From contig JAHPZA010000006.1 in NCBI GenBank assembly GCA_019058445.1, forward strand, positions 1,068,843 to 1,132,842: a stretch of 64,000 bases of DNA, in the 5' to 3' direction. Shown one piece after another: positions 1 to 64,000 of the stretch. Source of the stretch: Promethearchaeota archaeon (lineage in GTDB: Archaea > Asgardarchaeota > Lokiarchaeia > Sigyniarchaeales > SOKP01). The position numbers were made by a program, and so were the translations under genes. Numbering within the stretch: position 1 is the first letter of the stretch; each line of letters starts with the position of its first letter. The notes under the pieces were generated by a model. The model saw only the letters and a list, made by a program, of their open reading frames with translations. It did no database searches and had not been told where the DNA came from.

Positions 1-117
1 TGCTTGATATTACTGATGATTAAATAACTAACTAAACCTATCTAATTTTTTCTAATTACACAAGAAAAAGAATTGAGTTAATTATCAATAATCTAAAAAA
101 TATAAATAATTTTAAAC

Positions 118-597
118 TTACTTTGCTTCTGAGAGAATTGTAACTTTCCCTCCAGCCTCTTCAATTTTTTGTACGGCTCGTTCAGAAGCCTTGTTTACAG
201 TTAAGTTTATTTTTTTATTGATTTCTCCACGACCGAGAAGCTTTTGAATGTTAACACTTTCCAAATTAAGAGTATAAGTATCTCCAGATTTGGTTGCTTT
301 TTTCTCTTCCACAAATTTTTCGATTTTATAATCTAAATCTTTCACATTAACGGTATTAATTGTAGAGAGTCGAACCATATCTTGAGGTCTTTTAAATCCT
401 TTTTTCCCCATATCCCAATCAGGATCGGGAAAGCCAAGTTCTTTTTGTTTTAAATAGAAGGATTTTTTACTTTTTTTCCATTGAGTTGTTTTTCCCTTTC
501 CAGCTCGTTGTCCGGTCTTTCTATGTTGTCCCACTCTCCCATACCCAATGGTACGGGTTCCTCTCTTTTTTCTAATTTTTTTAGGATACTTTCTCAT
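118..597 (-). CDS. rpl15: 50S ribosomal protein uL15
   Basis: RGTRTIGYGRVGQHRKTGQRAGKG and KLLGRG...KIEEAGG motifs; last gene of the block. Confidence 0.95.
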   Translation of the reverse strand: MRKYPKKIRKKRGTRTIGYGRVGQHRKTGQRAGKGKTTQWKKSKKSFYLKQKELGFPDPDWDMGKKGFKRPQDMVRLSTINTVNVKDLDYKIEKFVEEKKATKSGDTYTLNLESVNIQKLLGRGEINKKINLTVNKASERAVQKIEEAGGKVTILSEAK

Positions 598-615
598 ATC
601 TAAGGTATCTCCTCA

Positions 616-1152
616 CTATAGCATTTTATGAATTATATCATTGATATAAGGTCCAACATTTCCTAAAGTTCCTCCCTCACCATAATGCTTTTTGATATTA
701 CCTCTATGACCTTTTCGAGGGGGATGTAATCGAAATACTGGTTTAAGCTTATACACATCATTTTCTCGATATTGTATTTTACCATCTAATAGAGCTTTCG
801 CAAATTCACTGATATTTTTATATTCGGTTAAATTTTTAAGATGCTCATCTGTGAGTGGTTTATTTCCCTCAATTCTTCCTCTTACTCTTAGTAAACGTAC
901 TAAGGTTTTTTCTTCAATCTCTCCGAACGCAATATAGTCTTTACATTTATTTAGCATGCCTCGATAACTTTTTTCTGCCCAGATTAGCACTCCATGATTT
1001 ACTTTATGCATTCTTAGCATCTTTAAAGTATCTAATATCTTTCTTTTCATACCCGGAGCTCCCCTAATCCGAACTGCAAAATAAAGTTTGGGGGTATACG
1101 TATCGTGTTTTATTTTTGCTTTTTTATTTGTTGCCATAACCATATCCACCAC
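616..1152 (-). CDS. rpl30: 50S ribosomal protein uL30 (long archaeal type)
   Basis: AVRIRG, FRLHPPRKG motifs; true start may be a downstream ATG. Confidence 0.95.
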   Translation of the reverse strand: MVDMVMATNKKAKIKHDTYTPKLYFAVRIRGAPGMKRKILDTLKMLRMHKVNHGVLIWAEKSYRGMLNKCKDYIAFGEIEEKTLVRLLRVRGRIEGNKPLTDEHLKNLTEYKNISEFAKALLDGKIQYRENDVYKLKPVFRLHPPRKGHRGNIKKHYGEGGTLGNVGPYINDIIHKML

Positions 1153-1159
1153 TCAATAA

Positions 1160-1774
1160 TTATACATTAAAATTGTATTTATGAGCATTTTTAAGAGCGT
1201 CAAATGTTGCTTTTACGAGATTCTCACTTGTTCGAGTATCTCCATAAGTTTTACTCCAAATATCTTCTATGCCGCAAAGTCTTAAGACTTGTTTAACTTT
1301 ATCGGCACATGCCAATCCAACTCCAGCAGGAGATGGAATTAAATTAATCTTAACACTTCCACACTTACCACTAATTTTGAATGGGATACTGTGAGTTCCA
1401 CCGCATCCACATTCTTTGCTTCCACAACCCCTTTGAACGGGAACTACGGAGAGTTTTGCTTTATCTATTGCTTTTCTAATTGCAGGTCCAACTTCTCTAC
1501 TCTTTGCTGCACCTACACCTAAAAATCCATCAGCACCTACGATAACCACCGCTTTAAATCTACTACGCTGTCCACTGGCTGTCATTTGTTGTACCATCTT
1601 TATGGTAATTACGTCTTCGCGGAGTTGTGGGAGAAGTATATCTATAATTTCTTTTTCTTTTACAACTAAATTATTTTGAAAAATCCGAGGTAAGTCGATT
1701 AATCCCTCTTTGACTAATTCTCCGAGTTTAGTTTTCGGAATCCATTCTTCTTCTATTCTTCTTGTTCGACTCAT
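1160..1774 (-). CDS. rps5: 30S ribosomal protein uS5
   Basis: WIPKTKLG, RFKAVVIVG, GKCGSV motifs. Confidence 0.97.
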   Translation of the reverse strand: MSRTRRIEEEWIPKTKLGELVKEGLIDLPRIFQNNLVVKEKEIIDILLPQLREDVITIKMVQQMTASGQRSRFKAVVIVGADGFLGVGAAKSREVGPAIRKAIDKAKLSVVPVQRGCGSKECGCGGTHSIPFKISGKCGSVKINLIPSPAGVGLACADKVKQVLRLCGIEDIWSKTYGDTRTSENLVKATFDALKNAHKYNFNV

Positions 1775-1793
1775 TTAAATTTCTCTCTTAAAA

Positions 1794-2387
1794 TTAAGCA
1801 GTATTTTCTATTTTTTGTAAAGTATTTGATATAATTTTACTAATTTTATTAGGGTCTATTTTATTTTTCTTTAAATATCCAGAAAAGATTTGGTCATATT
1901 TTTCTGGCTCACTCTGTTTTAGAATTTTCGCATAATTCTCAATATGAGTTCCCTTGATTCTTTCTTCTAAATTCTTAGGAAAGAAGTCCTCTTTATGGGG
2001 TACTTCAATTCCCGCATCTAATAGTCCTTTAAAGGCAGCAAGGACACGATTTCTGTGGTAAAATATGCCTAAATCAAGAATCGCATCATTAATATTATTC
2101 TTTTTAGCTCTTATTCCCGCCAAATAGCCTGTAAGATAGGAGGCGGGTATATTTCCTGTATTTGCTTTATAGTCATATTTTTTTAATAATTCTCCAGAAA
2201 ATGCTGATACTAAAATTTTATCCCCTGCTTTTTTAGATTCAACAATTTGAACGACTATATGATTATTCGAGGCCCGAATGACAACTCTTAATTTTCTTGA
2301 CTTTAATAGCTTCATTCTTCTATGATAATTAGTTTTTCCTTCATACCTCCTCCTTTTGGCTACTCTATACCTGGGTCCATGCGCCAT
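1794..2387 (-). CDS. rpl18: 50S ribosomal protein uL18
   Basis: MAHGPRYRV...RRRYEGKTNY. Confidence 0.96.
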   Translation of the reverse strand: MAHGPRYRVAKRRRYEGKTNYHRRMKLLKSRKLRVVIRASNNHIVVQIVESKKAGDKILVSAFSGELLKKYDYKANTGNIPASYLTGYLAGIRAKKNNINDAILDLGIFYHRNRVLAAFKGLLDAGIEVPHKEDFFPKNLEERIKGTHIENYAKILKQSEPEKYDQIFSGYLKKNKIDPNKISKIISNTLQKIENTA

Positions 2388-2389
2388 AT

Positions 2390-2845
2390 TTACCTACCTC
2401 GTCTTTGTAATTCTTTATCTTTAATATAGCGATTTAACTGCCTCACACTATTAAACATCCCACCTTTGGCATTTTTATAAAGTTTGCGGTAATTAGCGGG
2501 AGATATTAATTTTCGATCTCGCAATTTTCTTAATTCTCTTCTAATGGGACGAATTCGCTTTATGTATGCTCTTTTCTTTGGCATACGAGCTGTTTTAGGG
2601 CCTTTTCTTTTTCCTAAGCCTCTTGCTAATCCTTTTTTCTTTCTTTCATGTCGAATAGTTTTTCTATGCTTAGAAATTCCTTTTTTGTATTTCTTCTGAA
2701 TAATACCTTCTTTAATTAAATTTCGGATATCTTCTCTCGTTATTGCCATTTTAATTTCATCCATGAGATATGGGTCAAAATACACCCTATTTTCTCCACA
2801 TTTTAAAATATCCGCTGCTATTCTTTTTTGCGCAGTTAAATTCAT
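2390..2845 (-). CDS. rpl19e: 50S ribosomal protein eL19
   Basis: QKRIAADILKCGENRV, AITREDIR. Confidence 0.97.
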   Translation of the reverse strand: MNLTAQKRIAADILKCGENRVYFDPYLMDEIKMAITREDIRNLIKEGIIQKKYKKGISKHRKTIRHERKKKGLARGLGKRKGPKTARMPKKRAYIKRIRPIRRELRKLRDRKLISPANYRKLYKNAKGGMFNSVRQLNRYIKDKELQRRGR

Positions 2846-2866
2846 TTTTCATCACATTGATTTTTA

Positions 2867-3379
2867 TTAATCTTCATCTTCTATTTCTTCTTCATCAAAA
2901 GAGTCTTCAAGATCCTCCTCATCTAAATAATCTTCGTCATCTTCTATACCCTCTAATGACGATTCTAACAGAGCTTCATATTCTTCCATCTCTCTTTGAG
3001 TTACCCCAATGTTAAGAATTTTAAAATTTCTTTTCTGAGCTTGATCAATTATTTCTATTCGTTTCTTAGCTCCTAATCTTCTCGCTATTTTGAGGGCATG
3101 TTTTTTAGGATTTAACTTTTCTAAATCACTTAACATTTCAACTCTGGTTTCTTGGTAACCAGAAGGATGTAAACCTCGTATTTTTTTAGGAGTTCTATAT
3201 CCAATTGAAGGGGATTTTACTCCTGACTTAGTTTTCTTTCTCGTTTGACTATCAATACCTCTAGCTTTTCTCCATGAATCTTTAACTCTTACATATCTCC
3301 AAGATTCAACTCTTCTAAATGAAGGTTTTTTCTTTTTCATGTTTTTTCGAATTTCCAATAATCTTTCTTTTTCTGTCAT
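2867..3379 (-). CDS. rpl32e: 50S ribosomal protein eL32 with acidic C-terminal tail
   Basis: WRKARGIDS, RGLHPSG motifs. Confidence 0.96.
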   Translation of the reverse strand: MTEKERLLEIRKNMKKKKPSFRRVESWRYVRVKDSWRKARGIDSQTRKKTKSGVKSPSIGYRTPKKIRGLHPSGYQETRVEMLSDLEKLNPKKHALKIARRLGAKKRIEIIDQAQKRNFKILNIGVTQREMEEYEALLESSLEGIEDDEDYLDEEDLEDSFDEEEIEDED

Positions 3380-3404
3380 GTTTTTTACCCCTTATTTTTA
3401 ATCA

Positions 3405-3986
3405 TTATTGTATTTCCCAAATAATTTCATTCCCAATTTGTTTTTTGTATAGATATACTCCATCTTGAAAAACACGAGGATCTTTTTTTCGAATACGGCA
3501 AGCTCTTTTAACATTTGCCGCTGTTAAACCTAAAGCTTCTTTATCTGGTCCGATAAAGTATACATCATCACCCTTTACTTCAATTTTTACATTATCAGGA
3601 AATTTTGCTTTTCTTGGTGCCCTTTCACCTAAAAAGTTGACGACATGAATTTCTTTTATCTTTTCCTTAACCTCTACGGTACAGGGAAAATGCGAATAAC
3701 AAATTTTTGAAACATATTTATAATTATCCTTTACTCCTATGACTAGATTATTTATAATATTAATAATTGTCTTAGCTAAAGCGAGAGTTGTATTTCTAGG
3801 GAAGTGTGCGGTAAATTGTAATTTATTACCTTGAAGTTCAATTTTTATCCCTCTCGCATGACCAAAATCTTTTGTAATCGGCCCTCCTTTAGGTCCTTTC
3901 ACAGTAATAAGGTTATTACCTTCAATTTTCACATCCACATCTTTCGGGATTTCCAGTGATTCATCAAAAAACGCTACTTTAACCAT
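3405..3986 (-). CDS. rpl6: 50S ribosomal protein uL6
   Basis: VKGPKG, YSHFP, NFLGE, DPRVFQDGVY. Confidence 0.97.
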   Translation of the reverse strand: MVKVAFFDESLEIPKDVDVKIEGNNLITVKGPKGGPITKDFGHARGIKIELQGNKLQFTAHFPRNTTLALAKTIINIINNLVIGVKDNYKYVSKICYSHFPCTVEVKEKIKEIHVVNFLGERAPRKAKFPDNVKIEVKGDDVYFIGPDKEALGLTAANVKRACRIRKKDPRVFQDGVYLYKKQIGNEIIWEIQ

Positions 3987-4008
3987 TCTGATTTACCTCA
4001 TGATTCTA

Positions 4009-4392
4009 TTAATAAATATAACATAAAGTATGACCGCCAATACGCTTTTCTTCTGCCTCTTTCATTGTCATGATGCCTTGATTCGTGGTTAAAATAATTA
4101 CCCCTAGCCCAGGAGCGGGTAATAACCTTCTTTCTAAAGCTTCATATTGGTTTACCTTATAATTTAGACGCATTAAAGCCTTACATTCATTTATTTTTCC
4201 TAACAAGGCTATTTTGAATTTTCCTTGCCTCCCATCATCATATCTCTCAAATTCGCCAATATAAGCATGTTTCTGAAAGATTCGAAGAATACGTTGTATT
4301 AAATTTGATGCAGGACTAATAATTACCTCTTTTTTCTTCGCAAATTCTGCATTTTTTAGCATATTCGCCATATCGGCCAAAGTATTAACCAT
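4009..4392 (-). CDS. rps8: 30S ribosomal protein uS8
   Basis: YIGEFE..DDGRQGK, ILTTNQG. Confidence 0.97.
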   Translation of the reverse strand: MVNTLADMANMLKNAEFAKKKEVIISPASNLIQRILRIFQKHAYIGEFERYDDGRQGKFKIALLGKINECKALMRLNYKVNQYEALERRLLPAPGLGVIILTTNQGIMTMKEAEEKRIGGHTLCYIY

Positions 4393-4424
4393 ATTTTTTC
4401 ACATTTTTAATCTATAATTTAATT

Positions 4425-4574
4425 CTATTCATAACGACGAAATCCAATGTCTTTGCCAATCTCATAGAAACAGCGTCTACAAAGATACAGACCGTACCTT
4501 CTGATTAATCCTCTATGAGTATGGCATCTTCTACATTCACGGATTCCTTTACCATGTTTTTTTGATTGCGGTAT
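4425..4574 (-). CDS. rps14: 30S ribosomal protein uS14 (zinc-binding, 49 aa; not in ORF track; probable ATA start)
   Basis: Manual translation (I/M)PQSKKHGKGIRECRRCHTHRGLIRRYGLYLCRRCFYEIGKDIGFRRYE*; expected position between uL5 and uS8. Confidence 0.93.
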   Translation of the reverse strand: MPQSKKHGKGIRECRRCHTHRGLIRRYGLYLCRRCFYEIGKDIGFRRYE

Positions 4575-4595
4575 AATTATTCACTCCCTATTGTA

Positions 4596-5186
4596 TTAAA
4601 AGAATTCTAATTCCAATTCTTTTACTATTTTAATATTATATATTTTTTCTAAATAATATTGAGCTTCCTCTCTACTTACATAATGATGTTTTGGAATTTT
4701 AGAGCGTTGCTTTCTCCTATATCTCACCCTCATTCCGGGTCGTACAAGTCTCCCCATAATATCGAGCCCCCAGAGACCTGTCTGGGCGTCATACTCAACA
4801 CCAGGTATGGAAATGTGTTCTGTAATTCCAAAACCGAAATTACCATAATTATCAAAACTTTTTCTTAAAATTTTATTATTATTAACAATTATTAACCTTT
4901 TTAGCAATTTTTCTGCGTCCTTTCCTCTTACTGTTACTTTACAGCCAATAGGTCTTCCCTTCCTTAAATTAAATTCTTTAACATTCTTTTTTGATATGGT
5001 TTTTACAGGCATTTTTCCCGAGATCGTTTCGAGAACCGCAACTGCTCTTTCTAATTCTTCTCCACCAGCTCCTACGCCTATATTGAGTACCATTTTCTCT
5101 AAAAATGGTTTCCTCATAGGATTTTCCCAGATTTTATCGAATGCGTTTGCTTGAGCCTTTTTAGCTTTTTTAGTTTTGGCTGACAT
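4596..5186 (-). CDS. rpl5: 50S ribosomal protein uL5
   Basis: NPMR, LNIGVG, PIGCKVTVRG, FDNYGNFGFGI; ATG at 5186 preferred over 5198. Confidence 0.96.
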   Translation of the reverse strand: MSAKTKKAKKAQANAFDKIWENPMRKPFLEKMVLNIGVGAGGEELERAVAVLETISGKMPVKTISKKNVKEFNLRKGRPIGCKVTVRGKDAEKLLKRLIIVNNNKILRKSFDNYGNFGFGITEHISIPGVEYDAQTGLWGLDIMGRLVRPGMRVRYRRKQRSKIPKHHYVSREEAQYYLEKIYNIKIVKELELEFF

Positions 5187-5216
5187 TGTATATCTCACGT
5201 TATTTTTTTTTATTTT

Positions 5217-5972
5217 TTAAGCCCCCACTTTTGGTAAGCTAATTTCAGATTGATCTTCACCTAGGACAAAAGTATAATCATACAAGGTTTCGGTATGTTC
5301 TCCATCATGTTCAATGGATACAGTATTAGCATTAGGACCAAACAGTTTTTTTATACTTTTGATGGTGCCTACTTGTCCGATATTTTTACCAGACATAATA
5401 ATCGCTAAATTATTTTCTTTAAATTTTAAGGTTTTAAGGATTTCTTGTTCTGGAACGGAGATTTTTAAGACATCCATTCTTTTATAAATATCTTCTTTAG
5501 GATTCTTTGGATCAGCTATGCGAATTAAGATATTTCTTCCATCATGTAAATTTAATTGCAAATGCCCCCCCTTTACAGTAGTTTTTTGTCTTATTCTACA
5601 TAACTTGAAAGTGCTCTCTGATTCAGGTATTTCGTGGAGAATTAACCCGTAATGAGAGTCTGGGAGTAATCGATAATTTCTATTAATCTTTTCAATACTT
5701 AACACATCCATTAATCCAACTGGATACGCTTTATCTCTTACAATCTTTCCGTCAACTTTGAAATAACCTAAGCCTATTAATTTTTTTGCTTCTCTATGAT
5801 TGTCAGCAAAATTAAGAAGATCTCGAACAATATGTAATAAAGGTAAACAGTCTCTTGATGGATGAGGTCCTGATGAAGTTTTCACGAAGAATTTCCCATG
5901 CTTTCTTTTAATTTGTAAGAATTTAGGGGTATTTAATCGTTTTAAAGTCTTTTTTCCTCCATGGCTTGTCAT
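5217..5972 (-). CDS. rps4e: 30S ribosomal protein eS4
   Basis: GPH, YPVGLMDV, QLNLHDGRN. Confidence 0.97.
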   Translation of the reverse strand: MTSHGGKKTLKRLNTPKFLQIKRKHGKFFVKTSSGPHPSRDCLPLLHIVRDLLNFADNHREAKKLIGLGYFKVDGKIVRDKAYPVGLMDVLSIEKINRNYRLLPDSHYGLILHEIPESESTFKLCRIRQKTTVKGGHLQLNLHDGRNILIRIADPKNPKEDIYKRMDVLKISVPEQEILKTLKFKENNLAIIMSGKNIGQVGTIKSIKKLFGPNANTVSIEHDGEHTETLYDYTFVLGEDQSEISLPKVGA

Positions 5973-6425
5973 TTATTCTTCCTCCTCCTCCTCTAATTTT
6001 TGTTTTGTTTTTTTCGGAGCCAGCAGATAATCCTCATCCCAATATCCCGCTTTTCGTTCTATCATACTAGCTCTCCAACCATCCATTTTCTTCGCTTCAG
6101 CTTTAAACTTAGTTATAATAAGATTTGAGATATGAATAGTGGGGTGAAATTGTGTTCCATCGGTTTTTTCAAATACCGCTTCCTTTACTTTAACCCGTAA
6201 ATCTTTATTAATTTCTAATACTTCCCCTTCGAAATCTTTGTATTCTCCTTTACAAATTTTCACCGAATCGCCTGCTCTAAGAGGGATCCTTTTGATTCCA
6301 TACTCATCTGAAAGGAAATCAGCTAGTCTACAGGTCAATAATTTTGATCTGTGATGATTTTTGTAATTAAAAAGTGCTTTTCTCTGCTTGTTTGGTTTTC
6401 TTGATTTAATTTTCATATTGGTCAC
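5973..6425 (-). CDS. rpl24: 50S ribosomal protein uL24
   Basis: SRKPNKQRK, KOW motif GDSVKICKGEYKD. Confidence 0.95.
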   Translation of the reverse strand: MTNMKIKSRKPNKQRKALFNYKNHHRSKLLTCRLADFLSDEYGIKRIPLRAGDSVKICKGEYKDFEGEVLEINKDLRVKVKEAVFEKTDGTQFHPTIHISNLIITKFKAEAKKMDGWRASMIERKAGYWDEDYLLAPKKTKQKLEEEEEE

Positions 6426-6440
6426 TTTTTTAACATTTTA

Positions 6441-6866
6441 TTAAATTATAAGAGATGAGATGGAAGCTAATCTGGGAAATTGTTCTGCTGCTTCTCTTGC
6501 TATCGGTCCTCTAATTTCAGTACCTCTAGGATCCCCTTCCTTGGATACTAATACGCCCGCGTTATCTTCGAAGCATAAACGCGTTCCATCTTTTCTTCTA
6601 AATATCATTTTCTGTCGTACAATTACACATTTTAATATATTTCCTCTAAGTTCTGGTCTCCCTTTTTTAATGGTAACTGTACATACGTCACCTACGGAAG
6701 CTTTAGGTAACCTTCTTAACCGGGTCTTACTATGATCAACATTTATAATTTGCGCAATTTTTGCTCCAGAATTATCTGTGATAAGCACTTTTGAACCGTT
6801 ACATAATCCCGCGCTGGTTCGCGGCTTGGCCATTTTTTTTCTGCCTGATTTTCTTCGTGTTCCCAC
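6441..6866 (-). CDS. rpl14: 50S ribosomal protein uL14
   Basis: DNSGAK, FEDNAGV, GPIAREAA. Confidence 0.97.
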   Translation of the reverse strand: MGTRRKSGRKKMAKPRTSAGLCNGSKVLITDNSGAKIAQIINVDHSKTRLRRLPKASVGDVCTVTIKKGRPELRGNILKCVIVRQKMIFRRKDGTRLCFEDNAGVLVSKEGDPRGTEIRGPIAREAAEQFPRLASISSLII

Positions 6867-7214
6867 TTAACTCTCCCCAGTGACTATTTTTTGTAATACA
6901 ATAAATGCTTTTGTTTTCGAGATTTTTCTGCTCTCACCAACACGTACTAAATCTCCGATTTCTATTTCTGATCTTAAGCATTCGGGTAAATGACATGAAA
7001 GTCGTGAATTTCTTCTTTCATATCTTTGATACTTTTTGACAAATTGTACGTAATCACGTCTAATTATAACTGTATTTCGGGACTTTTTAGAGACTACCAC
7101 CCCTTGGGTAATTTTTCCTCTAATTCTTGTTGTCCCATGAAACGGACAAAAATTATCATTACATTCTTTCATTTTAGGAGCTGTTACTCCAGGCACACCA
7201 ATGTTCCTACTCAT
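6867..7214 (-). CDS. rps17: 30S ribosomal protein uS17
   Basis: CNDNFCPFHG, KYQRYERR, ISKTK; ATG at 7214 overlaps the rnp1 stop. Confidence 0.96.
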   Translation of the reverse strand: MSRNIGVPGVTAPKMKECNDNFCPFHGTTRIRGKITQGVVVSKKSRNTVIIRRDYVQFVKKYQRYERRNSRLSCHLPECLRSEIEIGDLVRVGESRKISKTKAFIVLQKIVTGES

Positions 7215-7525
7215 TTCAACCATCTTCTTTTTCTTAAATTTCTTAGTCTATTTTCGGGACGACCAACAATTTTAGCCCCCTCTACTTCCACCATATATTC
7301 TTCACGCTGATTCTTTTCACTTGGAAGTTTAATCCTAAATATATGGTCTTTTTTGACATATTTTTTAGTAATTTTATTTTTTTCAGTAATTAACATATTT
7401 TTTGTATCGTCAATAATCATTCCTATATCTTTATACACTTCATTCTGCTTCTTCGATATAAGTATCGCATAAGCATTAAAACCAATTAAATCGTGATATA
7501 TTAAATATTTGGGATTTGCCTTCAT
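7211..7525 (-). CDS. rnp1: RNase P protein Rpp29/POP4
   Basis: HDLIG, G.IIDDTKNML, GRPENR; conserved position between uL29 and uS17. Confidence 0.92.
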   Translation of the reverse strand: MKANPKYLIYHDLIGFNAYAILISKKQNEVYKDIGMIIDDTKNMLITEKNKITKKYVKKDHIFRIKLPSEKNQREEYMVEVEGAKIVGRPENRLRNLRKRRWLK

Positions 7526-7758
7526 TCTTCTTCTTCATACCATCCTTCTTCTATTTTTTGTAATTTTTCTTCTCTTCTAACGGTCAAAATTCTAGCTATT
7601 TGCTTTCTTAACATTTTTGCTTTGGCAGGATTATCAGAAACTCCACCACCCGTCTGGGTAGAATATAATATCATCAATTCTTCTCTTAAATCAACTAATG
7701 CTCTTTGCCTTTCTCTCTCATCCATTTGTCGGATTTGCTCAGCAGTAATAATTTTCAT
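7522..7758 (-). CDS. rpl29: 50S ribosomal protein uL29
   Basis: NPAK...RKQIARILTV. Confidence 0.93.
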   Translation of the reverse strand: MKIITAEQIRQMDERERQRALVDLREELMILYSTQTGGGVSDNPAKAKMLRKQIARILTVRREEKLQKIEEGWYEEEE

Positions 7759-7790
7759 TTATTTCACCTTTTAAAAAGTTATTATTCTTC

Positions 7791-8564
7791 TTACTTTTCC
7801 TCTTCTTCTGACTCTATAGAGATTTCTTCCACTTCCTCTTCGTCCACTTCATCGATTATTTCTTGAACTTCTTCATCAATTTCCCCTTCTATTACCTCTT
7901 CTTCAACATCCAATCTACTTCGGTTCTTGCCAAGTTTTATCTCAATTTCTTTTTGTACTTTTTTTAACTCGTCCATTTTAATTTCAACACCGTCTCCTGT
8001 TTTAAAATCAGCACGCATAATTTTGACCACTACTCCTAGTACACCGCTTTTTTGAATACATTGAGCTACCCCTTTATCGACAGCTTCTTGGGCAGGTTGT
8101 CCACTTTTTTTCATTGTTCCTGCCCGAAAAATTTGGGTTCTTGCTCTTTGAGAGGTTACCTTACCTGAAACCTTAATCTCAACTCCTTTTGCCCCCGCAT
8201 CCATTACTTTCCTTAAAATATAATATCCTGCTCTTCGATAATGTCTTCCTCGATCTAAACTGTAGGCTAATCTCTCCGCCATTATTTGAGCATCTAAATC
8301 GGGTTGTTCTACTTCTTCCACTTCGATTTGAGGCATTTCTAAACCAAATCGCTGTTCTAGAACATCGGTAATTTCTTGAATCCTTTTTCCACCCTTTCCA
8401 ATAACGAGTCCTGGACGGCTTGTTTTAAGCGTAATCCTAACTCCTAATGGAGTTTTCTGTAAATCAACTCCCGCAAATCCTGCTCTTACTAGTTCTGAGC
8501 GTAAATACTCATTAATTTGCATTAACTTTATTCCTTGTTCAATAAAATGCTTTGATAATGGCAA
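7791..8564 (-). CDS. rps3: 30S ribosomal protein uS3
   Basis: KH motif RPGLVIGKGG, GAKGVEIKVSGK. Confidence 0.97.
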   Translation of the reverse strand: MPLSKHFIEQGIKLMQINEYLRSELVRAGFAGVDLQKTPLGVRITLKTSRPGLVIGKGGKRIQEITDVLEQRFGLEMPQIEVEEVEQPDLDAQIMAERLAYSLDRGRHYRRAGYYILRKVMDAGAKGVEIKVSGKVTSQRARTQIFRAGTMKKSGQPAQEAVDKGVAQCIQKSGVLGVVVKIMRADFKTGDGVEIKMDELKKVQKEIEIKLGKNRSRLDVEEEVIEGEIDEEVQEIIDEVDEEEVEEISIESEEEEK

Positions 8565-8617
8565 GTTTTTCTCAATTTCTTTAAATTATTTTAATATTTT
8601 ATAATCATTAATTAAAT

Positions 8618-9097
8618 TTATCCAGGGATTTCATATATTACAAGTTCTACATGTGAAAGATGTTTATATTTTGCTGAAGATCGACCATGCGCACGCTCTA
8701 TATAGCGTTTTATAATCCTTCCTCTATGCGCCGCAGCGTGAATAATTCGACATAAATCCACATCTAAACCTTTATATTCGGCGTTAGATTCTACAGCCGT
8801 AAGGACTTCGTAAATTCTTGCGCAAGTTTTTATAGGATATCTCCCAGCGTACCATTTAAATTCTTTTAAGTCTTTCCTGTGAGCTTGTTTCTTTTTATGA
8901 CGCCTAAACGGAACCGATCGCTTTAATTGAATTACATCTTCTAAAAATGTTTTCGCTTGATAGACTCTCATTCCCTTAATAGTTGCACAGATTTCTCTTG
9001 CATGTTTGGGTTTGATTCGTAAATCTCTTCCAGATGCCTTAGCGATTCTATCTGTATCATATTTTTGTTCTTGAAAACTATAATCCCATGTAGGCAT
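8618..9097 (-). CDS. rpl22: 50S ribosomal protein uL22
   Basis: AGRYP, RAHGRS, HVELV. Confidence 0.97.
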   Translation of the reverse strand: MPTWDYSFQEQKYDTDRIAKASGRDLRIKPKHAREICATIKGMRVYQAKTFLEDVIQLKRSVPFRRHKKKQAHRKDLKEFKWYAGRYPIKTCARIYEVLTAVESNAEYKGLDVDLCRIIHAAAHRGRIIKRYIERAHGRSSAKYKHLSHVELVIYEIPG

Positions 9098-9130
9098 AAA
9101 TGTTCATCTCTCTTAATAGTATAATTATTA

Positions 9131-9637
9131 TCATTTTAATGGAACATATTTAGAACTTCTAGTGGCTCCAATTCCGGGCGAACCATGTTGTACATGCTTT
9201 CGAGTTAAGGAAAATTCTCCTAAATAATGACCAATCATTTCAGGTTTTATATCAACAGTTTCGAACTTTAATCCGTTATATACTCCGATTTTTAATCCCA
9301 CCATTTCTGGAAAAATGATCATATCTCTCACATGAGTTCGGGTGAGGAGATCTTTTCCTCTTTTTTTTGCTCGATATGCTCTTCTTAATCGTTCTAGTAG
9401 TTTTTTTTGGCGAGGTGGAAGACCACGTTTGAGGGAACGCCTAGCTCTTGCGGGAAGTAATTGAATAAATTGATCCATGTTCATTTTTTTCAGCTCGTCT
9501 AGCGTAAAGCCTCGATAATGAAATCTAAGACGGTCTAACTCTGCTTCTGTATCTAATTCATCTTCTTCTTCTTCAGAGATTTCTTCTTCTTCCAATTCCT
9601 CTGATTCTTCTCCATCAAATTCTTCATTAGGAGCCAT
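9131..9637 (-). CDS. rps19: 30S ribosomal protein uS19 with acidic N-terminal extension
   Basis: [26 protein letters not shown]. Confidence 0.97.
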
Positions 9638-9869
9638 TTTTCATCAATCTACTTGTTCCTTTTATTAAAATCCGTATATAATTTATAGTTTAATTATTAC
9701 GTGTAAGGTTTTTAGTATTGCTTAATTTTTTAACTTTATTAAATAGAGTTATAAATTTACAAAGAACGTAAGTAAAAAGCATAAAATTTAAAAAGGAATA
9801 AGTTAAGTTTGAAAGAAACGCAATTTTTATCGTTTATTTTGGCTATCTTCATTTGAAAGAGCTTTTCAC

Positions 9870-10541
9870 TCAAGTATAGTTATTGGGATTAAACACCCTT
9901 TTAATATCTTCCTCGTCAAAATATCCACTCCATTGCTCCTTTAAAATTACAAATTTGTCTACATTTGGGTTAATTACAGAATGAAAAGTATTAATAGGAA
10001 TTTCAAACTTGGAATTATTCTCTACAAAATAGTGAACTATATCACCATTAATTATTATCGGTTTTCCTTCAAGAATTTCCCAGAATTCGTTTCTATGGTT
10101 ATGTGTTTGAAGTGAAATACCTAATTGGGGTCTCACAAAAATAATATTATAATCTTTATACGTAAATTTAAAGCTATACCACTTTGGTAATATATCGATA
10201 TAATCTTCGGGAACTTGATATATTTGTTTTAAATAATCAGGAGTATAATTTTTTTTTTCTACTTTTTCAAATTTATATGGATCATAGATAATTTCATGAT
10301 TCGAAATATCTAAACTGTACCTTACTTCAACCGTTTCATTGCTGTTGTTTATGAGCATATAATAGTCATTTGGTTGTATAATTATTCCCGCTGAGAATAG
10401 ATCAGTTGTCATCAGTTTCTTGCCATTGATTACAAATAGATCAGGGGATCTAGTGTGATTAATGGATAATTGCAATTCTAATGAACCATTTTTTCGCAGA
10501 CAAGTTCCTCGTTTGCTAAAAATTGCTTCTTTTCGCTTCAT
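9870..10541 (-). CDS. cupin-domain protein (mannose-6-phosphate isomerase type II C-terminal-like)
   Basis: SLQTHNHRNEFW...IPINTFH...EEDIKR cupin motifs. Confidence 0.7.
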   Translation of the reverse strand: MKRKEAIFSKRGTCLRKNGSLELQLSINHTRSPDLFVINGKKLMTTDLFSAGIIIQPNDYYMLINNSNETVEVRYSLDISNHEIIYDPYKFEKVEKKNYTPDYLKQIYQVPEDYIDILPKWYSFKFTYKDYNIIFVRPQLGISLQTHNHRNEFWEILEGKPIIINGDIVHYFVENNSKFEIPINTFHSVINPNVDKFVILKEQWSGYFDEEDIKRVFNPNNYT

Positions 10542-11530
10542 GATAATTTTTTTACCCTTAACTTCTGATTTATTTTTTTAAATTGTTCTTCAATTTCTTC
10601 GGCAAAGGGCATTGAAGCCTGGGCTCCTTTTCGAGTCACAGCTATGGAAGCAGCCGCAGTAGCATATTTAACCGCATTTATGATGGATTCACCATTACTT
10701 AATTTACTAGCTAAAACACCATTGAAACAATCCCCCGCTCCTACTGTATCTATAGCCTTTACCTTGACTGCGGGTACTCCAATGACCTCTTCATTTTCTC
10801 TGTCATAAATAAGACAGCCCTCACTACCTAATGTAGTAATAACGAAGTTTATTCCTAACTCTGCGATAGCTTTCGAAGTTTGGATGATTTTGTTTTTCCC
10901 GTCAGATTTTACTTCGGGGAGATTTAAGAGGGTATACAGACGAATTAATTCACCTTCATTTGGAATTAATATATCAATATTTTTTAAAACATTTACAGGA
11001 ATAGCTTTTAAGGGTGCGGGATTTAGAATTTTAATTACATCGCCTTCGGAAGCAATTCTAAGTAGTTCCTCAATTGTATCAATCGGAATTTCCATCTGCA
11101 CCACTAAAGAAGATGCATTTTTGATAATATCAGCATATTTGATTATATCTGATTTGTCTAAATGAAAATTAGCCCCAGGTGCTACACTTATCATGTTTTC
11201 ACCGCTTTCATCAATCATAATAAATGCAACTCCGCTGGCGTGTTGAGAATCCCTAATTATATAACTTATATCGATACCTTCTGAACTTAATTGAGAGATC
11301 ATCTGCTCTCCAAATGCATCGGTTCCGATTTTTCCTATAAAAACAGTATTCGCACCCGAGCGCGTTGAAGCAACCGCTTGGTTTGCTCCTTTGCCACCCA
11401 AAAATTGCTGAAAGGTTCCACCGGTAACCGTCTCTCCTGGTTTAGGGAGCCTTTGGGAATAGATATTTAAGTCCATATTACTAGATCCGATAATTAGAAC
11501 ATATTTTTGGTTATTCTCCTTTTTACTCAT
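10538..11530 (-). CDS. rbsK: ribokinase
   Basis: GSSNMD, GGKGANQA, PNEGE, DTVGAGDCF; ATG at 11530 preferred. Confidence 0.93.
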   Translation of the reverse strand: MSKKENNQKYVLIIGSSNMDLNIYSQRLPKPGETVTGGTFQQFLGGKGANQAVASTRSGANTVFIGKIGTDAFGEQMISQLSSEGIDISYIIRDSQHASGVAFIMIDESGENMISVAPGANFHLDKSDIIKYADIIKNASSLVVQMEIPIDTIEELLRIASEGDVIKILNPAPLKAIPVNVLKNIDILIPNEGELIRLYTLLNLPEVKSDGKNKIIQTSKAIAELGINFVITTLGSEGCLIYDRENEEVIGVPAVKVKAIDTVGAGDCFNGVLASKLSNGESIINAVKYATAAASIAVTRKGAQASMPFAEEIEEQFKKINQKLRVKKLS

Positions 11531-11555
11531 AATATTCTTACCTTGAGTTATTTTT

Positions 11556-12008
11556 TTAATTTTCAAATTCTATTCCTAATAATACATATTCTTCATTAAA
11601 ACCAGCCTTTATATAGAAATTTTGAGCTCTAACATTTGATACTTCTGTTCCAACCTCAATCTCATCCATTCCCCTCGTTTTTGCTAATTGGATCGCTTGT
11701 TTAATCAAACTTTTACCAATTCCTTTATTTCTGTGACTTTCAGCTACAATTAATTCATTTATTAAAGCAGTGCCTCCTTTATGAAGAAAAGTTTTATAAA
11801 ACACCATAGAGATAAATCCAACCATTTTATTTTCTTCTAAAGCAACATAATTTGTATAAATTTCGGGATACTTACTAACACCTGTATATGTAGAATTTAT
11901 AATTTTTTCATTAATTTCATGTTTATGTTCTAATGCGTTATGTAAGTCGTCTAACAGATTTCTCAATGATGGTAAATCTTCCTTTCTAAGATCCCTTAGT
12001 GTTATCAT
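11556..12008 (-). CDS. GNAT acetyltransferase
   Basis: V..SHRNKGIG, N.RAQNFY..AGF. Confidence 0.88.
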   Translation of the reverse strand: MITLRDLRKEDLPSLRNLLDDLHNALEHKHEINEKIINSTYTGVSKYPEIYTNYVALEENKMVGFISMVFYKTFLHKGGTALINELIVAESHRNKGIGKSLIKQAIQLAKTRGMDEIEVGTEVSNVRAQNFYIKAGFNEEYVLLGIEFEN

Positions 12009-12194
12009 ATAAGTTTACCTTTTCTCATAATTTTGTAATGGTCTAAGAATACGAAATCGCTAATATTATTTATACATATTATTGAATTTCATAATAATTT
12101 ATTCTTAAAAGTTCATATTTATGAGATTGAATGGTTATAAGGGAAAAAAAGGGAAAATAAGAAAAAAAATTAATAATTTATATTAGGAAATCTT

Positions 12195-12548
12195 CTAATC
12201 GTTTTCAGCAGCTTCTTCAGCAGCCAATTCTTCCTCAAGTTCTTCTAGCGGCACAGGCGCAGGAGTAGTGAGCATACTATACCCGATCCATATGGCTATA
12301 ATGCTAATTAAAATTACAAGCAACCAAAGAGGTAAAACTACAAACAATCTCCAGTTGAAAATATCAATTCCACCAAATAAACCGGTGATAAATCCAACTT
12401 CGAAACCTCCAGTCTTACCGCCTAAAGTTTCCATATATAAATCGACTACTGAACCTAAGGTATAGACGATAGCGATTATAACGCCAACTATCATAATCAA
12501 GAAGCCAATTATCTTATCTTTTGCGATATAGATCACCTTTTTGAACAA
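12195..12548 (-). CDS. two-TM archaeal membrane protein of unknown function
   Basis: two hydrophobic helices, WIGYSMLTTPAP motif, acidic tail; start uncertain (possibly ATC at 12527). Confidence 0.7.
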   Translation of the reverse strand: MFKKVIYIAKDKIIGFLIMIVGVIIAIVYTLGSVVDLYMETLGGKTGGFEVGFITGLFGGIDIFNWRLFVVLPLWLLVILISIIAIWIGYSMLTTPAPVPLEELEEELAAEEAAEND

Positions 12549-12747
12549 TATATTTTTAGTTTTTGATTATTTTTTATGTTTTATTAGATTAATGCTATTT
12601 TTTTTGTAGCACTTATATTAAAATTTAAAATATGTTAAAATTAAAACCATTTCATTTTCACTAGATAACTTGGTAATAAAAATCAAAATTAGTGATTAAA
12701 AACATTGATTAGAATCTAATTCTTTAAAAGAATTAAAAAAATATTAG

Positions 12748-13674
12748 TTAAAGATGTGTATTTAACCAATCAATTACATCGTTAAATACTTCATCTCTAT
12801 TAATTTCATTAAAAACTTCATGACGGGCGCCCTCGTAAAATTTATATGTGACATCTTTAATGCCATAGGTTTTATAACGCTCAACCAATTTTAAAAGATT
12901 TTTGGTCATTTCATTTGAGGGATCATCAGAGCCAGAGATTAAGTAAATCGGTAATTCTAGGGGTATCTTTCGCTCATTTTCTTCTTTCCAAATTTTTATT
13001 AATCCTGATATTAATTCATCAAAAAGACTTGATGTCGAGATAAACCCGCAGTAAGGATCTTTTACATATTTATTCACTTCGTCTTGGTCGCGACTAAGCC
13101 ATTGAAATTTTGTCGGTGCTGGCTCATAGGGCTTATTAAATGTACCAAATGTTAACTGATCAAGTTTCTCATTACGTTTCATGGGACCGAATTTTTTAAT
13201 TTCTTTTTCTATTATAGTTTTTCCTAACTTAAGAAGGGTTTCGTCCATATAACCATTTGTTCCGCTAAGAATTACTCCTTTTAACTCATTTCCCCATTGT
13301 TGGATATAATCTTGAGCCATTAACGATCCCCAACTATGTCCAAGAAAGAAAATTGAAAGATTTGGATGTTCTTTTTTGATAAGATCGGTTAAGACTTTTT
13401 GAGCCCTCACTGTACTCTCCCATCCTCCGGGACCAAGATATCCCGTATTTTCTAAGTTTCCAGCTGTTTTCCCATGTCCTCTATGATCATCAGCATAACA
13501 AATATAACCCGCTGAGGTTAATGCTTCTGCCACTCTTTCATATCTAGCCGCATGTTCGGCCAATCCATGCGAAATTTGTATAGCAGCTTTGATTGGATCT
13601 GAGTCCGGAGCCCATTTGTAGACGAAAATTTCGATTCCATCTTGATCTTTATAGGTAAATGTCATAATTTTCAT
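12748..13674 (-). CDS. alpha/beta hydrolase (lysophospholipase/monoglyceride lipase family)
   Basis: HGLAEH, DHRGHG, GHSWG, RHEVFNE. Confidence 0.92.
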   Translation of the reverse strand: MKIMTFTYKDQDGIEIFVYKWAPDSDPIKAAIQISHGLAEHAARYERVAEALTSAGYICYADDHRGHGKTAGNLENTGYLGPGGWESTVRAQKVLTDLIKKEHPNLSIFFLGHSWGSLMAQDYIQQWGNELKGVILSGTNGYMDETLLKLGKTIIEKEIKKFGPMKRNEKLDQLTFGTFNKPYEPAPTKFQWLSRDQDEVNKYVKDPYCGFISTSSLFDELISGLIKIWKEENERKIPLELPIYLISGSDDPSNEMTKNLLKLVERYKTYGIKDVTYKFYEGARHEVFNEINRDEVFNDVIDWLNTHL

Positions 13675-13957
13675 AACATATTAGAATTTAGAGAGATTAT
13701 AAAAATTTTCTTAATTAGAATCAAATTTTTACTTTTATATTATGTTTCTTTTCCTTAATATTCAAGATTTTTTTTACTAAAGAGTATTAAAACATTTGCG
13801 TTATTTTTAGAAATAAGACACATAAGGGATCTTTTTTGGAATAAAAAAGAAGTTTTTATTTTTTCTATAATTTTTTAAAAATAGAATATTTAAAATTATT
13901 ATATATTCTTAAATTCAGTAAATAATTATTAAAAAAACAAAAAAGAGATAAATTATC

Positions 13958-14155
13958 ATGTCATTTGGAATCGAAATCGATATGGATGCGTGCACTGGCT
14001 GTGGCACTTGCTACGAAGTATGTCCAAGCGAATGCTTTGATGAGCCAGAGGGTGGAAAGGTCAAAATTAATGAAGATAACAGGCCTGATTGCGTAGGATG
14101 TAGAGCATGCGAGACGCAATGCCCCGAAGAGGCAATTACCATAATAGAAGAGTAA
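13958..14155 (+). CDS. 2x[4Fe-4S] ferredoxin
   Basis: two CxxCxxCxxxCP motifs. Confidence 0.93.
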   Translation: MSFGIEIDMDACTGCGTCYEVCPSECFDEPEGGKVKINEDNRPDCVGCRACETQCPEEAITIIEE

Positions 14156-14313
14156 ATATCGCTGAGCTCCTTATAGAATATTTAACCAATCTTAGAAGAA
14201 GTAATTTTATAATACTTTTTTTTATTTTTAATTTGCCTTCTAATATTAAAATATATTTCATTTTGAAATTTAAAATAATAAAATTGAAAAAATTTAACTA
14301 AATTATTAATATT

Positions 14314-15591
14314 CTACAAATCAGCACATAAGAACAAAATAATCTCTTTAATATATGTTAGAACATCCTTGAACTTAATAGTTTCATTGATCCCATGAGC
14401 ATTTGAAACGACACTACTATTTCCGTGAATAAGTACATCATACTTTGTCAAGAAGCCCATATCAGTTGAACCGGAGGATCCAACAACAGCAATCTCATCT
14501 TCAGGAAGACCTTGAACTAAACTCATAACTTTCTTTATTCTCAAATTAGCCAGTGAGTTCGGATCATTTTTAAAAGCAGGGTAATCATACTTAATCGTAA
14601 TTTTAACATCTAAAGCTTTGCTTTTAGCTTTACCTCTGTTAACGGCATCTTCTATCTCTTGAATTACCTCTTCATATTTCTCATCTGGTATATATCGACG
14701 GTTTATTGTTAATGTACAGATGTCTGGAACAATATTTTCTTTTTCCCCAGAACGTATTATATCGAGGTTAAACATCGGACTCATATTCATTCTTTCACCC
14801 CTATCAGAAGGTTTTACTCCCGGAATGTCAGCACTTTCGCGTTCCTCAACTTCTTTTTTCAATTCCATTAATTCTACCATAATTGGAACCATTTCTTCTA
14901 AAGCATTTATTCCCATGAAATTCATTCCTGAATGACAGCTTCTACCGATGGTTTCAATAATAATATTTACTGCTCCAGCAGCTCCAACTGGTATTATGGG
15001 ATTAATAACACCCTCCATACAAAACACAATATCTTTTACATATCCTTGCTCCTCTAGATATCGAACTCCAGGATAAGTGCCAATTTCTTCGTCAGTACAA
15101 TTCATAACCCTAATATTATATTTTGGGGTAAGCTTTAATTTATCCATTATTTGGAGTGCTAAAATCAGACATACCATGGCACCTTTCATATCGGAGGTTC
15201 CTCGTCCGTAAATTTTACCACTTTTAATCATGGTTGCTTGAAAAGGAGGAAAGCGCCATCTTTTTTCTCCATCATTGGGTGCTGGTACGACATCCATGTG
15301 GCCATAAAAGCAAACGTAATTTTTTTGGCCATAATCTTTCGTTGCCACCAAATTTACACGAGGCCCTTCAAGAGGATAGGGTATTTGTTTTACCAGCTCT
15401 TCAGGCATAATAATTTCTTCTAAATCATATCCCAATTCCTTAAAATAGGGAGAGATAAGATCTACGTACTCTCGATATGTATTGCCCGGGGGGACCGTGG
15501 TGTCAACCACAATAACCTTCTCCATGAGATCCATAACTCGCTCTCTCCCTATATTATCAACTTCTTCATAAATTTTCTCTAAATCTTCCAT
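14314..15591 (-). CDS. M20 metallopeptidase (ArgE/DapE family), paralog 1
   Basis: GHMDVVP, GRGTSDMKG, DEE, AH motifs. Confidence 0.92.
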   Translation of the reverse strand: MEDLEKIYEEVDNIGRERVMDLMEKVIVVDTTVPPGNTYREYVDLISPYFKELGYDLEEIIMPEELVKQIPYPLEGPRVNLVATKDYGQKNYVCFYGHMDVVPAPNDGEKRWRFPPFQATMIKSGKIYGRGTSDMKGAMVCLILALQIMDKLKLTPKYNIRVMNCTDEEIGTYPGVRYLEEQGYVKDIVFCMEGVINPIIPVGAAGAVNIIIETIGRSCHSGMNFMGINALEEMVPIMVELMELKKEVEERESADIPGVKPSDRGERMNMSPMFNLDIIRSGEKENIVPDICTLTINRRYIPDEKYEEVIQEIEDAVNRGKAKSKALDVKITIKYDYPAFKNDPNSLANLRIKKVMSLVQGLPEDEIAVVGSSGSTDMGFLTKYDVLIHGNSSVVSNAHGINETIKFKDVLTYIKEIILFLCADL

Positions 15592-15707
15592 TATATAATA
15601 ACCATTTTTGAAGTTTATTAACTGAAAAAATTTATTGTAAGATATAAGATATTCGCTAAATGATTAATCATAAAAAAAGGAAATAAAAAAGATGGTTATT
15701 AAAGAAT

Positions 15708-16997
15708 TTAGAGGTCTGCGCACAGAAATATGATAAGTTCTTTTATGTATGTTTTTATGTCTTTCAATTTAACAGTCTCATTTACACCGTGAGCGTTGGA
15801 TCCAAGAGTCGCTATACCGTGTATGATAATATCATCAATATTTAAGATTTCAGATACATAGCTCATATCTAATGATCCCGCCATTCCTAACATTTCAATT
15901 TCATCTTCTGGTATTTTTTGCACAATGGACATGACTTTTTTAATTCTTTTAATTGGAGCAGTGTTTGGATTAACTCTTAAGGCGGGGTACATATAATTAA
16001 AAGTTGTTTTAACTTCAATTGCTTTACTTTTAGTTTTTCCTCTTTCAATAGCATCTAAAATTTCCTGTTTCACATCATCATAGTTTTCATCTGGTATGAT
16101 TCGTCTGTTGATTGTCAATACACACGAGTCAGGGACAATGTTCGATTTTTCTCCAGATCTAATAATATCTAAATTAAACATAGGGCTCATGTTGAAACTA
16201 TCTTGTGAACCCGGTCTTGGAAGTCCTAAAATATCCTTACTCTGACGAGCCTCAACTTCTTTTTTCAATTCCATCAACTCATTTAAAATTGGAATCATTT
16301 CTTCAAGGGCATTTATTCCGAGAAAATTCATTCCAGAATGACAGCTTTTTCCAATAGTTTCAACGATTACATCTAGTGATCCTGCAGCACCTGTAGGTAC
16401 GAATGGATTAATAGCAAGTTCCATGCAAAAGATTATATCTTTCAAATACCCTTTTTCGGCCAGATAGCGTACTCCAGGATAATAACCTACTTCCTCATCA
16501 GTACAATTAACTATCCTAATATTATATTTTGGAGTAAGTTTTAATTTCTCCATTATTCGAAGCGCTAATATCAAACATACCATTGCACCTTTCATATCAG
16601 AGGTACCGCGCCCGTAAATTTTTCCGCTTTTAATCATTGTAGCTTCAAAAGGGGGGAAGCGCCATTTATCTTTACCATCCATGGGAGCAGGAACCACATC
16701 CATATGTCCGTAGAAAGTAACATATCTTTCTGAATCATAATCTTTTGTTGCCACCAGATTTATGCGAGGGCCATCTAAAGGGAGAGGGATTTCTTTAACT
16801 ACTTCTTCTGGAACAAGTACCTCCTCTAAAGAATAGCCTAGTTCCTTAAAAAAAGGAGATATAGTATCAACATATTCCCGATAAGTATTAGCTGGGGGAA
16901 TTGAAGTATCAATACTTATAAGAGCTTTCATCAGATTCATAAGCTCTTCACGATCTAAATTATCTACAGCATCGAAAATCTCATCTAAATTTAGCAT
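15708..16997 (-). CDS. M20 metallopeptidase (ArgE/DapE family), paralog 2
   Basis: same motifs; tandem paralog of 14314-15591. Confidence 0.92.
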   Translation of the reverse strand: MLNLDEIFDAVDNLDREELMNLMKALISIDTSIPPANTYREYVDTISPFFKELGYSLEEVLVPEEVVKEIPLPLDGPRINLVATKDYDSERYVTFYGHMDVVPAPMDGKDKWRFPPFEATMIKSGKIYGRGTSDMKGAMVCLILALRIMEKLKLTPKYNIRIVNCTDEEVGYYPGVRYLAEKGYLKDIIFCMELAINPFVPTGAAGSLDVIVETIGKSCHSGMNFLGINALEEMIPILNELMELKKEVEARQSKDILGLPRPGSQDSFNMSPMFNLDIIRSGEKSNIVPDSCVLTINRRIIPDENYDDVKQEILDAIERGKTKSKAIEVKTTFNYMYPALRVNPNTAPIKRIKKVMSIVQKIPEDEIEMLGMAGSLDMSYVSEILNIDDIIIHGIATLGSNAHGVNETVKLKDIKTYIKELIIFLCADL

Positions 16998-17090
16998 AAT
17001 AATTAACTCCAGTTTTAAAAAATTTGAGTTATAATTTGTATGATATATAAAATTTTACATGATTAAAAAGAAGTTATAAAGTTTAAAAAG

Positions 17091-18212
17091 TCACCATAAT
17101 AGAATTCTACCACAATTCTTACAAACTCCTTCATTAATTTGTTGATTTAAGCAATTTTCATGGTAAGGTGCGCTACATTCCTTACATATATAGATTTTGC
17201 CCTTAACTTCACTGAAGTCATAGCCGCAATACACACACTTACTATTAAACGTAAAGTTAGTATCATTAGCTTCAACTATTTGGGAAGTACCCGTTAATCC
17301 AACACCATTTCCTACATTTGAAGGTGTAACGTAATTATCTTGCTGAGGGAATGAAACCCATTGATCTTCCAAAGATTGTTGGGGATATTGTTGCCTTGGT
17401 GATTCCCCATAGGACACATATCCTGGTGATGCATTCTTAGAAAGTCCCATCTTTTGGGTTATTTTTTCGTCTAATATGTTAGTTAGAATTAACGCAGAAG
17501 CGTATTTTCCCTTGGAGCCCCCTTTTTGTAAATGTGTGTGTGAAATCATGTGAATTACTCTACCTCCATTCTGTCCGTAATCGAAATAACAAAATACAGG
17601 GGATTCACCCCACTTTTGTTGTAGTTCTTGAGAGGAAATTAATACCCGTACAGCATTATGGTTCAGGATCTGAATAGGGAATGAGCGATACTCAAGCCAC
17701 CATTTAAATTCTTCTTGTTTTATATTATTGGCGGATTTCTTAGTCCATTTATCTTGTTTAATTTCACTTATGACGCCATCTAGAAATGGGTGGTTTGGTT
17801 CAATTATCTGACAGGTTACAATTGCGTCTTCGGTTCTATCTTTATTCCATCTTATAAATCCAGGGAAAACCGGTTCCACAAAATTTTTTATACACCAATC
17901 TGTAGTGAGAATCCAACCCCCTTTTGCCACAAAATCTTTTATTTTTTGATAGGCAGGCGTTGGAATTTTATCTCCAGGGCACCCTATTATTATCAGGTCA
18001 TAATTATCAAAATTATATTTTAACACGTCCTTAGGATCAATTATTTTTTTCTCTGAGGCGTATAAATTATTAATTACTTTTTTTGGCTTCTCAAACCTCC
18101 CATTTATACATAAGACCTTACCATGTTTTTCTACTGCTTTGACAATATCCTTTTTATTTAACGCTTCCATTTTGCGTTTTTTCACTTCAGAGTAGAGATC
18201 TTTCCAGCTCAT
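17091..18212 (-). CDS. hypothetical protein: GATase-like N-terminal domain, low-complexity linker, C-terminal C4HC3 RING/PHD-like finger
   Basis: IIIGCPG, FVAKGGWILTTDW; CVYC...CKEC...YHENC...CKNC. Confidence 0.65.
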   Translation of the reverse strand: MSWKDLYSEVKKRKMEALNKKDIVKAVEKHGKVLCINGRFEKPKKVINNLYASEKKIIDPKDVLKYNFDNYDLIIIGCPGDKIPTPAYQKIKDFVAKGGWILTTDWCIKNFVEPVFPGFIRWNKDRTEDAIVTCQIIEPNHPFLDGVISEIKQDKWTKKSANNIKQEEFKWWLEYRSFPIQILNHNAVRVLISSQELQQKWGESPVFCYFDYGQNGGRVIHMISHTHLQKGGSKGKYASALILTNILDEKITQKMGLSKNASPGYVSYGESPRQQYPQQSLEDQWVSFPQQDNYVTPSNVGNGVGLTGTSQIVEANDTNFTFNSKCVYCGYDFSEVKGKIYICKECSAPYHENCLNQQINEGVCKNCGRILLW

Positions 18213-18306
18213 TTTTTTAATCTAAATAAAGTTTTAAGGAAATAGAGTGTATTTTATAAATAGTAAACTTCTATTCATATATATATTTTCATTGGAAGCG
18301 ATTTTA

Positions 18307-19815
18307 GTGACTCAAATATTAAAAGATTTAGGTGAACCTTTGGAATTTTGGGAATATTTTGAACAAATTTCTAAAATTCCCCATTGTTCTGGAAAAGAAG
18401 AGAAAGTGAGAGAGTATATTAAAAACGAAGCAGAAAGGTTAGGGTTTAAAACTCAAGTTGATAAAACCGGAAACCTTTTGGTAAAATCTGCTATAAATCA
18501 GAATAGGAAAAATCATCGTAAAGTTATTTTACAATGTCATATGGATATGGTATGCGAAAAGAATGAAGGTGTCGTGCATGATTTTTCTAAAGACCCACTA
18601 CAATTAGAAGTAGTTAAAATGGAGGGTGAGAAATGGCTTACGGCAAAAGGAACGACTCTTGGAGCAGATAATGCGGTTGGAATTGCATATATTTTAGCAT
18701 TGATGAAAAGGTTGAATTCAAAAGCGTTAAAATTTGATCCTCTTGTAATCGAAATGTTATTTACAGTCGATGAGGAGGTTGGGTTGGTTGGAGCATTTAA
18801 TATCGACAAGGAATTAATCAAAGGGGGAACTTATCTTCTCAATTTAGATTCCGAAGAAGATGATAGATTTACAATTGGATGTGCTGGAGGAATTAATACA
18901 GTTGGAGAAATTAAATTTGAATACAGCCCGCTTAAAAAATGTCTAAAAAATGCTATTCCTCTTAGATTATCTATCACTGGTTTACTGGGGGGTCATTCTG
19001 GTACAGATATCCACAAAGATCGGGCAAATTCAATAAAAATTATGAGTAAGATTTTATGGAAAGTAAATCATGAGTTTTCGATTTGCTTACATTCACTGAA
19101 TGGAGGAAACAGAGCAAATGCGATTCCACGAGAAGCTCAAGCAATTTTATTTGTGGAAAATAAAGAAGTATCTATATTGAAGAACTTCATTGACCACATA
19201 ATAAATGAAATTAAATTAGGAATTTCTCGCATCGAGCCAAAGATGAATATTAAAGTTGAGGTAATTGAAGGTTTTGAAGAGAAATTCGTCTTTTCTGAAA
19301 ACCTTCAGAATAAATTACTTCATATGCTTTATGTAATGCCCCATGGCCCGATTTCGATGCATCCAAAAATTCCGAATTTAGTATATACTTCCACAAACTT
19401 AGCTTCAATAAAAACTCATGAGGATCTAATTATAATTACCACAAGTCAGAGAAGTTTACATGAAATTTCAAAAAAAGTGATGTATGAAAAGTTAGAAGCT
19501 TTATTAAATTTAGCGGATTTAAATATTAAGATTTCCCATGTTGGTGAATATCCAGGATGGGATCCTGACTTTAAAGCAGAATTATTAAAATTTGCGCAAA
19601 AAACGTATAAAGAATTATTTAATGAGGAAGTAATTATTCAAGCTATTCATGCGGGATTAGAATGTGGCATATTAAAACAACACTTTCCTGATATCGATAT
19701 GATTTCTTTTGGTCCGACAGTGGAAGGAGGTCATTCCCCTGATGAACGCCTTAAAATTCAAAGTATAAATAAGATGTGGAATTTTTTAATTAAATTACTC
19801 GAAAATTTAGTTTAA
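18307..19815 (+). CDS. pepD: aminoacyl-histidine dipeptidase (M20C)
   Basis: LQCHMDMV, TTLGADN, DEEVG, GGHSG, IHAGLECG, HSPDE; GTG at 18307 preferred. Confidence 0.93.
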   Translation: MTQILKDLGEPLEFWEYFEQISKIPHCSGKEEKVREYIKNEAERLGFKTQVDKTGNLLVKSAINQNRKNHRKVILQCHMDMVCEKNEGVVHDFSKDPLQLEVVKMEGEKWLTAKGTTLGADNAVGIAYILALMKRLNSKALKFDPLVIEMLFTVDEEVGLVGAFNIDKELIKGGTYLLNLDSEEDDRFTIGCAGGINTVGEIKFEYSPLKKCLKNAIPLRLSITGLLGGHSGTDIHKDRANSIKIMSKILWKVNHEFSICLHSLNGGNRANAIPREAQAILFVENKEVSILKNFIDHIINEIKLGISRIEPKMNIKVEVIEGFEEKFVFSENLQNKLLHMLYVMPHGPISMHPKIPNLVYTSTNLASIKTHEDLIIITTSQRSLHEISKKVMYEKLEALLNLADLNIKISHVGEYPGWDPDFKAELLKFAQKTYKELFNEEVIIQAIHAGLECGILKQHFPDIDMISFGPTVEGGHSPDERLKIQSINKMWNFLIKLLENLV

Positions 19816-19898
19816 CAACTTTTGAATTAGTTGAAAAAATAATTTAAAATCCTAAATATTATTATATCTTAAGTGAATAATTGTCTCCATTTTAGAAT

Positions 19899-20432
19899 AT
19901 GTCAAAGCGAGAAAGAATAAAAAAAGCCCAAGAGAAACTTGAGATTAGTGGATCTGAAACTATCACAGAAAAGATCAGAAAAAGAACTCCATGGCTCTTT
20001 GGGAATAAACTAAGAAAACCGAAGATGGCATATCCCAAGTTAAGAGGTCGAAGGATCGTGCTCCCTACTCCATCAAAGGCAATAGGACTTGCGGTTATTT
20101 ATGCAATTCTCTTTATTTTACAAACTGGAGTTGTATATTTAGTTTATCGAGAGCCACCTGCTCTCGGAGCAGATGCGAATGGAGATCCAATATTTCTCTA
20201 TCCCGGAATTCAGGATAGTTTTATTATTGAAGGTATAGTCGCCTCTATTTTAATATTTACAGCTTCAACAGGATTTTTATTATTATATCAAGCATCTAAG
20301 CATTCTTACAATCGAAAATTAGCATTAAGGATTATGATCATTGGAATATTTATGATATTAGTATCCTATGTGTTTTTACAGTATATGATAGCTGTGAAGC
20401 TTGGTGAGCCTGCATGGTGGGAGAATCTCTAA
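19899..20432 (+). CDS. oligosaccharyltransferase accessory subunit, OSTC/DC2 / OST3-OST6-like
   Basis: 3 TM; EPPALG...FIIEGIVAS resembles the OST3_OST6-family membrane region. Confidence 0.7.
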   Translation: MSKRERIKKAQEKLEISGSETITEKIRKRTPWLFGNKLRKPKMAYPKLRGRRIVLPTPSKAIGLAVIYAILFILQTGVVYLVYREPPALGADANGDPIFLYPGIQDSFIIEGIVASILIFTASTGFLLLYQASKHSYNRKLALRIMIIGIFMILVSYVFLQYMIAVKLGEPAWWENL

Positions 20433-20501
20433 TATAAAATCTGAAAATTGGTTAAAATTTTTGAGTTTTTCACCATTTCAACTTATTTTAAATTGTAGTT
20501 T

Positions 20502-21647
20502 CTATTCGACTATACAAATTCTTAGCTCATCATAATCAACAATAACTTTATAGAGTCCTTTCATCTCTTCATCCAATTTCGGATCTCTTGTGTCTAATCT
20601 TAAAATCTGATGGGGGATATTTTGAAGCTTAAATTTTGTAGAAATAATTATGATGTTTTTATTCCCGACTTTTTTTAGAATATGAGGAGTAAATTGTAAA
20701 TTACCTCGACCAAAAAGAAAACCTTGTCTTCCAATCAGGGAAACAATGATTTTGGTTTTATTTCCTTGTATATGGTTTAAAATTTGTTTTTCATTTAAAT
20801 CTGATGCAATAATCTGTTTTTTTAATAATATATCTACGCCTAGCATAGTTTTCTCTTGGTTTAATGCGTCAGTAATAGCTTTCGTCGTCGTTCCCGGACC
20901 TATTAAATAATATACATCATCCTCAAGTTCTTCAATTATTCGTTTTGCGATTCTTTCTTGATTATTTAAATCTGAATTAGGAGAGCCCATTTTAGATAAT
21001 TGAGAATAGTCGGGATTAAATGGTGTAAGCAAATATCCATATAATTTTGAGACCAGCTTTCCTTTTCGATATTCTTCTTCATCAATATCTAGAACTTCCG
21101 ATTCCTTAAGTGCAGCTTCTCCCCATAAGAATTGCATAGTAATGGAACTTGCTAATTTTGGATTAATCGAAAACACACTAGAATAAATTTTTACTCCAGA
21201 GGGAATTCCCAAGCACGGTTTACTCATGTCGATAGTTGATACAATATCACGTGCCGTACCGTCACCACCTACGAATAATATTAATTGTAGTTCCGGGATA
21301 TCTTGCATTTTTTTAGCAGCTATTTTCGTGTGGGCAGCAGTCGTATCAAAAACACCTTTCACTTTGTTATAAAGAGGATGGTTAATAATTTCATAATCAA
21401 ATTCCATTTCTTTTAAAATAAATTCTCCCATGTTTCCGGGGCATGAGTAAAATTTTAATCTTGGTTTAATCGATGTTAATTCTTTTAACAATTCTTTTGT
21501 TCTGTTCATTGCGTTTGGTCTTGCTCCTAATTCAATGGCTTTCTTTAATATTTCATTCCCATCAGTTCCTTTAAGTCCTACTGATCCTCCCATCCCTGAA
21601 ATTGGATTTACAATTAATCCTAAAACAAATTTATTCTGTTTACTCAA
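20502..21647 (-). CDS. ATP-NAD kinase family protein
   Basis: NPISGMGG..GLKGTDG, GGDGTARD, GRGNLQ. Confidence 0.88.
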   Translation of the reverse strand: MSKQNKFVLGLIVNPISGMGGSVGLKGTDGNEILKKAIELGARPNAMNRTKELLKELTSIKPRLKFYSCPGNMGEFILKEMEFDYEIINHPLYNKVKGVFDTTAAHTKIAAKKMQDIPELQLILFVGGDGTARDIVSTIDMSKPCLGIPSGVKIYSSVFSINPKLASSITMQFLWGEAALKESEVLDIDEEEYRKGKLVSKLYGYLLTPFNPDYSQLSKMGSPNSDLNNQERIAKRIIEELEDDVYYLIGPGTTTKAITDALNQEKTMLGVDILLKKQIIASDLNEKQILNHIQGNKTKIIVSLIGRQGFLFGRGNLQFTPHILKKVGNKNIIIISTKFKLQNIPHQILRLDTRDPKLDEEMKGLYKVIVDYDELRICIVE

Positions 21648-21721
21648 TAGAATCCCTTAGAATAGGTAAAAAAAAGAAAAAAATTAAAAGAATTTTATGG
21701 AAAATTTAAAGTAATTTACTA

Positions 21722-22114
21722 CTAACCTGTAAAGGCTTTATAGGCTGCTTCATCTAATAGATTCCCTTTTTCTGCGTCCCAATTGGAAGGATCAATTTTA
21801 TAAAGCCAAGCACTTAACGCATCTTCGTTGATTTTTTCTGGCTCGTCCATCAAATCGGAGTTTACAGCGGTAACTGCACCGCTTACAGGGGAATAAATAT
21901 CACCAACTGCTTTACTTGATTCAACGGTACAATCAATAGGATCGCTAGCTGGCTCATCTCCATCCATCTTTACTTGCTCAAGAGTAGCACCCTCAAGTCC
22001 CTCAACATCAACGAAAGAAATCTCACCTAATTGCTCAGCAGCATAAGGTGTGATTCCTACTTCTTTTGTCCCATCATCAAACCATTGATGGGTTTTTGTG
22101 AACCATTTTGCCAT
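21722..22114 (-). CDS. gcvH: glycine cleavage system H protein
   Basis: GIT.YA..QLG, lipoyl site VESSKA, SPVSG; ATG at 22114. Confidence 0.9.
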   Translation of the reverse strand: MAKWFTKTHQWFDDGTKEVGITPYAAEQLGEISFVDVEGLEGATLEQVKMDGDEPASDPIDCTVESSKAVGDIYSPVSGAVTAVNSDLMDEPEKINEDALSAWLYKIDPSNWDAEKGNLLDEAAYKAFTG

Positions 22115-22249
22115 GGTTTTTTTCACTTCTTTTATATTTAAGTTTTTTATGTTATTAAATTAAATTGAATTTAAGTTTATAATAGAATTAATTATAGTAA
22201 AAATATAAAAGTTTTTTATTAGACTTACTCTAAAAAGTTTTAGGATAAA

Positions 22250-23086
22250 ATGACTACTTCTCTACAAGATCAAATAAATTTTTATGTCGAATTTAAAGAG
22301 CGGTATTTTGAAATCATTAGAGATTTTGGGTTTAGTTATCAACAAGATTGTGAGGCACGTAATTATCTTTTTAGACTTTTAAACCAAAAAGGAGAAAAAT
22401 GGGATTCTGAAAGTATATTACGTTCTTTTAGTGATTTATTTCAAGAAAAGAAAATAGTTTTGATATACGGATGCGGGCCTTCATTAGAGATTACTGTTGA
22501 TTACCTGCTTAGGGAATGTGGTAAGGAATTATTTAGAAAGTGTATTAATCTTGCGGCAGATGGGGCATCCATTTTATTACGGGAAAGGGAAATTCCCGTT
22601 GAGGCTATCTTTTCTGACCTTGATGGAATTACGAAAGTTGAGTTTAATTATCCAGAATTCTTTATTATCCATGCGCATGGTGATAATATAGGAAAGATGA
22701 GCCATTTTAAAGAAGAAATCCTTATGTTCCCAAATATAATAGGAACTACTCAAGTAGAGCCAATTGATACGATTTTAAACCCCGGAGGGTTCACAGACGG
22801 AGATCGAATCTTATATTTCATAAGAGCCCTCTTGCAACCTCACAACACAATTTATTTTATTGGAATGGATTTTAATGAGATAATTGGAAGATATTCTAAA
22901 CCGAATTTAACGGAAAATCATCAAGGGACTCCAATGAAACTAAAAAAACTGGAATATGCTATAAAATTAATAGAATGTTTAATAGAGAAAATGAGTAATG
23001 AAATTTTTTTCTTAAATTCGAAAATTGCGTCAAATAGATTTAAATATCTAACGATAAAAGAGTTCGCAGAACATCTGAAAAAATAA
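22250..23086 (+). CDS. mptE: 6-hydroxymethyl-7,8-dihydropterin pyrophosphokinase (DUF115)
   Basis: GCGPSL, AADGA, SDLDG, HAHGDN, GGFTDGDR. Confidence 0.85.
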   Translation: MTTSLQDQINFYVEFKERYFEIIRDFGFSYQQDCEARNYLFRLLNQKGEKWDSESILRSFSDLFQEKKIVLIYGCGPSLEITVDYLLRECGKELFRKCINLAADGASILLREREIPVEAIFSDLDGITKVEFNYPEFFIIHAHGDNIGKMSHFKEEILMFPNIIGTTQVEPIDTILNPGGFTDGDRILYFIRALLQPHNTIYFIGMDFNEIIGRYSKPNLTENHQGTPMKLKKLEYAIKLIECLIEKMSNEIFFLNSKIASNRFKYLTIKEFAEHLKK

Positions 23087-23093
23087 CGAGAGT

Positions 23094-23918
23094 CTAGATT
23101 TTATAATCCGAAATACCCTGTGATGTTATTCTAAATACGACTTTTTTTTCCGGTAAATCCTCGGAATTAACTAGATGGACATAATTCTTCTCTTCCTTGT
23201 AACTTAGATATAAGTATTCTGAGAAAAAATGATTTATAAATTGATTTCCAACGGGAAATTCATGGATAATAGCATTTTTAATAAAATTAGGAAAAACTTG
23301 AGCTGTAGCAATTAATATTATATTAAAGTTTTTAAGAAGGGTATCTATATTTTCTAATACTTTTAAATACGCAGTTTTAAGGCTATAAAAAGAAGTTTCT
23401 TTATTACCTTGCTCGGCCCGATAGAAATTATTAATTGAATCTATAATAACTAAATACTTTTTGTTTATTTTTAATTGATTTTCAATTTCTTTTAATTTGA
23501 GCAACAAAGCTGAAGAACTCATAATTTTTGATACTTTAATGCTCTTGAGAACCTCTCGATAATCAAGTGAACTTGCAGTTGCTATTTCATTTATTCTTTC
23601 AGGTCGAAAGGTATTTTCACAATCAAGAAAAAAAGTAAAGGTAAAATCTTTCTTTTTAGTAATTTCTTTTTGGGTAATAAAATATTTATATGCCTGTACA
23701 CATAAATTCAAGCAAATTTGAGTTTTTCCAGTGCTATTTGCCCCATATATTAAATATTTTTTATTTAAACAAAATCCACTATTTAAAATATTTGTGAAAT
23801 TCTTTGAATCCAAAGGCAGAAAAAAGCTTGTTTCGTCAGCTTTTTTTATTTTTTTTAAAATAGAAGCTTTTGGAATGAATTGTTTATTATTAATATTTAA
23901 TATTTCCAACAAATCCAT
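23094..23918 (-). CDS. RadA/Rad51 paralog (ATPase core only)
   Basis: Walker A GANSTGKT, DCENTFRPER, IIDS. Confidence 0.85.
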   Translation of the reverse strand: MDLLEILNINNKQFIPKASILKKIKKADETSFFLPLDSKNFTNILNSGFCLNKKYLIYGANSTGKTQICLNLCVQAYKYFITQKEITKKKDFTFTFFLDCENTFRPERINEIATASSLDYREVLKSIKVSKIMSSSALLLKLKEIENQLKINKKYLVIIDSINNFYRAEQGNKETSFYSLKTAYLKVLENIDTLLKNFNIILIATAQVFPNFIKNAIIHEFPVGNQFINHFFSEYLYLSYKEEKNYVHLVNSEDLPEKKVVFRITSQGISDYKI

Positions 23919-24029
23919 TTTTTTCTATAAACTTATTTCTTTTTATATTATTAATCTACTCTTGAAATACATTTAATTTTTTGTATATTTGGAAATTTCA
24001 TGGTAAAACCGAAAAGTTAATTTTCAAAC

Positions 24030-24083
24030 GTATCTTGTTATTAATAAATCGATTAGAAATTTAGTATCTTGTTATTAATAAAT
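24030..24083. repeat. perfect 20-bp direct repeat GTATCTTGTTATTAATAAAT (24030-24049 and 24064-24083)
   Basis: exact match read from sequence; lies in a divergent intergenic region. Confidence 0.85.
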
Positions 24084-24165
24084 TCTCCATTTAAGTTGAA
24101 TTAATATATACACCTTAAGAAGAATTAATTTCAATATTATTTAAAGCGAAAGGTAGATTACCCTT

Positions 24166-24789
24166 ATGGCAAAGAAAAAGAAAGAAACGTGTCCTTACTG
24201 TGGAAAAAGTTTTGCCTATCTCTCCAGACATAAATGTAAGATTAAAGAGCGTGTAGAAGGAGGAGTAGAAGACAAGACGGAAGCAGAACGCAGGATTGAA
24301 AGAATAGAAGAAACAAGAAAGCAAATTGGACGTACGCTGAAAAAAGATGAGAAAATAGTACTTAATCTCATAAATCGAAAAAAGGAAGTGTATTTTGATC
24401 AGCTTTTAGAGCTTACAAACAAGAATCGAGACGATTTAGAAGAGATTTTAGAAGTTTTATCATTACAATCACGTATAAAATTAAATCGTGAACTGATAGA
24501 CAGCTCTTGGACAAAGAGAATTAATTCCATTGAAGAATATGAAGATATTAAGGTAAAAGATGTAAAAGTTAATAAGAAAAAGAAAGATTTTATATGGAAT
24601 CTTTTTGGATATCAACCATGCTTTATTTGTCCTTATGTTGTTGACAGATGTAATGATACAAATCCCAACAAATTAAATCCTCATCATTGTCCTTGGTTAA
24701 CTGAATGGATTGAAGCTTCTGTAGAGGGTAGGGAATATAAGGTAAACTTTGAAGAAATTGAAACCAATGGACAGATTGAAGAATTATAG
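24166..24789 (+). CDS. RPC34/RPC39 / TFE-beta-like protein with N-terminal zinc finger
   Basis: winged-helix-like middle; C-terminal PCFICP...C...PHHCPWLTEW resembles the RPC34 [4Fe-4S] motif; N-terminal CPYC...HKC. Confidence 0.7.
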   Translation: MAKKKKETCPYCGKSFAYLSRHKCKIKERVEGGVEDKTEAERRIERIEETRKQIGRTLKKDEKIVLNLINRKKEVYFDQLLELTNKNRDDLEEILEVLSLQSRIKLNRELIDSSWTKRINSIEEYEDIKVKDVKVNKKKKDFIWNLFGYQPCFICPYVVDRCNDTNPNKLNPHHCPWLTEWIEASVEGREYKVNFEEIETNGQIEEL

Positions 24790-24822
24790 TTTTAATATTC
24801 ATATAAATTAGGATGATTTCAT

Positions 24823-25461
24823 TTATTTTTTCTTTAAACCTATTATATATATCTCATTGCTGCCCTTCTTTGAGGCTTTTGGCTTGTAACTCTTGACAAT
24901 TTGGAATTCATACTTCATTTGTTTCATTAATTTATTAAAATCCTGTCCTTGAAATGTCTTAAGAACTAAAATTCCTTTGTATCTCAAATTTTTTCGGGCA
25001 ATCTCTAAAATACTATAACAGAGTTGATTTTGTCTAATTTGATCTGAAAATTTATTACCTGATTTATTTATTGACGCATCAGAAAGAATGATATCTAACT
25101 TATTACTTTTAAAAAATATCTCAATTTCATTTTGAAATTCTGGCGTATTAAAGTCCATTTTAACTGTCTTAACATCGTCAATAGGAGATATGTTTTTGAG
25201 GTCAACTCCCAGAATTTTAAAATGATCGCGATGATAGTATTGGTCTTTATATTTTTCTAAATTTTCTTCAGCAATTTTTCTTGATATTTGTAACCAGGAG
25301 CCTGGTGCACTTCCCAAATCCAATATATAAAACGCTCTTTTAAAAATATTAAACCTTTTTTGAATATCTAACAGTTTATAGGCAGATCTTGCACGAAACC
25401 CTTTTTGCTTTGCTTGTTTGTAATGTGGATCGTTTCTATGGACATGTGGATCTTTAGGCAC
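24823..25461 (-). CDS. rlmE: 23S rRNA 2'-O-methyltransferase RlmE/FtsJ
   Basis: RARSAYKL, DLGSAPGSW, ILSD, K..F, SNEIY. Confidence 0.93.
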   Translation of the reverse strand: MPKDPHVHRNDPHYKQAKQKGFRARSAYKLLDIQKRFNIFKRAFYILDLGSAPGSWLQISRKIAEENLEKYKDQYYHRDHFKILGVDLKNISPIDDVKTVKMDFNTPEFQNEIEIFFKSNKLDIILSDASINKSGNKFSDQIRQNQLCYSILEIARKNLRYKGILVLKTFQGQDFNKLMKQMKYEFQIVKSYKPKASKKGSNEIYIIGLKKK

Positions 25462-25462
25462 C

Positions 25463-26713
25463 TTAGTTCACGAATTCCTTTTTTTTAATTTCTAATAAGC
25501 AGTTTTGAAGAGATATTAAATCCATATTTGTTTTTATTGATAAATAATCAAAGTGGGTCCTTGACACTTTATACCCTTTTTTTTTAATAATTTGAATAAT
25601 CTCTTCGATTTTTGGCACATAAGGAAGTTTTAATCTTTGGCAAAGCTTATGGAGATTATAATATGAGATTGGCATATTTATCTCATCAATTACTAAATTC
25701 AAGAGTTTATGGATTCTCCTTCCATTATAATACTTAAGATTGTTATTTAAATCAATTAATTTATTAATAAATTCTTCATGATGCATTTGGCCAATCCATA
25801 ACGGCCCAGCATAGTCTATTTTTTCAATGTTATCACATGACGGGCATTTACGTGGCAATTGCAATGGGTTTCTATTAAAAGCTTTACGGTAATGACATTT
25901 CTTGCAGTGTACAATATATCCATAATTGTTAAAGGAGGTTGAAATCCGATTTTTATTTTTCAGAGTCAAACAGAATATCCTTACAAAGTGGTTTGCATAA
26001 AACGTAAGTAATGGAAAAATTCCCATCCCATTTATGTTTGCCATACGAGAAATAAAATTAAGTAAAATACGAGCGCCGATTTCTTTGCAATATTCAGTAT
26101 GTAGAGGTTTAGACATATATTTTCGAATGCAAGCGTTTGGTCTTATACCAAATAAAACTGCTGTATCCGTAGCAGTTACACATAATAATCCATTTATTCT
26201 CTGAATTGCTTTAAAAGCAGAATCTAAGTAGAGATTTGGAGTCCCGAAGGGATCTATTGAAATGATATTTGGTTTCTTTAATAATACTTCAGATTCAATT
26301 GAAGTTTTTTGAGCAATTTCAGTAAATAAAAAATTTGCATCCTTTCTAGAAATGATAATTTGAATTTGAGAATTATCTAATTCGTTTGCTGAAATGCTTT
26401 TATGAATTAATTCAACCGCTAAAGGATTTACATCATTAATATATATGGTATGAATATTATCACATTCTTTTAACATTCGAATGGAACTAATTCCAGAAGC
26501 AGCCATAGAATCTACAATGATTAACTTGTCTGGATTATATAGTTCATTATATGCCATTACGGCTAGATTTGAGATGTCACGATTTAACTCCATCTTTTTG
26601 TTATAAAAGACATGCATCGATTTTGAGGGAATAGAATCTTTATCAGAACTATGCACATATATTTCTGCTGTGTTTTCTCGAATAAGTATGAGATCTTTTT
26701 TTTCCATTTTCAA
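25463..26713 (-). CDS. trm1: tRNA (guanine26-N2)-dimethyltransferase
   Basis: VFYN..MELNRD, IDPFGTP, TATD, GPLW, SRTHF. Confidence 0.95.
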   Translation of the reverse strand: MKMEKKDLILIRENTAEIYVHSSDKDSIPSKSMHVFYNKKMELNRDISNLAVMAYNELYNPDKLIIVDSMAASGISSIRMLKECDNIHTIYINDVNPLAVELIHKSISANELDNSQIQIIISRKDANFLFTEIAQKTSIESEVLLKKPNIISIDPFGTPNLYLDSAFKAIQRINGLLCVTATDTAVLFGIRPNACIRKYMSKPLHTEYCKEIGARILLNFISRMANINGMGIFPLLTFYANHFVRIFCLTLKNKNRISTSFNNYGYIVHCKKCHYRKAFNRNPLQLPRKCPSCDNIEKIDYAGPLWIGQMHHEEFINKLIDLNNNLKYYNGRRIHKLLNLVIDEINMPISYYNLHKLCQRLKLPYVPKIEEIIQIIKKKGYKVSRTHFDYLSIKTNMDLISLQNCLLEIKKKEFVN

Positions 26714-26846
26714 ATTATGATAAATTTCACTGACTAAAGTAAATATTGTAAATCTAAAAATGATAAAAATTGGACTAACTTTTTATCTTATATAATTCCA
26801 CATTAAATATCTTAAAAAAAAAATATATTATAAAAAGGAAAGTGAT

Positions 26847-27308
26847 ATGATAAAAATTTGGATAATTTATCACACAAAACACGGCAACTGTAAAAGCGCG
26901 TGTGAAAATCTAAAAAGAATTTTATGCGAAAAATTTGATGTGTCCATTGGAGATGTAGCTAATATAAAACCTGAAGTAGTTGCAAAAGATTCACCCCATC
27001 TTTTAATTGTAGGATCTCGAATTATTATAGGCAGCCCAGATAAGAAAGTTAAGAAATTTGTAAATAAACTTGGTTCGAATTTAAAAAATCCAATCTCTAA
27101 AGCAGCTACACTCTATACTCATTCTTTAGAGTGGGATTCAGAATATGCTAAAATGGCAAGAATTTTAGAAGATAATAAGATTGTTAAAGAAGTTTTACCA
27201 GAAATCTTAAATATTAAGATGGTAAAAACAAAAGGACCTGCGGAACCAAATCAGGACAAAAATATTAATGCATTCGCTGAAAAAGTAGCCGAGTATATTA
27301 TAAAATGA
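26847..27308 (+). CDS. flavodoxin-like protein
   Basis: IYHTKHGNC N-terminal flavodoxin loop. Confidence 0.7.
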   Translation: MIKIWIIYHTKHGNCKSACENLKRILCEKFDVSIGDVANIKPEVVAKDSPHLLIVGSRIIIGSPDKKVKKFVNKLGSNLKNPISKAATLYTHSLEWDSEYAKMARILEDNKIVKEVLPEILNIKMVKTKGPAEPNQDKNINAFAEKVAEYIIK

Positions 27309-27332
27309 GGTTTTATTAAAAATGATAACTTT

Positions 27333-28322
27333 TTATTTTCCTATTTCTTTAAACCAATTTACAGCAGTATTACTTCCAATTAGTCCACCACAGGTTGTAG
27401 CATGAATTTTAGTGATGTTATCTTTGGTCAGAGGTTCAATATCCTCCATTTTTTTGATCTCATTTTGATTTCCTATAAGTAGAAATTCACCTCCTAACGT
27501 TTTGGCAATGAAAGCTAACGGGAGCCACTCATAAAACAGTCTTAATTTTGGTTTTGGTGAAGGAAAATAAGTATATACTCCACCATATAATAAAATTGCA
27601 TGGAAATCACCTACAAAACTCCCACTATATCTATCTTTAAAATGATTGTTGATAAGTTTTTTTTCAAATTCTTTACATTTCGGAGACCATTGAGTAGAAT
27701 CTCCCCCTAAACATCGTATTCCCCCTTTTTCTGGATTAGGAAGATTTAGTAAATCTCGGAATATATAATGATAAAATGTCATTGAATAGGGAGTTGTGTC
27801 TAAATAAAATTCAGCGACGAGACCATTCACTGCTAAAACTAAATTTGTGAAAATTCCATAAAGTACATAAAATGAGCACACAATTTTCCCTTCACGATTA
27901 TAAATACCAACTATTGTACCCACGGTTCTATTCACCGCAACGTTTGAAGAACCATCAACGGGATCGGTGGTTATTCCAAACGTCCCATTACTCGTGATAG
28001 GTTCAGCTTCTTCAGAGGCGATAAATGCATAGTCAGTATCTCCCTCTTGAATTGCCTTTAATATAATTGAATGGGTAAGTACATCTTCGTGAATTTGCTC
28101 CTCATCATATACATTCTTCGTATCTTCTAATGGCGCTTCAATCGACATCCTGTATTGGATTTCTCGAGAAGTTAGTCCTTTCTCTAATAAACCTCTTATA
28201 GGAATTGTTGCTTCCGCAATAATCTCAATTAAATTAATCAAATCTCCTTTATCAGGGAAATAATGCGGTATATTGGATTCTAACCATTTAGAAAGCTTAA
28301 TTTTTTCTTTTTTATCGCTCAT
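27333..28322 (-). CDS. fbp: fructose-1,6-bisphosphatase class I
   Basis: SEE, DPVDGSSN, RYSGS.VGDFH, KLRL.YE. Confidence 0.9.
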   Translation of the reverse strand: MSDKKEKIKLSKWLESNIPHYFPDKGDLINLIEIIAEATIPIRGLLEKGLTSREIQYRMSIEAPLEDTKNVYDEEQIHEDVLTHSIILKAIQEGDTDYAFIASEEAEPITSNGTFGITTDPVDGSSNVAVNRTVGTIVGIYNREGKIVCSFYVLYGIFTNLVLAVNGLVAEFYLDTTPYSMTFYHYIFRDLLNLPNPEKGGIRCLGGDSTQWSPKCKEFEKKLINNHFKDRYSGSFVGDFHAILLYGGVYTYFPSPKPKLRLFYEWLPLAFIAKTLGGEFLLIGNQNEIKKMEDIEPLTKDNITKIHATTCGGLIGSNTAVNWFKEIGK

Positions 28323-28539
28323 TTTAAATGAAAATAATTTTATCTAGCAGTTTAAAATATTGAACTATTTTAGATAACAAATTATATCTTAAAGTTTTTT
28401 TTGAAAATTTTAATTCCAATCGAATAATTAGAAAATAAGTGTTATATAGAATATTTATACTATATATTTCATATATACAAAGATTAAATTAGTTAACCCA
28501 CCATCATATTCTCAGAGAACATCATTGAGGTGAAAACCA

Positions 28540-29655
28540 TTGTTCATGAAGCAACTTATCAAAATTAAGTTATTATTAAAACAAAATTGTGTGGCATTTT
28601 CAATCGTTATCTTCTGGTTTTTTATCAATTTCCTCTATTTTTCTAATGTAACACACAATGTTGCAGAAGGCGCATTAATTGTGTTTTTCTTTATAGAACA
28701 TAGTAGTTTATATGGGACTTTTTATTCTGCATTCACCGAATTCATTATCTTTGGTTTAGTATTTGGATTAATTACAGTAGAATTATTCCGAAAATATAAT
28801 CCATGTATTGCATCGAGAGAAGTGTCAAAAAAATATTCTAATCATGTAGTAATAATTGGATATACTCATATAGGTAAACGGATAGCGGCATATTTAGCAG
28901 ATAAGAGAATTAAATATGTAATTATTGAGGAAAATTATGATTTAGTAGAAGATCTCGTAATAAAAGAAGAAGCTGTGGTAAATGATACTCCCATAAATAT
29001 AGAAGCCTTAAAAGATGCAGGAGTTGAAAAAGCAAAAGCAGTGTTCGTTACTTCGAATGATTTTGAAATTCAATTAGTTGTAAATCATAATGTTAGAAGA
29101 CTTAATCCGTCTTGTAGGTTAATAGCTCGAATATTTGAGGATGATGTAGGAGAATTACTTTCAAAAACATATGGAGCGGAAACTATAAGTACGTCCAAGT
29201 ATGCTGCGGATGTTATTGTGAATAAAATTGGAAGGGCTAATTATAAAAAAGTACTCATAATTGGTTTGAATCATATCTCACTAAGGTTAATTAAAAAATT
29301 AAAGCCAAAAAATTATGTAAAGTTTCAACTAATTGAAGAAAATGAGGATTTAATAAGCGACTTTATTGATGATATGAATTATATTGTTGCAGGAGATCCA
29401 AAGGATTTAGTAACATTACAAAAAGTAAATATTGAACAAGTTGATTGCATAGTAAATACGATTCCTGATGTAAAAGATTCATTTTTAATCACAAAGCGAA
29501 TAAGAGATTTGAACAGTAGTTGTAAAATTATATCCAGATTTTTTTTGGATAGCGTTGCTGAAATCTTAGAAAAACCACCCTTTAGATCTGAAGTGATTAG
29601 TTCTTCAAAGCATACCTTAGAAATAATGATTCAAAAAGGGATGTTTGATTTCTAA
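28540..29655 (+). CDS. membrane-anchored tandem RCK (TrkA-N) protein, channel-like
   Basis: N-terminal hydrophobic segments; two Rossmann RCK domains (HVVIIGY, KVLIIGL). Confidence 0.75.
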   Translation: MFMKQLIKIKLLLKQNCVAFSIVIFWFFINFLYFSNVTHNVAEGALIVFFFIEHSSLYGTFYSAFTEFIIFGLVFGLITVELFRKYNPCIASREVSKKYSNHVVIIGYTHIGKRIAAYLADKRIKYVIIEENYDLVEDLVIKEEAVVNDTPINIEALKDAGVEKAKAVFVTSNDFEIQLVVNHNVRRLNPSCRLIARIFEDDVGELLSKTYGAETISTSKYAADVIVNKIGRANYKKVLIIGLNHISLRLIKKLKPKNYVKFQLIEENEDLISDFIDDMNYIVAGDPKDLVTLQKVNIEQVDCIVNTIPDVKDSFLITKRIRDLNSSCKIISRFFLDSVAEILEKPPFRSEVISSSKHTLEIMIQKGMFDF

Positions 29656-29687
29656 CTAAATCATCATTTTTTCATTTTAAAACAATT

Positions 29688-30377
29688 TTATCCAAACCCA
29701 TGTTCTGATAAATCGGATAAAAATTTTATCGATAATATTTCAGGTTCTCTTTTAGTTTTAAACTTTCTCATATTTAATTTCTTGGTTCTGCTAATTTTCA
29801 CAGAATTTTTGACCCAATAATCCATAACTTTCCCTCCACTTTGTACTTCTTTAGTAGAATTTTCATAACTTTTCCGGCTTAGCTCATTGACAACTAAAAT
29901 CTCAGTCCCATATACCTTATTTATGTAGCACAAATTTGCCAGTATTTGATTTAACTGATAATTAAGGTGGACATTTTTTTCTTTTTTGTCTTTGTTTAAT
30001 TCTAATCGATATAAATCAGTAATAGAATCTATCACAATTAAGTTTATTAAAGAATTATTTTCTTTTAAAGAAGAAAGGATTAAAAACTCAATATTTTGTA
30101 CAATCGGAATTAAATCTGCAAAAGTTAATGCTGATATGAAGATGATATTGTCTAAAATCTGTGAGGAATAATCATTAAGGAGTTTTCCAACCTTCTCATA
30201 GGGAAAGTTAGGTTTACTATAAATAAATACCACATTTCCTTTTTTAGCAGCTTTCATCGCTACTTGAAGAGCTAACGTGGTTTTACCAACTCCAAAATCT
30301 CCAAAAATAGATAAAATACCCGTAATTGGGTTAGAAGTATCAAAAAATTCATTTAATTTCGCAGTTGGAAAATTCAT
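29688..30377 (-). CDS. RadB-like RecA-family ATPase
   Basis: Walker A GDFGVGKT, IVIDSI..LYR, GG near C-terminus. Confidence 0.8.
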   Translation of the reverse strand: MNFPTAKLNEFFDTSNPITGILSIFGDFGVGKTTLALQVAMKAAKKGNVVFIYSKPNFPYEKVGKLLNDYSSQILDNIIFISALTFADLIPIVQNIEFLILSSLKENNSLINLIVIDSITDLYRLELNKDKKEKNVHLNYQLNQILANLCYINKVYGTEILVVNELSRKSYENSTKEVQSGGKVMDYWVKNSVKISRTKKLNMRKFKTKREPEILSIKFLSDLSEHGFG

Positions 30378-30448
30378 GATTAAAACTTTTTAATTTTATC
30401 GTTAATTAATATTAATAAGCTGGAAATTAAAAGATTAATATTTTTAAT

Positions 30449-31330
30449 TTGAGAGACATCAGGAATAAAATATATGTATTAACTGAAAATTTAAGCTTTT
30501 TTTATAGGCTTAATAAGGAATTGAATCGGTTTAACATACCCTTTAAAATAATTAGTGTAAGCAAAAAAATTCCTTCAATTTCTTCATTAATTTTAACTAC
30601 ACTAGAAGAATTTAATAATCGGGAATATTTTCAACAAAATGGCAACTTTATTACATATTCAGGTGAAGAGTCTTTTGAGGAGTATATTTTAAAAGTTATT
30701 GCTGCTTATCGAATAGGGTATAAAGACCATTATTCAGAACTTACGTTTTCTATTGACCCGGGTAATCGATCTGGGTTAGTTGTTTTTTTGGATGATTACT
30801 ATTTAATGTCCCATTGTTGCTTTGAAACACGTGATTTAATTAAGAAAATCAAGAATTACACTCAATATTTTAAAAGGACAAATCCAGAACCAATGAAGTT
30901 GACTTTAAAATTTGGAAGAGGCGTTCTTTCGCTCACTCGAGATTTAGTTGATATCATATCTACCATATTTCGTGACGAAAAAGATATAAGTATTTTATTG
31001 ATTGATGAGTTCAAATCATCAAAAATTAAAATTAATAATAAGAAGAAGGGACGCAAAATCTCTAAAGATGAGGTTTCTGCGTTAGTATTGGCTTTAAGAG
31101 ATGGTATTGAGGTTACTCAGAGCAATTATCACTTAATATTTAACCAAATTAAATCAAGAACTTTAATAAAGGAAGATTTCAAAAAAGAAAAATTGGATGA
31201 AAAGGTAATATCATTAGAAGAAATCGCAGATATTATAGTAAAAGTTTTAAATGGAGAGCTCTCTCTTAAAGAATCATCTTCCATGATAAAGGAGATACAA
31301 ATGAATAAAAATAATATAGTTAAAGGGTAA
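30449..31330 (+). CDS. hypothetical protein with YqgF/RuvC-like RNase H fold
   Basis: SIDPG..SG, IDE..S, D..SA acidic motifs. Confidence 0.6.
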   Translation: MRDIRNKIYVLTENLSFFYRLNKELNRFNIPFKIISVSKKIPSISSLILTTLEEFNNREYFQQNGNFITYSGEESFEEYILKVIAAYRIGYKDHYSELTFSIDPGNRSGLVVFLDDYYLMSHCCFETRDLIKKIKNYTQYFKRTNPEPMKLTLKFGRGVLSLTRDLVDIISTIFRDEKDISILLIDEFKSSKIKINNKKKGRKISKDEVSALVLALRDGIEVTQSNYHLIFNQIKSRTLIKEDFKKEKLDEKVISLEEIADIIVKVLNGELSLKESSSMIKEIQMNKNNIVKG

Positions 31331-31387
31331 AAATTGAACCATTTGATGGTAAGCTCTTCATATCTAAATGGGCAGAAAGAATAGAGA

Positions 31388-31882
31388 TTAATTTATCGCC
31401 TGACATTTTATTTCTATTGGAGTAGAATTTGTTTCTAAATAAATACACTCATCAAAAATGCGATTTATAGCTTTGATGTAAGTTCCTTTTCTGCCAATAG
31501 CAATCCCTCTGTCCTCATAAAAATAAAATAAAATTGTAATTAGTCTTGTACCATCCTCTTTAATATCCACTATTACATCATGAATGTATGTATCCGGAAA
31601 AAGACTAAAGAGCAATCGAATAAGCGTAGCTTCGGTCTTTACTATCATTACTTTCTTATTTACCAATTGCTTTCTAATTGTATGTAGCTTTCTTTTGCCT
31701 TTATAATAATTCTCATTTTTAGCGAAGAAAAAGACGTAGGGAGGCATTAAAATTACTTTATCCGGATACACATGGGTAATTTTATTAAAAAAAAGATATA
31801 AGTCACGCTCATCCTTAGAATATTTTGTTTTAATATTCACCTTCTGAGTTAAAAACGACTTCACTTTATACGTATTTAGCAT
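31388..31882 (-). CDS. NusA-like KH-domain protein
   Basis: RGIAIGRKGTYIKAIN KH GxxG loop. Confidence 0.65.
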   Translation of the reverse strand: MLNTYKVKSFLTQKVNIKTKYSKDERDLYLFFNKITHVYPDKVILMPPYVFFFAKNENYYKGKRKLHTIRKQLVNKKVMIVKTEATLIRLLFSLFPDTYIHDVIVDIKEDGTRLITILFYFYEDRGIAIGRKGTYIKAINRIFDECIYLETNSTPIEIKCQAIN

Positions 31883-32065
31883 GCATTAATTATTTTTTAA
31901 GAAAAGATATAAACCCCTATAACTTATGAAATTATTAATTAAAATTAGTTCTTATGTTCTAAAAGAGCAAAAATATTTGATAAACGAAAAGTATTAAATA
32001 AAAAAAATGAGATGTAATATAAAAGAAGAGTATTTAACTAGCATTAATCATTTACAAGAATTAAC

Positions 32066-33229
32066 ATGAAGCGCTACAAATCTATAGATATTGTCCGGGG
32101 TATTGCAGTTTTTGGTATGGTTTTTGGGCACATTCTAAATTGGTGGTTAGTCCCCGAAGATTATTGGTTATATTTGTTTGTTTATTACCTTCTTGGACCG
32201 TTGGCAGCGGGGGGATTTCTTTTCCTTTCCGGGTTAAGCGGAGTATTTGCATATAAGAAAGCCTTAATAATGGTTGATAAATCAGAAGATTTTAGTATGA
32301 ATATGGTAAGAAATGGATACCTACTAAGAGGTCTATTGTTATTAATAATATCATTTATCTATAATACTCTAATCGCCATTGCAATAAATGATCTTACTTG
32401 GATTTGGGCGTGGTTCGTTTTGCAAACTATCGGTTTCTCACTTTTAATGTCGTGGCCTTTTTTGAATACATCAAAAAAGTTTAGGATAATTTTTGGTAGT
32501 ATAATCCTTATAGTTAATTTTTATTTATTAGAGCTCCTCACGCCATATCAAGGGCAAGCTAATTTTGCTGGAGTATTATATCACGTGCTTTTTAATCCTT
32601 TAGATTTATATCCGATCATCCCGTTTTTTGTAATATTTCTTTTGGGCACCGTTGCAGGAGAGCTTCTCTATGAAATTAATTCAATTAAAAATCAAGAAGA
32701 AAGAGAGCATGCGTTAAAACATAAGTTTATTTTTCCGATTTTTTTATTAGGGATCGTTCTCACTATTTTTGCAATCATATACCAATATCCAAGTTTTTTC
32801 TCTTATTATAAATTCTCTGCCATTGTGTTTGGGATAGGGCTTATTTGCTTACTAGTTTCGACAGTTATCTGGTTCGAAGAATTTGAGAAAATTACTACGA
32901 AAAAGAATTATAATTTTTTTTATTACTATTCGTATTATTCGTTTACGATCTTTTTAGGGCATAATGTTCTTTATTTTCTTTTTTACCAACAGTTAAATGC
33001 GGTTACCATCTGGATTCCTATTATAATTACCTTGTTTTTATTTACTTTACTTCTGAAGTTCATGTATGAAAAATTGGGGCCTAAAGCCTCTCTAAAGGCT
33101 GGAATTGGGGTATTAAGCCTCGTAATAGCAATCAAAATAGAGCAAAGAAAGTATATAAAACATGGCAAGGTAGAGTCTGCTCTCCATTTAGGAAGGTTAT
33201 TGAAATTCGGAGGAAAGAGTAGAAGTTAA
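32066..33229 (+). CDS. HGSNAT/DUF1624 membrane acyltransferase
   Basis: RYKSIDIVRG.A..GM..GH, F.FLSG.S, multi-TM. Confidence 0.82.
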   Translation: MKRYKSIDIVRGIAVFGMVFGHILNWWLVPEDYWLYLFVYYLLGPLAAGGFLFLSGLSGVFAYKKALIMVDKSEDFSMNMVRNGYLLRGLLLLIISFIYNTLIAIAINDLTWIWAWFVLQTIGFSLLMSWPFLNTSKKFRIIFGSIILIVNFYLLELLTPYQGQANFAGVLYHVLFNPLDLYPIIPFFVIFLLGTVAGELLYEINSIKNQEEREHALKHKFIFPIFLLGIVLTIFAIIYQYPSFFSYYKFSAIVFGIGLICLLVSTVIWFEEFEKITTKKNYNFFYYYSYYSFTIFLGHNVLYFLFYQQLNAVTIWIPIIITLFLFTLLLKFMYEKLGPKASLKAGIGVLSLVIAIKIEQRKYIKHGKVESALHLGRLLKFGGKSRS

Positions 33230-33408
33230 TAATTATATTTAAGCAGATCTTTATAGGATTTTTTATTTTTGGTCCCTAACTTTGATAAGCCTGATATTTT
33301 TTATGGAACAAAAATAATAAATAAAAAGAATGAGATGCAATATAAATGTACCTCTCTGCTAAAAAACCGTTATAATTTTAAATCAATAATTTCTTAAAAA
33401 AGCAGGAC

Positions 33409-34188
33409 ATGAAGGAAAGGATTGATATCCTACTCGTCGAAAGACGCCTTGTAGAAAGTAGAACAAAAGCACAGTGGCTAATCCGAAATGGTTATGCGCT
33501 TGTCGATGGCATCGAAGTAAGAAAACCCGGAAAAAGAGTTGATAATACATGCCAGATTCAGTTAAAAGCTGAATTTCCGTATGTTGGTAAAGGAGGTATT
33601 AAATTAGAAGCAGCTTTACAAGAATTTTCGATTTCAGTGAAGGATAAAGTGTGTGCCGATATTGGGAGTTCAGTTGGAGGTTTTGTTGATTGTCTTTTAA
33701 AGCATGGTGCTTTAAGGGTATACGCAATTGATACAGCAACAGAGCTTTTACATCCATCTTTAAGATGTGAAAAAATGAAAAATCAAGTGATTCCTATGTT
33801 AGGGGTGGATGCCCGGTTTTTAAAAAATTTAGATGAATTGGTTGATGTGTGTACTGTGGATATCACATTTACTTCACTAAAAGACATTATTCCTAACATT
33901 GAGAAATATCTTAAACCAAATGGTGATATAATTACACTAATAAAACCTCTTTTTGAAACCAAATTTAGGGAGGAGAAAAAATTTCAAATCATTCAAGATC
34001 CTCAACAGCTCCAAAATGTTTTATTAGATTTAATAGAATGGAGTATAATTAATGAAATTTTTCCATATGGACTAATTAAATCGCCAATATTAGGAAAGGG
34101 AGGTTCGATCGAATTTTTAGTATATTTTAAAATTGATAAAATCAATCATGACTTCGATTACAGGAAAGTGATTGAAAGCATTATCTAA
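33409..34188 (+). CDS. tlyA: TlyA family rRNA methyltransferase
   Basis: S4 domain, YVGKGG.KL, DIGSS.GGF, LIKP.FE. Confidence 0.9.
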   Translation: MKERIDILLVERRLVESRTKAQWLIRNGYALVDGIEVRKPGKRVDNTCQIQLKAEFPYVGKGGIKLEAALQEFSISVKDKVCADIGSSVGGFVDCLLKHGALRVYAIDTATELLHPSLRCEKMKNQVIPMLGVDARFLKNLDELVDVCTVDITFTSLKDIIPNIEKYLKPNGDIITLIKPLFETKFREEKKFQIIQDPQQLQNVLLDLIEWSIINEIFPYGLIKSPILGKGGSIEFLVYFKIDKINHDFDYRKVIESII

Positions 34189-34238
34189 TCTGTAGTAAAA
34201 TGAAATTTTTAAAAAGAGGCAGTGATAAATTTTACTTT

Positions 34239-34610
34239 TTAATAAGAATACTTAAAAAAATCTCTCATTTTTAAGTTATGGACGAATTTTTTAAACCGAG
34301 TTTCTATATTGGAATCATCTAATCCCCATGGCAAATAGCCGATGATATACCGGGGGAAATATTCCACAAACCAATTAGAATTATAAAAACAATCGCCAAT
34401 AAATTGCATATATCTGATTAACTCTTCATCTGATAAATTCGGTCTTTCAAAACATATATAGGGACATTTTTCTTTTTCATAGTGATCTTGTTCCATTCCG
34501 GAACACGACATGATGGTCGGATATCCGAGGCTATTGATTTCTTGAATGTAATGGGATATTCCATTGTCAATACCATGTATTTCACTACTATTCCGAAATT
34601 CTTTAATCAT
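34239..34610 (-). CDS. hypothetical protein (T..SCSG motif)
   Basis: 123-aa ORF with INSLGYPTIMSCSG. Confidence 0.6.
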   Translation of the reverse strand: MIKEFRNSSEIHGIDNGISHYIQEINSLGYPTIMSCSGMEQDHYEKEKCPYICFERPNLSDEELIRYMQFIGDCFYNSNWFVEYFPRYIIGYLPWGLDDSNIETRFKKFVHNLKMRDFFKYSY

Positions 34611-34696
34611 ACTTTTCCTTACTGTGTGGTTTTTGTAATTATATCCCTAATAAATAATAATAATTTCTCCTAAAAAAAGTATGTTTTTATGTAATA

Positions 34697-35896
34697 TTAA
34701 TGATATTTATTAATTTTCCCCGGGATATTTGCAGGATAACTCTCAAATTTTTTACCCCATTCCGTCTCCATGAACTCCTTAATCCTTTTTTTGCCGATTG
34801 TGGGGTACCAGAACATATCATGATATACTAATGAGCCTAAAATTGGTAAAGTCATGAAAAGCTTGTTATGCATTAACGGGTGTAAAAAAGATAATTTCCC
34901 TTTTCTTACCATCTGATCACCCCAAATAACTAAGCTGCGTTTTACTTCGAATTTCCAGTTTATATCGGATACATCCTCTCCAATAAGCTCAATTTGATCC
35001 ACATCTCCACACCCTAACCCTTCATCATGGGCAAGTTTGATAGCAGGAAGGGTCATAGGATCAAATCCCATCATTTTAGCAACAACTGCATCAACAGCCA
35101 CTTGATCATACCCAGCGAGGAGATAATTTTTTATACGGGGGATCATGGTCCTCGGTCCGGCACCATCGCCACAAACCGTTCCGTCCACAACTGCCAAGAT
35201 TTCGGGATGGATTTGTTTCTGAATTATAAGAAGATCCACAAGCACTTCGCTCATATATTGATGCGAGAAATGGCGTCTCTTAGTCAAAAGACCGCCAAAG
35301 GCGTTCTTACAACTACACGTAATGCCCCCATGCTTCATTTCGTCTTTAGTTTGACTTAAAGATCCTCCAACAGCGCCTGTATGCCCATGCGTCTTCATGG
35401 TGGGCGTATGAATAATTGGCTTCCCAAGATAAAATTGAGGAATCTTAAATCCATCGGGAAATATCTTAGAATCTAAAACGTGTAGTTCCTTATCTTTCAA
35501 TGTTTCGAATTTTGAACGTAATTCATCGTCATATGGAATGAACGGAATTTTGGTTAATGGTACAAACCAAACTCCGTATTTTTTAATTATTGGTTCCCAG
35601 CGATTCCCACTAAGTCCTTTTGCAATATTTGTCACCACCGTCCTGTTCTCTGCGGTAAAGAGCTTTTTCGGATCATAGCCATCATCAATCATAGTCTTTA
35701 ATACACCCTCAACCTGCCAAGGTGGACTAGAACATGCAGGGTAAAATTTTGACCAGCTTAGGTTGAGTTTAATTATTGTTTTAAGGTCTTTAGGAAATCT
35801 TTTCTGATATTGAGCAAGATGCATCAATTTAGAATAATCTTCTAGAACCGTGTTAGGTGATGTTTTTATAACGAAAATTTTAGGGTTATCGGTCAT
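34697..35896 (-). CDS. DUF362 family protein
   Basis: K.NLSW, KTH, KNAFGG, DG...G.GPR, DQVAVD. Confidence 0.88.
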   Translation of the reverse strand: MTDNPKIFVIKTSPNTVLEDYSKLMHLAQYQKRFPKDLKTIIKLNLSWSKFYPACSSPPWQVEGVLKTMIDDGYDPKKLFTAENRTVVTNIAKGLSGNRWEPIIKKYGVWFVPLTKIPFIPYDDELRSKFETLKDKELHVLDSKIFPDGFKIPQFYLGKPIIHTPTMKTHGHTGAVGGSLSQTKDEMKHGGITCSCKNAFGGLLTKRRHFSHQYMSEVLVDLLIIQKQIHPEILAVVDGTVCGDGAGPRTMIPRIKNYLLAGYDQVAVDAVVAKMMGFDPMTLPAIKLAHDEGLGCGDVDQIELIGEDVSDINWKFEVKRSLVIWGDQMVRKGKLSFLHPLMHNKLFMTLPILGSLVYHDMFWYPTIGKKRIKEFMETEWGKKFESYPANIPGKINKYH

Positions 35897-35980
35897 AGTT
35901 CTGTGATTTAAAATGAAGCCCTTGATTTTAATTTACCGTTAATGAAAAGAAGTCTTGAATTTATGAGAAATCAGAGAATA

Positions 35981-36301
35981 TTATTTTAGGACCGAAATAT
36001 TATTATGAAATCTAAGGGCAGTATTTATCATTTGTAGGCAATCTACAATGTCTCCCATACGGATCTTCATTTCTTCAATACAGTGAATATCGAATCCTTT
36101 TTGCTCTAGTGCTTCATTGATTAATCGACATGTTTCAAATATTACAGTTTTGGCTTTATATTGAGTCTTTGCTAATTTATCGATTGCATCTTCTCTTTCT
36201 CTTAATTCTATTTGAATCTTGGAATAAAGAGATTTATATTCATCTCGCTCTTTGGTTAAATCTGCGATTTGTTCGGTAAAATTCTTTTTTCGATTAATCA
36301 T
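35981..36301 (-). CDS. coiled-coil hypothetical protein
   Basis: 106-aa ORF with heptad pattern. Confidence 0.6.
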   Translation of the reverse strand: MINRKKNFTEQIADLTKERDEYKSLYSKIQIELREREDAIDKLAKTQYKAKTVIFETCRLINEALEQKGFDIHCIEEMKIRMGDIVDCLQMINTALRFHNNISVLK

Positions 36302-36626
36302 TTTTTAAACTCATAAGCGGTATAATATAGTTAACTTTTCAAATAGTTATTAAAATGGCAATATTTATGAGAAAGAAGTTCGACAAAAATAATGGTTGAA
36401 AGGGCTTTAGAGGAACTAAAGCCTATCGGTCATAGATTCGTGATTGAAAATGAATGCTTTACTTTTAATTTGGCGTTAATGAAATGATGGCTTGATTTTT
36501 AGGGGAAATCAGAGTATGTCGTGTTCTTCAAGTTTTTTAATAACGAATTCTGCGTTTTTTTGAGGGGTGTAAAACTTTTAGGATTTTACAATAAATTATT
36601 TCTATTTATAACTTCATTGTTTTCCA

Positions 36627-38444
36627 TTATTTTTCCTCATTTCTTATCTGAGCTTTAAGGTTTAGTCTTAAAGATTTATTCTTGTATTTTATAACATACT
36701 CATTAGCATATCTTTTTGCTTTTAAATAAGGTGTATCAAATCTAAGGTAATTCGTGTTAACCACTTCATCATTAATTCTAAAATCATTTTTATAGCGAAG
36801 TTCATACTTGGTATTATTACTTCTGTATATAACATTATTTTCTGTTATATTTAAAGGATTACTCATAATTCGTGTCTTAAAATCTTCATATAACTCTTCA
36901 TTATTAGTTGTAACTTCTGTAATCCATATTGTATATTTACCTTTTTGTATCAATTCATTTTCGTTTAATAGTTCCAAATTTTCTTTACCTATTAATGCTA
37001 AATTCACACTACCATATTTCATGAAACCAAAATTCTCAAAAAGATCATATTGATCAAATTCCTCAGTAGGAAAATATGCATGAGTTTTGTATATTAATTC
37101 TTTCTCCAAAAACGCTTTTCTTTTAGGTAATTTAAAAATCGTTATGTTTATATTCTTGTCTTGAACACTATGGGGCATTCTTCCATTTCCTACCCAATTA
37201 TTTGGAGAAAGACTTAAGTATTCATTGTCATCGTCATAGGGGGTAGAAGGATGTGTAATAAATATATTAAAGTCTTTCCCTAAACATACATTCATAATGT
37301 GGTGCTGATCTCCACATTCACCAGGATGGTGAGATTGAGCAGTACTCATTGAATAATCCATTGTCTTATATGTATAAGTATTAACTTTTTGAATTGCTAC
37401 ACCATCAGTAAATGGCCTTAGAACTCTTGATAATATTGGTAATAGTCCAAGTTTTCTTAGTATTGGATTAGAAATCGACTTAAAGTCTTTTAAAAATTTA
37501 TTGCTGTAAAGATCGTATTCATTCAACATATCAATAGTATGAGAGATGATTTCTGGATTAGTAAATGACTCCATTTGCCATAAAACAAATCGATCCAAAT
37601 CATTATTTAAATCTAACTCTTTTTTAATATCTTTTAGATCAAATCCCATTTGATCTTTGATAATTACTTCAGAATCATCTTTTGCGATATCTTTAATTAT
37701 TGAAGGAACTTCATAGTTCAATCTATATTTAAAGATACTGTTAAAGTGGGTAGGATTATAATCTGCTATTTCAAACCCGAATGCATCACATATTATTGGG
37801 GCCACATCTGCATCGGATGGTCTTTTTTTTTGCTTCTCATAACTTCTACCATGAGTTAAAGCAAAGTTTCCTTTAAAGCTGTGAGATGCCATATCAAAGA
37901 AGAGTATGTCTGTAATTATTTTTGCTTTTTCGCTAATCTGTTTATCATGTGCAAAATCAATTAAATGTAATAAAGCTGCTAAATCTTCTGCATAATACAC
38001 ATGAGAATGCCATTCAATAAACCCTGTGCTAAATCTTAAATTAAACCAGTGATTAATTCGATCAAAGGCATATTGGATCTTATCTTTACCTAGTTTATTT
38101 TCATTGGTAAATACTTCTGTTTCGAATAAGCTACAACCGATATACTCTATTGTTGCAAACAGCAACTGATGATTTTCACTCCAGTAACACATGTTGTCAT
38201 TACCTGGCTCTGTCATCCAATATCTGAAGTTTAGTATTGTTTGCTTTATTCTTTCTTTTATATCTTTTGGTAACTTATCATTGAACTGAATATACAATCT
38301 TTGTAATGAGATCATTCTAAAGTCATTACAATCTTCTCTAGTATCAATAAAATCACAAAAATCATATATACTTGAGAAATCATTTATTTCATTATTATTT
38401 AATAAATCTTCCATAATAAGCGGAAGATATTCTGTTATTCTCAT
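36627..38444 (-). CDS. bacterial-like hypothetical protein, possibly heparinase II/III-like
   Basis: YWSENHQ, GFIEWHS.VY, HGRSY motifs. Confidence 0.55.
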   Translation of the reverse strand: MRITEYLPLIMEDLLNNNEINDFSSIYDFCDFIDTREDCNDFRMISLQRLYIQFNDKLPKDIKERIKQTILNFRYWMTEPGNDNMCYWSENHQLLFATIEYIGCSLFETEVFTNENKLGKDKIQYAFDRINHWFNLRFSTGFIEWHSHVYYAEDLAALLHLIDFAHDKQISEKAKIITDILFFDMASHSFKGNFALTHGRSYEKQKKRPSDADVAPIICDAFGFEIADYNPTHFNSIFKYRLNYEVPSIIKDIAKDDSEVIIKDQMGFDLKDIKKELDLNNDLDRFVLWQMESFTNPEIISHTIDMLNEYDLYSNKFLKDFKSISNPILRKLGLLPILSRVLRPFTDGVAIQKVNTYTYKTMDYSMSTAQSHHPGECGDQHHIMNVCLGKDFNIFITHPSTPYDDDNEYLSLSPNNWVGNGRMPHSVQDKNINITIFKLPKRKAFLEKELIYKTHAYFPTEEFDQYDLFENFGFMKYGSVNLALIGKENLELLNENELIQKGKYTIWITEVTTNNEELYEDFKTRIMSNPLNITENNVIYRSNNTKYELRYKNDFRINDEVVNTNYLRFDTPYLKAKRYANEYVIKYKNKSLRLNLKAQIRNEEK

Positions 38445-38526
38445 CTTTATTTAAAGTGCAAACCATATAAATTTCATTTATGATTTAATTCTTTTTGCTA
38501 ACCACTGCTCTTTGAGTGATAACCGA

Positions 38527-39222
38527 TTATATATGTTGTTTGAAGTAGAGTCCCTTTTTTAGCTTATTAAAGACGGTTTTAGCATGTACAAATGGACTTG
38601 ATAGCTCTCCCATGCTCTTAGATTTATTTGCTAATAAACATTCTCTAATACTCTCAAAAGAATTATTAACATCTTCGATAGATGTATAGCCATTTCCAAT
38701 TTCTTCATTAGAATGAGCATCAGAACCGCCAGTTTCAAAAAATTGATAGGACTTATTAAATTTTCTTGCCTTTTTAACGCATCTTTTAAAAATTATTCTG
38801 GAATTAATGATTTCGATTCCATCTATATATTTTTTAATAAGATCATCTGATAATAAATCAATTTTTAACCGATTATTTCTTAAAAAATCAAAAGGATGAG
38901 GAATGACCACTAATCCATTATTTTCTTTTATTTTTTCTACTATTGAAATAAAATCATTATTTCGAATGCTAATTTCCTCATTTATAAAAAGGCCGATGAC
39001 TTCTCCAATATGGGTCTTAATTTCCATACCTGGAATGATGATTAAATCATTGTTTCTATTTTTTTTTTTCAAAATATGATATGCCTTTAAAGTATCGTGG
39101 TCAGTAATAGCAAAACCATCCAAATTCTTCTTTTTGGCATATTTTATAGCATTATCAGGAGTAATAAGAGAATCTCCAGAATAATGAGTATGAATATGGA
39201 GGTCCAATTTCATTGCATTCAA
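38527..39222 (-). CDS. PHP-domain phosphoesterase
   Basis: DLHIHT..S.D, AITDHD, HP, GGSDAH. Confidence 0.92.
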   Translation of the reverse strand: MNAMKLDLHIHTHYSGDSLITPDNAIKYAKKKNLDGFAITDHDTLKAYHILKKKNRNNDLIIIPGMEIKTHIGEVIGLFINEEISIRNNDFISIVEKIKENNGLVVIPHPFDFLRNNRLKIDLLSDDLIKKYIDGIEIINSRIIFKRCVKKARKFNKSYQFFETGGSDAHSNEEIGNGYTSIEDVNNSFESIRECLLANKSKSMGELSSPFVHAKTVFNKLKKGLYFKQHI

Positions 39223-39246
39223 TATGAGATCCCCTAGATTAATGTA

Positions 39247-40209
39247 TTAAAAACTGTTAAAATTATTAAACCACATCTCTAATATGTTAAAAATGGCTTC
39301 CCAATAGTAAGAATAGGATAAAATTGCTATAAGACAAATTCCCGCAAGAATTATCCCCTTATCAAAAAACGCCTTTTCCGTATTTCTGGCTATTTCTGGA
39401 TGAGAAGTCGTTAAATAAATATACCTTAGAATGATGTAAAGAAACGTTGGTATTGTTAGAATTGCGAAATATTCATGAATATTGACAGTCTCTGCTTGAA
39501 ATAGTCCAAAGTGGAGTATTAAATAAATCGAATATGTGAGAAATAATGAGCTTGAGACCATATTCTGAAACTGGGTTAAAATATTTAAATCGTATTTTTC
39601 ATAACTCTTTCTATGCTTGGATGCATTTTCTTCTCCTAATAAAATCAAATCCCCCTTTCTTTTAGCAACAACTAAAAACAATGCAATTTCAAAAATAGCT
39701 AAGAATAGCCAAGGAGAGATAAAAACGTGAATAAGAAAACATCCAGCTAAAGCTCTCCATAAATAAATTATCGATAGAGAAAGCATATCTAGAAAGGCAT
39801 AACGTTTAAATACATGATTATAAAGCTGTCCCGTTATAAGAATTAAAATAATCATAATTGTAAAATTCATATTTTGAATAATAAAAGTAACCGAAAAAAA
39901 AATTATTCCAGACAATAAAATAATTACCAGTAGTGCAAATTTTACGGATAATTCTCCAGTAGCAAGTGGTCTTTTATCCAATCCTATTATTCTGTCCTTT
40001 TCTATATCTCTAATATCATTAATGATGTAATTAATTGAAGAGGCACAGCATAATAAAATAAAACCTAAAATGAGAGTGAAATAAAGAGAGGAATCTAGTA
40101 AACTTTCACTAAAAAAAGCTCCCCAGAAAATTAGAGTATTTTTGTAATATTGCCTAACTCGTAAGAGGTTCAAATAATTTTTAATTCTTCTTGACATTAT
40201 AAATTTCAA
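39247..40209 (-). CDS. UbiA-family prenyltransferase (polyprenyl-phosphate phosphoribosyltransferase-like)
   Basis: RVRQYYKN, YIINDIRD.EKD, RPLA.G, KRKGDL. Confidence 0.85.
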   Translation of the reverse strand: MKFIMSRRIKNYLNLLRVRQYYKNTLIFWGAFFSESLLDSSLYFTLILGFILLCCASSINYIINDIRDIEKDRIIGLDKRPLATGELSVKFALLVIILLSGIIFFSVTFIIQNMNFTIMIILILITGQLYNHVFKRYAFLDMLSLSIIYLWRALAGCFLIHVFISPWLFLAIFEIALFLVVAKRKGDLILLGEENASKHRKSYEKYDLNILTQFQNMVSSSLFLTYSIYLILHFGLFQAETVNIHEYFAILTIPTFLYIILRYIYLTTSHPEIARNTEKAFFDKGIILAGICLIAILSYSYYWEAIFNILEMWFNNFNSF

Positions 40210-40224
40210 AAAAACGCATGTAAA

Positions 40225-42741
40225 TTAAAGTTTATTAAGGTAAAAAATGCTTCTTGGTTTAAACTTATATAAAATTTTGTACCCCAGTCTGCTAAACATA
40301 CTCGTTTCAGATTTTAATTGCATCATAGCAGTACTATATTCAAAATTTATTAATTCCATTGACTTATACTCAATTTCTTTTTCTTTTCCAAATATATTTT
40401 TAACAATAATATAATTGTCGGAATCATGTTTTTCATTAGCTGAATTTTGTTTTAATTTATTACTATTAACTTTCACCTGTAGAATTCTTCCGATTTCTAA
40501 ATTATTTACAGGTTTTTTTAGATAAATATATGAATAAGTCTGATTGCTTATCATCCAGTTAATTAAATTAATTTCAGAATCCCTATAATCTAAATTATTG
40601 CTAATCGAGAGATAAATTGTTTTTGGTCGTATTATTAAATCTTTCAGAGGAAATTTCAAGTTATTTTCATCAGTAAAATCGACTAGTTCCAATTCATAAT
40701 CATCCAAAATTTCAGCCGGAATTACCCTCTTGCATTTAAAAACCTTTAATTTACCTTTCATTTTAAGGAAAACATCTTTATCCTCAAAATTTTTTATAAT
40801 ATCGTCTGAATTGGGCAATTTCGTTTTCTTAATAGACTTTAGAATTTTTTTACCTTCAGCAAGAAAGATATAGTTTCCCTCTTTCTTATCTTCATTTAAG
40901 CTGATGTCATTTAAGATAAAAGGTTTGTTTTTAAAATAAAAAACTCCATCGAATTTTACCATAGATTTACTATACAAAGAAGCATTGAGATATTCCTTTT
41001 GATTAGTTTTTAAATTGGTAATAATATATTGATCAGCATCACATATATCATCAAGAAATTGAATATTATCTAATCTACCGATAATGAGCTCCTCTGTAAT
41101 TAAATTTTTGAATATGAAATCTTTTTTAAGTTCATATTTATATAACTCTTTTCTTTCAAGTGCTTCGAAAATTAATGATAAATTGTCAATTTCAAAGAGT
41201 TCTTTAAATTTCTCATTGGCTATAATTTTAAAGACCTTACGTGCCTGTTCAAATTTCATTGCATATTTAATTTGCTTCGATCTTTTTAAACAAATAAATG
41301 GAAGTAGTGATTCTTTACCAGGTTTTAATTCTTCACTTAAAATTGCTGCGATTCTAAAATATGAGGGGGGATGAGAATTCATAAAATTAGCTAAAAGTGA
41401 TCCTCTGGAAGGTTTAATCATTGAACGATATAAATATTCAGCTGTTTTAATAAAATCTAACATTTTATTATCTAATTCTATTTTTTCGTCGCATAATAGC
41501 ATCGTGTTTAATCCAAATTCGCGACCTGTTGCATAAAAGCTTTCTAAATTATAAAGTGCTTTAGCTAACTCTTTAGCATATCCAGAATTCTTTGTATGCA
41601 TATCAGCTTTTCCTTCCAGAATTCTTACGAATATATAAATGAACATATAAATCACTAAATTAAGAATAATGAAGTAAATCATTGGAATCTTCGGATCACC
41701 AAATGTGTAATCATAGTAAGTTGCGGGTAAATCTAAAATCATTCGTATAAACAAATCAAGGCTTGCTATAATAGTAAGAATCAGAGTATGATTGCCTTTT
41801 GTGTGGGCTAATTCATGAGCAACTATTCCTTTCAACTCATCTTCAGGTATTTGATCTTTAGATTCTGCAATTACAGCAATTCTTTTATCAAAAAAGGATC
41901 CATAGGCCATGGCATTTAAAATCGGATATGTTCCAAAACCTACCCTCACTTTTCCTTTAATACCAATATCTCTCTTAACAGTTTCAACTAAATTTAATAA
42001 CTCCTCATCTTCGACTTTTTTAATACCTAACAATTTGTCAAGAATTGGGCCAGAAACGAAGTATACTATCCAATTAACTATAATTAATACCGGATATATT
42101 AATTGGACTTCAAATGGACCAAAGGGAGTATGGATACTAAAGTCGATTGGAGTATATTGGGTAATAAAAATAACTGCCAGCCACGCAATTATATATAAAA
42201 ATAATACCAGATAAGCCGGGCTCATAAACCTCCAAACTACAATATACTTTCTTCCAAATAATATAAATCCAAGTATCAAAATAATCCAAAAAGAAAAAGC
42301 AAAAGCAGTATTAAGATAAAAGGGATTATTTAAATATGCAGAAAATAAGCCAGCTATGAATATTACATTATACGTTACCAAAGAGATTACAAGAATTTTA
42401 TTAAGTATTGGATAATCTTTCAATTCGAATATTCCGAACCATAAATAGATGCTAAAAGCACCCATCAATGATGTAAGTAAATCTTTTGTAAAGAAAAAGA
42501 TTAAAAAGAAGAAAAATGCAATTGCTACAAGATCGCTCATTTCGCTACGGCGTCCAATCTTAGCCCAATGTATAAATTCTTGAATCGATATTAAATAAAG
42601 AAAGGCAGCAACATAAAAACTCCAATCAATTAAAATTTCAGACCAGGTCGGCTGAAATATTACAAATCCAAGCAAATAGAAGGTAATTATTGAGCTAAAA
42701 ATATAAAATATTAGAAGTAAAAACCTCGCAACTTTTTTCAA
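40225..42741 (-). CDS. M48 (HtpX/Ste24) zinc metalloprotease with large N-terminal TM region and C-terminal extension
   Basis: NA.A.G, AHELAH, E..AD, SHPP..FR. Confidence 0.85.
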   Translation of the reverse strand: MKKVARFLLLIFYIFSSIITFYLLGFVIFQPTWSEILIDWSFYVAAFLYLISIQEFIHWAKIGRRSEMSDLVAIAFFFFLIFFFTKDLLTSLMGAFSIYLWFGIFELKDYPILNKILVISLVTYNVIFIAGLFSAYLNNPFYLNTAFAFSFWIILILGFILFGRKYIVVWRFMSPAYLVLFLYIIAWLAVIFITQYTPIDFSIHTPFGPFEVQLIYPVLIIVNWIVYFVSGPILDKLLGIKKVEDEELLNLVETVKRDIGIKGKVRVGFGTYPILNAMAYGSFFDKRIAVIAESKDQIPEDELKGIVAHELAHTKGNHTLILTIIASLDLFIRMILDLPATYYDYTFGDPKIPMIYFIILNLVIYMFIYIFVRILEGKADMHTKNSGYAKELAKALYNLESFYATGREFGLNTMLLCDEKIELDNKMLDFIKTAEYLYRSMIKPSRGSLLANFMNSHPPSYFRIAAILSEELKPGKESLLPFICLKRSKQIKYAMKFEQARKVFKIIANEKFKELFEIDNLSLIFEALERKELYKYELKKDFIFKNLITEELIIGRLDNIQFLDDICDADQYIITNLKTNQKEYLNASLYSKSMVKFDGVFYFKNKPFILNDISLNEDKKEGNYIFLAEGKKILKSIKKTKLPNSDDIIKNFEDKDVFLKMKGKLKVFKCKRVIPAEILDDYELELVDFTDENNLKFPLKDLIIRPKTIYLSISNNLDYRDSEINLINWMISNQTYSYIYLKKPVNNLEIGRILQVKVNSNKLKQNSANEKHDSDNYIIVKNIFGKEKEIEYKSMELINFEYSTAMMQLKSETSMFSRLGYKILYKFKPRSIFYLNKL

Positions 42742-42905
42742 TGGAAATACCTTTTGAATTAAATTTATTGTTATATCTTTTAAAATATGAATTTAAACCT
42801 ATAATAATACAAAAAAACGTTCATAAAAACGCAAAATATTATGTTTAAGAAATGATAAGTACCTTATAAAATATCAACTTGTATGGTTTTAAAATTAATT
42901 TTTTA

Positions 42906-44276
42906 CTAAACTACCTCTTTAAGGTCTTTCATTTTATCAATTTGAGTCCAGAAATATTTAATTGTTATATAATACCAGAATAGTAGCATCGGAAAATAGA
43001 GTATAAAAGAGAAGGCAATATTTACAGGAACTTTAACAAAAATCAAATTAATATCTGGGTATTTTAAAGGCATTATTAACAAATCAATTATTATTATGAA
43101 CACAATGCTAGCGAGTAATAAGAGGATCATTAAAGCAATAATACCCCTAATTCGAGGAAATTTATTTAATAGAAAAACAGTAGGTATGATGAGAATGCCA
43201 ATAATTATAAGAGGAATAAATATATCTAGTAGCCCCTGTGTCCATTGCATTAATAAAACAGCTATGATTGAGAAAAATCCACATATAATTGAAATTATGA
43301 AAAAATTCTTAACTAACTCTGGCTCTCTTAATGGTCCTTTCGCCAGAAGTAACCTAGGTAGGGTTAGTGCTGCGCCTCTTTGATCAGAAGCTTTAATCAA
43401 ATCGTTTTCTAATAAAAAAATATCTGATTTAGTTTCACTAATTTCAGAGCTTTCAATAAATCCTTTAACAGAACTAATAACATAAAAGCTATTAAAAATA
43501 TGAATTAAAAGAACACAGAATACTGCGACCTCTATAGAACCAAATAATGCAATACATGCAAACATTGCGCCAATACTCAATGTTCCAACATCTCCAGGAA
43601 ATACTCTCGCTGGATATCTATTAAATAAAAAAAAAGGAAGTATAACCGCAAGAGCAATAATTGAAAAGATTAATGCCTCTGCTGAATTCCAGATAATAGA
43701 ACAGATTAAAATGAAAGCAATTGCTATTAAGCACGTACCGCTACCTTCACCATTGTATCCCTCCAACATATTTACCGTATTAGCAAATACCGCTACTATT
43801 ACAGGAATTAATAATGGATATATAATAGTCAACCTTGTTTTCCCAAGGAATGGAATGGTAGGAGACGTTATATGAATAAAACCCAAATAATGTGCGAAAA
43901 ATATAATGCTACCCGTAAATATGGTCAATACAATCTTATATCGTGATCTTAGCTTTATTCTATCATCTATAAAACCTATCATTCCTGCCAAAATAACTGT
44001 GAGACTAAAAATTAGTATCTCGTTAAAGAATAGCGGAAAAAAGATTATTAAAAAAATAGATGAGATAGATACTCCTAAAACCATACTAATCCCTCCTGAT
44101 TCTGCCACTTCAGGATTCTCATTTTTATGAATATCATATCCTACATAACCTTTCTTTTTCATTAGTTTGATAATATAAGGAAGAACTATGAATGTGACCA
44201 TAAATCCAATGATAAAAACTAAAATTAGATAAAAAACTTCTATAATCCCCCAGTGCAACTCGGAGATATGAATCAT
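42906..44276 (-). CDS. UDP-GlcNAc:dolichyl-phosphate GlcNAc-1-P transferase (AglH/Alg7 family)
   Basis: GYDIHK, ESGG, GFIDD, NTVNMLEGYNG, FPGDVG. Confidence 0.88.
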   Translation of the reverse strand: MIHISELHWGIIEVFYLILVFIIGFMVTFIVLPYIIKLMKKKGYVGYDIHKNENPEVAESGGISMVLGVSISSIFLIIFFPLFFNEILIFSLTVILAGMIGFIDDRIKLRSRYKIVLTIFTGSIIFFAHYLGFIHITSPTIPFLGKTRLTIIYPLLIPVIVAVFANTVNMLEGYNGEGSGTCLIAIAFILICSIIWNSAEALIFSIIALAVILPFFLFNRYPARVFPGDVGTLSIGAMFACIALFGSIEVAVFCVLLIHIFNSFYVISSVKGFIESSEISETKSDIFLLENDLIKASDQRGAALTLPRLLLAKGPLREPELVKNFFIISIICGFFSIIAVLLMQWTQGLLDIFIPLIIIGILIIPTVFLLNKFPRIRGIIALMILLLLASIVFIIIIDLLIMPLKYPDINLIFVKVPVNIAFSFILYFPMLLFWYYITIKYFWTQIDKMKDLKEVV

Positions 44277-44398
44277 TTTGTGTACTCCTTTTTGTTTCTT
44301 AAAAATTCTTTAACCAGTGAAATTTAAGGTTTAAAATATTTGCTTAATAAAAATCTTTTATCTTTTAATTACTAATTTAATACGAGTAAAGATTTATG

Positions 44399-44414
44399 AA
44401 AAAAGAGAGAAAAA
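44399..44414 (-). terminator. oligo-T terminator downstream of tRNA-Gln
   Basis: minus strand reads TTTTTCTCTCTTTTTT right after the discriminator base. Confidence 0.6.
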
Positions 44415-44441
44415 TAGCCCGGCACGGATTCGAACCGTGGT

Positions 44442-44471
44442 TTCCCGCTTCTTGGTTCGAAACCAAGAAGT
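44442..44471 (-). other. BHB tRNA intron 2 (variable loop, about position 45/46), 30 nt
   Basis: CCCG UG|A CUUCUUGGUU-UCG-AACCAAGAAG CGGG AA|A. Confidence 0.9.
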
Positions 44472-44490
44472 CACGGGGTTCAAGGCCCCA

Positions 44491-44520
44491 TTCGCAGTAG
44501 AAAGATTTAACCCATCTACT
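44491..44520 (-). other. relaxed BHB tRNA intron 1 (about position 26/27), 30 nt
   Basis: AGCA UC|A GUAGA...UCUAC UGCG AA|U; central helix closed by A.G. Confidence 0.82.
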
Positions 44521-44574
44521 GATGCTTGGCCACTACACCACCGGGCTGAATATTGTTCAAATGTTTATAAAATT

Positions 44575-45198
44575 TCAAATGTTAAAAGGTTTTAAATCTT
44601 GTTTTAAAAATTCATCATCTAATAAATTTTTATTGGTTAGTAAAAATTCGATATCTTTTTTCTCATCTCTGTACTCATCTGGTAACATCTGAGGGATAGT
44701 ATCTATTATTGGGAACCATCGATTGCATTTTTCGCATAATAATAGTCCCGAATCAATCTCAGTTTCTATTTTGAGCTTATTTATGAAATACAGTTCAGGC
44801 AAAATCTCATCGATTTTTTTCTTTTTAATGTTTTTAGAAAATTCTATTATTTTTTGCTTAATATCCGTTTTTACTAGTTCAAAACTTTTTTTACTTATAT
44901 TATAAGGAGATTTATCTGTGATATTGATTAACTCAGTTATACTTGAAATTATGAGGTCAATATACACTTCAATGGGATTTGTTTCAATAATTACATTGTC
45001 TTTTATGTAGCTATTTTCATTATCAGTTCGAATTTTAATAACCTCTTCCTTTTTAATCTGATCGAGATCTCGCTTATTATAAATATTGAAAAAAGATTCA
45101 AACTCATCCGAACCAGTTTCAAAAGAGAATATATATAATTTTAAGGGAAAATGTTTATCTATCGGACACGCGAGTATATCAAATAACCAAGGTTTCAT
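44575..45198 (-). CDS. trm112: Trm112 family methyltransferase activator with long internal insertion
   Basis: MKPWLFDILACP...GLLLCEKCNRWFPI...IPQMLPD; ATG at 45198. Confidence 0.85.
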   Translation of the reverse strand: MKPWLFDILACPIDKHFPLKLYIFSFETGSDEFESFFNIYNKRDLDQIKKEEVIKIRTDNENSYIKDNVIIETNPIEVYIDLIISSITELINITDKSPYNISKKSFELVKTDIKQKIIEFSKNIKKKKIDEILPELYFINKLKIETEIDSGLLLCEKCNRWFPIIDTIPQMLPDEYRDEKKDIEFLLTNKNLLDDEFLKQDLKPFNI

Positions 45199-45258
45199 AA
45201 TTCTCTCCAAAGTAAAGAAGAAAAATGCATAAAAATCTATATTCTTATGAAAATTCAA

Positions 45259-47121
45259 CTATAAAAGATATGATCTCAACTGATTTATATTTTTATCAAT
45301 GCTTCTATCAACTCGCTTTCGTCTTACGAGGAAATTTTCAGATAATTTTTCATATGCCTTTTTCGAGGGAAGTCTTCCTCTTCTATAGCGAGCATCTAAA
45401 AGATTTAAACTATCTTTAATACTTTCGCGTTCTGCTTCAAGAACTTCTATTTTACTAATCAAATTTTCAAACGTGGCATTTACTTCTCTTACAATTTTTT
45501 TAAAAGGAATAATTTCCTTTTCTATTTCTTCAATTTTTTTGGTATTTTTATCTAAAATATTTCTATATTTCTTTTTTATGATCTTCTTTCTCTTAACATC
45601 TTCCTCTGCTTGTCTCACTTCTAATAAGAGTGCATTTTTTTCGTCATATAATGAGCAAAATTCACGTATTTCATTACTAGGGAGTAAATCTTTTCTAAAG
45701 GCTGCAAATGCTTCAGATTCTTTTCTGGTTTTAACAAAAAACACATATCCCGATGAGATGAGTGCGATGAGTATAAAAAAGGTGATTGGTCTTAAACTCA
45801 TGTCTAAATAATTAAGTGTGTAGGTAAACAGTATTTCCATCTCTTGAAACGGAACGATATAGTCAGATTCATAGACTAAGATTAATGCGTTTTGAGAATG
45901 TTCAATAGCAACCGGAGCTTCAGATACATAATCTAGACTGAAACACCCCTCAATAACAACCTTTATGGTTTGATCTCTTCCCAGGTATTTATAGATGGAA
46001 GTGAGTAAATCCATGTTTATTGACACTTGAAACCAATTTAATGAATAATATTTTTCAAAAGGTAAAAAATATTGAATAGTGAACCTGAATTTTGAATCAG
46101 GAGTTATATCAACCCGATTTTCTGTTAAATCAATAATTAAATCTTTATATGTTAAATTATAATAATTTTCCTCAGGATCAACTGTTACTCCTAATATTTC
46201 TCCTAAGTCATCATAGACTTTAATTTCTTTCGCGGGGCCAGGAATTTCAAATTCTAATTCATTAAAATCTATTGCGCCTTTGTTCCTTATCTCATAATCT
46301 TCAGTTACTTTGATAATACCCCAAGGAGAGATGTAAATTTCTCTTACTATTTCATCAAACTCTAATCTTGTTACCTCATCATCAGTTAATAGAATCTCAA
46401 TTTGCTCACCACCATCCAAATTTTCTAAAAATGGATCAAGATGGTCTTTAGTAGGAGAGAAATCTCCCAATCTGAAAGTAATTGTGTCTTCTAAGGAGTC
46501 TTCATCTCCCCATGTTGGTTTAGAGGTTACTAAAGCAGTATCAGGTATTTCATATGTAGCTTTTATACTCCCTTCGGCTCTATAAGGCAATATAGGGTAC
46601 ACATACCCAGTGAAGTTAATTTGTTGAGTTGAAGCACCTACTTCGCTATAATGGAGCATATTTTTATATGAATGCGAGATTTTTATATCTAATGTTTCTT
46701 GAGGTCTTAGTGGGGTGTCGAAATAGATAGCAATCATTTCAAAATTTTTCATAACCACCTCATCCTGTTCAACTGATAAAGTATTTCCGCTTTCGCCTGT
46801 AGCTTCAAAATAGACAAGATCATCAGATTGGGTTATAGGCACTCCTATAAAAATAGCAGTAATCGGGTTATCATTCATATTATGGATTTTAATCTCGTCT
46901 TCAATATTAACTAACCCAAAACCATTTAGTTCAGCCTCTCGTTCAATTTTCGTAATTAAAATATTATCGGCCCCCTCTAAACTTGCTGCGACTTTCGGCT
47001 GTTTTTTAGTTTTTTGATCATAATCGCAATTAATGTTAGAGGAGGTCGGAATTAATGAAATAACGATAATCATTAAAAGTAGCCCAGTGAAAATTAAAAA
47101 CGCTTTTTTTTTTCTACACAT
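45259..47121 (-). CDS. ribophorin I (OST1/RPN1) homolog
   Basis: signal/TM N-terminus; REIYISPWGII.V.E.YEI.N.GA, IKVYDDLG; single TM followed by cytosolic coiled coil. Confidence 0.8.
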   Translation of the reverse strand: MCRKKKAFLIFTGLLLMIIVISLIPTSSNINCDYDQKTKKQPKVAASLEGADNILITKIEREAELNGFGLVNIEDEIKIHNMNDNPITAIFIGVPITQSDDLVYFEATGESGNTLSVEQDEVVMKNFEMIAIYFDTPLRPQETLDIKISHSYKNMLHYSEVGASTQQINFTGYVYPILPYRAEGSIKATYEIPDTALVTSKPTWGDEDSLEDTITFRLGDFSPTKDHLDPFLENLDGGEQIEILLTDDEVTRLEFDEIVREIYISPWGIIKVTEDYEIRNKGAIDFNELEFEIPGPAKEIKVYDDLGEILGVTVDPEENYYNLTYKDLIIDLTENRVDITPDSKFRFTIQYFLPFEKYYSLNWFQVSINMDLLTSIYKYLGRDQTIKVVIEGCFSLDYVSEAPVAIEHSQNALILVYESDYIVPFQEMEILFTYTLNYLDMSLRPITFFILIALISSGYVFFVKTRKESEAFAAFRKDLLPSNEIREFCSLYDEKNALLLEVRQAEEDVKRKKIIKKKYRNILDKNTKKIEEIEKEIIPFKKIVREVNATFENLISKIEVLEAERESIKDSLNLLDARYRRGRLPSKKAYEKLSENFLVRRKRVDRSIDKNINQLRSYLL

Positions 47122-47278
47122 ACAATATCTTAACTTTCTTCAATTAACATAAAATAATTAAAACAATTAATAAAAATTTATTATATTTTTATTCATACTT
47201 ATTGAGAAAGTTTTAAAATTTTAGTGGTTTATATTATATATATATATATTTTGAATACTAACTTATAACATTATTAAC

Positions 47279-47503
47279 ATGTCAGGTCGTCAAAGACAAT
47301 CTCGGCGTAAGAAAAGGAGGAGTGGAAGTTCCCCAATGCCGATGGGCGGAGCGGGTTTAATGAGATTCTTTGAAGATAGTTCAATTGGTATTAAAATAGG
47401 TCCTATAAGTACAATTCTTATGTCCGCCTTATTAATTGGTGTCGTAATTCTAGCCCATTTAGGAATCCTTGAATGGCTCTTCACTCCAGGTTCTACAGGT
47501 TAA
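47279..47503 (+). CDS. protein translocase subunit Sec61-beta
   Basis: GAGLMRFFED..GIKIGP followed by a TM helix. Confidence 0.92.
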   Translation: MSGRQRQSRRKKRRSGSSPMPMGGAGLMRFFEDSSIGIKIGPISTILMSALLIGVVILAHLGILEWLFTPGSTG

Positions 47504-47539
47504 ATCTTATCTATTGAAAAATCGAAGTGAAATTTCTTC

Positions 47540-47833
47540 ATGAAGATTTCTGATTTTCAGAATTTAATAAAAGAACTTTATTTTCATCAAGACTCTGAAA
47601 GGGGAATTAAAGACACATTCATATGGTTAGTAGAGGAGATTGGAGAACTTGCTACCTTATTAAAAGAGAAAAGGCTTGATAAAGAAAAAATATCACAAGA
47701 ACTTGCAGACATTATCGCTTGGACAATTTCTATCGCGAATTTATTAGAAATTGATATTGAAAATGCATTAAAAGGAAAATATCCAAATAAATGCACAAAA
47801 TGTAATAAAAATCCATGTGAGTGTAATAAATAA
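47540..47833 (+). CDS. MazG-like nucleotide pyrophosphohydrolase
   Basis: WLVEEIGEL, ELADIIAW..S.AN. Confidence 0.88.
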   Translation: MKISDFQNLIKELYFHQDSERGIKDTFIWLVEEIGELATLLKEKRLDKEKISQELADIIAWTISIANLLEIDIENALKGKYPNKCTKCNKNPCECNK

Positions 47834-48010
47834 TAACCCTCTAAAGGACTTCTTCTAAATATTCTTTGTAATTTAAAAATATTGTATTAGTTTTAATGTT
47901 AACTTTAAAAAAAAGGAATAAACGCAAATCATCGGTTTTAAAATAAAAATTTAATATTTTAGAACTTATAATTAAATAAATATATATCAAAGTTCTTTAC
48001 ACATTTAGTT

Positions 48011-48766
48011 TTGGATATGAACAATATGGACAACATTATGATTAATCCTGATGCGAAAATTGATGATAGTGTTTTTATAGACGATTTTGTGGTAATCGGT
48101 AAGGGAGTCACAATTAAGAGTGATGTATATCTTTCCAAAGGAGTTAAAATTTATGGCAGAGCATTAATAAAATCTGGAACTTATGTTGGAGAGAACTGCA
48201 TTATTGGGCACCCTCAAAGAATTCATTTGAAGGAAATTATAGGAGCTAAAAAAAAAAAATCAGACTTTGAAAGTCCGCAAGTTGAGATTGGGAAAAATTG
48301 TACTATCCGTGCGGGAACCATTATTTATTCTGAAGTTTCAATTGAAACTAATTGTCAAACTGGTCATAATGTATTAATTCGAGAAAAAACCGCAATCGCT
48401 GAGAATACTTTAATAGGTACAAATAGTATTATTGATGGTAATGTATCTATTGGGAGAAACGTAAGTATTCAAACTGGAGTATATATCCCTCCTTTTTCTG
48501 TTATTGGGAATAATGTTTTTATGGGACCATATAGCAAATTAACGAATGATAAGTATATGATGCGTAAAACGTATGATTTAATTGGTCCTACTATTGAAGA
48601 TAATGTGTCTTTAGGAGCCAACTCGATTATCTTTCCAGCTATTAAAATACGATTCGGCACCATTGTAGGAGCAGGAGCAGTTGTTACCAAAGACACTAAT
48701 GAGAAAGAAATTATAATAGGAAATCCGGGGAAAATGTTAAAAAAAGTTCCGGATGACTGGAAATAA
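48011..48766 (+). CDS. left-handed beta-helix N-acetyltransferase (WbpD-like)
   Basis: hexapeptide repeats, TND.Y, GAGAVVTKD, GNP. Confidence 0.88.
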   Translation: MDMNNMDNIMINPDAKIDDSVFIDDFVVIGKGVTIKSDVYLSKGVKIYGRALIKSGTYVGENCIIGHPQRIHLKEIIGAKKKKSDFESPQVEIGKNCTIRAGTIIYSEVSIETNCQTGHNVLIREKTAIAENTLIGTNSIIDGNVSIGRNVSIQTGVYIPPFSVIGNNVFMGPYSKLTNDKYMMRKTYDLIGPTIEDNVSLGANSIIFPAIKIRFGTIVGAGAVVTKDTNEKEIIIGNPGKMLKKVPDDWK

Positions 48767-48812
48767 TAAAATGTTAAGTATAATTCATTTTTATATGATA
48801 TAGGGAATTTTT

Positions 48813-49916
48813 ATGGATCTTTCAGATAAGAAAATATGGTTTGATGTAGAAGAACCGAAGACAGCTGTGATGTTTCAATCCTTATTTGAAATGTTTCAGG
48901 ATATGGGAGCAGAGTTGCTCATTACAGCAAGAGATTATGATTCAACCTTTCACATCTTAGATGACCTTAATTTTAATTATTATAAAATTGGAAAACATGG
49001 TGGTGAGAGATTAGATGAAAAATTACAAACATACATCCAACGCCTTAGTAAACTCCTCCCACATGTGAAAAACTTTTCTCCTCATTATTTTATTACATTT
49101 TCTTCAGTTGAGGGGACTAGAATTGCATATGGATTGAAAATTCCATCAATTGGTTTCAATGATGAGCCTCGAAATGAGCCAGTATGCAAATTAATTTTGC
49201 CTTTTCTTGACAATATTATTACTCCTCAATGTGTCCCATTAGAATGGTATATTAGTTTAGGAGCAGATCCTAAAAGACTTATAAGATATAATGGAATTGA
49301 TGAAATTGCGTGGCTTTCCAATTATACTCCTAATCCTCAAGTGCTCGATAAATTTGATTTAGAAAAGGGAAAATATATAATAATCAGAAGTGAGCCAAGT
49401 TTTGCATCATATCTTATTGATAAGCTAAAACCAGAAGAAACAATGATAAATCGTATTTTCCCCTCTATTTTTAGTGAATTTCCAAACCATAAATATTTTT
49501 TACTTGTAAGGACTGAAAAACAGGAGGAGTTCCTCAAAAAAAAGATGGCAAGATTCTCCAAATACAGGAATATTATAATTACACGATATTTACCTAACTT
49601 AGTGGATCTTTGTTTTTATAGTGCCCTAGTTATAAGTGGAGGAGGGACAATTGTTCGGGAATCAAGTCTTCTCAACAAGCCTAGTATTGAATTTTTTCCG
49701 GGAGATACCGCCCCACAAGAAAATTTTTTAGTTGATAATGGTTTTCCTTTAGAACACATTAAAGATCCTAATATAATAATTGAGAGATCGATTCAAATCC
49801 TTCGACAAGGTCCATTACCTAACAGCTTCAACTTGTCTTTTAGGGAAAAAGTCAAAAAATTCCAAAATCCAAATAAACTCTGTTTTGAGTATGTTAAAGA
49901 AAAATTAAATTCCTAA
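48813..49916 (+). CDS. DUF354 family (GT-B-like) protein
   Basis: IWFD, ITARDY, IGKHG, SGGGT..RE. Confidence 0.85.
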   Translation: MDLSDKKIWFDVEEPKTAVMFQSLFEMFQDMGAELLITARDYDSTFHILDDLNFNYYKIGKHGGERLDEKLQTYIQRLSKLLPHVKNFSPHYFITFSSVEGTRIAYGLKIPSIGFNDEPRNEPVCKLILPFLDNIITPQCVPLEWYISLGADPKRLIRYNGIDEIAWLSNYTPNPQVLDKFDLEKGKYIIIRSEPSFASYLIDKLKPEETMINRIFPSIFSEFPNHKYFLLVRTEKQEEFLKKKMARFSKYRNIIITRYLPNLVDLCFYSALVISGGGTIVRESSLLNKPSIEFFPGDTAPQENFLVDNGFPLEHIKDPNIIIERSIQILRQGPLPNSFNLSFREKVKKFQNPNKLCFEYVKEKLNS

Positions 49917-49934
49917 AATCTCTGAGCGATATGA

Positions 49935-51062
49935 TTAATTGGTTAACAATTTTCTATAGACTTCTTCTAAATTTTTACCAACTGAATCCCAAGTATATCT
50001 CTTAATAAATTGTTGTGCTTTCTCTATCATCTTAGATCGCTTATCCTCGTCATTAATTAAGTTAATAATTTCCTTCGCCAAGAGCTTAGGATTATTTGGA
50101 GGAACAAAGACAGCATTATCCTGTAGGACTTCTTTAAAAGCTGGCAGTGAAGAACAAATAACTGGTGTTCCACATGCTATAGCTTCAACCGGAGTTAATC
50201 CAAATCCCTCAGCAGCATAAGAATAGATGATAAACACATCTGCCATAGAATAGTAAAGAGGAATCTCTTCCTCGGAGATAAAACCAAGAAAATGAATATC
50301 ATCATACGTCCTTTTCCATTCTTGATACATTTTTTCCATGGAAAAGTCGGGTTTTCCACCTAAGATTAAAGTCAAATTGGGTATTTGTTGTTTTGCGGAT
50401 TTATATGCAGAGATGATATCATCAACCCCTTTATATAATGCTATTCGACCTATATATAATATTATAGGACCATTGATCCCCAGTTTCTCTTTAAGTTTTT
50501 GAGCTTCTCTGGGATATGGCTTAAATTTATCTTCGATTGCGGAATATAGATTATGAATTTTATCGATATTGATTCCATTTATAGTATTTTTAATTTCTTG
50601 CCTAATAGAATTAGAACAAGTTGTTAATAAGGTAGCTTTTTTTGCTGCCCGCTTAATTAAATATTTTTCTAGTGGAATTATGGAAAATTTAGTTTCAAAT
50701 GGGCCTAAATCATGAAGGGTAGATATAAACTTCCTTTTTCTGCTCAATAAAACAAGGGGTAAGGAACCTTTTGGCCCGTTGCCATGAATAATATCAAAAG
50801 ATTGACGTTTGATAAATTTTCTTACTTTAACAATAAACTGAGGAATCCAAAGAAAACTTTTTTTGATTACCTTAATTTGAATTATATTTGGATCATTAAG
50901 CTTTATATTCCATTTAGCTGAGATTAGCTTTACATTGATGTGATCTTGCTTGTTTAAATAATCAAAAACACCCTTAATAAATTTAGCGCTTCCATCTTGA
51001 CTATCTGGAGCCACGGTAAGTGATATGAGACATATATTAAGTTTTTTCATGGTAGAGAGCAT
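49935..51062 (-). CDS. glycosyltransferase family 4
   Basis: YIGR...KG, EGFGL..VEA.ACG.PVI. Confidence 0.93.
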   Translation of the reverse strand: MLSTMKKLNICLISLTVAPDSQDGSAKFIKGVFDYLNKQDHINVKLISAKWNIKLNDPNIIQIKVIKKSFLWIPQFIVKVRKFIKRQSFDIIHGNGPKGSLPLVLLSRKRKFISTLHDLGPFETKFSIIPLEKYLIKRAAKKATLLTTCSNSIRQEIKNTINGINIDKIHNLYSAIEDKFKPYPREAQKLKEKLGINGPIILYIGRIALYKGVDDIISAYKSAKQQIPNLTLILGGKPDFSMEKMYQEWKRTYDDIHFLGFISEEEIPLYYSMADVFIIYSYAAEGFGLTPVEAIACGTPVICSSLPAFKEVLQDNAVFVPPNNPKLLAKEIINLINDEDKRSKMIEKAQQFIKRYTWDSVGKNLEEVYRKLLTN

Positions 51063-51091
51063 AGATATGTCTGATATTTAAAAATATACAT

Positions 51092-52066
51092 TTAGGTTAG
51101 CTGTTCAAATCCATCTTCAGTGATAAGTATGGTCTCTTCAGATTGAGCCACATATGCTCCTTTGTTCTCAGCTAACACATAGTGCGCCTTCAATTTATTT
51201 TGCTGAACTAATTCTTGGATCCCAAATGCAACTCCCATTCTAAATTCTTTTGCTAACCATCTTTCAGCAAAAGGTAATGTTTTATAATTTTTATTCACAT
51301 GACCTAAAATTTGTTTCGAGGTCTTTCTTCTTAAAGGAACTCGGCCAGAGTAGGGATTTAATTCGTAAATAAATGAGTTTTTTGTTAAATGAACTGATCC
51401 TTCTCCTGTAGATGCAAATATTTCCACAGCAAATACATCACCCTCTTCCATTTTATCACCTTTCTGATTTCCTAATTCCGGCAACGCTTTTTTTCCATGT
51501 ACAATCCATCTTTCAGTTTGATGTCCACCCAATTCTTTAATAGGATTATATTTAAAACCTTTAATTATACTTTCAATTTTTTTGCCAATTTCTCTCGTAT
51601 TGATATTAGGTTTAGCCATCATCTTCGCAGCATCTACGGCTACTTCAGTAGCTTGTACTATATTCTCTAAGGAGGGATCCGGATTAAAATTAACGGAAAA
51701 TGCGGTATCAACAATATACCCGTCAATATGAACGCCTAAATCTATTTTAACTAGATCATTATCTTCTATTGTTAAACCATCATCTCGGAGTGGAGAAGTA
51801 TAATGGGCAGCGATATGATTAAGTGATAAGTTTACAGGAAAAGCCATTGCTCCTCCTAACTCTACTATTTTCGATTCTGTTATTTCAATTATTTCTAAAG
51901 CATTTTTGCCAATCTTGATTTTTGGTTTTATAAAATTCTTAACTTCTTTTGCGATATTTCCCGCTTTTTTAAGAGATTCAAGTTTGTGCAGTTGTTCTTC
52001 TTGCTCTTTTTCTATCTCTTCCTTCTTTTTTTGCTTATTACTTGTACTTTTTCGATCCTCAGTCAT
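51092..52066 (-). CDS. map: methionine aminopeptidase type II
   Basis: AFPVN, AAHYT, KIDLGVHIDG.IVDTA, GH, E.F, AQ.EET. Confidence 0.96.
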   Translation of the reverse strand: MTEDRKSTSNKQKKKEEIEKEQEEQLHKLESLKKAGNIAKEVKNFIKPKIKIGKNALEIIEITESKIVELGGAMAFPVNLSLNHIAAHYTSPLRDDGLTIEDNDLVKIDLGVHIDGYIVDTAFSVNFNPDPSLENIVQATEVAVDAAKMMAKPNINTREIGKKIESIIKGFKYNPIKELGGHQTERWIVHGKKALPELGNQKGDKMEEGDVFAVEIFASTGEGSVHLTKNSFIYELNPYSGRVPLRRKTSKQILGHVNKNYKTLPFAERWLAKEFRMGVAFGIQELVQQNKLKAHYVLAENKGAYVAQSEETILITEDGFEQLT

Positions 52067-52213
52067 TAAAATAGGTAATATAAGAATTGATAAAAATTTT
52101 TTTTAATAAATTAAAATAAAATTAAATAGAAATAAAAACATATTAAAAAAATATACGATATTAGATCAATATATTATAAAATTAAGATACCATTTTTTTA
52201 AGTTGAACTATCT

Positions 52214-52585
52214 TTGAGTGAAAATATCAGCGAACTCGTCGAACTTCTAAGACAAATGGAAGCGATTAATTCGGAAATACAAGGTTCCGCAATAGTTTCG
52301 GTTCAAGGTTTACCCATCTGCTCAGTCCTCGCTCGTGATGTAAATGATGGAATTGTCTCAGCAATGTCAGCAGCAATTTTATCCGTTTCAGAAAGAGCTG
52401 TTGATGAACTCGCACGGGGGGAGCTTAAAAGAATTCTCATAGAAGGGGAGGATGGGATAATAATTTTGTCAAGAGCTGGAGGAAATGCGATTCTTTGTAC
52501 CCTTGCTCGCTCAAATGCGTCTCTAGGCATGGTTTTCTTGAATATTGATAGTGTGAGCAGGAAAATTGCTCAGTTATTAGACTAG
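52214..52585 (+). CDS. roadblock/LC7 (MglB-like) protein
   Basis: SAIVS..GLPI.S, AMSAA.LS...R...EL..G.L. Confidence 0.9.
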   Translation: MSENISELVELLRQMEAINSEIQGSAIVSVQGLPICSVLARDVNDGIVSAMSAAILSVSERAVDELARGELKRILIEGEDGIIILSRAGGNAILCTLARSNASLGMVFLNIDSVSRKIAQLLD

Positions 52586-52666
52586 ATAATTCTATTTTGA
52601 ATAAATCTCATTCTATTTTCTTCGATAATTTGAAAACAGCCGAAATATTTTTTGAGAATTTCAAAT

Positions 52667-53116
52667 TTAATAAGTATCAGACCTTCTTTTACCCTCAATA
52701 CCCTCCAAATAATCAAGAATTGATTGTCTTATATTAGGATGGGGAGAGATGGTGGTAGTTTCTCTTACAAATTTTCTTGCCCTCTCCCATGTCCAGTCAG
52801 GATGGGTTATAAGTAATCGGGCAACGGCTATTCCTCCACTTCGCGAAATTCCCGAGGCGCAGTGAACTAAAACCTTCCCATTTACCGCATTATTTTCGAT
52901 AAATGTTAGAATCTCTTGAAGATCTTCATGATTTATATACGTTCTATCTTTGAGACTTTTAAATAAGTACTTAAACTCCGAAGGTGGATGATATTTCTCT
53001 CTTTCCATGAGATTAACAATTGCAGTAATACCTGCCTTTCTTAATTTTTTCAGCTTTTTTGCTGCCCGATAGGAACCAATATATAGATTTTCAGTTATTT
53101 TATAGATTTTTTCCAT
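52667..53116 (-). CDS. dual-specificity protein phosphatase
   Basis: VLVHCASGISRS. Confidence 0.92.
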   Translation of the reverse strand: MEKIYKITENLYIGSYRAAKKLKKLRKAGITAIVNLMEREKYHPPSEFKYLFKSLKDRTYINHEDLQEILTFIENNAVNGKVLVHCASGISRSGGIAVARLLITHPDWTWERARKFVRETTTISPHPNIRQSILDYLEGIEGKRRSDTY

Positions 53117-53198
53117 AAGGATTAAATTCGATTGATTTAGCTTTTTAATTTACTAATAGATGATTTTAAGTTAAAAATTTCTTTTATATTAAATAAGA

Positions 53199-54092
53199 AT
53201 GAATACGCTAATCGTAGATGTCAAGAGAAATTCGTTAGATGACGGACCTGGCATTCGTACAGTTATATTTTTTAAAGGTTGCCCATTATCTTGTGTATGG
53301 TGCCAAAATCCAGAGACAAAACTAGCAACCCAGGAAATATCGTTTAATAAAGAAGATTGCATGAACTGCAATAAATGTTTTGAAGTATGTGAAAAAGGAG
53401 CAATCGATCCCACTTCTGAATATAGAATTGACCGGGATAAATGTAATTTATGTGGTAAATGTATAGAAATTTGTCCTAATGAAGCTCTAAAATTCGCGGG
53501 AAAAGAATATGATATAAAAACACTGACAACATTGGTGCTAAGAGATAAAGTTTTTTATGATAATTCTGGAGGGGGTGTAACTCTCTCAGGCGGGGAACCT
53601 ACGCTTCATATGGATTATATCCATCAGTTATTGAAAGAATTCAAGAAAGAAAATATCCATGTGTGCCTTGAAACTTGCGGATATTATAATCGGGAAAAGT
53701 TTAATAATCTTATATTACCCTATTTAGATTTGATTTATTTTGATTTGAAGATCTTTGAATCAGATTTACACAAGAAATATTGTGGGGTGTCTAACAATAT
53801 CATTTTACAAAATTTCGAAGATTTAATTAAAAACCAGCAAGTAGAGATATTGCCGCGAATACCACTTATTCCTAACATAACTGCCAGAACTAAAAATTTA
53901 GAAAATTTGAGAAACTATTTACAGTCTCTTAAAATTGTAAAGATCGGATTGCTGCCTTATAATCCTCTCTGGCTTTCTAAGACAAAATCAATAGGAGTAA
54001 AAGCAAATTATAATCGAACAAATTGGTTAGAGAAAGAAGAAAAAGAAGTCATTAAAAAGATATTCTCTAGCTTTGAATTTAAAGATTTTTAA
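53199..54092 (+). CDS. glycyl-radical enzyme activating radical SAM protein with ferredoxin insert
   Basis: DGPGIRT.IF.KGCPL.C.WCQNPE, two extra Fe-S motifs, SGGEP. Confidence 0.93.
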   Translation: MNTLIVDVKRNSLDDGPGIRTVIFFKGCPLSCVWCQNPETKLATQEISFNKEDCMNCNKCFEVCEKGAIDPTSEYRIDRDKCNLCGKCIEICPNEALKFAGKEYDIKTLTTLVLRDKVFYDNSGGGVTLSGGEPTLHMDYIHQLLKEFKKENIHVCLETCGYYNREKFNNLILPYLDLIYFDLKIFESDLHKKYCGVSNNIILQNFEDLIKNQQVEILPRIPLIPNITARTKNLENLRNYLQSLKIVKIGLLPYNPLWLSKTKSIGVKANYNRTNWLEKEEKEVIKKIFSSFEFKDF

Positions 54093-54098
54093 TAAAAA

Positions 54099-55565
54099 CT
54101 ATTTTCTAATTTCTTGAATTTGGTCAAAAATATTGTCCATTCTCCCGCGTACACTTCCATAAAGTCCTTCTTCCTCACTGACTACGGACTTGACTGCTGA
54201 TTTTATTCCATAATGACTTTCAGAAATTAAAACTCTAATGGGGAGTGTAAGAATTTCATTTAAGAGCATTACTAGTTCTTGGATGATTTGAATGACTCTG
54301 GGGAACTTCTCTTGAGTTCTTTCCATCATAGATTGCTCAGAGGGGACTAATTCGTCCTCCCTTTCTTTCTTTAGTTCCTCCCAAATATTTTCTCCTAATT
54401 CAGAAAAATTGATCCCCAAGTTTTCAAAAGCAATTTGAGCGCCTTCGAAAATATACGTAATTGTATCTTTTCCGGAGAATTTCCTCACATTCTCAACCAT
54501 TTCGGGTGGCGCGAGTCCGTCGAGAAAACTTACAAATAATTGATTATAATCTCCAACGACATCCAGGGGTATGAATAATAGAACCATTTCTTTAAGATGT
54601 TTGAACGCATAACCCGCTACTTTAGCAATAGTTTCGCTTTTTAAAGGTTTTTCAATTAAACCGCCATATTCGTTCATCAGATGGACTAGTATAAATCCAA
54701 TGATTCGCATCATATCATCTTCGTAATTACGGAAATAATCAAAAAATTTCTCGGGTTCGAGGTTCATTTTATCTCTAATAAGATCGGCTACTTTTTGTTT
54801 GATACTATCCAGAGGTTCATCAAGTAATTCATCTAATTTATCTAGAGTAATTACTTCCTGCAATTTGTCAATAAAATCTAATTTTGCCTCCTGCTCAACT
54901 TCAGTTTCAACACCTTCTTCAAAATAAAAATCTGAGGCTTTTCGCTCCTCTGCTTTCGAGTCAATAAAATCCTTCCATTCTAAATGATCATATACTTTAC
55001 AGTAAAGCTGTAAGCAATCGTCACCTTTAATAATGCATTTACTTTCTGTTATACCAATTCTATAATCACTTTTTTTTATTTTTAATATGAAATTTGCCAC
55101 CGATTCGAGCATACCGGCTAAGCCTGCTGAACATCCCTCCGATTCTTTACTTAATTTACTGAAATCAAATGTATCTTCGGGGTCTTCACCATATCCCGCG
55201 CACATAGGATCCATTTTTATATTTAACACATAGTCATTATATTTTGCCCCCTCTTTTGGGATTTCTTCATATGAAAGTTCACCCATCTCCATACCGAGTG
55301 TAACTGAAAAGAGGATTTCGAAATAATCTAAAACTTTATTGGGAGTACCTGGCATTAACTTAAAAATACCAGAATGTCGCTCACAGGATTCATAAGCTGC
55401 TTTTTTCCCGATTTCTCTTAAAATCTTAATACTCTGCTCTTCATCATTAGTAATATCATGAATCTCATTCAATATCTCCCTATATAGCGAAGTATAAAAT
55501 AACGCATTAGTAGAATGCCCGAACACTTTGGTAATTTTTTTCATTAACCACTTAAAGGTACCCAT
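54099..55565 (-). CDS. hypothetical protein with N-terminal V4R/Bet3-like domain
   Basis: LREIGKK.A, C.AG..G.LE, ESKC..KGD.. Confidence 0.55.
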   Translation of the reverse strand: MGTFKWLMKKITKVFGHSTNALFYTSLYREILNEIHDITNDEEQSIKILREIGKKAAYESCERHSGIFKLMPGTPNKVLDYFEILFSVTLGMEMGELSYEEIPKEGAKYNDYVLNIKMDPMCAGYGEDPEDTFDFSKLSKESEGCSAGLAGMLESVANFILKIKKSDYRIGITESKCIIKGDDCLQLYCKVYDHLEWKDFIDSKAEERKASDFYFEEGVETEVEQEAKLDFIDKLQEVITLDKLDELLDEPLDSIKQKVADLIRDKMNLEPEKFFDYFRNYEDDMMRIIGFILVHLMNEYGGLIEKPLKSETIAKVAGYAFKHLKEMVLLFIPLDVVGDYNQLFVSFLDGLAPPEMVENVRKFSGKDTITYIFEGAQIAFENLGINFSELGENIWEELKKEREDELVPSEQSMMERTQEKFPRVIQIIQELVMLLNEILTLPIRVLISESHYGIKSAVKSVVSEEEGLYGSVRGRMDNIFDQIQEIRK

Positions 55566-56071
55566 TATAAATCCCCTCCGGATTTCATCTTATATACCTG
55601 AATACATGACGTATGACCCAACGCCCTTGATTGTTCCACTTCGTACGGTTCTAAATAAATGGAAGACATATCTTTGGATTTTTTGCTAATTAATGAGATA
55701 AATTCTGACACTAAGCCTAATGTGATCTCGCATCCAGCAATGTTTACATCTTCATAATGATATTTACATAACGCACAGTTGTTTTCTTTAACCCTAATTA
55801 AATCATCTTTAATTTCAATGAAAATATTACTAATGAGTATCTTTTTATAAATAGTTGAGATAACATCTTTTACATTTACCACTGTTACCATAGAAATGGG
55901 TTTCCAATAATTAAATATAGTGCGCGCAATATTGCGTCCCATTCTGCGCAATCGTTTAACTTGATCTGTTTTGCCATTTTTTTCCATAAATCGTGCTAAA
56001 TGGTAAATTGCGTTGCGCATCTGGTTCATTGTTGCTTCTGCTTGTAATACATCTGCTTTCGTATAGTTCAT
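55565..56071 (-). CDS. V4R/TRAPP Bet3-like protein
   Basis: LRRMG.NIA, NCALC, C...LG...E, E.SRALG...C. Confidence 0.65.
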   Translation of the reverse strand: MNYTKADVLQAEATMNQMRNAIYHLARFMEKNGKTDQVKRLRRMGRNIARTIFNYWKPISMVTVVNVKDVISTIYKKILISNIFIEIKDDLIRVKENNCALCKYHYEDVNIAGCEITLGLVSEFISLISKKSKDMSSIYLEPYEVEQSRALGHTSCIQVYKMKSGGDL

Positions 56072-56306
56072 AATAAGTGACTTTTTTTTTACTTTAATAG
56101 TGTATAGTTGAAAAATAACAATCTATTTTAAAATTTTTAATCTAAATCAAATTATTAATGATATTGTATCCCAAAAAATAATTCTCTACAAAAAGTTAAA
56201 TTACAGAGATATATCACTACTTATTTTTCATAAAATTTTATAATTTTTAAAAAATTTTACAAATTCAATTGGGATAAGATTAAGTTATGCTTAGGAAAGA
56301 TGTAAA

Positions 56307-57611
56307 GTGGATAAAAAACAAAAAATTGTATTGATTGGTGCCGGATCCCTAATTTTTGGAATAGGGGCTGTTGGAAATATATTAGCATCACAAGTTTTAG
56401 AGGGAGCGACCATATGTCTCCATGATATTAATACCGAAACTTTAGATTTAACACATCAAGCAAGTCAAGCTGCAATAGATCATAGAAAGCTAAATTTTGA
56501 ACTTACATCCACAACTGAAAGATATGAAGCATTAAAGGATGCCACTTTTATATTAAGTTCTATTGAAGTAGCCCCGCGTTATCCACTGTTAGATTTAGAT
56601 TATAGAATTCCTCAAGAATTTGGTAATAGACAAGTTTCGGGAGAAAATGGGGGTCCTGGAGGTTTATTTCATAGTCTCCGTATTATCCCGCCAGTTATTG
56701 AGATTTGTGATGATATAAATAAAATCTGTCCAAATGCCTTTCTTATTAATCTTTCAAATCCTATGAGCCGAGTTTGCCTCGCAATCAAAAGAAAACATCC
56801 CAATCTCAAATTTGTTGGCCTTTGTCATGAATATCATCATTTTTTGCCAATACTTAAAAATATCCTCGGCACTCCGCTTTCAAATTTGGAGATTAAAGGG
56901 GGTGGATTAAATCATTTCGGTGTTTTTTTAAGTATAAAATACAAGGACACAGGTAAAGATGCGTATCCCGACCTCCGTAAGAAAGGTCCAGAATTTTTAG
57001 CAAATCTGAGATCTTATGATGGATTTAAACTTATTAGTTTCATATTGAAAACATATAGTTATTGTCCATACACCACTGATAGCCACTTTGGTGAATATTT
57101 AGGATGGGCATGGGAGAAAGCCGATATCCCTAGAATACGCCATTTTTGGGCTTCTCATGGGCGTGTGATTACTAAATATCGGTTAGATAAATTGAAACAA
57201 CTTCTCGAGAAAGGGAAAGGGCATAAAATCGTGAAAGCTGATGATGAGCATGCTATCCCTATAATTGAGGGGATCTTAACAGATGCTAATTATATAGAAG
57301 ATTCCGTGAATATTCCTAATGATGGAATCTTTACAAATTTACCGGAGGACGCGATAGTGGAATGTCCGGCCATAATAAATAAAAATGGAGTAAACGGGAT
57401 CAAATTCGGAGATTATCCGAAAGGACTGGCGGCTCTTTTGGGAACTCAGTATCTAGTTCAAGACCTCGTTGTTGAAGCCGCATTACATAAATCAAAAGAG
57501 CTTGTGCTACAAGCTTTGCTTGCTGATCCGGTTATTGAAAATTATTGGCAAGCTAAAAGTATTTTAAACCAAATGTTAAAAGTACAAGCGGATTATATTA
57601 ACTTAGAGTGA
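56307..57611 (+). CDS. glycoside hydrolase family 4 (NAD-dependent alpha-galactosidase/glucosidase)
   Basis: IGAGS..F, GE..GPGG, N.SNP, GLCH, GLNH. Confidence 0.92.
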   Translation: MDKKQKIVLIGAGSLIFGIGAVGNILASQVLEGATICLHDINTETLDLTHQASQAAIDHRKLNFELTSTTERYEALKDATFILSSIEVAPRYPLLDLDYRIPQEFGNRQVSGENGGPGGLFHSLRIIPPVIEICDDINKICPNAFLINLSNPMSRVCLAIKRKHPNLKFVGLCHEYHHFLPILKNILGTPLSNLEIKGGGLNHFGVFLSIKYKDTGKDAYPDLRKKGPEFLANLRSYDGFKLISFILKTYSYCPYTTDSHFGEYLGWAWEKADIPRIRHFWASHGRVITKYRLDKLKQLLEKGKGHKIVKADDEHAIPIIEGILTDANYIEDSVNIPNDGIFTNLPEDAIVECPAIINKNGVNGIKFGDYPKGLAALLGTQYLVQDLVVEAALHKSKELVLQALLADPVIENYWQAKSILNQMLKVQADYINLE

Positions 57612-57657
57612 TTCTTACTGAATTTAACTATTTTTAGCTACTTGGAGCCTGTGTATT

Positions 57658-58404
57658 TTGGTAAAGAAAAGAAATCCTCGCATTAAACGTGGTTATCCAG
57701 TAGCAATTCTTATCGGTTTACATGAAAATAATGCGATATTTTGGAGAGTTTTCAGTGAAATCATAAAACCAGATATAATAATAAAGAGAGGAAGAAAAAG
57801 AAAATACCAAGATAGCAAGCAAATATATCATTTTCACGAGGAGATTGTGAATAAATTAAGATCTATTATAAAAGAAGGGCTTAAAACTGTGATACTCGTC
57901 TCTCCTCCAAAAGAAGAATACTCAAAAGAATTTCTTAGCCACATTCGAAAGCATCATAAATGGTTATTTAAAAAGGGAGAAAATACAGCTGTTTTTACTG
58001 AACTAATAGGGACAGCAAAAACTCAAGGAGATGTATTTGGCCTTATAAGGCAAGATCAATTTAAAGAGGCAGTGGAAGTCGCATCGAACCAGGAAGGAAT
58101 GTTAATATTGAAAGAACTAGACGAATTAATAAACAAACTAAGTGAAAATTCCAAAATTCTTTATACTTTAAAAGAAATTGAAAAAGAAATAGATAAAAAA
58201 TGGAAAAAGGATGATATCAAACCTAATTACATCATTCTTACAGATGAATACCTTGACAATCCCCAAAAAAGGAGGAGGACTCATCGAATTTTACAAATCG
58301 CCAAAAATCATGGGATTAGAACTAAAGTTGTTAATGTTGAATCCGCCGCAGGTATGAGAGTAAAGAGTTTTGGGGGATTAATATGTTTTATAAAAAGTAA
58401 TTAA
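57658..58404 (+). CDS. eRF1/pelota-like protein (domains 2-3 only)
   Basis: ILVSP...YSKEF; C-terminal ESAAG.RVKSFGGL. Confidence 0.65.
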   Translation: MVKKRNPRIKRGYPVAILIGLHENNAIFWRVFSEIIKPDIIIKRGRKRKYQDSKQIYHFHEEIVNKLRSIIKEGLKTVILVSPPKEEYSKEFLSHIRKHHKWLFKKGENTAVFTELIGTAKTQGDVFGLIRQDQFKEAVEVASNQEGMLILKELDELINKLSENSKILYTLKEIEKEIDKKWKKDDIKPNYIILTDEYLDNPQKRRRTHRILQIAKNHGIRTKVVNVESAAGMRVKSFGGLICFIKSN

Positions 58405-58477
58405 TTCTCAAATGTAGTAGTTATTTAATTATTTAGATACTTTTTTTAATAATTTAACTCCAAAACTTAACAAGTAT

Positions 58478-59233
58478 ATGGTGTCAAAAATAAAAGTCAG
58501 AGTTGCCGCATGTCAGATCCAATGTATTGACGGTGATCGTCTAGGAAATTTTAAGCGAATTGAAAACAGGCTCCAAAAACTAAAAAATGTTGATATTGCT
58601 TGTTTTCCCGAAAGCTGCCTTTTAGGGTGGCTAAATCCCGAAGCACACACTATTGCGAATAGGATCCCTGGAATCGATACAGATTTCATATGTGGGTTAG
58701 CTAAAAAATTTAATATAATGATAGCAATTGGATTAGCAGAAAAAAACGGTGATAAGTTATACGATTCGGTTATCTTAATAGATAAAATGGGTAAGATCAT
58801 CCTTACGCATAGAAAAATAAATCTTCTTTCTTGGCTGATGAATCCCCCTTATACCCCTGGAGATAAAATTTCTGTTGTTGATACAGAATTCGGGAGAATT
58901 GGCTTGTTAATTTGTGCCGACACGTTTAAAAAAGATATTTTAAAGCAGATGAAAGAAAAAAAACCAGATATACTCATTGTTTCTTATGGATGGGCTGAAA
59001 AAAGGGAAAAATGGCCTAGACACGGAAAACTATTGGAAAGATTAGTTAAAAGTGTATCAAAAAATCTGAACGCATATGTTATTGGAACTGACCTACTAGG
59101 GGAAATTTCTCATGGTCCGTGGACTAGTTATGTGTATGGTGGTCAGAGTGTAATTGTAGATAACAAGGGTGAACTTTTAGCTGTTGGGAAAGACCGACAG
59201 CGGGATATAATCATTCAAGATTTATTTATATGA
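58478..59233 (+). CDS. carbon-nitrogen hydrolase (nitrilase superfamily)
   Basis: FPE, HRK, ICAD catalytic triad. Confidence 0.92.
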   Translation: MVSKIKVRVAACQIQCIDGDRLGNFKRIENRLQKLKNVDIACFPESCLLGWLNPEAHTIANRIPGIDTDFICGLAKKFNIMIAIGLAEKNGDKLYDSVILIDKMGKIILTHRKINLLSWLMNPPYTPGDKISVVDTEFGRIGLLICADTFKKDILKQMKEKKPDILIVSYGWAEKREKWPRHGKLLERLVKSVSKNLNAYVIGTDLLGEISHGPWTSYVYGGQSVIVDNKGELLAVGKDRQRDIIIQDLFI

Positions 59234-59302
59234 TGTATTTGAATCATAACCTAAAATTATTTAGCTTTTCTTAAAAAAATAAAATAAGAAGAATAAAAAA
59301 AA

Positions 59303-59686
59303 TTAAATTTTAGCTAGGATCTCCTTAAGCACAGGTTCTCCTGCTGCACCGATCATCATTCCATTTTGTACAAGAGGTTGACCTTGAACTTCTATTATAC
59401 CGTTTACCAGCTCTCCATCCTTGAAGAAAAGCAAGGTGGGGATTGCTGTAATCCCAAATAACTCGCCTAATGGGCGATTCTGGTCAAGATCTACCTGTAT
59501 AAGCTTTATGGCTCCTTCATCACGCAACTTATGAAGTATGGGGGCAACAAACTTGCAAGGCCCGCACCATTCCCGTCTGAGCGAGAAATTCTCTCAGATT
59601 ACGGTGTATATATCGATTAATAATATGCCTTGCTTATGTTCCTCGGTGATATTTAGTCCAACAGATTTTAATTCGTCAATATTCAC
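59303..59686 (-). CDS. trxA: thioredoxin split by a predicted 30-nt BHB intron; join(59686..59600, 59569..59303), 117 aa
   Basis: Exon 1 MNIDELKSVGLNITEEHKQGILLIDIYTV (GTG start, AGGTTGA upstream) plus exon 2 WCGPCKFVAPILHKLRDEG...GITAIPTLLFFKDG; both in frame across a TGA at 59594-59596. Confidence 0.88.
59570..59599 (-). other. predicted mRNA intron (relaxed BHB), 30 nt: ATCTGAGAGAATTTCTCGCTCAGACGGGAA
   Basis: ACCG UA|A UCUGAG...CUCAGA CGGG AA|U; same geometry as the tRNA-Gln introns; contains an in-frame UGA. Confidence 0.8.
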
Positions 59687-60026
59687 GTTTTTTTCAACCT
59701 GAATTAATAATTTTTTGATGTTTTTGATAGTAATAAGGTAATATGTATTTAATTTTTTTAGTGTTTTGTCGCATTTATTTGTTGTAGTTATAAAACCAAA
59801 GAAAAGTCGTGAATTGGAGTTCATAATTTATAGGGGCGAGTTTAGGGGGTTAGCAGAGTTAAGGGGTTATTTGAGGAATATTGCCATTTTTGTAAAAAAA
59901 GAAGATTTTGATGGGAGTTTGAAATATTTATATATTATTAGGAGGTAGTGTATTATTATAAGATTTGTAAGCGAAATTTTATATAATAATTATTGTTGAT
60001 GAGGAGAGATTTAAGGGAGGAGATTT

Positions 60027-61217
60027 GTGAGAATGGCGTATGTGATGATTTGGGATCCGTATGAGCGATTTTTGTGGGGTGTTGCAATTACCATCGCAGT
60101 AATATGCGGGATTCAATATATTAATAGGGGCAGGGATAGGGAAGTTTTAAATGAAAAACTTATAATGTATGGAATTGCTGTAAGTTTAATATGTCTTGCG
60201 ATGGTACGATTATTTTCATACTTTGCGGATTATGAGTTATACGGTGTTCTGATTGGTAATACCTATTACGGCGACTTTAGCAATTATACTCCTAATTATG
60301 AAATTTATGCTCGAATTCAATTGATTTTTTTTACTTTTGGGTTTATTTCAATTGTACTAACATTTGAAATAATTGTAAAGCGTACAAAATATATTATTAC
60401 ATTAATTTACGTTATTTTATTTATTTCAATTATAGTCTTGCCTTTCACTTTAGCGAGAGATATTTTTAATTTTACTATTTATCCAATATCGATTACCTTG
60501 CTTCTCTTCATAGTTTATTTATACACAAAATGGTCTAGAGTAGAATTTAAAGCTTTATCTTCTTTTTTAATTCTCGGTATATTTTTAATAGGGTTTGGGA
60601 ACTCATTAGGTTGGAGGGTATGGAAGTCGCTTAATATATTTCCATTAATGCTAGGTCCTATACTTTTCATATTAGGTTGTCTGATTTTATTAGCTCCGAC
60701 ATGGCTAAATCCCGAAAGAATTTTGCGAAATACTTTTTACTGGAAAATTCTAGCAAGCTTGATATTGTTTTCCTATTGTTCCCTAACGCTTATTAGTTTC
60801 ATTTTTGGTCTTGATGTCAGATTTATCCTTTATAACATATTTACAATTATAACCATATTTATTCTTTTCTACTTTTCTTTAAGAAATATTAAATCAGAAA
60901 TTTATTCGAAACGAGAGGAACCACATGGAGAAACACATCCAGACGTTTTAAGCATATTTACTAAACCTCAAAAAGTAACTGAAGAAGAAGTGTCGGTATC
61001 GAAGGAAAAGAAGATTTGCTTAGTATGTAAGGGGAAAGTGTCGAGATATGAGGTCTATTTATGCCCCGATTGCGAAGCAATTTACTGCCATAAATGCGCC
61101 CGTGCCGTAGAAAACCTGGAAAATGCCTGTTGGGTGTGTGAAAAACCGTTTGATGAATCCAAGCCTGTAAAAAAGTTGGAGGAGAAGGAAGAAGAGATTA
61201 CATTTGAAAAGAAATAA
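60027..61217 (+). CDS. multi-pass membrane protein with C-terminal 8-Cys RING-like zinc finger
   Basis: about 8-9 hydrophobic helices; CLVC...CPDC...YCHKC...CWVC. Confidence 0.7.
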   Translation: MRMAYVMIWDPYERFLWGVAITIAVICGIQYINRGRDREVLNEKLIMYGIAVSLICLAMVRLFSYFADYELYGVLIGNTYYGDFSNYTPNYEIYARIQLIFFTFGFISIVLTFEIIVKRTKYIITLIYVILFISIIVLPFTLARDIFNFTIYPISITLLLFIVYLYTKWSRVEFKALSSFLILGIFLIGFGNSLGWRVWKSLNIFPLMLGPILFILGCLILLAPTWLNPERILRNTFYWKILASLILFSYCSLTLISFIFGLDVRFILYNIFTIITIFILFYFSLRNIKSEIYSKREEPHGETHPDVLSIFTKPQKVTEEEVSVSKEKKICLVCKGKVSRYEVYLCPDCEAIYCHKCARAVENLENACWVCEKPFDESKPVKKLEEKEEEITFEKK

Positions 61218-61276
61218 TTTTAAAATTAAAAGACAATAATATAATATATTAATTACTAAGATTTGATTAGAATAAA

Positions 61277-61783
61277 ATGGCAACTATAGATTTCGAATTT
61301 AGGAATGAAATTATAAAATCTGACATTGGAAGTACCTTAGCGTACTGTTATCAGTGCGCAACTTGTTCAGGCGCATGTCCAGTAGCCCAGGTAACTGAAG
61401 GGAGATATAATCCTCGTCGATTGATCTTAGACGCATTACTTGGATTAAAAGAAAAAATTTTTGGAGCTGAAAATGCATTCAATATTTGGGGTTGCACAAT
61501 GTGCGATACTTGTGATGAAGTTTGTCCACAGAAGGTCGAACTTACAGAGATTTTCACGATTTTAAAGAATAAAAGTATAGAGCGCGGTGAAGCTCCGGCA
61601 TATTATACAGGTCAAGCATCTACAGTATTAGAACATGGTAAAGCAATACCTATGCAACCGGCTATTGAGAGAAGACGGGAACAATTAGGTCTTCCAAAAG
61701 TAATGGAACCTAATGTAGAAGAGGTTAAAAAACTATTGGGGGCAACTAAATTAGCGGAGAAGTTACCTCCAAAAGAAGCTTAA
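61277..61783 (+). CDS. hdrC: heterodisulfide reductase subunit C-like
   Basis: CYQCATCSGACP, WGCTMCDTCDEVCPQ, RREQLGLP. Confidence 0.88.
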   Translation: MATIDFEFRNEIIKSDIGSTLAYCYQCATCSGACPVAQVTEGRYNPRRLILDALLGLKEKIFGAENAFNIWGCTMCDTCDEVCPQKVELTEIFTILKNKSIERGEAPAYYTGQASTVLEHGKAIPMQPAIERRREQLGLPKVMEPNVEEVKKLLGATKLAEKLPPKEA

Positions 61784-61834
61784 ACTTTTTTTAAACCTAT
61801 TTTCTTACTTATTTTTAGTGAAGCCGTTAATCAC

Positions 61835-62515
61835 TTATAGTTCTAACCTTTTAGGGAGTTCTGAAATGTTCTTTAACATTCCTAAAGTCTTATAATTTTT
61901 AAACGCCTCTTGTGCTGTCATCCCTGAAAGAACGGGAATAAAAGTAACACCTGCCCGTTTAGCTGTTTCTGCGTCTGTTAAACTATCTCCTATATAAAGA
62001 ACTTGGGAAGGAAAGAAATTTAAAGTTTTTATGGCTAACAATAAACTTTCTGGATCTGGTTTATGAGTTTTCACATCTTCCCCTCCAATGATAATATCAA
62101 AATATTCTAGCAGATTTTCACGAGCCAAAATCGATTCTATTCTATAACGAAATTTAGTAGAAACGATACCGAGAATGATTCCATGATCCTTAAGTAAATG
62201 AATAATATTGTGAACATCATCAAACATAATCGTTAAATCAGCCATGACCTCATCCGCTTTTTGGATAAAATATTGAGAAAAGGCTTCAGCTTTATTTTTA
62301 TTTTTGGTTCCTGCTAATGTAATAAAAGTATCCTTTAAGGAAAGCCCAATTGTTTTTAAGATCTCTTTTTTTGAGGGAATCGGAAAATTTAGCATTTTAA
62401 ATCCATAGATTACACATTGTTCAACCCCTTTAGAGGAATTGGCAAGTGTGAAGTCAAAATCAAAAAGAATTGCTTTAATTTTTTCCATAAATAACCTTTT
62501 ATTAATCTCTCCCAT
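61835..62515 (-). CDS. HAD-superfamily phosphatase (Gph-like)
   Basis: FDFDFTL, VSTK, KPDPE, IGDS..D. Confidence 0.92.
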   Translation of the reverse strand: MGEINKRLFMEKIKAILFDFDFTLANSSKGVEQCVIYGFKMLNFPIPSKKEILKTIGLSLKDTFITLAGTKNKNKAEAFSQYFIQKADEVMADLTIMFDDVHNIIHLLKDHGIILGIVSTKFRYRIESILARENLLEYFDIIIGGEDVKTHKPDPESLLLAIKTLNFFPSQVLYIGDSLTDAETAKRAGVTFIPVLSGMTAQEAFKNYKTLGMLKNISELPKRLEL

Positions 62516-62603
62516 ATTTTTTAGTTAAAGTAATAAACAAAATAAACAATTTTATTTTTCGAATTTGATATAAATAAGTTAATATTGAATAGAGGAGAAT
62601 TGT

Positions 62604-62666
62604 ATGAAAAAACTGATTATAGGTAGTAATTGGAAGATTAACAGGAGTTACTTTTTCCTAATTTAA
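62604..62666 (+). pseudogene. N-terminal fragment resembling triosephosphate isomerase
   Basis: AGAGGAG upstream; MKKLIIGSNWKINRSYFFLI* matches the TIM N-terminal NWK motif. Confidence 0.5.
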
Positions 62667-62742
62667 TAATAGCCATACTTTTCGTAGGAAACAAGAAGTA
62701 AAAAAAAAAGGAATTTGAATTAGATTTATTTTAATTCTGAAA

Positions 62743-64000
62743 TTACATTGGTTCCTCAGGAGGTGGTTCTTCTGGTTCGGGCATCTCTTCCAAGATCCCT
62801 AGGAAGAACACTTTTCTTCCAACTGCTAGCAGACATGAGCACTTATCGCATCTACAGACTTTAACGAAAATTCTACCGAGGTCACCACATCCAAAATAGA
62901 ATTCAAATTTTCTGCATTTCCAAGCTTTTTTAATTTCCCATTCAATAGATTGTTGACATAAGTCTATTCGAATGAGATCTTCTGAGAGATATAATTTAGC
63001 ATCTCCATGATAGCATTTTTTACAGATGCGAACGCACCCACACCCGCTATATATCTCTTCGAATAGAAATGTCAAGGATTTAGGAATCTCCCCATTGCCT
63101 TCTGTATCAATGCTAAAGTATTCTATGAGATATGTGCCTAATGCAAGATTAAGAGAGAAAGGACTTGAATATTCAATCCATTCACCGCCGTTAATTCGAT
63201 AATATGTATGAGCTACTTCTGAAAAATCGTCTTTAGCAGATAAAACAAATTTTGAATTAAAATTTACATAAATCTTTCCCCCCGTACCCTCATAATAATC
63301 TTCAATTGTCAATTCGGTAGATGGTGGCCATAAATCTAAAACTTCTACGATAATTTCTTGATATGCTGTTAAAGCATCATTTGGTCTATCGTTATCAGCA
63401 TCAGTTACCCAAACTTTTAAGAGATAAGTACCAGGTAGTAAAACTACGTAATGGATACCAAGTGTTTTAAAAATATAGCTTTCAATTTCAATATAAACGT
63501 CAGCTATATCACTTTCATCAGATGCTTGTATATTTATAGGTACCACAACTCCATAGCTAGTAGGTTCTGTAAGTCCTATTGAAACTGTAATATCTGGAGG
63601 AGAAATATCATCATCCGTGATGGTTACGATATTTGTTTCAGTAGAACTCTCTTGATCCATAGAACCTCGGTCAAGGTCGGCATTGGTGGCAGAAACCGAG
63701 ATTGTATGAGTTCCTAAGGTATTTGGGACCGAATAAGCGCCACTCGATGCTCCTACTATAGTTCCATCGACTTTTACAGTAATAGAATCAATTCCACTTT
63801 CGGGATCATCAATAGAGACGGTCCAAAATCCTGGATTGCTGTCTAATTCATCACCAGTATATATAATACTGATCAATGGACCGCTGGTGTCATCATCTGC
63901 AATTATGACAGAATTTGATTCTAAGCTCGTTTCTTGATCACCAGGACCTCGGTCAAGGTCGGCATTGGTGGCAGAAACCGAGATTGTATGAGTTCCTAAG
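62743..64000 (-). CDS. large surface/secreted protein with tandem Ig-like repeats and Cys-rich C-terminus (5'-truncated by window edge)
   Basis: frame stays open to 64000; D..SGI/DD...P beta-sandwich repeats. Confidence 0.8.
   Translation of the reverse strand, partial: LGTHTISVSATNADLDRGPGDQETSLESNSVIIADDDTSGPLISIIYTGDELDSNPGFWTVSIDDPESGIDSITVKVDGTIVGASSGAYSVPNTLGTHTISVSATNADLDRGSMDQESSTETNIVTITDDDISPPDITVSIGLTEPTSYGVVVPINIQASDESDIADVYIEIESYIFKTLGIHYVVLLPGTYLLKVWVTDADNDRPNDALTAYQEIIVEVLDLWPPSTELTIEDYYEGTGGKIYVNFNSKFVLSAKDDFSEVAHTYYRINGGEWIEYSSPFSLNLALGTYLIEYFSIDTEGNGEIPKSLTFLFEEIYSGCGCVRICKKCYHGDAKLYLSEDLIRIDLCQQSIEWEIKKAWKCRKFEFYFGCGDLGRIFVKVCRCDKCSCLLAVGRKVFFLGILEEMPEPEEPPPEEPM
63664..64000. 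repeat. intragenic tandem repeat, 282-nt period; identical 55 nt at 63664-63718 and 63946-64000
   Basis: ACCTCGGTCAAGG...AGTTCCTAAG occurs twice exactly. Confidence 0.88.

What the first reader, a model, noticed from the sequence alone, without database searches (positions are those of the whole stretch)
44442..59599. Three 30-nt mini-introns with one shared architecture in a tRNA gene and a protein gene
Seen: tRNA intron 1 (44520-44491), tRNA intron 2 (44471-44442) and the trx insert (59599-59570) are all exactly 30 nt, start with A, end in GAA and have a 5' bulge of form U-N|A. Intron 2 and the trx insert share the CCG/CGG helix and the 3' end CGGGAA. Intron 1 and the trx insert share the A.G-closed helix and AA|UGG. 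Their internal hairpins differ in sequence. Inference: a length-constrained class of endonuclease-spliced mini-introns has spread between tRNA and mRNA targets, for example by reverse splicing. Because 30 is a multiple of 3, stop-free copies in other genes would pass unnoticed as 10-aa insertions, and stop-containing copies would be mis-annotated as pseudogenes.
Basis: partly seen in the sequence, partly recalled or inferred. Interest (0 to 1): 0.85.

Follow-up and report, generated by a model that had tools for sequence, protein, structure and literature searches.

The report
tRNA-type mini-introns in Asgard genes
An Asgard archaeon carries 30-base introns of the kind normally cut out of tRNAs both in a glutamine tRNA gene and just before the active site of a thioredoxin gene, so it very probably has to splice an ordinary messenger RNA with its tRNA-splicing enzymes, which the papers I could search report for only one archaeal gene (cbf5).

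Summary
All three 30-nt inserts lie at the stated coordinates and share one bulge-helix-bulge (BHB) layout.

- **tRNA:** removing the two tRNA inserts gives a clean 73-nt tRNA-Gln(UUG). It matches intron-less genes of relatives without gaps.
- **Thioredoxin:** removing the trx insert, which carries an in-frame TGA, restores DIYTV-WCGPCK.
  - A 30-nt insert sits at this site in 22 trx loci from several Asgard clades, always with a stop.
  - It shows compensatory changes in four base pairs.
  - Exon dN/dS is about 0.06.
  - About 106 other loci lack the insert precisely.
- **Length class:** it is real. tRNA introns of this genome peak at 29-31 nt, and 20 of 21 introns in relatives' tRNA-Gln genes are 29-31 nt, spread over eight positions.
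- **More coding genes:** I verified three more such introns in this genome, in an OYE-type reductase, a sirtuin and aIF2-gamma. In relatives, trx has introns at two further sites.
- **Not supported:** copying between tRNA and mRNA. The introns share no sequence beyond the splice-site constraints, have no extra genomic copies, and no reverse transcriptase was found.
- **Not shown:** splicing at the RNA level.

Earlier notes of this scan report similar mRNA introns elsewhere in this genome.

The parts
44415..44547 (-). tRNA-Gln(UUG) gene, 133 nt: three exons (27+19+27 nt) and two introns. An A/T-rich TATA-like box lies about 25 nt upstream and a T-run follows the gene.
   Evidence: sequence; ARAGORN on the spliced product: 73 nt, score 116.1; gapless match to intron-less orthologs, e.g. 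L283.
44491..44520 (-). tRNA intron 1, 30 nt, between tRNA positions 26 and 27. The central helix pairs AGCA (44526-44523) with UGCG (44496-44493), three base pairs plus an A.G mismatch. Bulges are UC|A and AA|U. The hairpin stem is at least 5 bp (GUAGA/UCUAC).
   Evidence: Precisely absent in same-genus genomes G010, G013 and G006 and in compact orthologs; retained with altered hairpin in G009 and G005.
44442..44471 (-). tRNA intron 2, 30 nt, in the variable loop between positions 45 and 46. The central helix pairs CCCG (44477-44474) with CGGG (44447-44444), four base pairs. Bulges are UG|A and AA|A. The hairpin has a 10-bp stem (8 bp with a seven-base UUUCGAA loop in the anticodon-arm-like reading).
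   Evidence: the MFE structure is the BHB form. Precisely absent in compact orthologs; 31-nt versions at the same site in G009 and G005.
59600..59686 (-). Thioredoxin exon 1: GTG start plus 28 codons, ending ...LLIDIYTV.
   Evidence: aligns with the N-termini of intron-less orthologs.
59570..59599 (-). Thioredoxin intron, 30 nt, with an in-frame TGA at 59596-59594. The central helix pairs ACCG (59605-59602) with CGGG (59575-59572), three base pairs plus an A.G mismatch. Bulges are UA|A and AA|U. The hairpin stem is UCUGAG (59598-59593) with CUCAGA (59581-59576).
   Evidence: 87% of cells paired against 31-42% when slid; 4 pairs with compensatory changes; RNAalifold recovers the same structure on its own.
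59303..59569 (-). Thioredoxin exon 2: WCGPCKF... through to the stop (88 codons plus stop). The spliced protein is 117 aa.
   Evidence: PF00085 profile positions 29-89 start exactly at W.

Best explanation

Inferred mechanism: in the primary transcript, the last exon bases before each insert pair with the last bases of the insert. This forms a 3-4-bp central helix flanked by two 3-nt bulges, with a stable intron hairpin on one side (a relaxed 'HBh-prime' motif). The splicing endonuclease EndA cuts after the second base of each bulge. RtcB then joins the exons and probably circularises the intron.

For the tRNA, this yields a normal tRNA-Gln(UUG). For thioredoxin, it joins codon 29 (Val) to the Trp of WCGPC and gives a 117-aa enzyme. 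Unspliced mRNA would stop at the TGA two codons into the intron and give a 30-residue peptide.

Shown here:
- The structure and its covariation.
- Precise presence or absence of the inserts among orthologs.
- Purifying selection on the exons.
- The enzyme genes are present.

Inferred only: the cleavage and ligation themselves.
For: tRNA:
- Nothing is detected unspliced.
- After excision there is a clean cloverleaf.
- Relatives hold the same gene with no intron, with one intron, or with introns elsewhere, and the junctions fall exactly at the stated boundaries.

trx:
- Pfam Thioredoxin starts at profile position 28-29 exactly at the 3' junction.
- About 106 orthologous loci read YT(x)-WCGPC with no insert.
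- 22 loci carry a 30-nt insert at the same site, and one relative a 32-nt one. All have an in-frame TGA or TAA.
- Four pairs show compensatory double changes. One of them joins a synonymous exon position to an intron base.
- Exon dN/dS has a median of 0.058. dS is 0.9 to saturated, while the intron stays 67-93% identical.

Machinery: there is an EndA gene with N-terminal and catalytic domains, and an RtcB gene.

Generality:
- Three more coding genes in this genome are each split only by a 29-30-nt BHB insert, with Pfam profile coordinates continuing across the junction. Oxidored_FMN covers profile positions 1-105 in one exon and 119-338 in the next; SIR2 covers 58-103 and 108-180; in aIF2-gamma the insert splits GHVDHG from KTTL.
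- trx genes of relatives carry BHB introns at two further sites.
Against: - There is no RNA-level evidence. The two metatranscriptome runs that share words with the locus do not cover the junction.
- The outer exon-exon helix of the canonical hBHBh' motif is essentially missing in trx (1 bp), and the central helix has 3 Watson-Crick pairs plus A.G.
- For the window's own sequence, the single-sequence MFE prefers an exon-exon pairing (CACCGU/AUGGUG) over the BHB form.
- Only one EndA subunit gene was detected by Pfam, although relaxed motifs are thought to need the heteromeric or epsilon-type enzyme.
- The genome has another complete thioredoxin (C10:133374-133676), so this copy need not be essential.
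Confidence: 0.85

Rival explanations
1. Origin claim of the first reader: the 30-nt introns are one mobile family that moved between tRNA and mRNA targets, for example by reverse splicing into sites that can pair with the intron's 3' end, followed by reverse transcription and recombination.
For: - The class has one length and one architecture, and it occurs in tRNA and mRNA.
- Introns appear at at least 8 positions in tRNA-Gln orthologs and at least 3 sites in trx, so gain is frequent.
- Intron 2 and the trx intron both end in CGGGAA and sit after CCG-NN, as retargeting by 3'-end pairing would predict.
Against: - There is no sequence family. Outside the shared 3' hexamer, intron 2 and the trx intron match at 6 of 24 positions, which is random.
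- All-against-all scores barely exceed shuffles, and no second genomic copies exist.
- The trx intron is far older than the tRNA-Gln introns.
- No RVT_1 reverse transcriptase was found in the assembly.
- A preprint on Asgard tRNA introns also found no general route of arrival (10.64898/2026.10.13.758758).
Confidence: 0.15
2. The ten codons are translated. The TGA is recoded (selenocysteine or Trp) and the protein carries a lineage-specific 10-residue loop before its active site.
For: - The insert is a multiple of three.
- Public gene calls give 127-128-aa proteins with 'IW...' at this place.
- ARAGORN reports a tRNA-SeC candidate in the genome.
Against: - Those proteins exist only if TGA is read as W by the gene caller.
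- Two copies have TAA instead of TGA at that codon (L083, L159).
- Substitutions follow base pairing rather than amino-acid conservation.
- The relative G025 has a 32-nt version, which breaks the frame.
- Close orthologs lack the insert precisely.
Confidence: 0.02
3. The trx copy is a decaying pseudogene, broken by a small insertion. The genome relies on its other thioredoxins.
For: - There is an in-frame stop.
- A second complete thioredoxin gene and further thioredoxin-fold genes exist.
Against: - A 30-nt insert is kept at this site in 22 loci of at least 3 clades, with both exons intact.
- dN/dS is about 0.06 while dS is saturated.
- The insert itself is more conserved than synonymous sites and shows compensatory changes.
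Confidence: 0.03
4. Ribosomes bypass the 30 nt, by translational hopping as in phage T4 gene 60. A stop lies next to the take-off site and a hairpin lies in the gap.
For: - There is a stop two codons after the junction and a hairpin at the start of the gap.
- In some copies of the YTE clade, the codon before the gap (GAA) recurs as the last codon of the gap.
Against: - In the window's copy the take-off codon is GUA and no matching landing codon is present.
- In most copies the last gap codon differs (GAU, CAA, GAC).
- Bypass does not explain the covarying helix between exon and intron 3' end, nor the identical architecture in tRNA genes.
Confidence: 0.02

Closest known systems
BHB intron in the cbf5 (pseudouridine synthase) pre-mRNA of Crenarchaeota (Watanabe 2002; Yokobori 2009, PMC2738675)
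   Same: - A short intron inside an archaeal protein-coding gene.
- Exon-intron junctions fold into a BHB-type motif.
- Removal restores a conserved protein.
- Patchy gain and loss among relatives.
- Splicing attributed to the tRNA endonuclease and ligase.
   Different: - Different phylum (Asgard) and different genes (thioredoxin, plus an OYE-type reductase, a sirtuin and aIF2-gamma checked here).
- Several genes per genome, and several sites per gene across relatives, rather than one gene.
- A tight length mode near 30 nt.
- Splicing here is not yet shown experimentally, whereas cbf5 splicing was shown by RT-PCR and in vitro cleavage.
Multiple non-canonical tRNA introns of Thermoproteales and of Asgard archaea (Sugahara 2008; Fujishima 2010, from memory; PMC11291895; preprint 10.64898/2026.10.13.758758)
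   Same: - The tRNA-Gln gene has two introns at non-canonical positions (26/27 and 45/46) with relaxed BHB motifs.
- Standard tRNA finders miss the gene.
- Introns are gained and lost rapidly among relatives.
   Different: - The Thermoproteales introns were reported to form sequence families, suggesting transposition. Here no sequence families were found.
- The Asgard preprint gives a median length of 22-23 nt across Asgard. This genome and its family peak at 29-31 nt.
- Neither published Asgard study I could read mentions introns in protein genes.
Unconventional cytoplasmic splicing of HAC1/XBP1 mRNA (IRE1 cleavage, tRNA ligase or RtcB joining) in eukaryotes
   Same: - An mRNA intron removed without a spliceosome.
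- Endonuclease cuts at paired stem-loop sites, with joining by the tRNA ligase.
- The unspliced message gives a truncated or different product.
   Different: - The endonuclease is IRE1, not the tRNA splicing endonuclease.
- Splicing is stress-regulated.
- There is no BHB motif.
- This is a functional analogy only.

Membership tests
Archaeal BHB (endonuclease-spliced) intron | Two 3-nt bulges on opposite strands, separated by a 4-bp helix, with cuts after the 2nd base of each bulge | tested here: met
   tRNA intron 2 has a perfect 4-bp helix, CCCG/CGGG. Intron 1 and the trx intron have 3 bp plus an A.G mismatch. RNAalifold on 20 trx copies predicts the same helix and bulges independently.
Archaeal BHB (endonuclease-spliced) intron | Flanking helices h (outer) and h' (inner) of the strict hBHBh' motif | tested here: inconclusive
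   The inner hairpin h' is strong in all three (5-10 bp). The outer helix h is 3 bp (CCA/UGG) for intron 1 and at most 1 bp for intron 2 and trx. The motif is therefore the relaxed HBh' form, known for non-canonical introns in archaea with broad-specificity EndA (PMC5829648).
Archaeal BHB (endonuclease-spliced) intron | Precise excision restores a functional product, and orthologs exist without the insert | tested here: met
   tRNA: (compact orthologs L283, L270, L273, L276). trx.
Archaeal BHB (endonuclease-spliced) intron | Base pairing conserved through compensatory substitutions | tested here: met
   4 of 13 pairs have double changes, 87% of cells are paired against 31-42% when slid, and 0 of 500 shuffles reach the covariation score. 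A further G-C to U-A change is seen in L303.
Archaeal BHB (endonuclease-spliced) intron | Splicing endonuclease and RtcB ligase encoded in the genome | tested here: met
   EndA: PF02778 plus PF01974 in one 203-aa frame at C9:770346-770843. RtcB at C1:114713-116020. A second EndA subunit was not detected.
Archaeal BHB (endonuclease-spliced) intron | Cleavage and ligation observed at the RNA level | not testable with these tools
   The only RNA runs that share words with the locus do not cover the junction.
Transposing tRNA-intron families (Thermoproteales type) | Introns at different sites share clear sequence similarity | tested here: not met
   For 21 introns compared all against all, the maximum score is 9 against a shuffled 95th percentile of 6, and the mean is -5.3 against -6.0. 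blastn-short finds no extra copies except one paralogous tRNA-Pro intron.
Thioredoxin (PF00085) | Thioredoxin fold with a WCGPC active site | tested here: met
   (E = 8e-15, above the gathering score). The spliced sequence aligns over its full length with 114-118-aa Asgard thioredoxins.

The most novel reading that the evidence does not exclude
In this Asgard family, introns of about 30 nt are one actively turning-over class that colonises tRNAs and many ordinary mRNAs, including essential ones such as aIF2-gamma, often at conserved active-site motifs. Under this reading, removing introns from messenger RNA with the tRNA-splicing enzymes is a routine step of gene expression in close prokaryotic relatives of eukaryotes. 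The introns would arrive by an RNA-level insertion mechanism with a built-in size ruler.
Probability: 0.3. Interest if true: 0.95.

Novelty: new variant of a known kind. Interest (0 to 1): 0.8.

Why it matters
- In the papers I could search, endonuclease-spliced introns in archaeal protein genes are documented for one gene only (cbf5, in Crenarchaeota).
- Here a conserved one sits directly before the active site of a thioredoxin. The same genome has at least three more, among them the translation initiation factor aIF2-gamma. Relatives show further sites in the same gene.
[quoted passage not shown] That bears on how intron-bearing protein genes and the uncoupling of transcription from translation could arise.
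- There is a practical consequence. Gene callers mis-annotate such genes as truncated proteins, as pseudogenes, or with false 10-residue insertions by reading TGA as Trp. Standard tRNA finders also miss the multi-intron tRNAs.
- The narrow 29-31-nt length mode points to an unexplained constraint, either of the splicing enzymes or of the way the introns arise.

Tried and rejected
- **Default tRNA and RNA-family searches.** ARAGORN in default mode and Rfam at gathering threshold find no tRNA in the window. I rejected that call in favour of Gln(UUG) because of the compact orthologs.
- **Brute-force intron combinations scored by ARAGORN.** This overfits. It yields, for example, a 79-nt 'tRNA-Arg(UCG)' that uses the hairpin of intron 2 as an anticodon arm. 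I replaced it with motif-free spliced alignment to 58 compact Asgard tRNAs. A BHB-guided boundary refinement shifted some boundaries by 1-2 nt and was not used for the length counts.
- **RNA evidence.** One search found two wetland metatranscriptomes with 4% of the words. Their contigs lie only on conserved parts of exon 2 and on the 3' flank, and none spans the intron. This says nothing either way.
- **Genome-wide descriptor scan with an ORF-joining test against a parallel-pairing decoy.**
  - Raw counts were 7471 real against 7309 decoy.
  - With flanks of at least 100 codons: 414 against 310.
  - With a relaxed hairpin and no nearby start codon: 506 against 374.
  - The excess is modest and confounded by hairpins at gene ends, so it gives no count of coding-gene introns. 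The strict hairpin rule also missed the real aIF2-gamma intron.
- **gyrB.** A PF00204 search showed the domain intact.
- **Covariance model.** The hairpins share no sequence and vary in stem length, so the information content would be too low for a 9-Mb search.
- **trx tree.** It is too poorly resolved to tell one ancient gain with losses from several gains.
Full report
**Organism and setting**

The window is C6:1068843-1132842 of a 4.6-Mb, 31% G+C assembly of 10 contigs. The nearest thioredoxin homologues all come from Promethearchaeota (Asgard) MAGs. The genome is therefore an Asgard archaeon of the Lokiarchaeia type. Its tRNA genes are hard to find. Rfam's tRNA model finds 16 matches above its cut-off, 33 at a permissive threshold (E up to 10), many of them partial. 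ARAGORN finds 23 only when introns are allowed.

**The observation**

Read as RNA on the minus strand, each follows the same plan:
- four exon bases;
- a 3-nt bulge cut after its second base (UC|A, UG|A, UA|A);
- a 23-nt hairpin;
- four intron bases that pair back to the four exon bases (AGCA/UGCG, CCCG/CGGG, ACCG/CGGG);
- a second 3-nt bulge cut after its second base (AA|U, AA|A, AA|U).

This is the geometry of the archaeal bulge-helix-bulge motif. In the strict motif an outer exon-exon helix is also present. Here it is 3 bp for intron 1 and almost absent for the other two, so the motifs are of the relaxed HBh' kind. For intron 2 the minimum-energy fold is exactly the BHB form. For the window's trx copy the single-sequence fold prefers an exon-exon pairing.

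**The tRNA**

- With both inserts removed, ARAGORN reports a 73-nt tRNA-Gln(UUG) with score 116.1. With them in place it reports nothing.
- The spliced product aligns without gaps to compact tRNA-Gln genes of other Asgard genomes, including their 4-nt variable loop.
- A search of 40 relatives, followed by a motif-free spliced alignment, gave the decisive comparison.
  - Several genomes hold an uninterrupted gene. L283 differs from our spliced product by one base.
  - Two same-genus genomes (G009, G005) keep both introns, at 30 and 31 nt.
  - Four (G010, G013, G006, G007) lack intron 1 exactly and carry a 30-nt intron two bases further on.
  - Others carry single introns at positions 15, 20, 37, 38, 46 or 59.
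- Of the 21 introns in these relatives, 20 are 29-31 nt.
- Both inserts are therefore real introns. Their boundaries are as stated, and introns turn over quickly in this gene family.

**The thioredoxin gene**

- The frame from GTG 59686 reads ...LLIDIYTV, then I, then a TGA stop.
- The frame resumes at 59569 with WCGPCKF..., and Pfam Thioredoxin begins there at profile position 28-29.
- Intron-less orthologues of 114-118 aa read DIYTV-WCGPCK at this place.
- Among 127 trx loci fetched from species-representative genomes and metagenomes, 106 have no insert. The other 21 have an insert of exactly 30 nt at the same site, each with an in-frame TGA or TAA.
- The database proteins that seemed to carry a stop-free 10-residue insert are gene calls that read TGA as Trp. 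Four others are truncated calls that start inside the intron.
- On the alignment of 20 copies, the BHB structure has 87% of cells paired, against 31-42% when the partners are slid. Four pairs show compensatory double changes. One of them links the synonymous third base of the Thr codon in exon 1 to an intron base.
- RNAalifold finds the same helices without being told.
- The exons of intron-bearing copies are under strong purifying selection, with median dN/dS of 0.058. Synonymous sites are near or beyond saturation, yet the intron stays 67-93% identical.
- This rules out a pseudogene and a translated insert, and it fits a structured RNA element that must be removed.
- Intron-bearing copies fall into at least two or three clusters on a poorly resolved tree, with intron-less genes nested among them. 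Four same-genus genomes lack the intron. Precise loss, and perhaps regain, has therefore occurred.

**Is there a class?**

- I aligned 33 tRNA regions of this genome to 58 compact Asgard tRNAs, using a spliced aligner that does not use any motif and does not penalise length.
- Of 50 intervening sequences of 9-75 nt, 12 are exactly 30 nt, 23 are 29-31 nt and 31 are 27-33 nt.
- In a curated set of 21 introns, 10 are 30 nt and 8 are 29 nt. Thirteen begin with A and 13 end in AA.
- A recent preprint gives a median of 22-23 nt for Asgard tRNA introns in general. The mode near 30 nt is therefore a trait of this lineage.

**Coding genes**

An ORF-joining scan recovered the trx intron and pointed to others. 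I checked three by Pfam on the two exons separately.
- **OYE-type reductase.** It is split by a 30-nt insert at C6:165873-165902. Oxidored_FMN profile positions 1-105 lie in one exon and 119-338 in the next.
- **Sirtuin.** It is split by a 30-nt insert at C9:775863-775892. SIR2 profile positions 58-103 lie in one exon and 108-180 in the next.
- **aIF2-gamma.** It is split by a 29-nt insert at C4:384841-384869, between GHVDHG and KTTL of the GTP-binding loop. The central helix is a perfect ATGG/CCAT.

In relatives, trx itself carries BHB introns at two more sites. One lies after WCGPCK (31 and 32 nt). The other lies after RPLGE (25 and 35 nt). One relative has a 32-nt version at the window's site. 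Lengths in coding genes of the wider family thus range from 25 to 35 nt.

As a statistical test, however, the structural scan did not rise clearly above a decoy. I therefore cannot give a count.

Earlier notes of this scan report further examples in this genome: acs, gyrB, mevalonate kinase, a chelatase and a 5S rRNA gene. Apart from the sirtuin, I did not test them.

**Mechanism**

The genome encodes an EndA with both domains and an RtcB. The most likely course has three steps:
- the transcript folds into the BHB form;
- EndA cuts at the two bulges;
- RtcB ligates the exons.

The stop codon two codons into the trx intron would end translation of unspliced RNA early. These steps are inferred. 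No RNA data cover the junction.

**Origin**

The frequent appearance of introns at new sites shows that some gain process is active. I found no trace of copying, however:
- The introns are unrelated in sequence apart from the splice-site preferences. None has a second genomic copy, except one in a paralogous tRNA-Pro.
- The trx intron is much older than the tRNA-Gln introns.
- No RVT_1 reverse transcriptase was found.

The shared CGGGAA end of intron 2 and the trx intron is what pairing to a CCG in the exon requires, so it is weak evidence for common descent.

**Comparison with what is known**

- The closest published case is the cbf5 pre-mRNA intron of Crenarchaeota (PMC2738675).
- Multi-intron tRNAs are published for Thermoproteales and Asgard (PMC11291895; 10.64898/2026.10.13.758758).
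- Six searches of the paper library found no report of BHB introns in Asgard protein genes or in thioredoxin. The library holds open-access papers and preprints only.

**Verdict**

It is unproven and rather unlikely for transfer between these particular targets.
- I rate this a new variant of a known kind, of high interest, with the caveat that splicing has not been seen at the RNA level.

Noticed in passing
window 44485-44479 (minus strand), anticodon loop of tRNA-Gln: The anticodon loop reads CCUUGAA, so position 33 is C instead of the near-universal U. Several relatives' tRNA-Gln genes, both UUG and CUG isoacceptors, share C33, while others have the usual U33.
   Followed up: partly
window 44470-44448 (minus strand), hairpin of tRNA intron 2: The intron hairpin CUUGG-UUUCGAA-CCAAG mimics an anticodon arm (U33, UCG, A37) and also resembles a T-arm. 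It leads ARAGORN to false calls of tRNA-Arg(UCG) or tRNA-Thr. This may be chance or a trace of the intron's origin.
   Followed up: no
G000 C4:383642-385248 (minus strand), locus L255: aIF2-gamma is split by a 29-nt BHB intron inside its GTP-binding loop (GHVDHG|KTTL). The open frame upstream of the G domain also holds a helix-hairpin-helix domain (HHH_5, E = 2.6e-12), an unusual N-terminal extension or an upstream gene in the same frame.
   Followed up: partly
G000 C6:165873-165902 and C9:775863-775892: 30-nt BHB introns split an Oxidored_FMN/pyridine-nucleotide-disulphide reductase gene and a SIR2 gene. Both have in-frame stops, and Pfam profile coordinates continue across each junction.
   Followed up: yes
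loci L297 (G028), L299 (G025), L296 (G023), L159 (metagenome): Thioredoxin orthologues of relatives carry BHB introns at other sites. One site lies after WCGPCK (32 and 31 nt). The other lies after RPLGE (25 and 35 nt). L299 and L159 each have two introns in this 117-codon gene.
   Followed up: partly
proteins P0002, P0011, P0016, P0017, P0025, P0026, P0036, P0047, P0067 and P0008, P0019, P0037, P0081: Public metagenome gene calls hide the trx intron in two ways. Some read TGA as Trp and show a false 10-residue insert 'IW...' (confirmed for P0002). Others start a 96-97-aa protein inside the intron.
   Followed up: partly
G000 C4:98796-98824 and C4:101228-101256: This is the only pair of similar introns found in the genome (86% over 29 nt). 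They lie in two tRNA-Pro-like genes 2.4 kb apart, most simply explained by gene duplication rather than intron transfer.
   Followed up: no
G000 C9:770346-770843: Only one EndA gene (N-terminal plus catalytic domain, 203-aa frame) was detected by Pfam, although the introns have relaxed motifs. A divergent second subunit may have been missed.
   Followed up: no

What the first reader, a model, noticed from the sequence alone, without database searches (positions are those of the whole stretch)
59303..59686. Thioredoxin mRNA interrupted by a tRNA-type (BHB) intron immediately before the WCGPC active site
Seen: the ORF track splits this gene into two in-frame pieces. The minus strand reads GAT ATA TAC ACC GTA [ATC TGA GAG AAT TTC TCG CTC AGA CGG GAA] TGG TGC GGG CCT TGC. 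The bracketed 30 nt (59599-59570) contain a stop codon and fold as ACCG-UAA-UCUGAG...CUCAGA-CGGG-AAU, that is a central helix, a 3-nt bulge, an inner stem and a second 3-nt bulge. Cutting after the second nucleotide of each bulge (the established rule for archaeal splicing endonuclease EndA) removes exactly these 30 nt. The product is D-I-Y-T-V-W-C-G-P-C, the canonical thioredoxin DxxxxWCGPC spacing, in a 117-aa protein with the cis-Pro motif (AIPT) intact. Unspliced RNA would give only a 30-aa peptide. Established: BHB introns in archaeal mRNA are rare, the main example being crenarchaeal cbf5; I know of none in Asgard thioredoxins. Inference: thioredoxin production depends on EndA/RtcB splicing, a non-spliceosomal mRNA splicing event in the lineage closest to eukaryotes, mechanistically reminiscent of HAC1/XBP1. 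Caveat: a competing strict register (CCGU/ACGG, 28 nt) would frameshift.
Basis: partly seen in the sequence, partly recalled or inferred. Interest (0 to 1): 0.95.

Follow-up and report, generated by a model that had tools for sequence, protein, structure and literature searches.

The report
Mini-intron splitting an Asgard thioredoxin gene
A thioredoxin gene of an Asgard archaeon is interrupted just before its active site by a 30-base hairpin insert that relatives have kept as a structured RNA, so it is most likely an intron cut out of the messenger RNA by the tRNA-splicing enzymes; in print this is documented inside a coding sequence for only one other archaeal gene (cbf5).

Summary
The gene (59686-59303, minus strand) carries a 30-nt insert (59599-59570) with an in-frame TGA, directly before WCGPC.

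The same insert sits at the same site in 21 other metagenomic or genomic loci. All have a stop, and one has TAA. The exons are under strong purifying selection. The insert evolves as RNA: it shows compensatory stem changes and no codon periodicity. A close syntenic relative lacks exactly these 30 nt.

Relatives also carry 30-34-nt inserts at a second site 16 nt downstream. Most of those shift the frame. For the 32-nt and 30-nt ones, a canonical bulge-helix-bulge (BHB) predicts the in-frame junction exactly.

This genome holds at least six further protein genes (EF-2 paralogue, gyrB, acs, Sir2 and others) with 30-nt inserts of the same layout. It also encodes EndA and RtcB.

Best reading: an EndA/RtcB-spliced mRNA intron (about 0.8).

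Caveats:
- No RNA data exist for this locus.
- In this window the in-frame register has only 3 of 4 central pairs.
- A stricter 28-nt register would frameshift.
- The BHB fold is not the minimum-energy fold.

Selenocysteine, read-through, bypassing and pseudogene readings are disfavoured. The scan has already noted such introns on other DNA, including this thioredoxin family and this genome.

The parts
59600..59686 (-). Exon 1 of thioredoxin (GTG start at 59686-59684; 29 codons ending ...D-I-Y-T-V)
   Evidence: It aligns with the N-termini of insert-less relatives. dN/dS is 0.06-0.09 against close insert-bearing relatives.
59570..59599 (-). 30-nt insert, the candidate BHB-type mRNA intron, with in-frame TGA at 59596-59594. 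Layout: 1 nt + 9-position stem + 5-nt loop + 9 + 4 + 2
   Evidence: The same-site insert occurs in 21 other loci. Covariation is shown. Substitutions show no codon periodicity. A clean 30-nt gap appears against the syntenic insert-less locus L198.
59303..59569 (-). Exon 2 of thioredoxin (WCGPCK... through cis-Pro AIPT to the TAA stop at 59305-59303; 88 codons)
   Evidence: (Pfam Thioredoxin 7.9e-15).
59602..59605 (-). Exon strand of central helix H (ACCG). It pairs with intron CGGG at 59572-59575 in 3 of 4 positions, with an outer A.G
   Evidence: The middle pair covaries C-G <-> U-A (7 against 10 sequences). The adjacent Tyr/Phe third position is C in 18/18 insert-bearing genes against 17/101 insert-less genes.
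59599..59601 (-). 5' bulge UA|A (predicted cut between 59600 and 59599)
   Evidence: Geometry. The cut rule (between the second and third bulge residues) is from PMC2738675.
59576..59598 (-). Intron hairpin h': arms 59598-59590 and 59584-59576, loop 59589-59585
   Evidence: 91.5% of cells pair across 17 distinct sequences, and 3 pairs change on both sides.
59572..59575 (-). Intron strand of central helix H (CGGG)
59569..59571 (-). 3' bulge AA|U (predicted cut between 59570 and 59569)
   Evidence: The same |A...AA| ends occur in other 30-nt inserts of this genome.

Best explanation
The 30 nt at 59599-59570 are a bulge-helix-bulge-type mini-intron in the thioredoxin pre-mRNA.

Proposed mechanism: the last exon nucleotides (A)CCG pair with CGG(G) near the intron's 3' end. 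A 9-position intron hairpin stacks on this helix. The triplets UA|A and AA|U are left unpaired. The archaeal splicing endonuclease EndA cuts between the second and third nucleotide of each triplet. RtcB then joins the exons to give ...ACC GUA|UGG UGC..., which encodes a normal 117-aa thioredoxin (DIYTV-WCGPC). The unspliced RNA encodes only a 30-aa peptide.

What is shown here (by computation only):
- the insert, its conservation as a structured RNA, and its precise presence or absence among relatives;
- selection on both exons;
- the fit of the cut rule to the in-frame junction;
- canonical BHB introns at a second site of the same gene family and in other genes of the same genome;
- the presence of EndA and RtcB genes.

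What is inferred: that cleavage and ligation take place, and that they use the 30-nt register.
For: 1. Same-site 30-nt inserts occur in 22 loci from independent metagenomes and MAGs. All contain an in-frame stop.
2. RNA-level constraint: 4 pairs change on both sides, 0/500 shuffles reach the observed covariation, and 80-92% of cells pair against 27-47% when slid.
3. The exons have dN/dS of 0.06-0.09 with synonymous sites saturated between clades. The insert keeps 79% nucleotide identity, and its variable columns by codon position are 5/8/6 of 10, against 63/31/113 of 116 in exons.
4. L198 is collinear with insert-bearing L005/L006 at about 84% over 0.9-1.35 kb and lacks exactly the 30 nt. On the tree, insert-less genes nest within both insert-bearing clades.
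5. Second site (TGY A|AG TTT): the inserts are 34, 32 and 30 nt. The first two shift the frame, yet the downstream frame is intact. In L155-157 the top of 1,128 cut-site combinations is a canonical hBHBh' (CAUG/CAUG) that yields WCGPCKFIAPIL.
6. Same genome: the EF-2 paralogue, ChlI/VWA, Sir2 and flavin-reductase genes carry 30-nt stop-containing inserts whose in-frame solution ranks 1 of 2,419. The acs insert shows the same 3/4 helix with an outer A.G as trx, yet only its 30-nt removal restores GEPI|NPEAW. All share the |A+9+5+9+4+AA| layout, which trx matches only in the 30-nt register.
7. EndA (2.7e-18) and RtcB (2.6e-172) genes are present. Asgard EndA is reported as (alpha-beta)2 with the broad-specificity L1 loop (PMC5829648). 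cbf5 introns are likewise mostly relaxed BHBs (PMC2738675).
Against: No RNA evidence of any kind is available for this locus.

In this window's clade the in-frame register has only 3 of 4 central pairs and a 1-bp outer helix. A register shifted by one nucleotide has 4/4 pairs plus a 2-bp outer helix, but it would excise 28 nt and shift the frame.

Neither BHB register is the minimum-energy fold. A hairpin plus exon-exon helix (CACCGU/AUGGUG) is 4-6 kcal/mol more stable.

The relaxed BHB class arises by chance at many boundaries (bioRxiv 10.64898/2026.10.13.758758).

My genome-wide scans did not separate real from control hits.

Only one EndA catalytic-domain gene was detected, so the two-subunit architecture is not shown for this genome.
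Confidence: 0.8

Rival explanations
1. EndA does cut here, but mainly or partly in the strict 28-nt register. Most transcripts would then be frameshifted, and the insert would act as an attenuator or switch of thioredoxin output, or the gene would be only weakly productive.
For: In this window's clade the 28-nt register is the better BHB (H 4/4, h' 5-8, h 2-3). It is 2 kcal/mol more stable than the 30-nt register.
Against: Exon 2 is under strong purifying selection in frame with exon 1, so productive 30-nt excision must occur. In the second clade (15 loci) the U-to-A change removes the extra pair, and the 30-nt register ranks first. The acs insert of this genome has the same ambiguity, but only its 30-nt removal restores a universal motif. 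The shared |A...AA| 30-nt layout fits only the in-frame register.
Confidence: 0.07
2. The insert is translated. The TGA would be read as selenocysteine or tryptophan, or read through, giving a 127-aa thioredoxin with a 10-residue loop before WCGPC.
For: The TGA is conserved in 21 of 22 loci. The genome encodes SepSecS (1e-113). Public gene calls list 127-128-aa proteins with W at this position.
Against: Those W residues come from callers choosing code 4 on short contigs. TGA ends 318 of 2,512 long open frames in this genome. L007 has TAA instead of TGA. The insert's 'codons' are not conserved as protein (third codon E/W/V/M), and the second codon position varies most. Second-site inserts of 32 and 34 nt shift the frame. 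Rfam finds no SECIS or other family. Insert-less relatives have no residue aligned to the putative Sec.
Confidence: 0.02
3. Ribosomes bypass (hop over) the 30 nt during translation, as in phage T4 gene 60 or yeast mitochondrial byps.
For: There is a stop codon right after the take-off region, a hairpin in the gap, and exon-exon pairing that could bring the two sides together.
Against: Take-off and landing codons do not match: GUA/GAA here, GAA/GAU in L004, GUU/GAA in L007. Bypassing is not known in archaea. The BHB cut rule predicts the junction exactly at the second site and in other genes of this genome, which bypassing does not explain.
Confidence: 0.04
4. The gene is dead or dying, or works as two separate polypeptides, and the insert is a neutral DNA insertion or a small mobile hairpin.
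For: The genome has other thioredoxins, so this copy need not be essential. The hairpin is an inverted repeat.
Against: Both exons show dN/dS of 0.06-0.09 over divergences where synonymous sites are saturated, in 18 distinct insert-bearing genes with no other lesion. The insert is unique in the genome. In this window no start codon allows a C-terminal piece that includes WCGPC. Exon synonymous sites next to the insert are constrained.
Confidence: 0.04

Closest known systems
cbf5 pre-mRNA intron of Crenarchaeota (Watanabe 2002; Yoshinari 2006; Yokobori 2009, PMC2738675)
   Same: Both are short introns inside a protein-coding sequence at a conserved active-site motif. Both have a mostly relaxed BHB with predicted cuts between the second and third bulge residues. 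Both hosts have a hetero-oligomeric, broad-specificity EndA. Both show patchy gain and loss among relatives.
   Different: The gene (thioredoxin) and lineage (Asgard) differ. This intron has a fixed 30-nt layout shared with other genes of the same genome. cbf5 splicing is shown by cDNA and in vitro cleavage, whereas nothing here is shown at RNA level.
BHB intron in the 5' UTR of Haloferax volcanii HVO_1309 (PMC7714728; reviewed in PMC10485636)
   Same: It is an EndA substrate in an mRNA, a short intron of 46 nt, and is released as a circle.
   Different: It lies in the untranslated leader, so it does not interrupt a reading frame. The host has an alpha2-type EndA and the BHB is canonical. It was verified experimentally.
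Non-canonical tRNA introns of Asgard archaea (bioRxiv 10.64898/2026.10.13.758758; PMC5829648)
   Same: They would use the same presumed enzymes and the same motif logic (exon/intron central helix, 3-nt bulges), and they also show frequent gains.
   Different: The substrate here is an mRNA, so reading-frame restoration is the constraint rather than the cloverleaf.
HAC1/XBP1 unconventional splicing (Ire1 plus RtcB or Trl1)
   Same: It is non-spliceosomal removal of an mRNA intron by an endonuclease that cuts stem-loops, followed by tRNA-ligase joining.
   Different: The endonuclease is different (Ire1, stress-regulated) and the splicing is cytoplasmic and regulated. Nothing here suggests regulation.
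Programmed translational bypassing (T4 gene 60; Magnusiomyces byps)
   Same: It also involves a short stop-containing, hairpin-forming gap inside a conserved gene.
   Different: It requires matched take-off and landing codons, which are absent here.

Membership tests
Archaeal BHB (EndA-spliced) intron | [quoted passage not shown] | tested here: inconclusive
   The in-frame register gives ACCG/CGGG, which is 3 of 4 pairs with an outer A.G. A 4/4 helix exists only in the 28-nt register. The middle pair covaries. The acs intron of this genome has the same 3/4 form.
Archaeal BHB (EndA-spliced) intron | Two 3-nt bulges on opposite strands, each holding a cut site between its second and third nucleotide, with the cuts giving the functional junction | tested here: met
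   The bulges UA|A and AA|U remove exactly 59599-59570 and give DIYTV|WCGPC. This matches insert-less relatives. The rule is from PMC2738675. The 3' bulge is poorly closed, with an outer helix of only 1 bp.
Archaeal BHB (EndA-spliced) intron | At least one flanking helix (h or h') | tested here: met
   h' is a 9-position stem, 91.5% paired across 17 sequences, with 3 covarying pairs.
Archaeal BHB (EndA-spliced) intron | The host encodes the splicing endonuclease and an RtcB-type ligase | tested here: met
   PF01974 matches at C9:770595-770843 (2.7e-18). PF01139 matches at C1:114713-116020 (2.6e-172). The two-subunit architecture and L1 loop were not examined in this genome and are taken from PMC5829648.
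Archaeal BHB (EndA-spliced) intron | A spliced RNA and/or excised (circular) intron is observed | not testable with these tools
   No RNA run is listed for this stretch.
Thioredoxin (PF00085) | Thioredoxin fold with WCGPC and cis-Pro, and normal spacing from the beta-2 Asp | tested here: met
   Pfam matches at 7.9e-15. After removal the spacing D-x4-WCGPC equals that of 120 insert-less relatives.
Selenoprotein (UGA = Sec) | UGA is conserved as the codon, a Cys or Sec aligns in homologues, and a SECIS element is present | tested here: not met
   L007 has TAA. Insert-less homologues have no aligned residue. Rfam gives no hit. The Sec machinery itself is present.
Programmed translational bypass | Matching take-off and landing codons flanking the gap | tested here: not met
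   The pairs are GUA/GAA, GAA/GAU and GUU/GAA.

The most novel reading that the evidence does not exclude
This Asgard genome, and Asgard archaea more widely, would routinely splice messenger RNAs with the tRNA-splicing machinery. A class of stereotyped 30-nt mini-introns (|A, 9-bp stem, 5-nt loop, 4-nt exon-pairing tract, AA|) sits in many ordinary and essential protein genes (EF-2 paralogue, gyrB, acs, Sir2, thioredoxin and others). These introns are gained and lost at exact boundaries between close relatives, with a hot spot of two sites around the thioredoxin active site. That would make protein-gene introns and mRNA splicing a normal feature of the closest archaeal relatives of eukaryotes.
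Probability: 0.55. Interest if true: 0.85.

Novelty: new member of a known kind. Interest (0 to 1): 0.66.

Why it matters
In the papers I could search, EndA-dependent splicing inside an archaeal coding sequence is documented only for crenarchaeal cbf5, plus one haloarchaeal 5'-UTR intron. A 2023 review says more 'remain to be discovered' (PMC10485636).

If the thioredoxin insert is spliced, then:
- protein-gene introns exist in Asgard archaea, the lineage nearest to eukaryotes;
- they are removed by a non-spliceosomal pathway;
- they turn over quickly between close relatives.

There is also a practical side. Gene callers currently handle these genes in three wrong ways: they truncate them, split them, or translate them with code 4, which creates spurious 127-128-aa proteins with a false Trp. 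Annotation and pseudogene counts of Asgard genomes are affected.

Tried and rejected
- **RNA evidence:** no RNA holder is listed for window:58400-61300. Of the four DNA runs, only X1, the probable source, covered the locus.
- **Genome-wide BHB-plus-ORF-join scans with a parallel-pairing control:** strict criteria gave 201 real against 188 control hits. Relaxed criteria gave 1,570 against 1,541. The fixed 30-nt layout gave 9 against 3 at best. These scans are swamped by same-frame gene boundaries and miss short exons, so no genome-wide count is claimed.
- **Folding energy as a signal:** z = 0.03.
- **Repeat or mobile-element idea:** the hairpin occurs once in the genome at up to 3 mismatches.
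- **Rfam at E <= 1:** nothing.
- **Near-identical insert-less copy (possible cDNA-derived contig):** the best is 83% among 142 loci. P0003-P0005 are 74-85% at nucleotide level and lie on multi-gene, DNA-like contigs.
- **Gain or loss within the genus:** same-genus genomes hold insert-less 114-aa genes, but these are not syntenic within +/-1.5 kb, so no polarity is inferred.
- **Shared sequence among the 30-nt inserts of this genome:** about 10 of 30 positions are identical, roughly what this A+T-rich composition would give by chance (my estimate, not computed), so only the layout is shared.
- **Exon-exon helix as the conserved structure:** its closing pair is unpaired in 7 of 17 sequences, which is weaker support than for the CCG/CGG helix.

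Full report
**1. The observation**

It has a GTG start and 29 codons ending D-I-Y-T-V. Then come 30 nt (59599-59570) with an in-frame TGA (59596-59594). Then follow TGG TGC GGG CCT TGC and 83 further codons to a TAA stop.

ORF listing splits the gene. The read-through translation matches Pfam Thioredoxin at 7.9e-15. The insert contains a 9-position stem (one A.G) with a 5-nt loop.

By energy the region is unremarkable (z = 0.03), and the hairpin occurs only once in the 4.6-Mb genome. A separate Logan assembly of the probable source run reproduces the locus without a difference.

**2. What relatives show**

A protein search found several classes of relatives in Asgard (Promethearchaeota) metagenomes and MAGs:
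- many 114-118-aa relatives without the insert;
- 127-128-aa proteins with a 10-residue insert at exactly this site and W at the TGA position;
- 96-97-aa proteins starting inside the insert.

The W is an artefact. Those proteins translate only with TGA=W, because the caller chose code 4 on short contigs.

Among 142 related loci fetched, 22 including the window carry a 30-nt insert at this site. Every one has an in-frame stop. L007 has TAA rather than TGA, inside a fully re-paired 9-bp stem. TGA is an ordinary stop in this genome, ending 318 of 2,512 long frames.

**3. RNA or protein?**

On 17 distinct 54-nt rows (alignment A2):
- the hairpin is 91.5% paired, with three pairs changed on both sides;
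- the exon/intron helix CCG/CGG becomes CUG/CAG in the second clade;
- 0 of 500 shuffles reach the observed covariation;
- sliding the partners drops pairing from 80-92% to 27-47%.

The exons have dN/dS of 0.06-0.09 for close pairs, and synonymous sites are saturated between the two clades. The insert nevertheless keeps 79% nucleotide identity. Its variable columns fall 5/8/6 by codon position, against 63/31/113 in exons, and its third 'codon' is E, W, V or M.

The synonymous Tyr/Phe third position just upstream is C in 18/18 insert-bearing genes and in 17/101 insert-less genes (the sequences are not phylogenetically independent).

So the gene is alive, and the insert is selected as a structured RNA that includes exon nucleotides.

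**4. Presence and absence**

On a tree of 123 genes the insert occupies two separate clades. Each is interleaved with insert-less genes. A gene with a second-site insert (L083) is sister to a first-site gene (L007) with 99% support.

L198 is collinear with insert-bearing L005/L006 at about 84% over 0.9-1.35 kb including neighbouring genes. It differs by one clean 30-nt gap at this site. L006 also shares the window's nitrilase neighbour.

**5. A second site in the same gene family**

L081 and L083 (34 nt), L155-157 (32 nt) and L196 (30 nt, three stops; a genome of the window's own family) are interrupted at TGY A|AG TTT, 16 nt downstream. The 32- and 34-nt inserts shift the frame while the downstream frame stays intact. 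No read-through mechanism can explain that.

For L155-157 I scored all 1,128 combinations of cut site and length using one explicit BHB rule. The best in all three loci is a canonical hBHBh' (CAUG/CAUG, bulges CA|A and AU|A or AG|A, h' 3-5, h 4-6). It yields WCGPCKFIAPIL in frame. The 34-nt form has 3 of 4 central pairs.

**6. The register problem in this window**

[quoted passage not shown] The cuts fall between the second and third bulge residues.

The in-frame register gives ACCG/CGGG (3/4, outer A.G), h' 6-9 and h 1. A register one nucleotide over gives CCGU/ACGG (4/4), h' 5-8 and h 2-3, but it removes 28 nt and shifts the frame. That register is 2 kcal/mol more stable. An exon-exon helix plus hairpin is more stable still.

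Four things favour the 30-nt register:
- Selection on exon 2 in frame.
- In the 15-locus second clade, a U-to-A change abolishes the extra pair, and the 30-nt register ranks first.
- The natural insert-less alleles differ by exactly 30 nt.
- The pattern in the same genome, described next.

**7. Other genes of this genome**

Following leads from earlier notes of this scan, I tested these myself.

One EF-2-like gene has a TAG in its GTPase domain. Of 2,328 cut-site combinations that remove it, the best is a canonical BHB (ACAG/CUGU, h' 9, h 2) of 30 nt. It restores QMTD|SDDEEQERGITI.

A layout-restricted scan then pointed to further 30-nt, stop-containing inserts:
- ChlI/VWA (MNPEE|GELRPQ);
- gyrB (LEGV|RKRPAMYIG);
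- acs (GEPI|NPEAW);
- Sir2;
- an alpha/beta hydrolase;
- a flavin reductase.

Pfam identifies all seven proteins. Single domains span the insert in EF-2, acs and Sir2.

In a local unbiased scan the in-frame solution ranks 1 of 2,419 for EF-2, ChlI, Sir2 and flavin reductase. The acs insert has the same ambiguity as trx: ACCA/UGGG with an outer A.G, and a 'strict' 28-nt alternative. Yet only its 30-nt removal restores a universal motif.

All eight inserts are 30 nt long. Seven of the eight begin with A, all have A at position 29, and six have A at position 30. They share no sequence beyond that.

**8. Machinery**

EndA and RtcB genes are present. ARAGORN finds only 23 tRNAs, 19 of them called with introns. 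This fits the heavily interrupted tRNA genes described for Asgard archaea. Asgard EndA is reported as (alpha-beta)2 with the L1 loop that confers broad specificity. I did not verify that for this genome. SepSecS is present, so Sec had to be excluded on sequence grounds, as set out above.

**9. Comparison with what is known**

The closest precedent is the cbf5 intron of Crenarchaeota. It is also short, also at an active-site codon, also mostly a relaxed BHB, and also patchily distributed.

A 2020 paper and a 2023 review list cbf5 and a Haloferax 5'-UTR intron as the only mRNA cases. My two literature searches found no report of such introns in Asgard protein genes. The library is incomplete, so this is not proof of absence.

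This scan had already noted BHB-type inserts in other Asgard and DPANN genomes, in this genome, and in this thioredoxin family at several sites.

**10. Verdict**

It is a new member of a known kind. Splicing itself and the cut register remain to be shown at RNA level.

Noticed in passing
G000 (outside the window): C10:684145(-), C9:269072(-), C9:608331(-), C10:621900(-), C9:775892(-), C2:158365(-), C10:5858(+); loci L177-L183: Seven other protein genes of this genome carry 30-nt stop-containing inserts with the same |A+9+5+9+4+AA| BHB layout: an EF-2 paralogue, ChlI/VWA, gyrB, acs, Sir2, an alpha/beta hydrolase and a flavin reductase. In-frame removal restores conserved motifs.
   Followed up: partly
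L081:~94-127, L083, L155-L157, L196 (relatives): There is a second intron site in the same thioredoxin family, at TGY A|AG TTT, 16 nt downstream of the first. The inserts are 34, 32 or 30 nt. The 32-nt and 30-nt forms have a canonical CAUG/CAUG central helix.
   Followed up: yes
P0002, P0011, P0015, P0016, P0022, P0023, P0032, P0042, P0065 (public protein sets): The 127-128-aa 'thioredoxins' with an IW.N.S... insert are annotation artefacts. Gene callers used code 4 (TGA=W) on short contigs and translated the intron. P0006, P0017, P0033 and P0077 are truncated calls that start inside it.
   Followed up: yes
window 44415-44547 (-) and whole genome: ARAGORN finds only 23 tRNA genes in 4.6 Mb, 19 of them called with introns. 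One is a tRNA-Thr(GGU) with a 38-nt intron inside the window. Many tRNA genes are probably too interrupted to be detected.
   Followed up: no
G000:C6:1056455-1057600(-) and C6:1064114-1064614(+), 4-12 kb before the window: A SepSecS gene (1e-113) lies close to a 468-aa EF-Tu-family GTPase that may be SelB. The organism probably makes selenoproteins.
   Followed up: no
G000:C9:448595, 456873, 465190 (+): Three near-identical copies of a gene segment each contain the same 30-nt BHB-like candidate (H 4/4, stem 9/9) with short flanking frames. It is unclear whether this is a repeated gene with an intron or a chance hit.
   Followed up: no
window 59558-59611 (-): The minimum-energy fold pairs the two exons (CACCGU with AUGGUG) beside the intron hairpin, not the BHB. 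Whether this alternative conformer competes with splicing or holds the exon ends together is unknown.
   Followed up: partly
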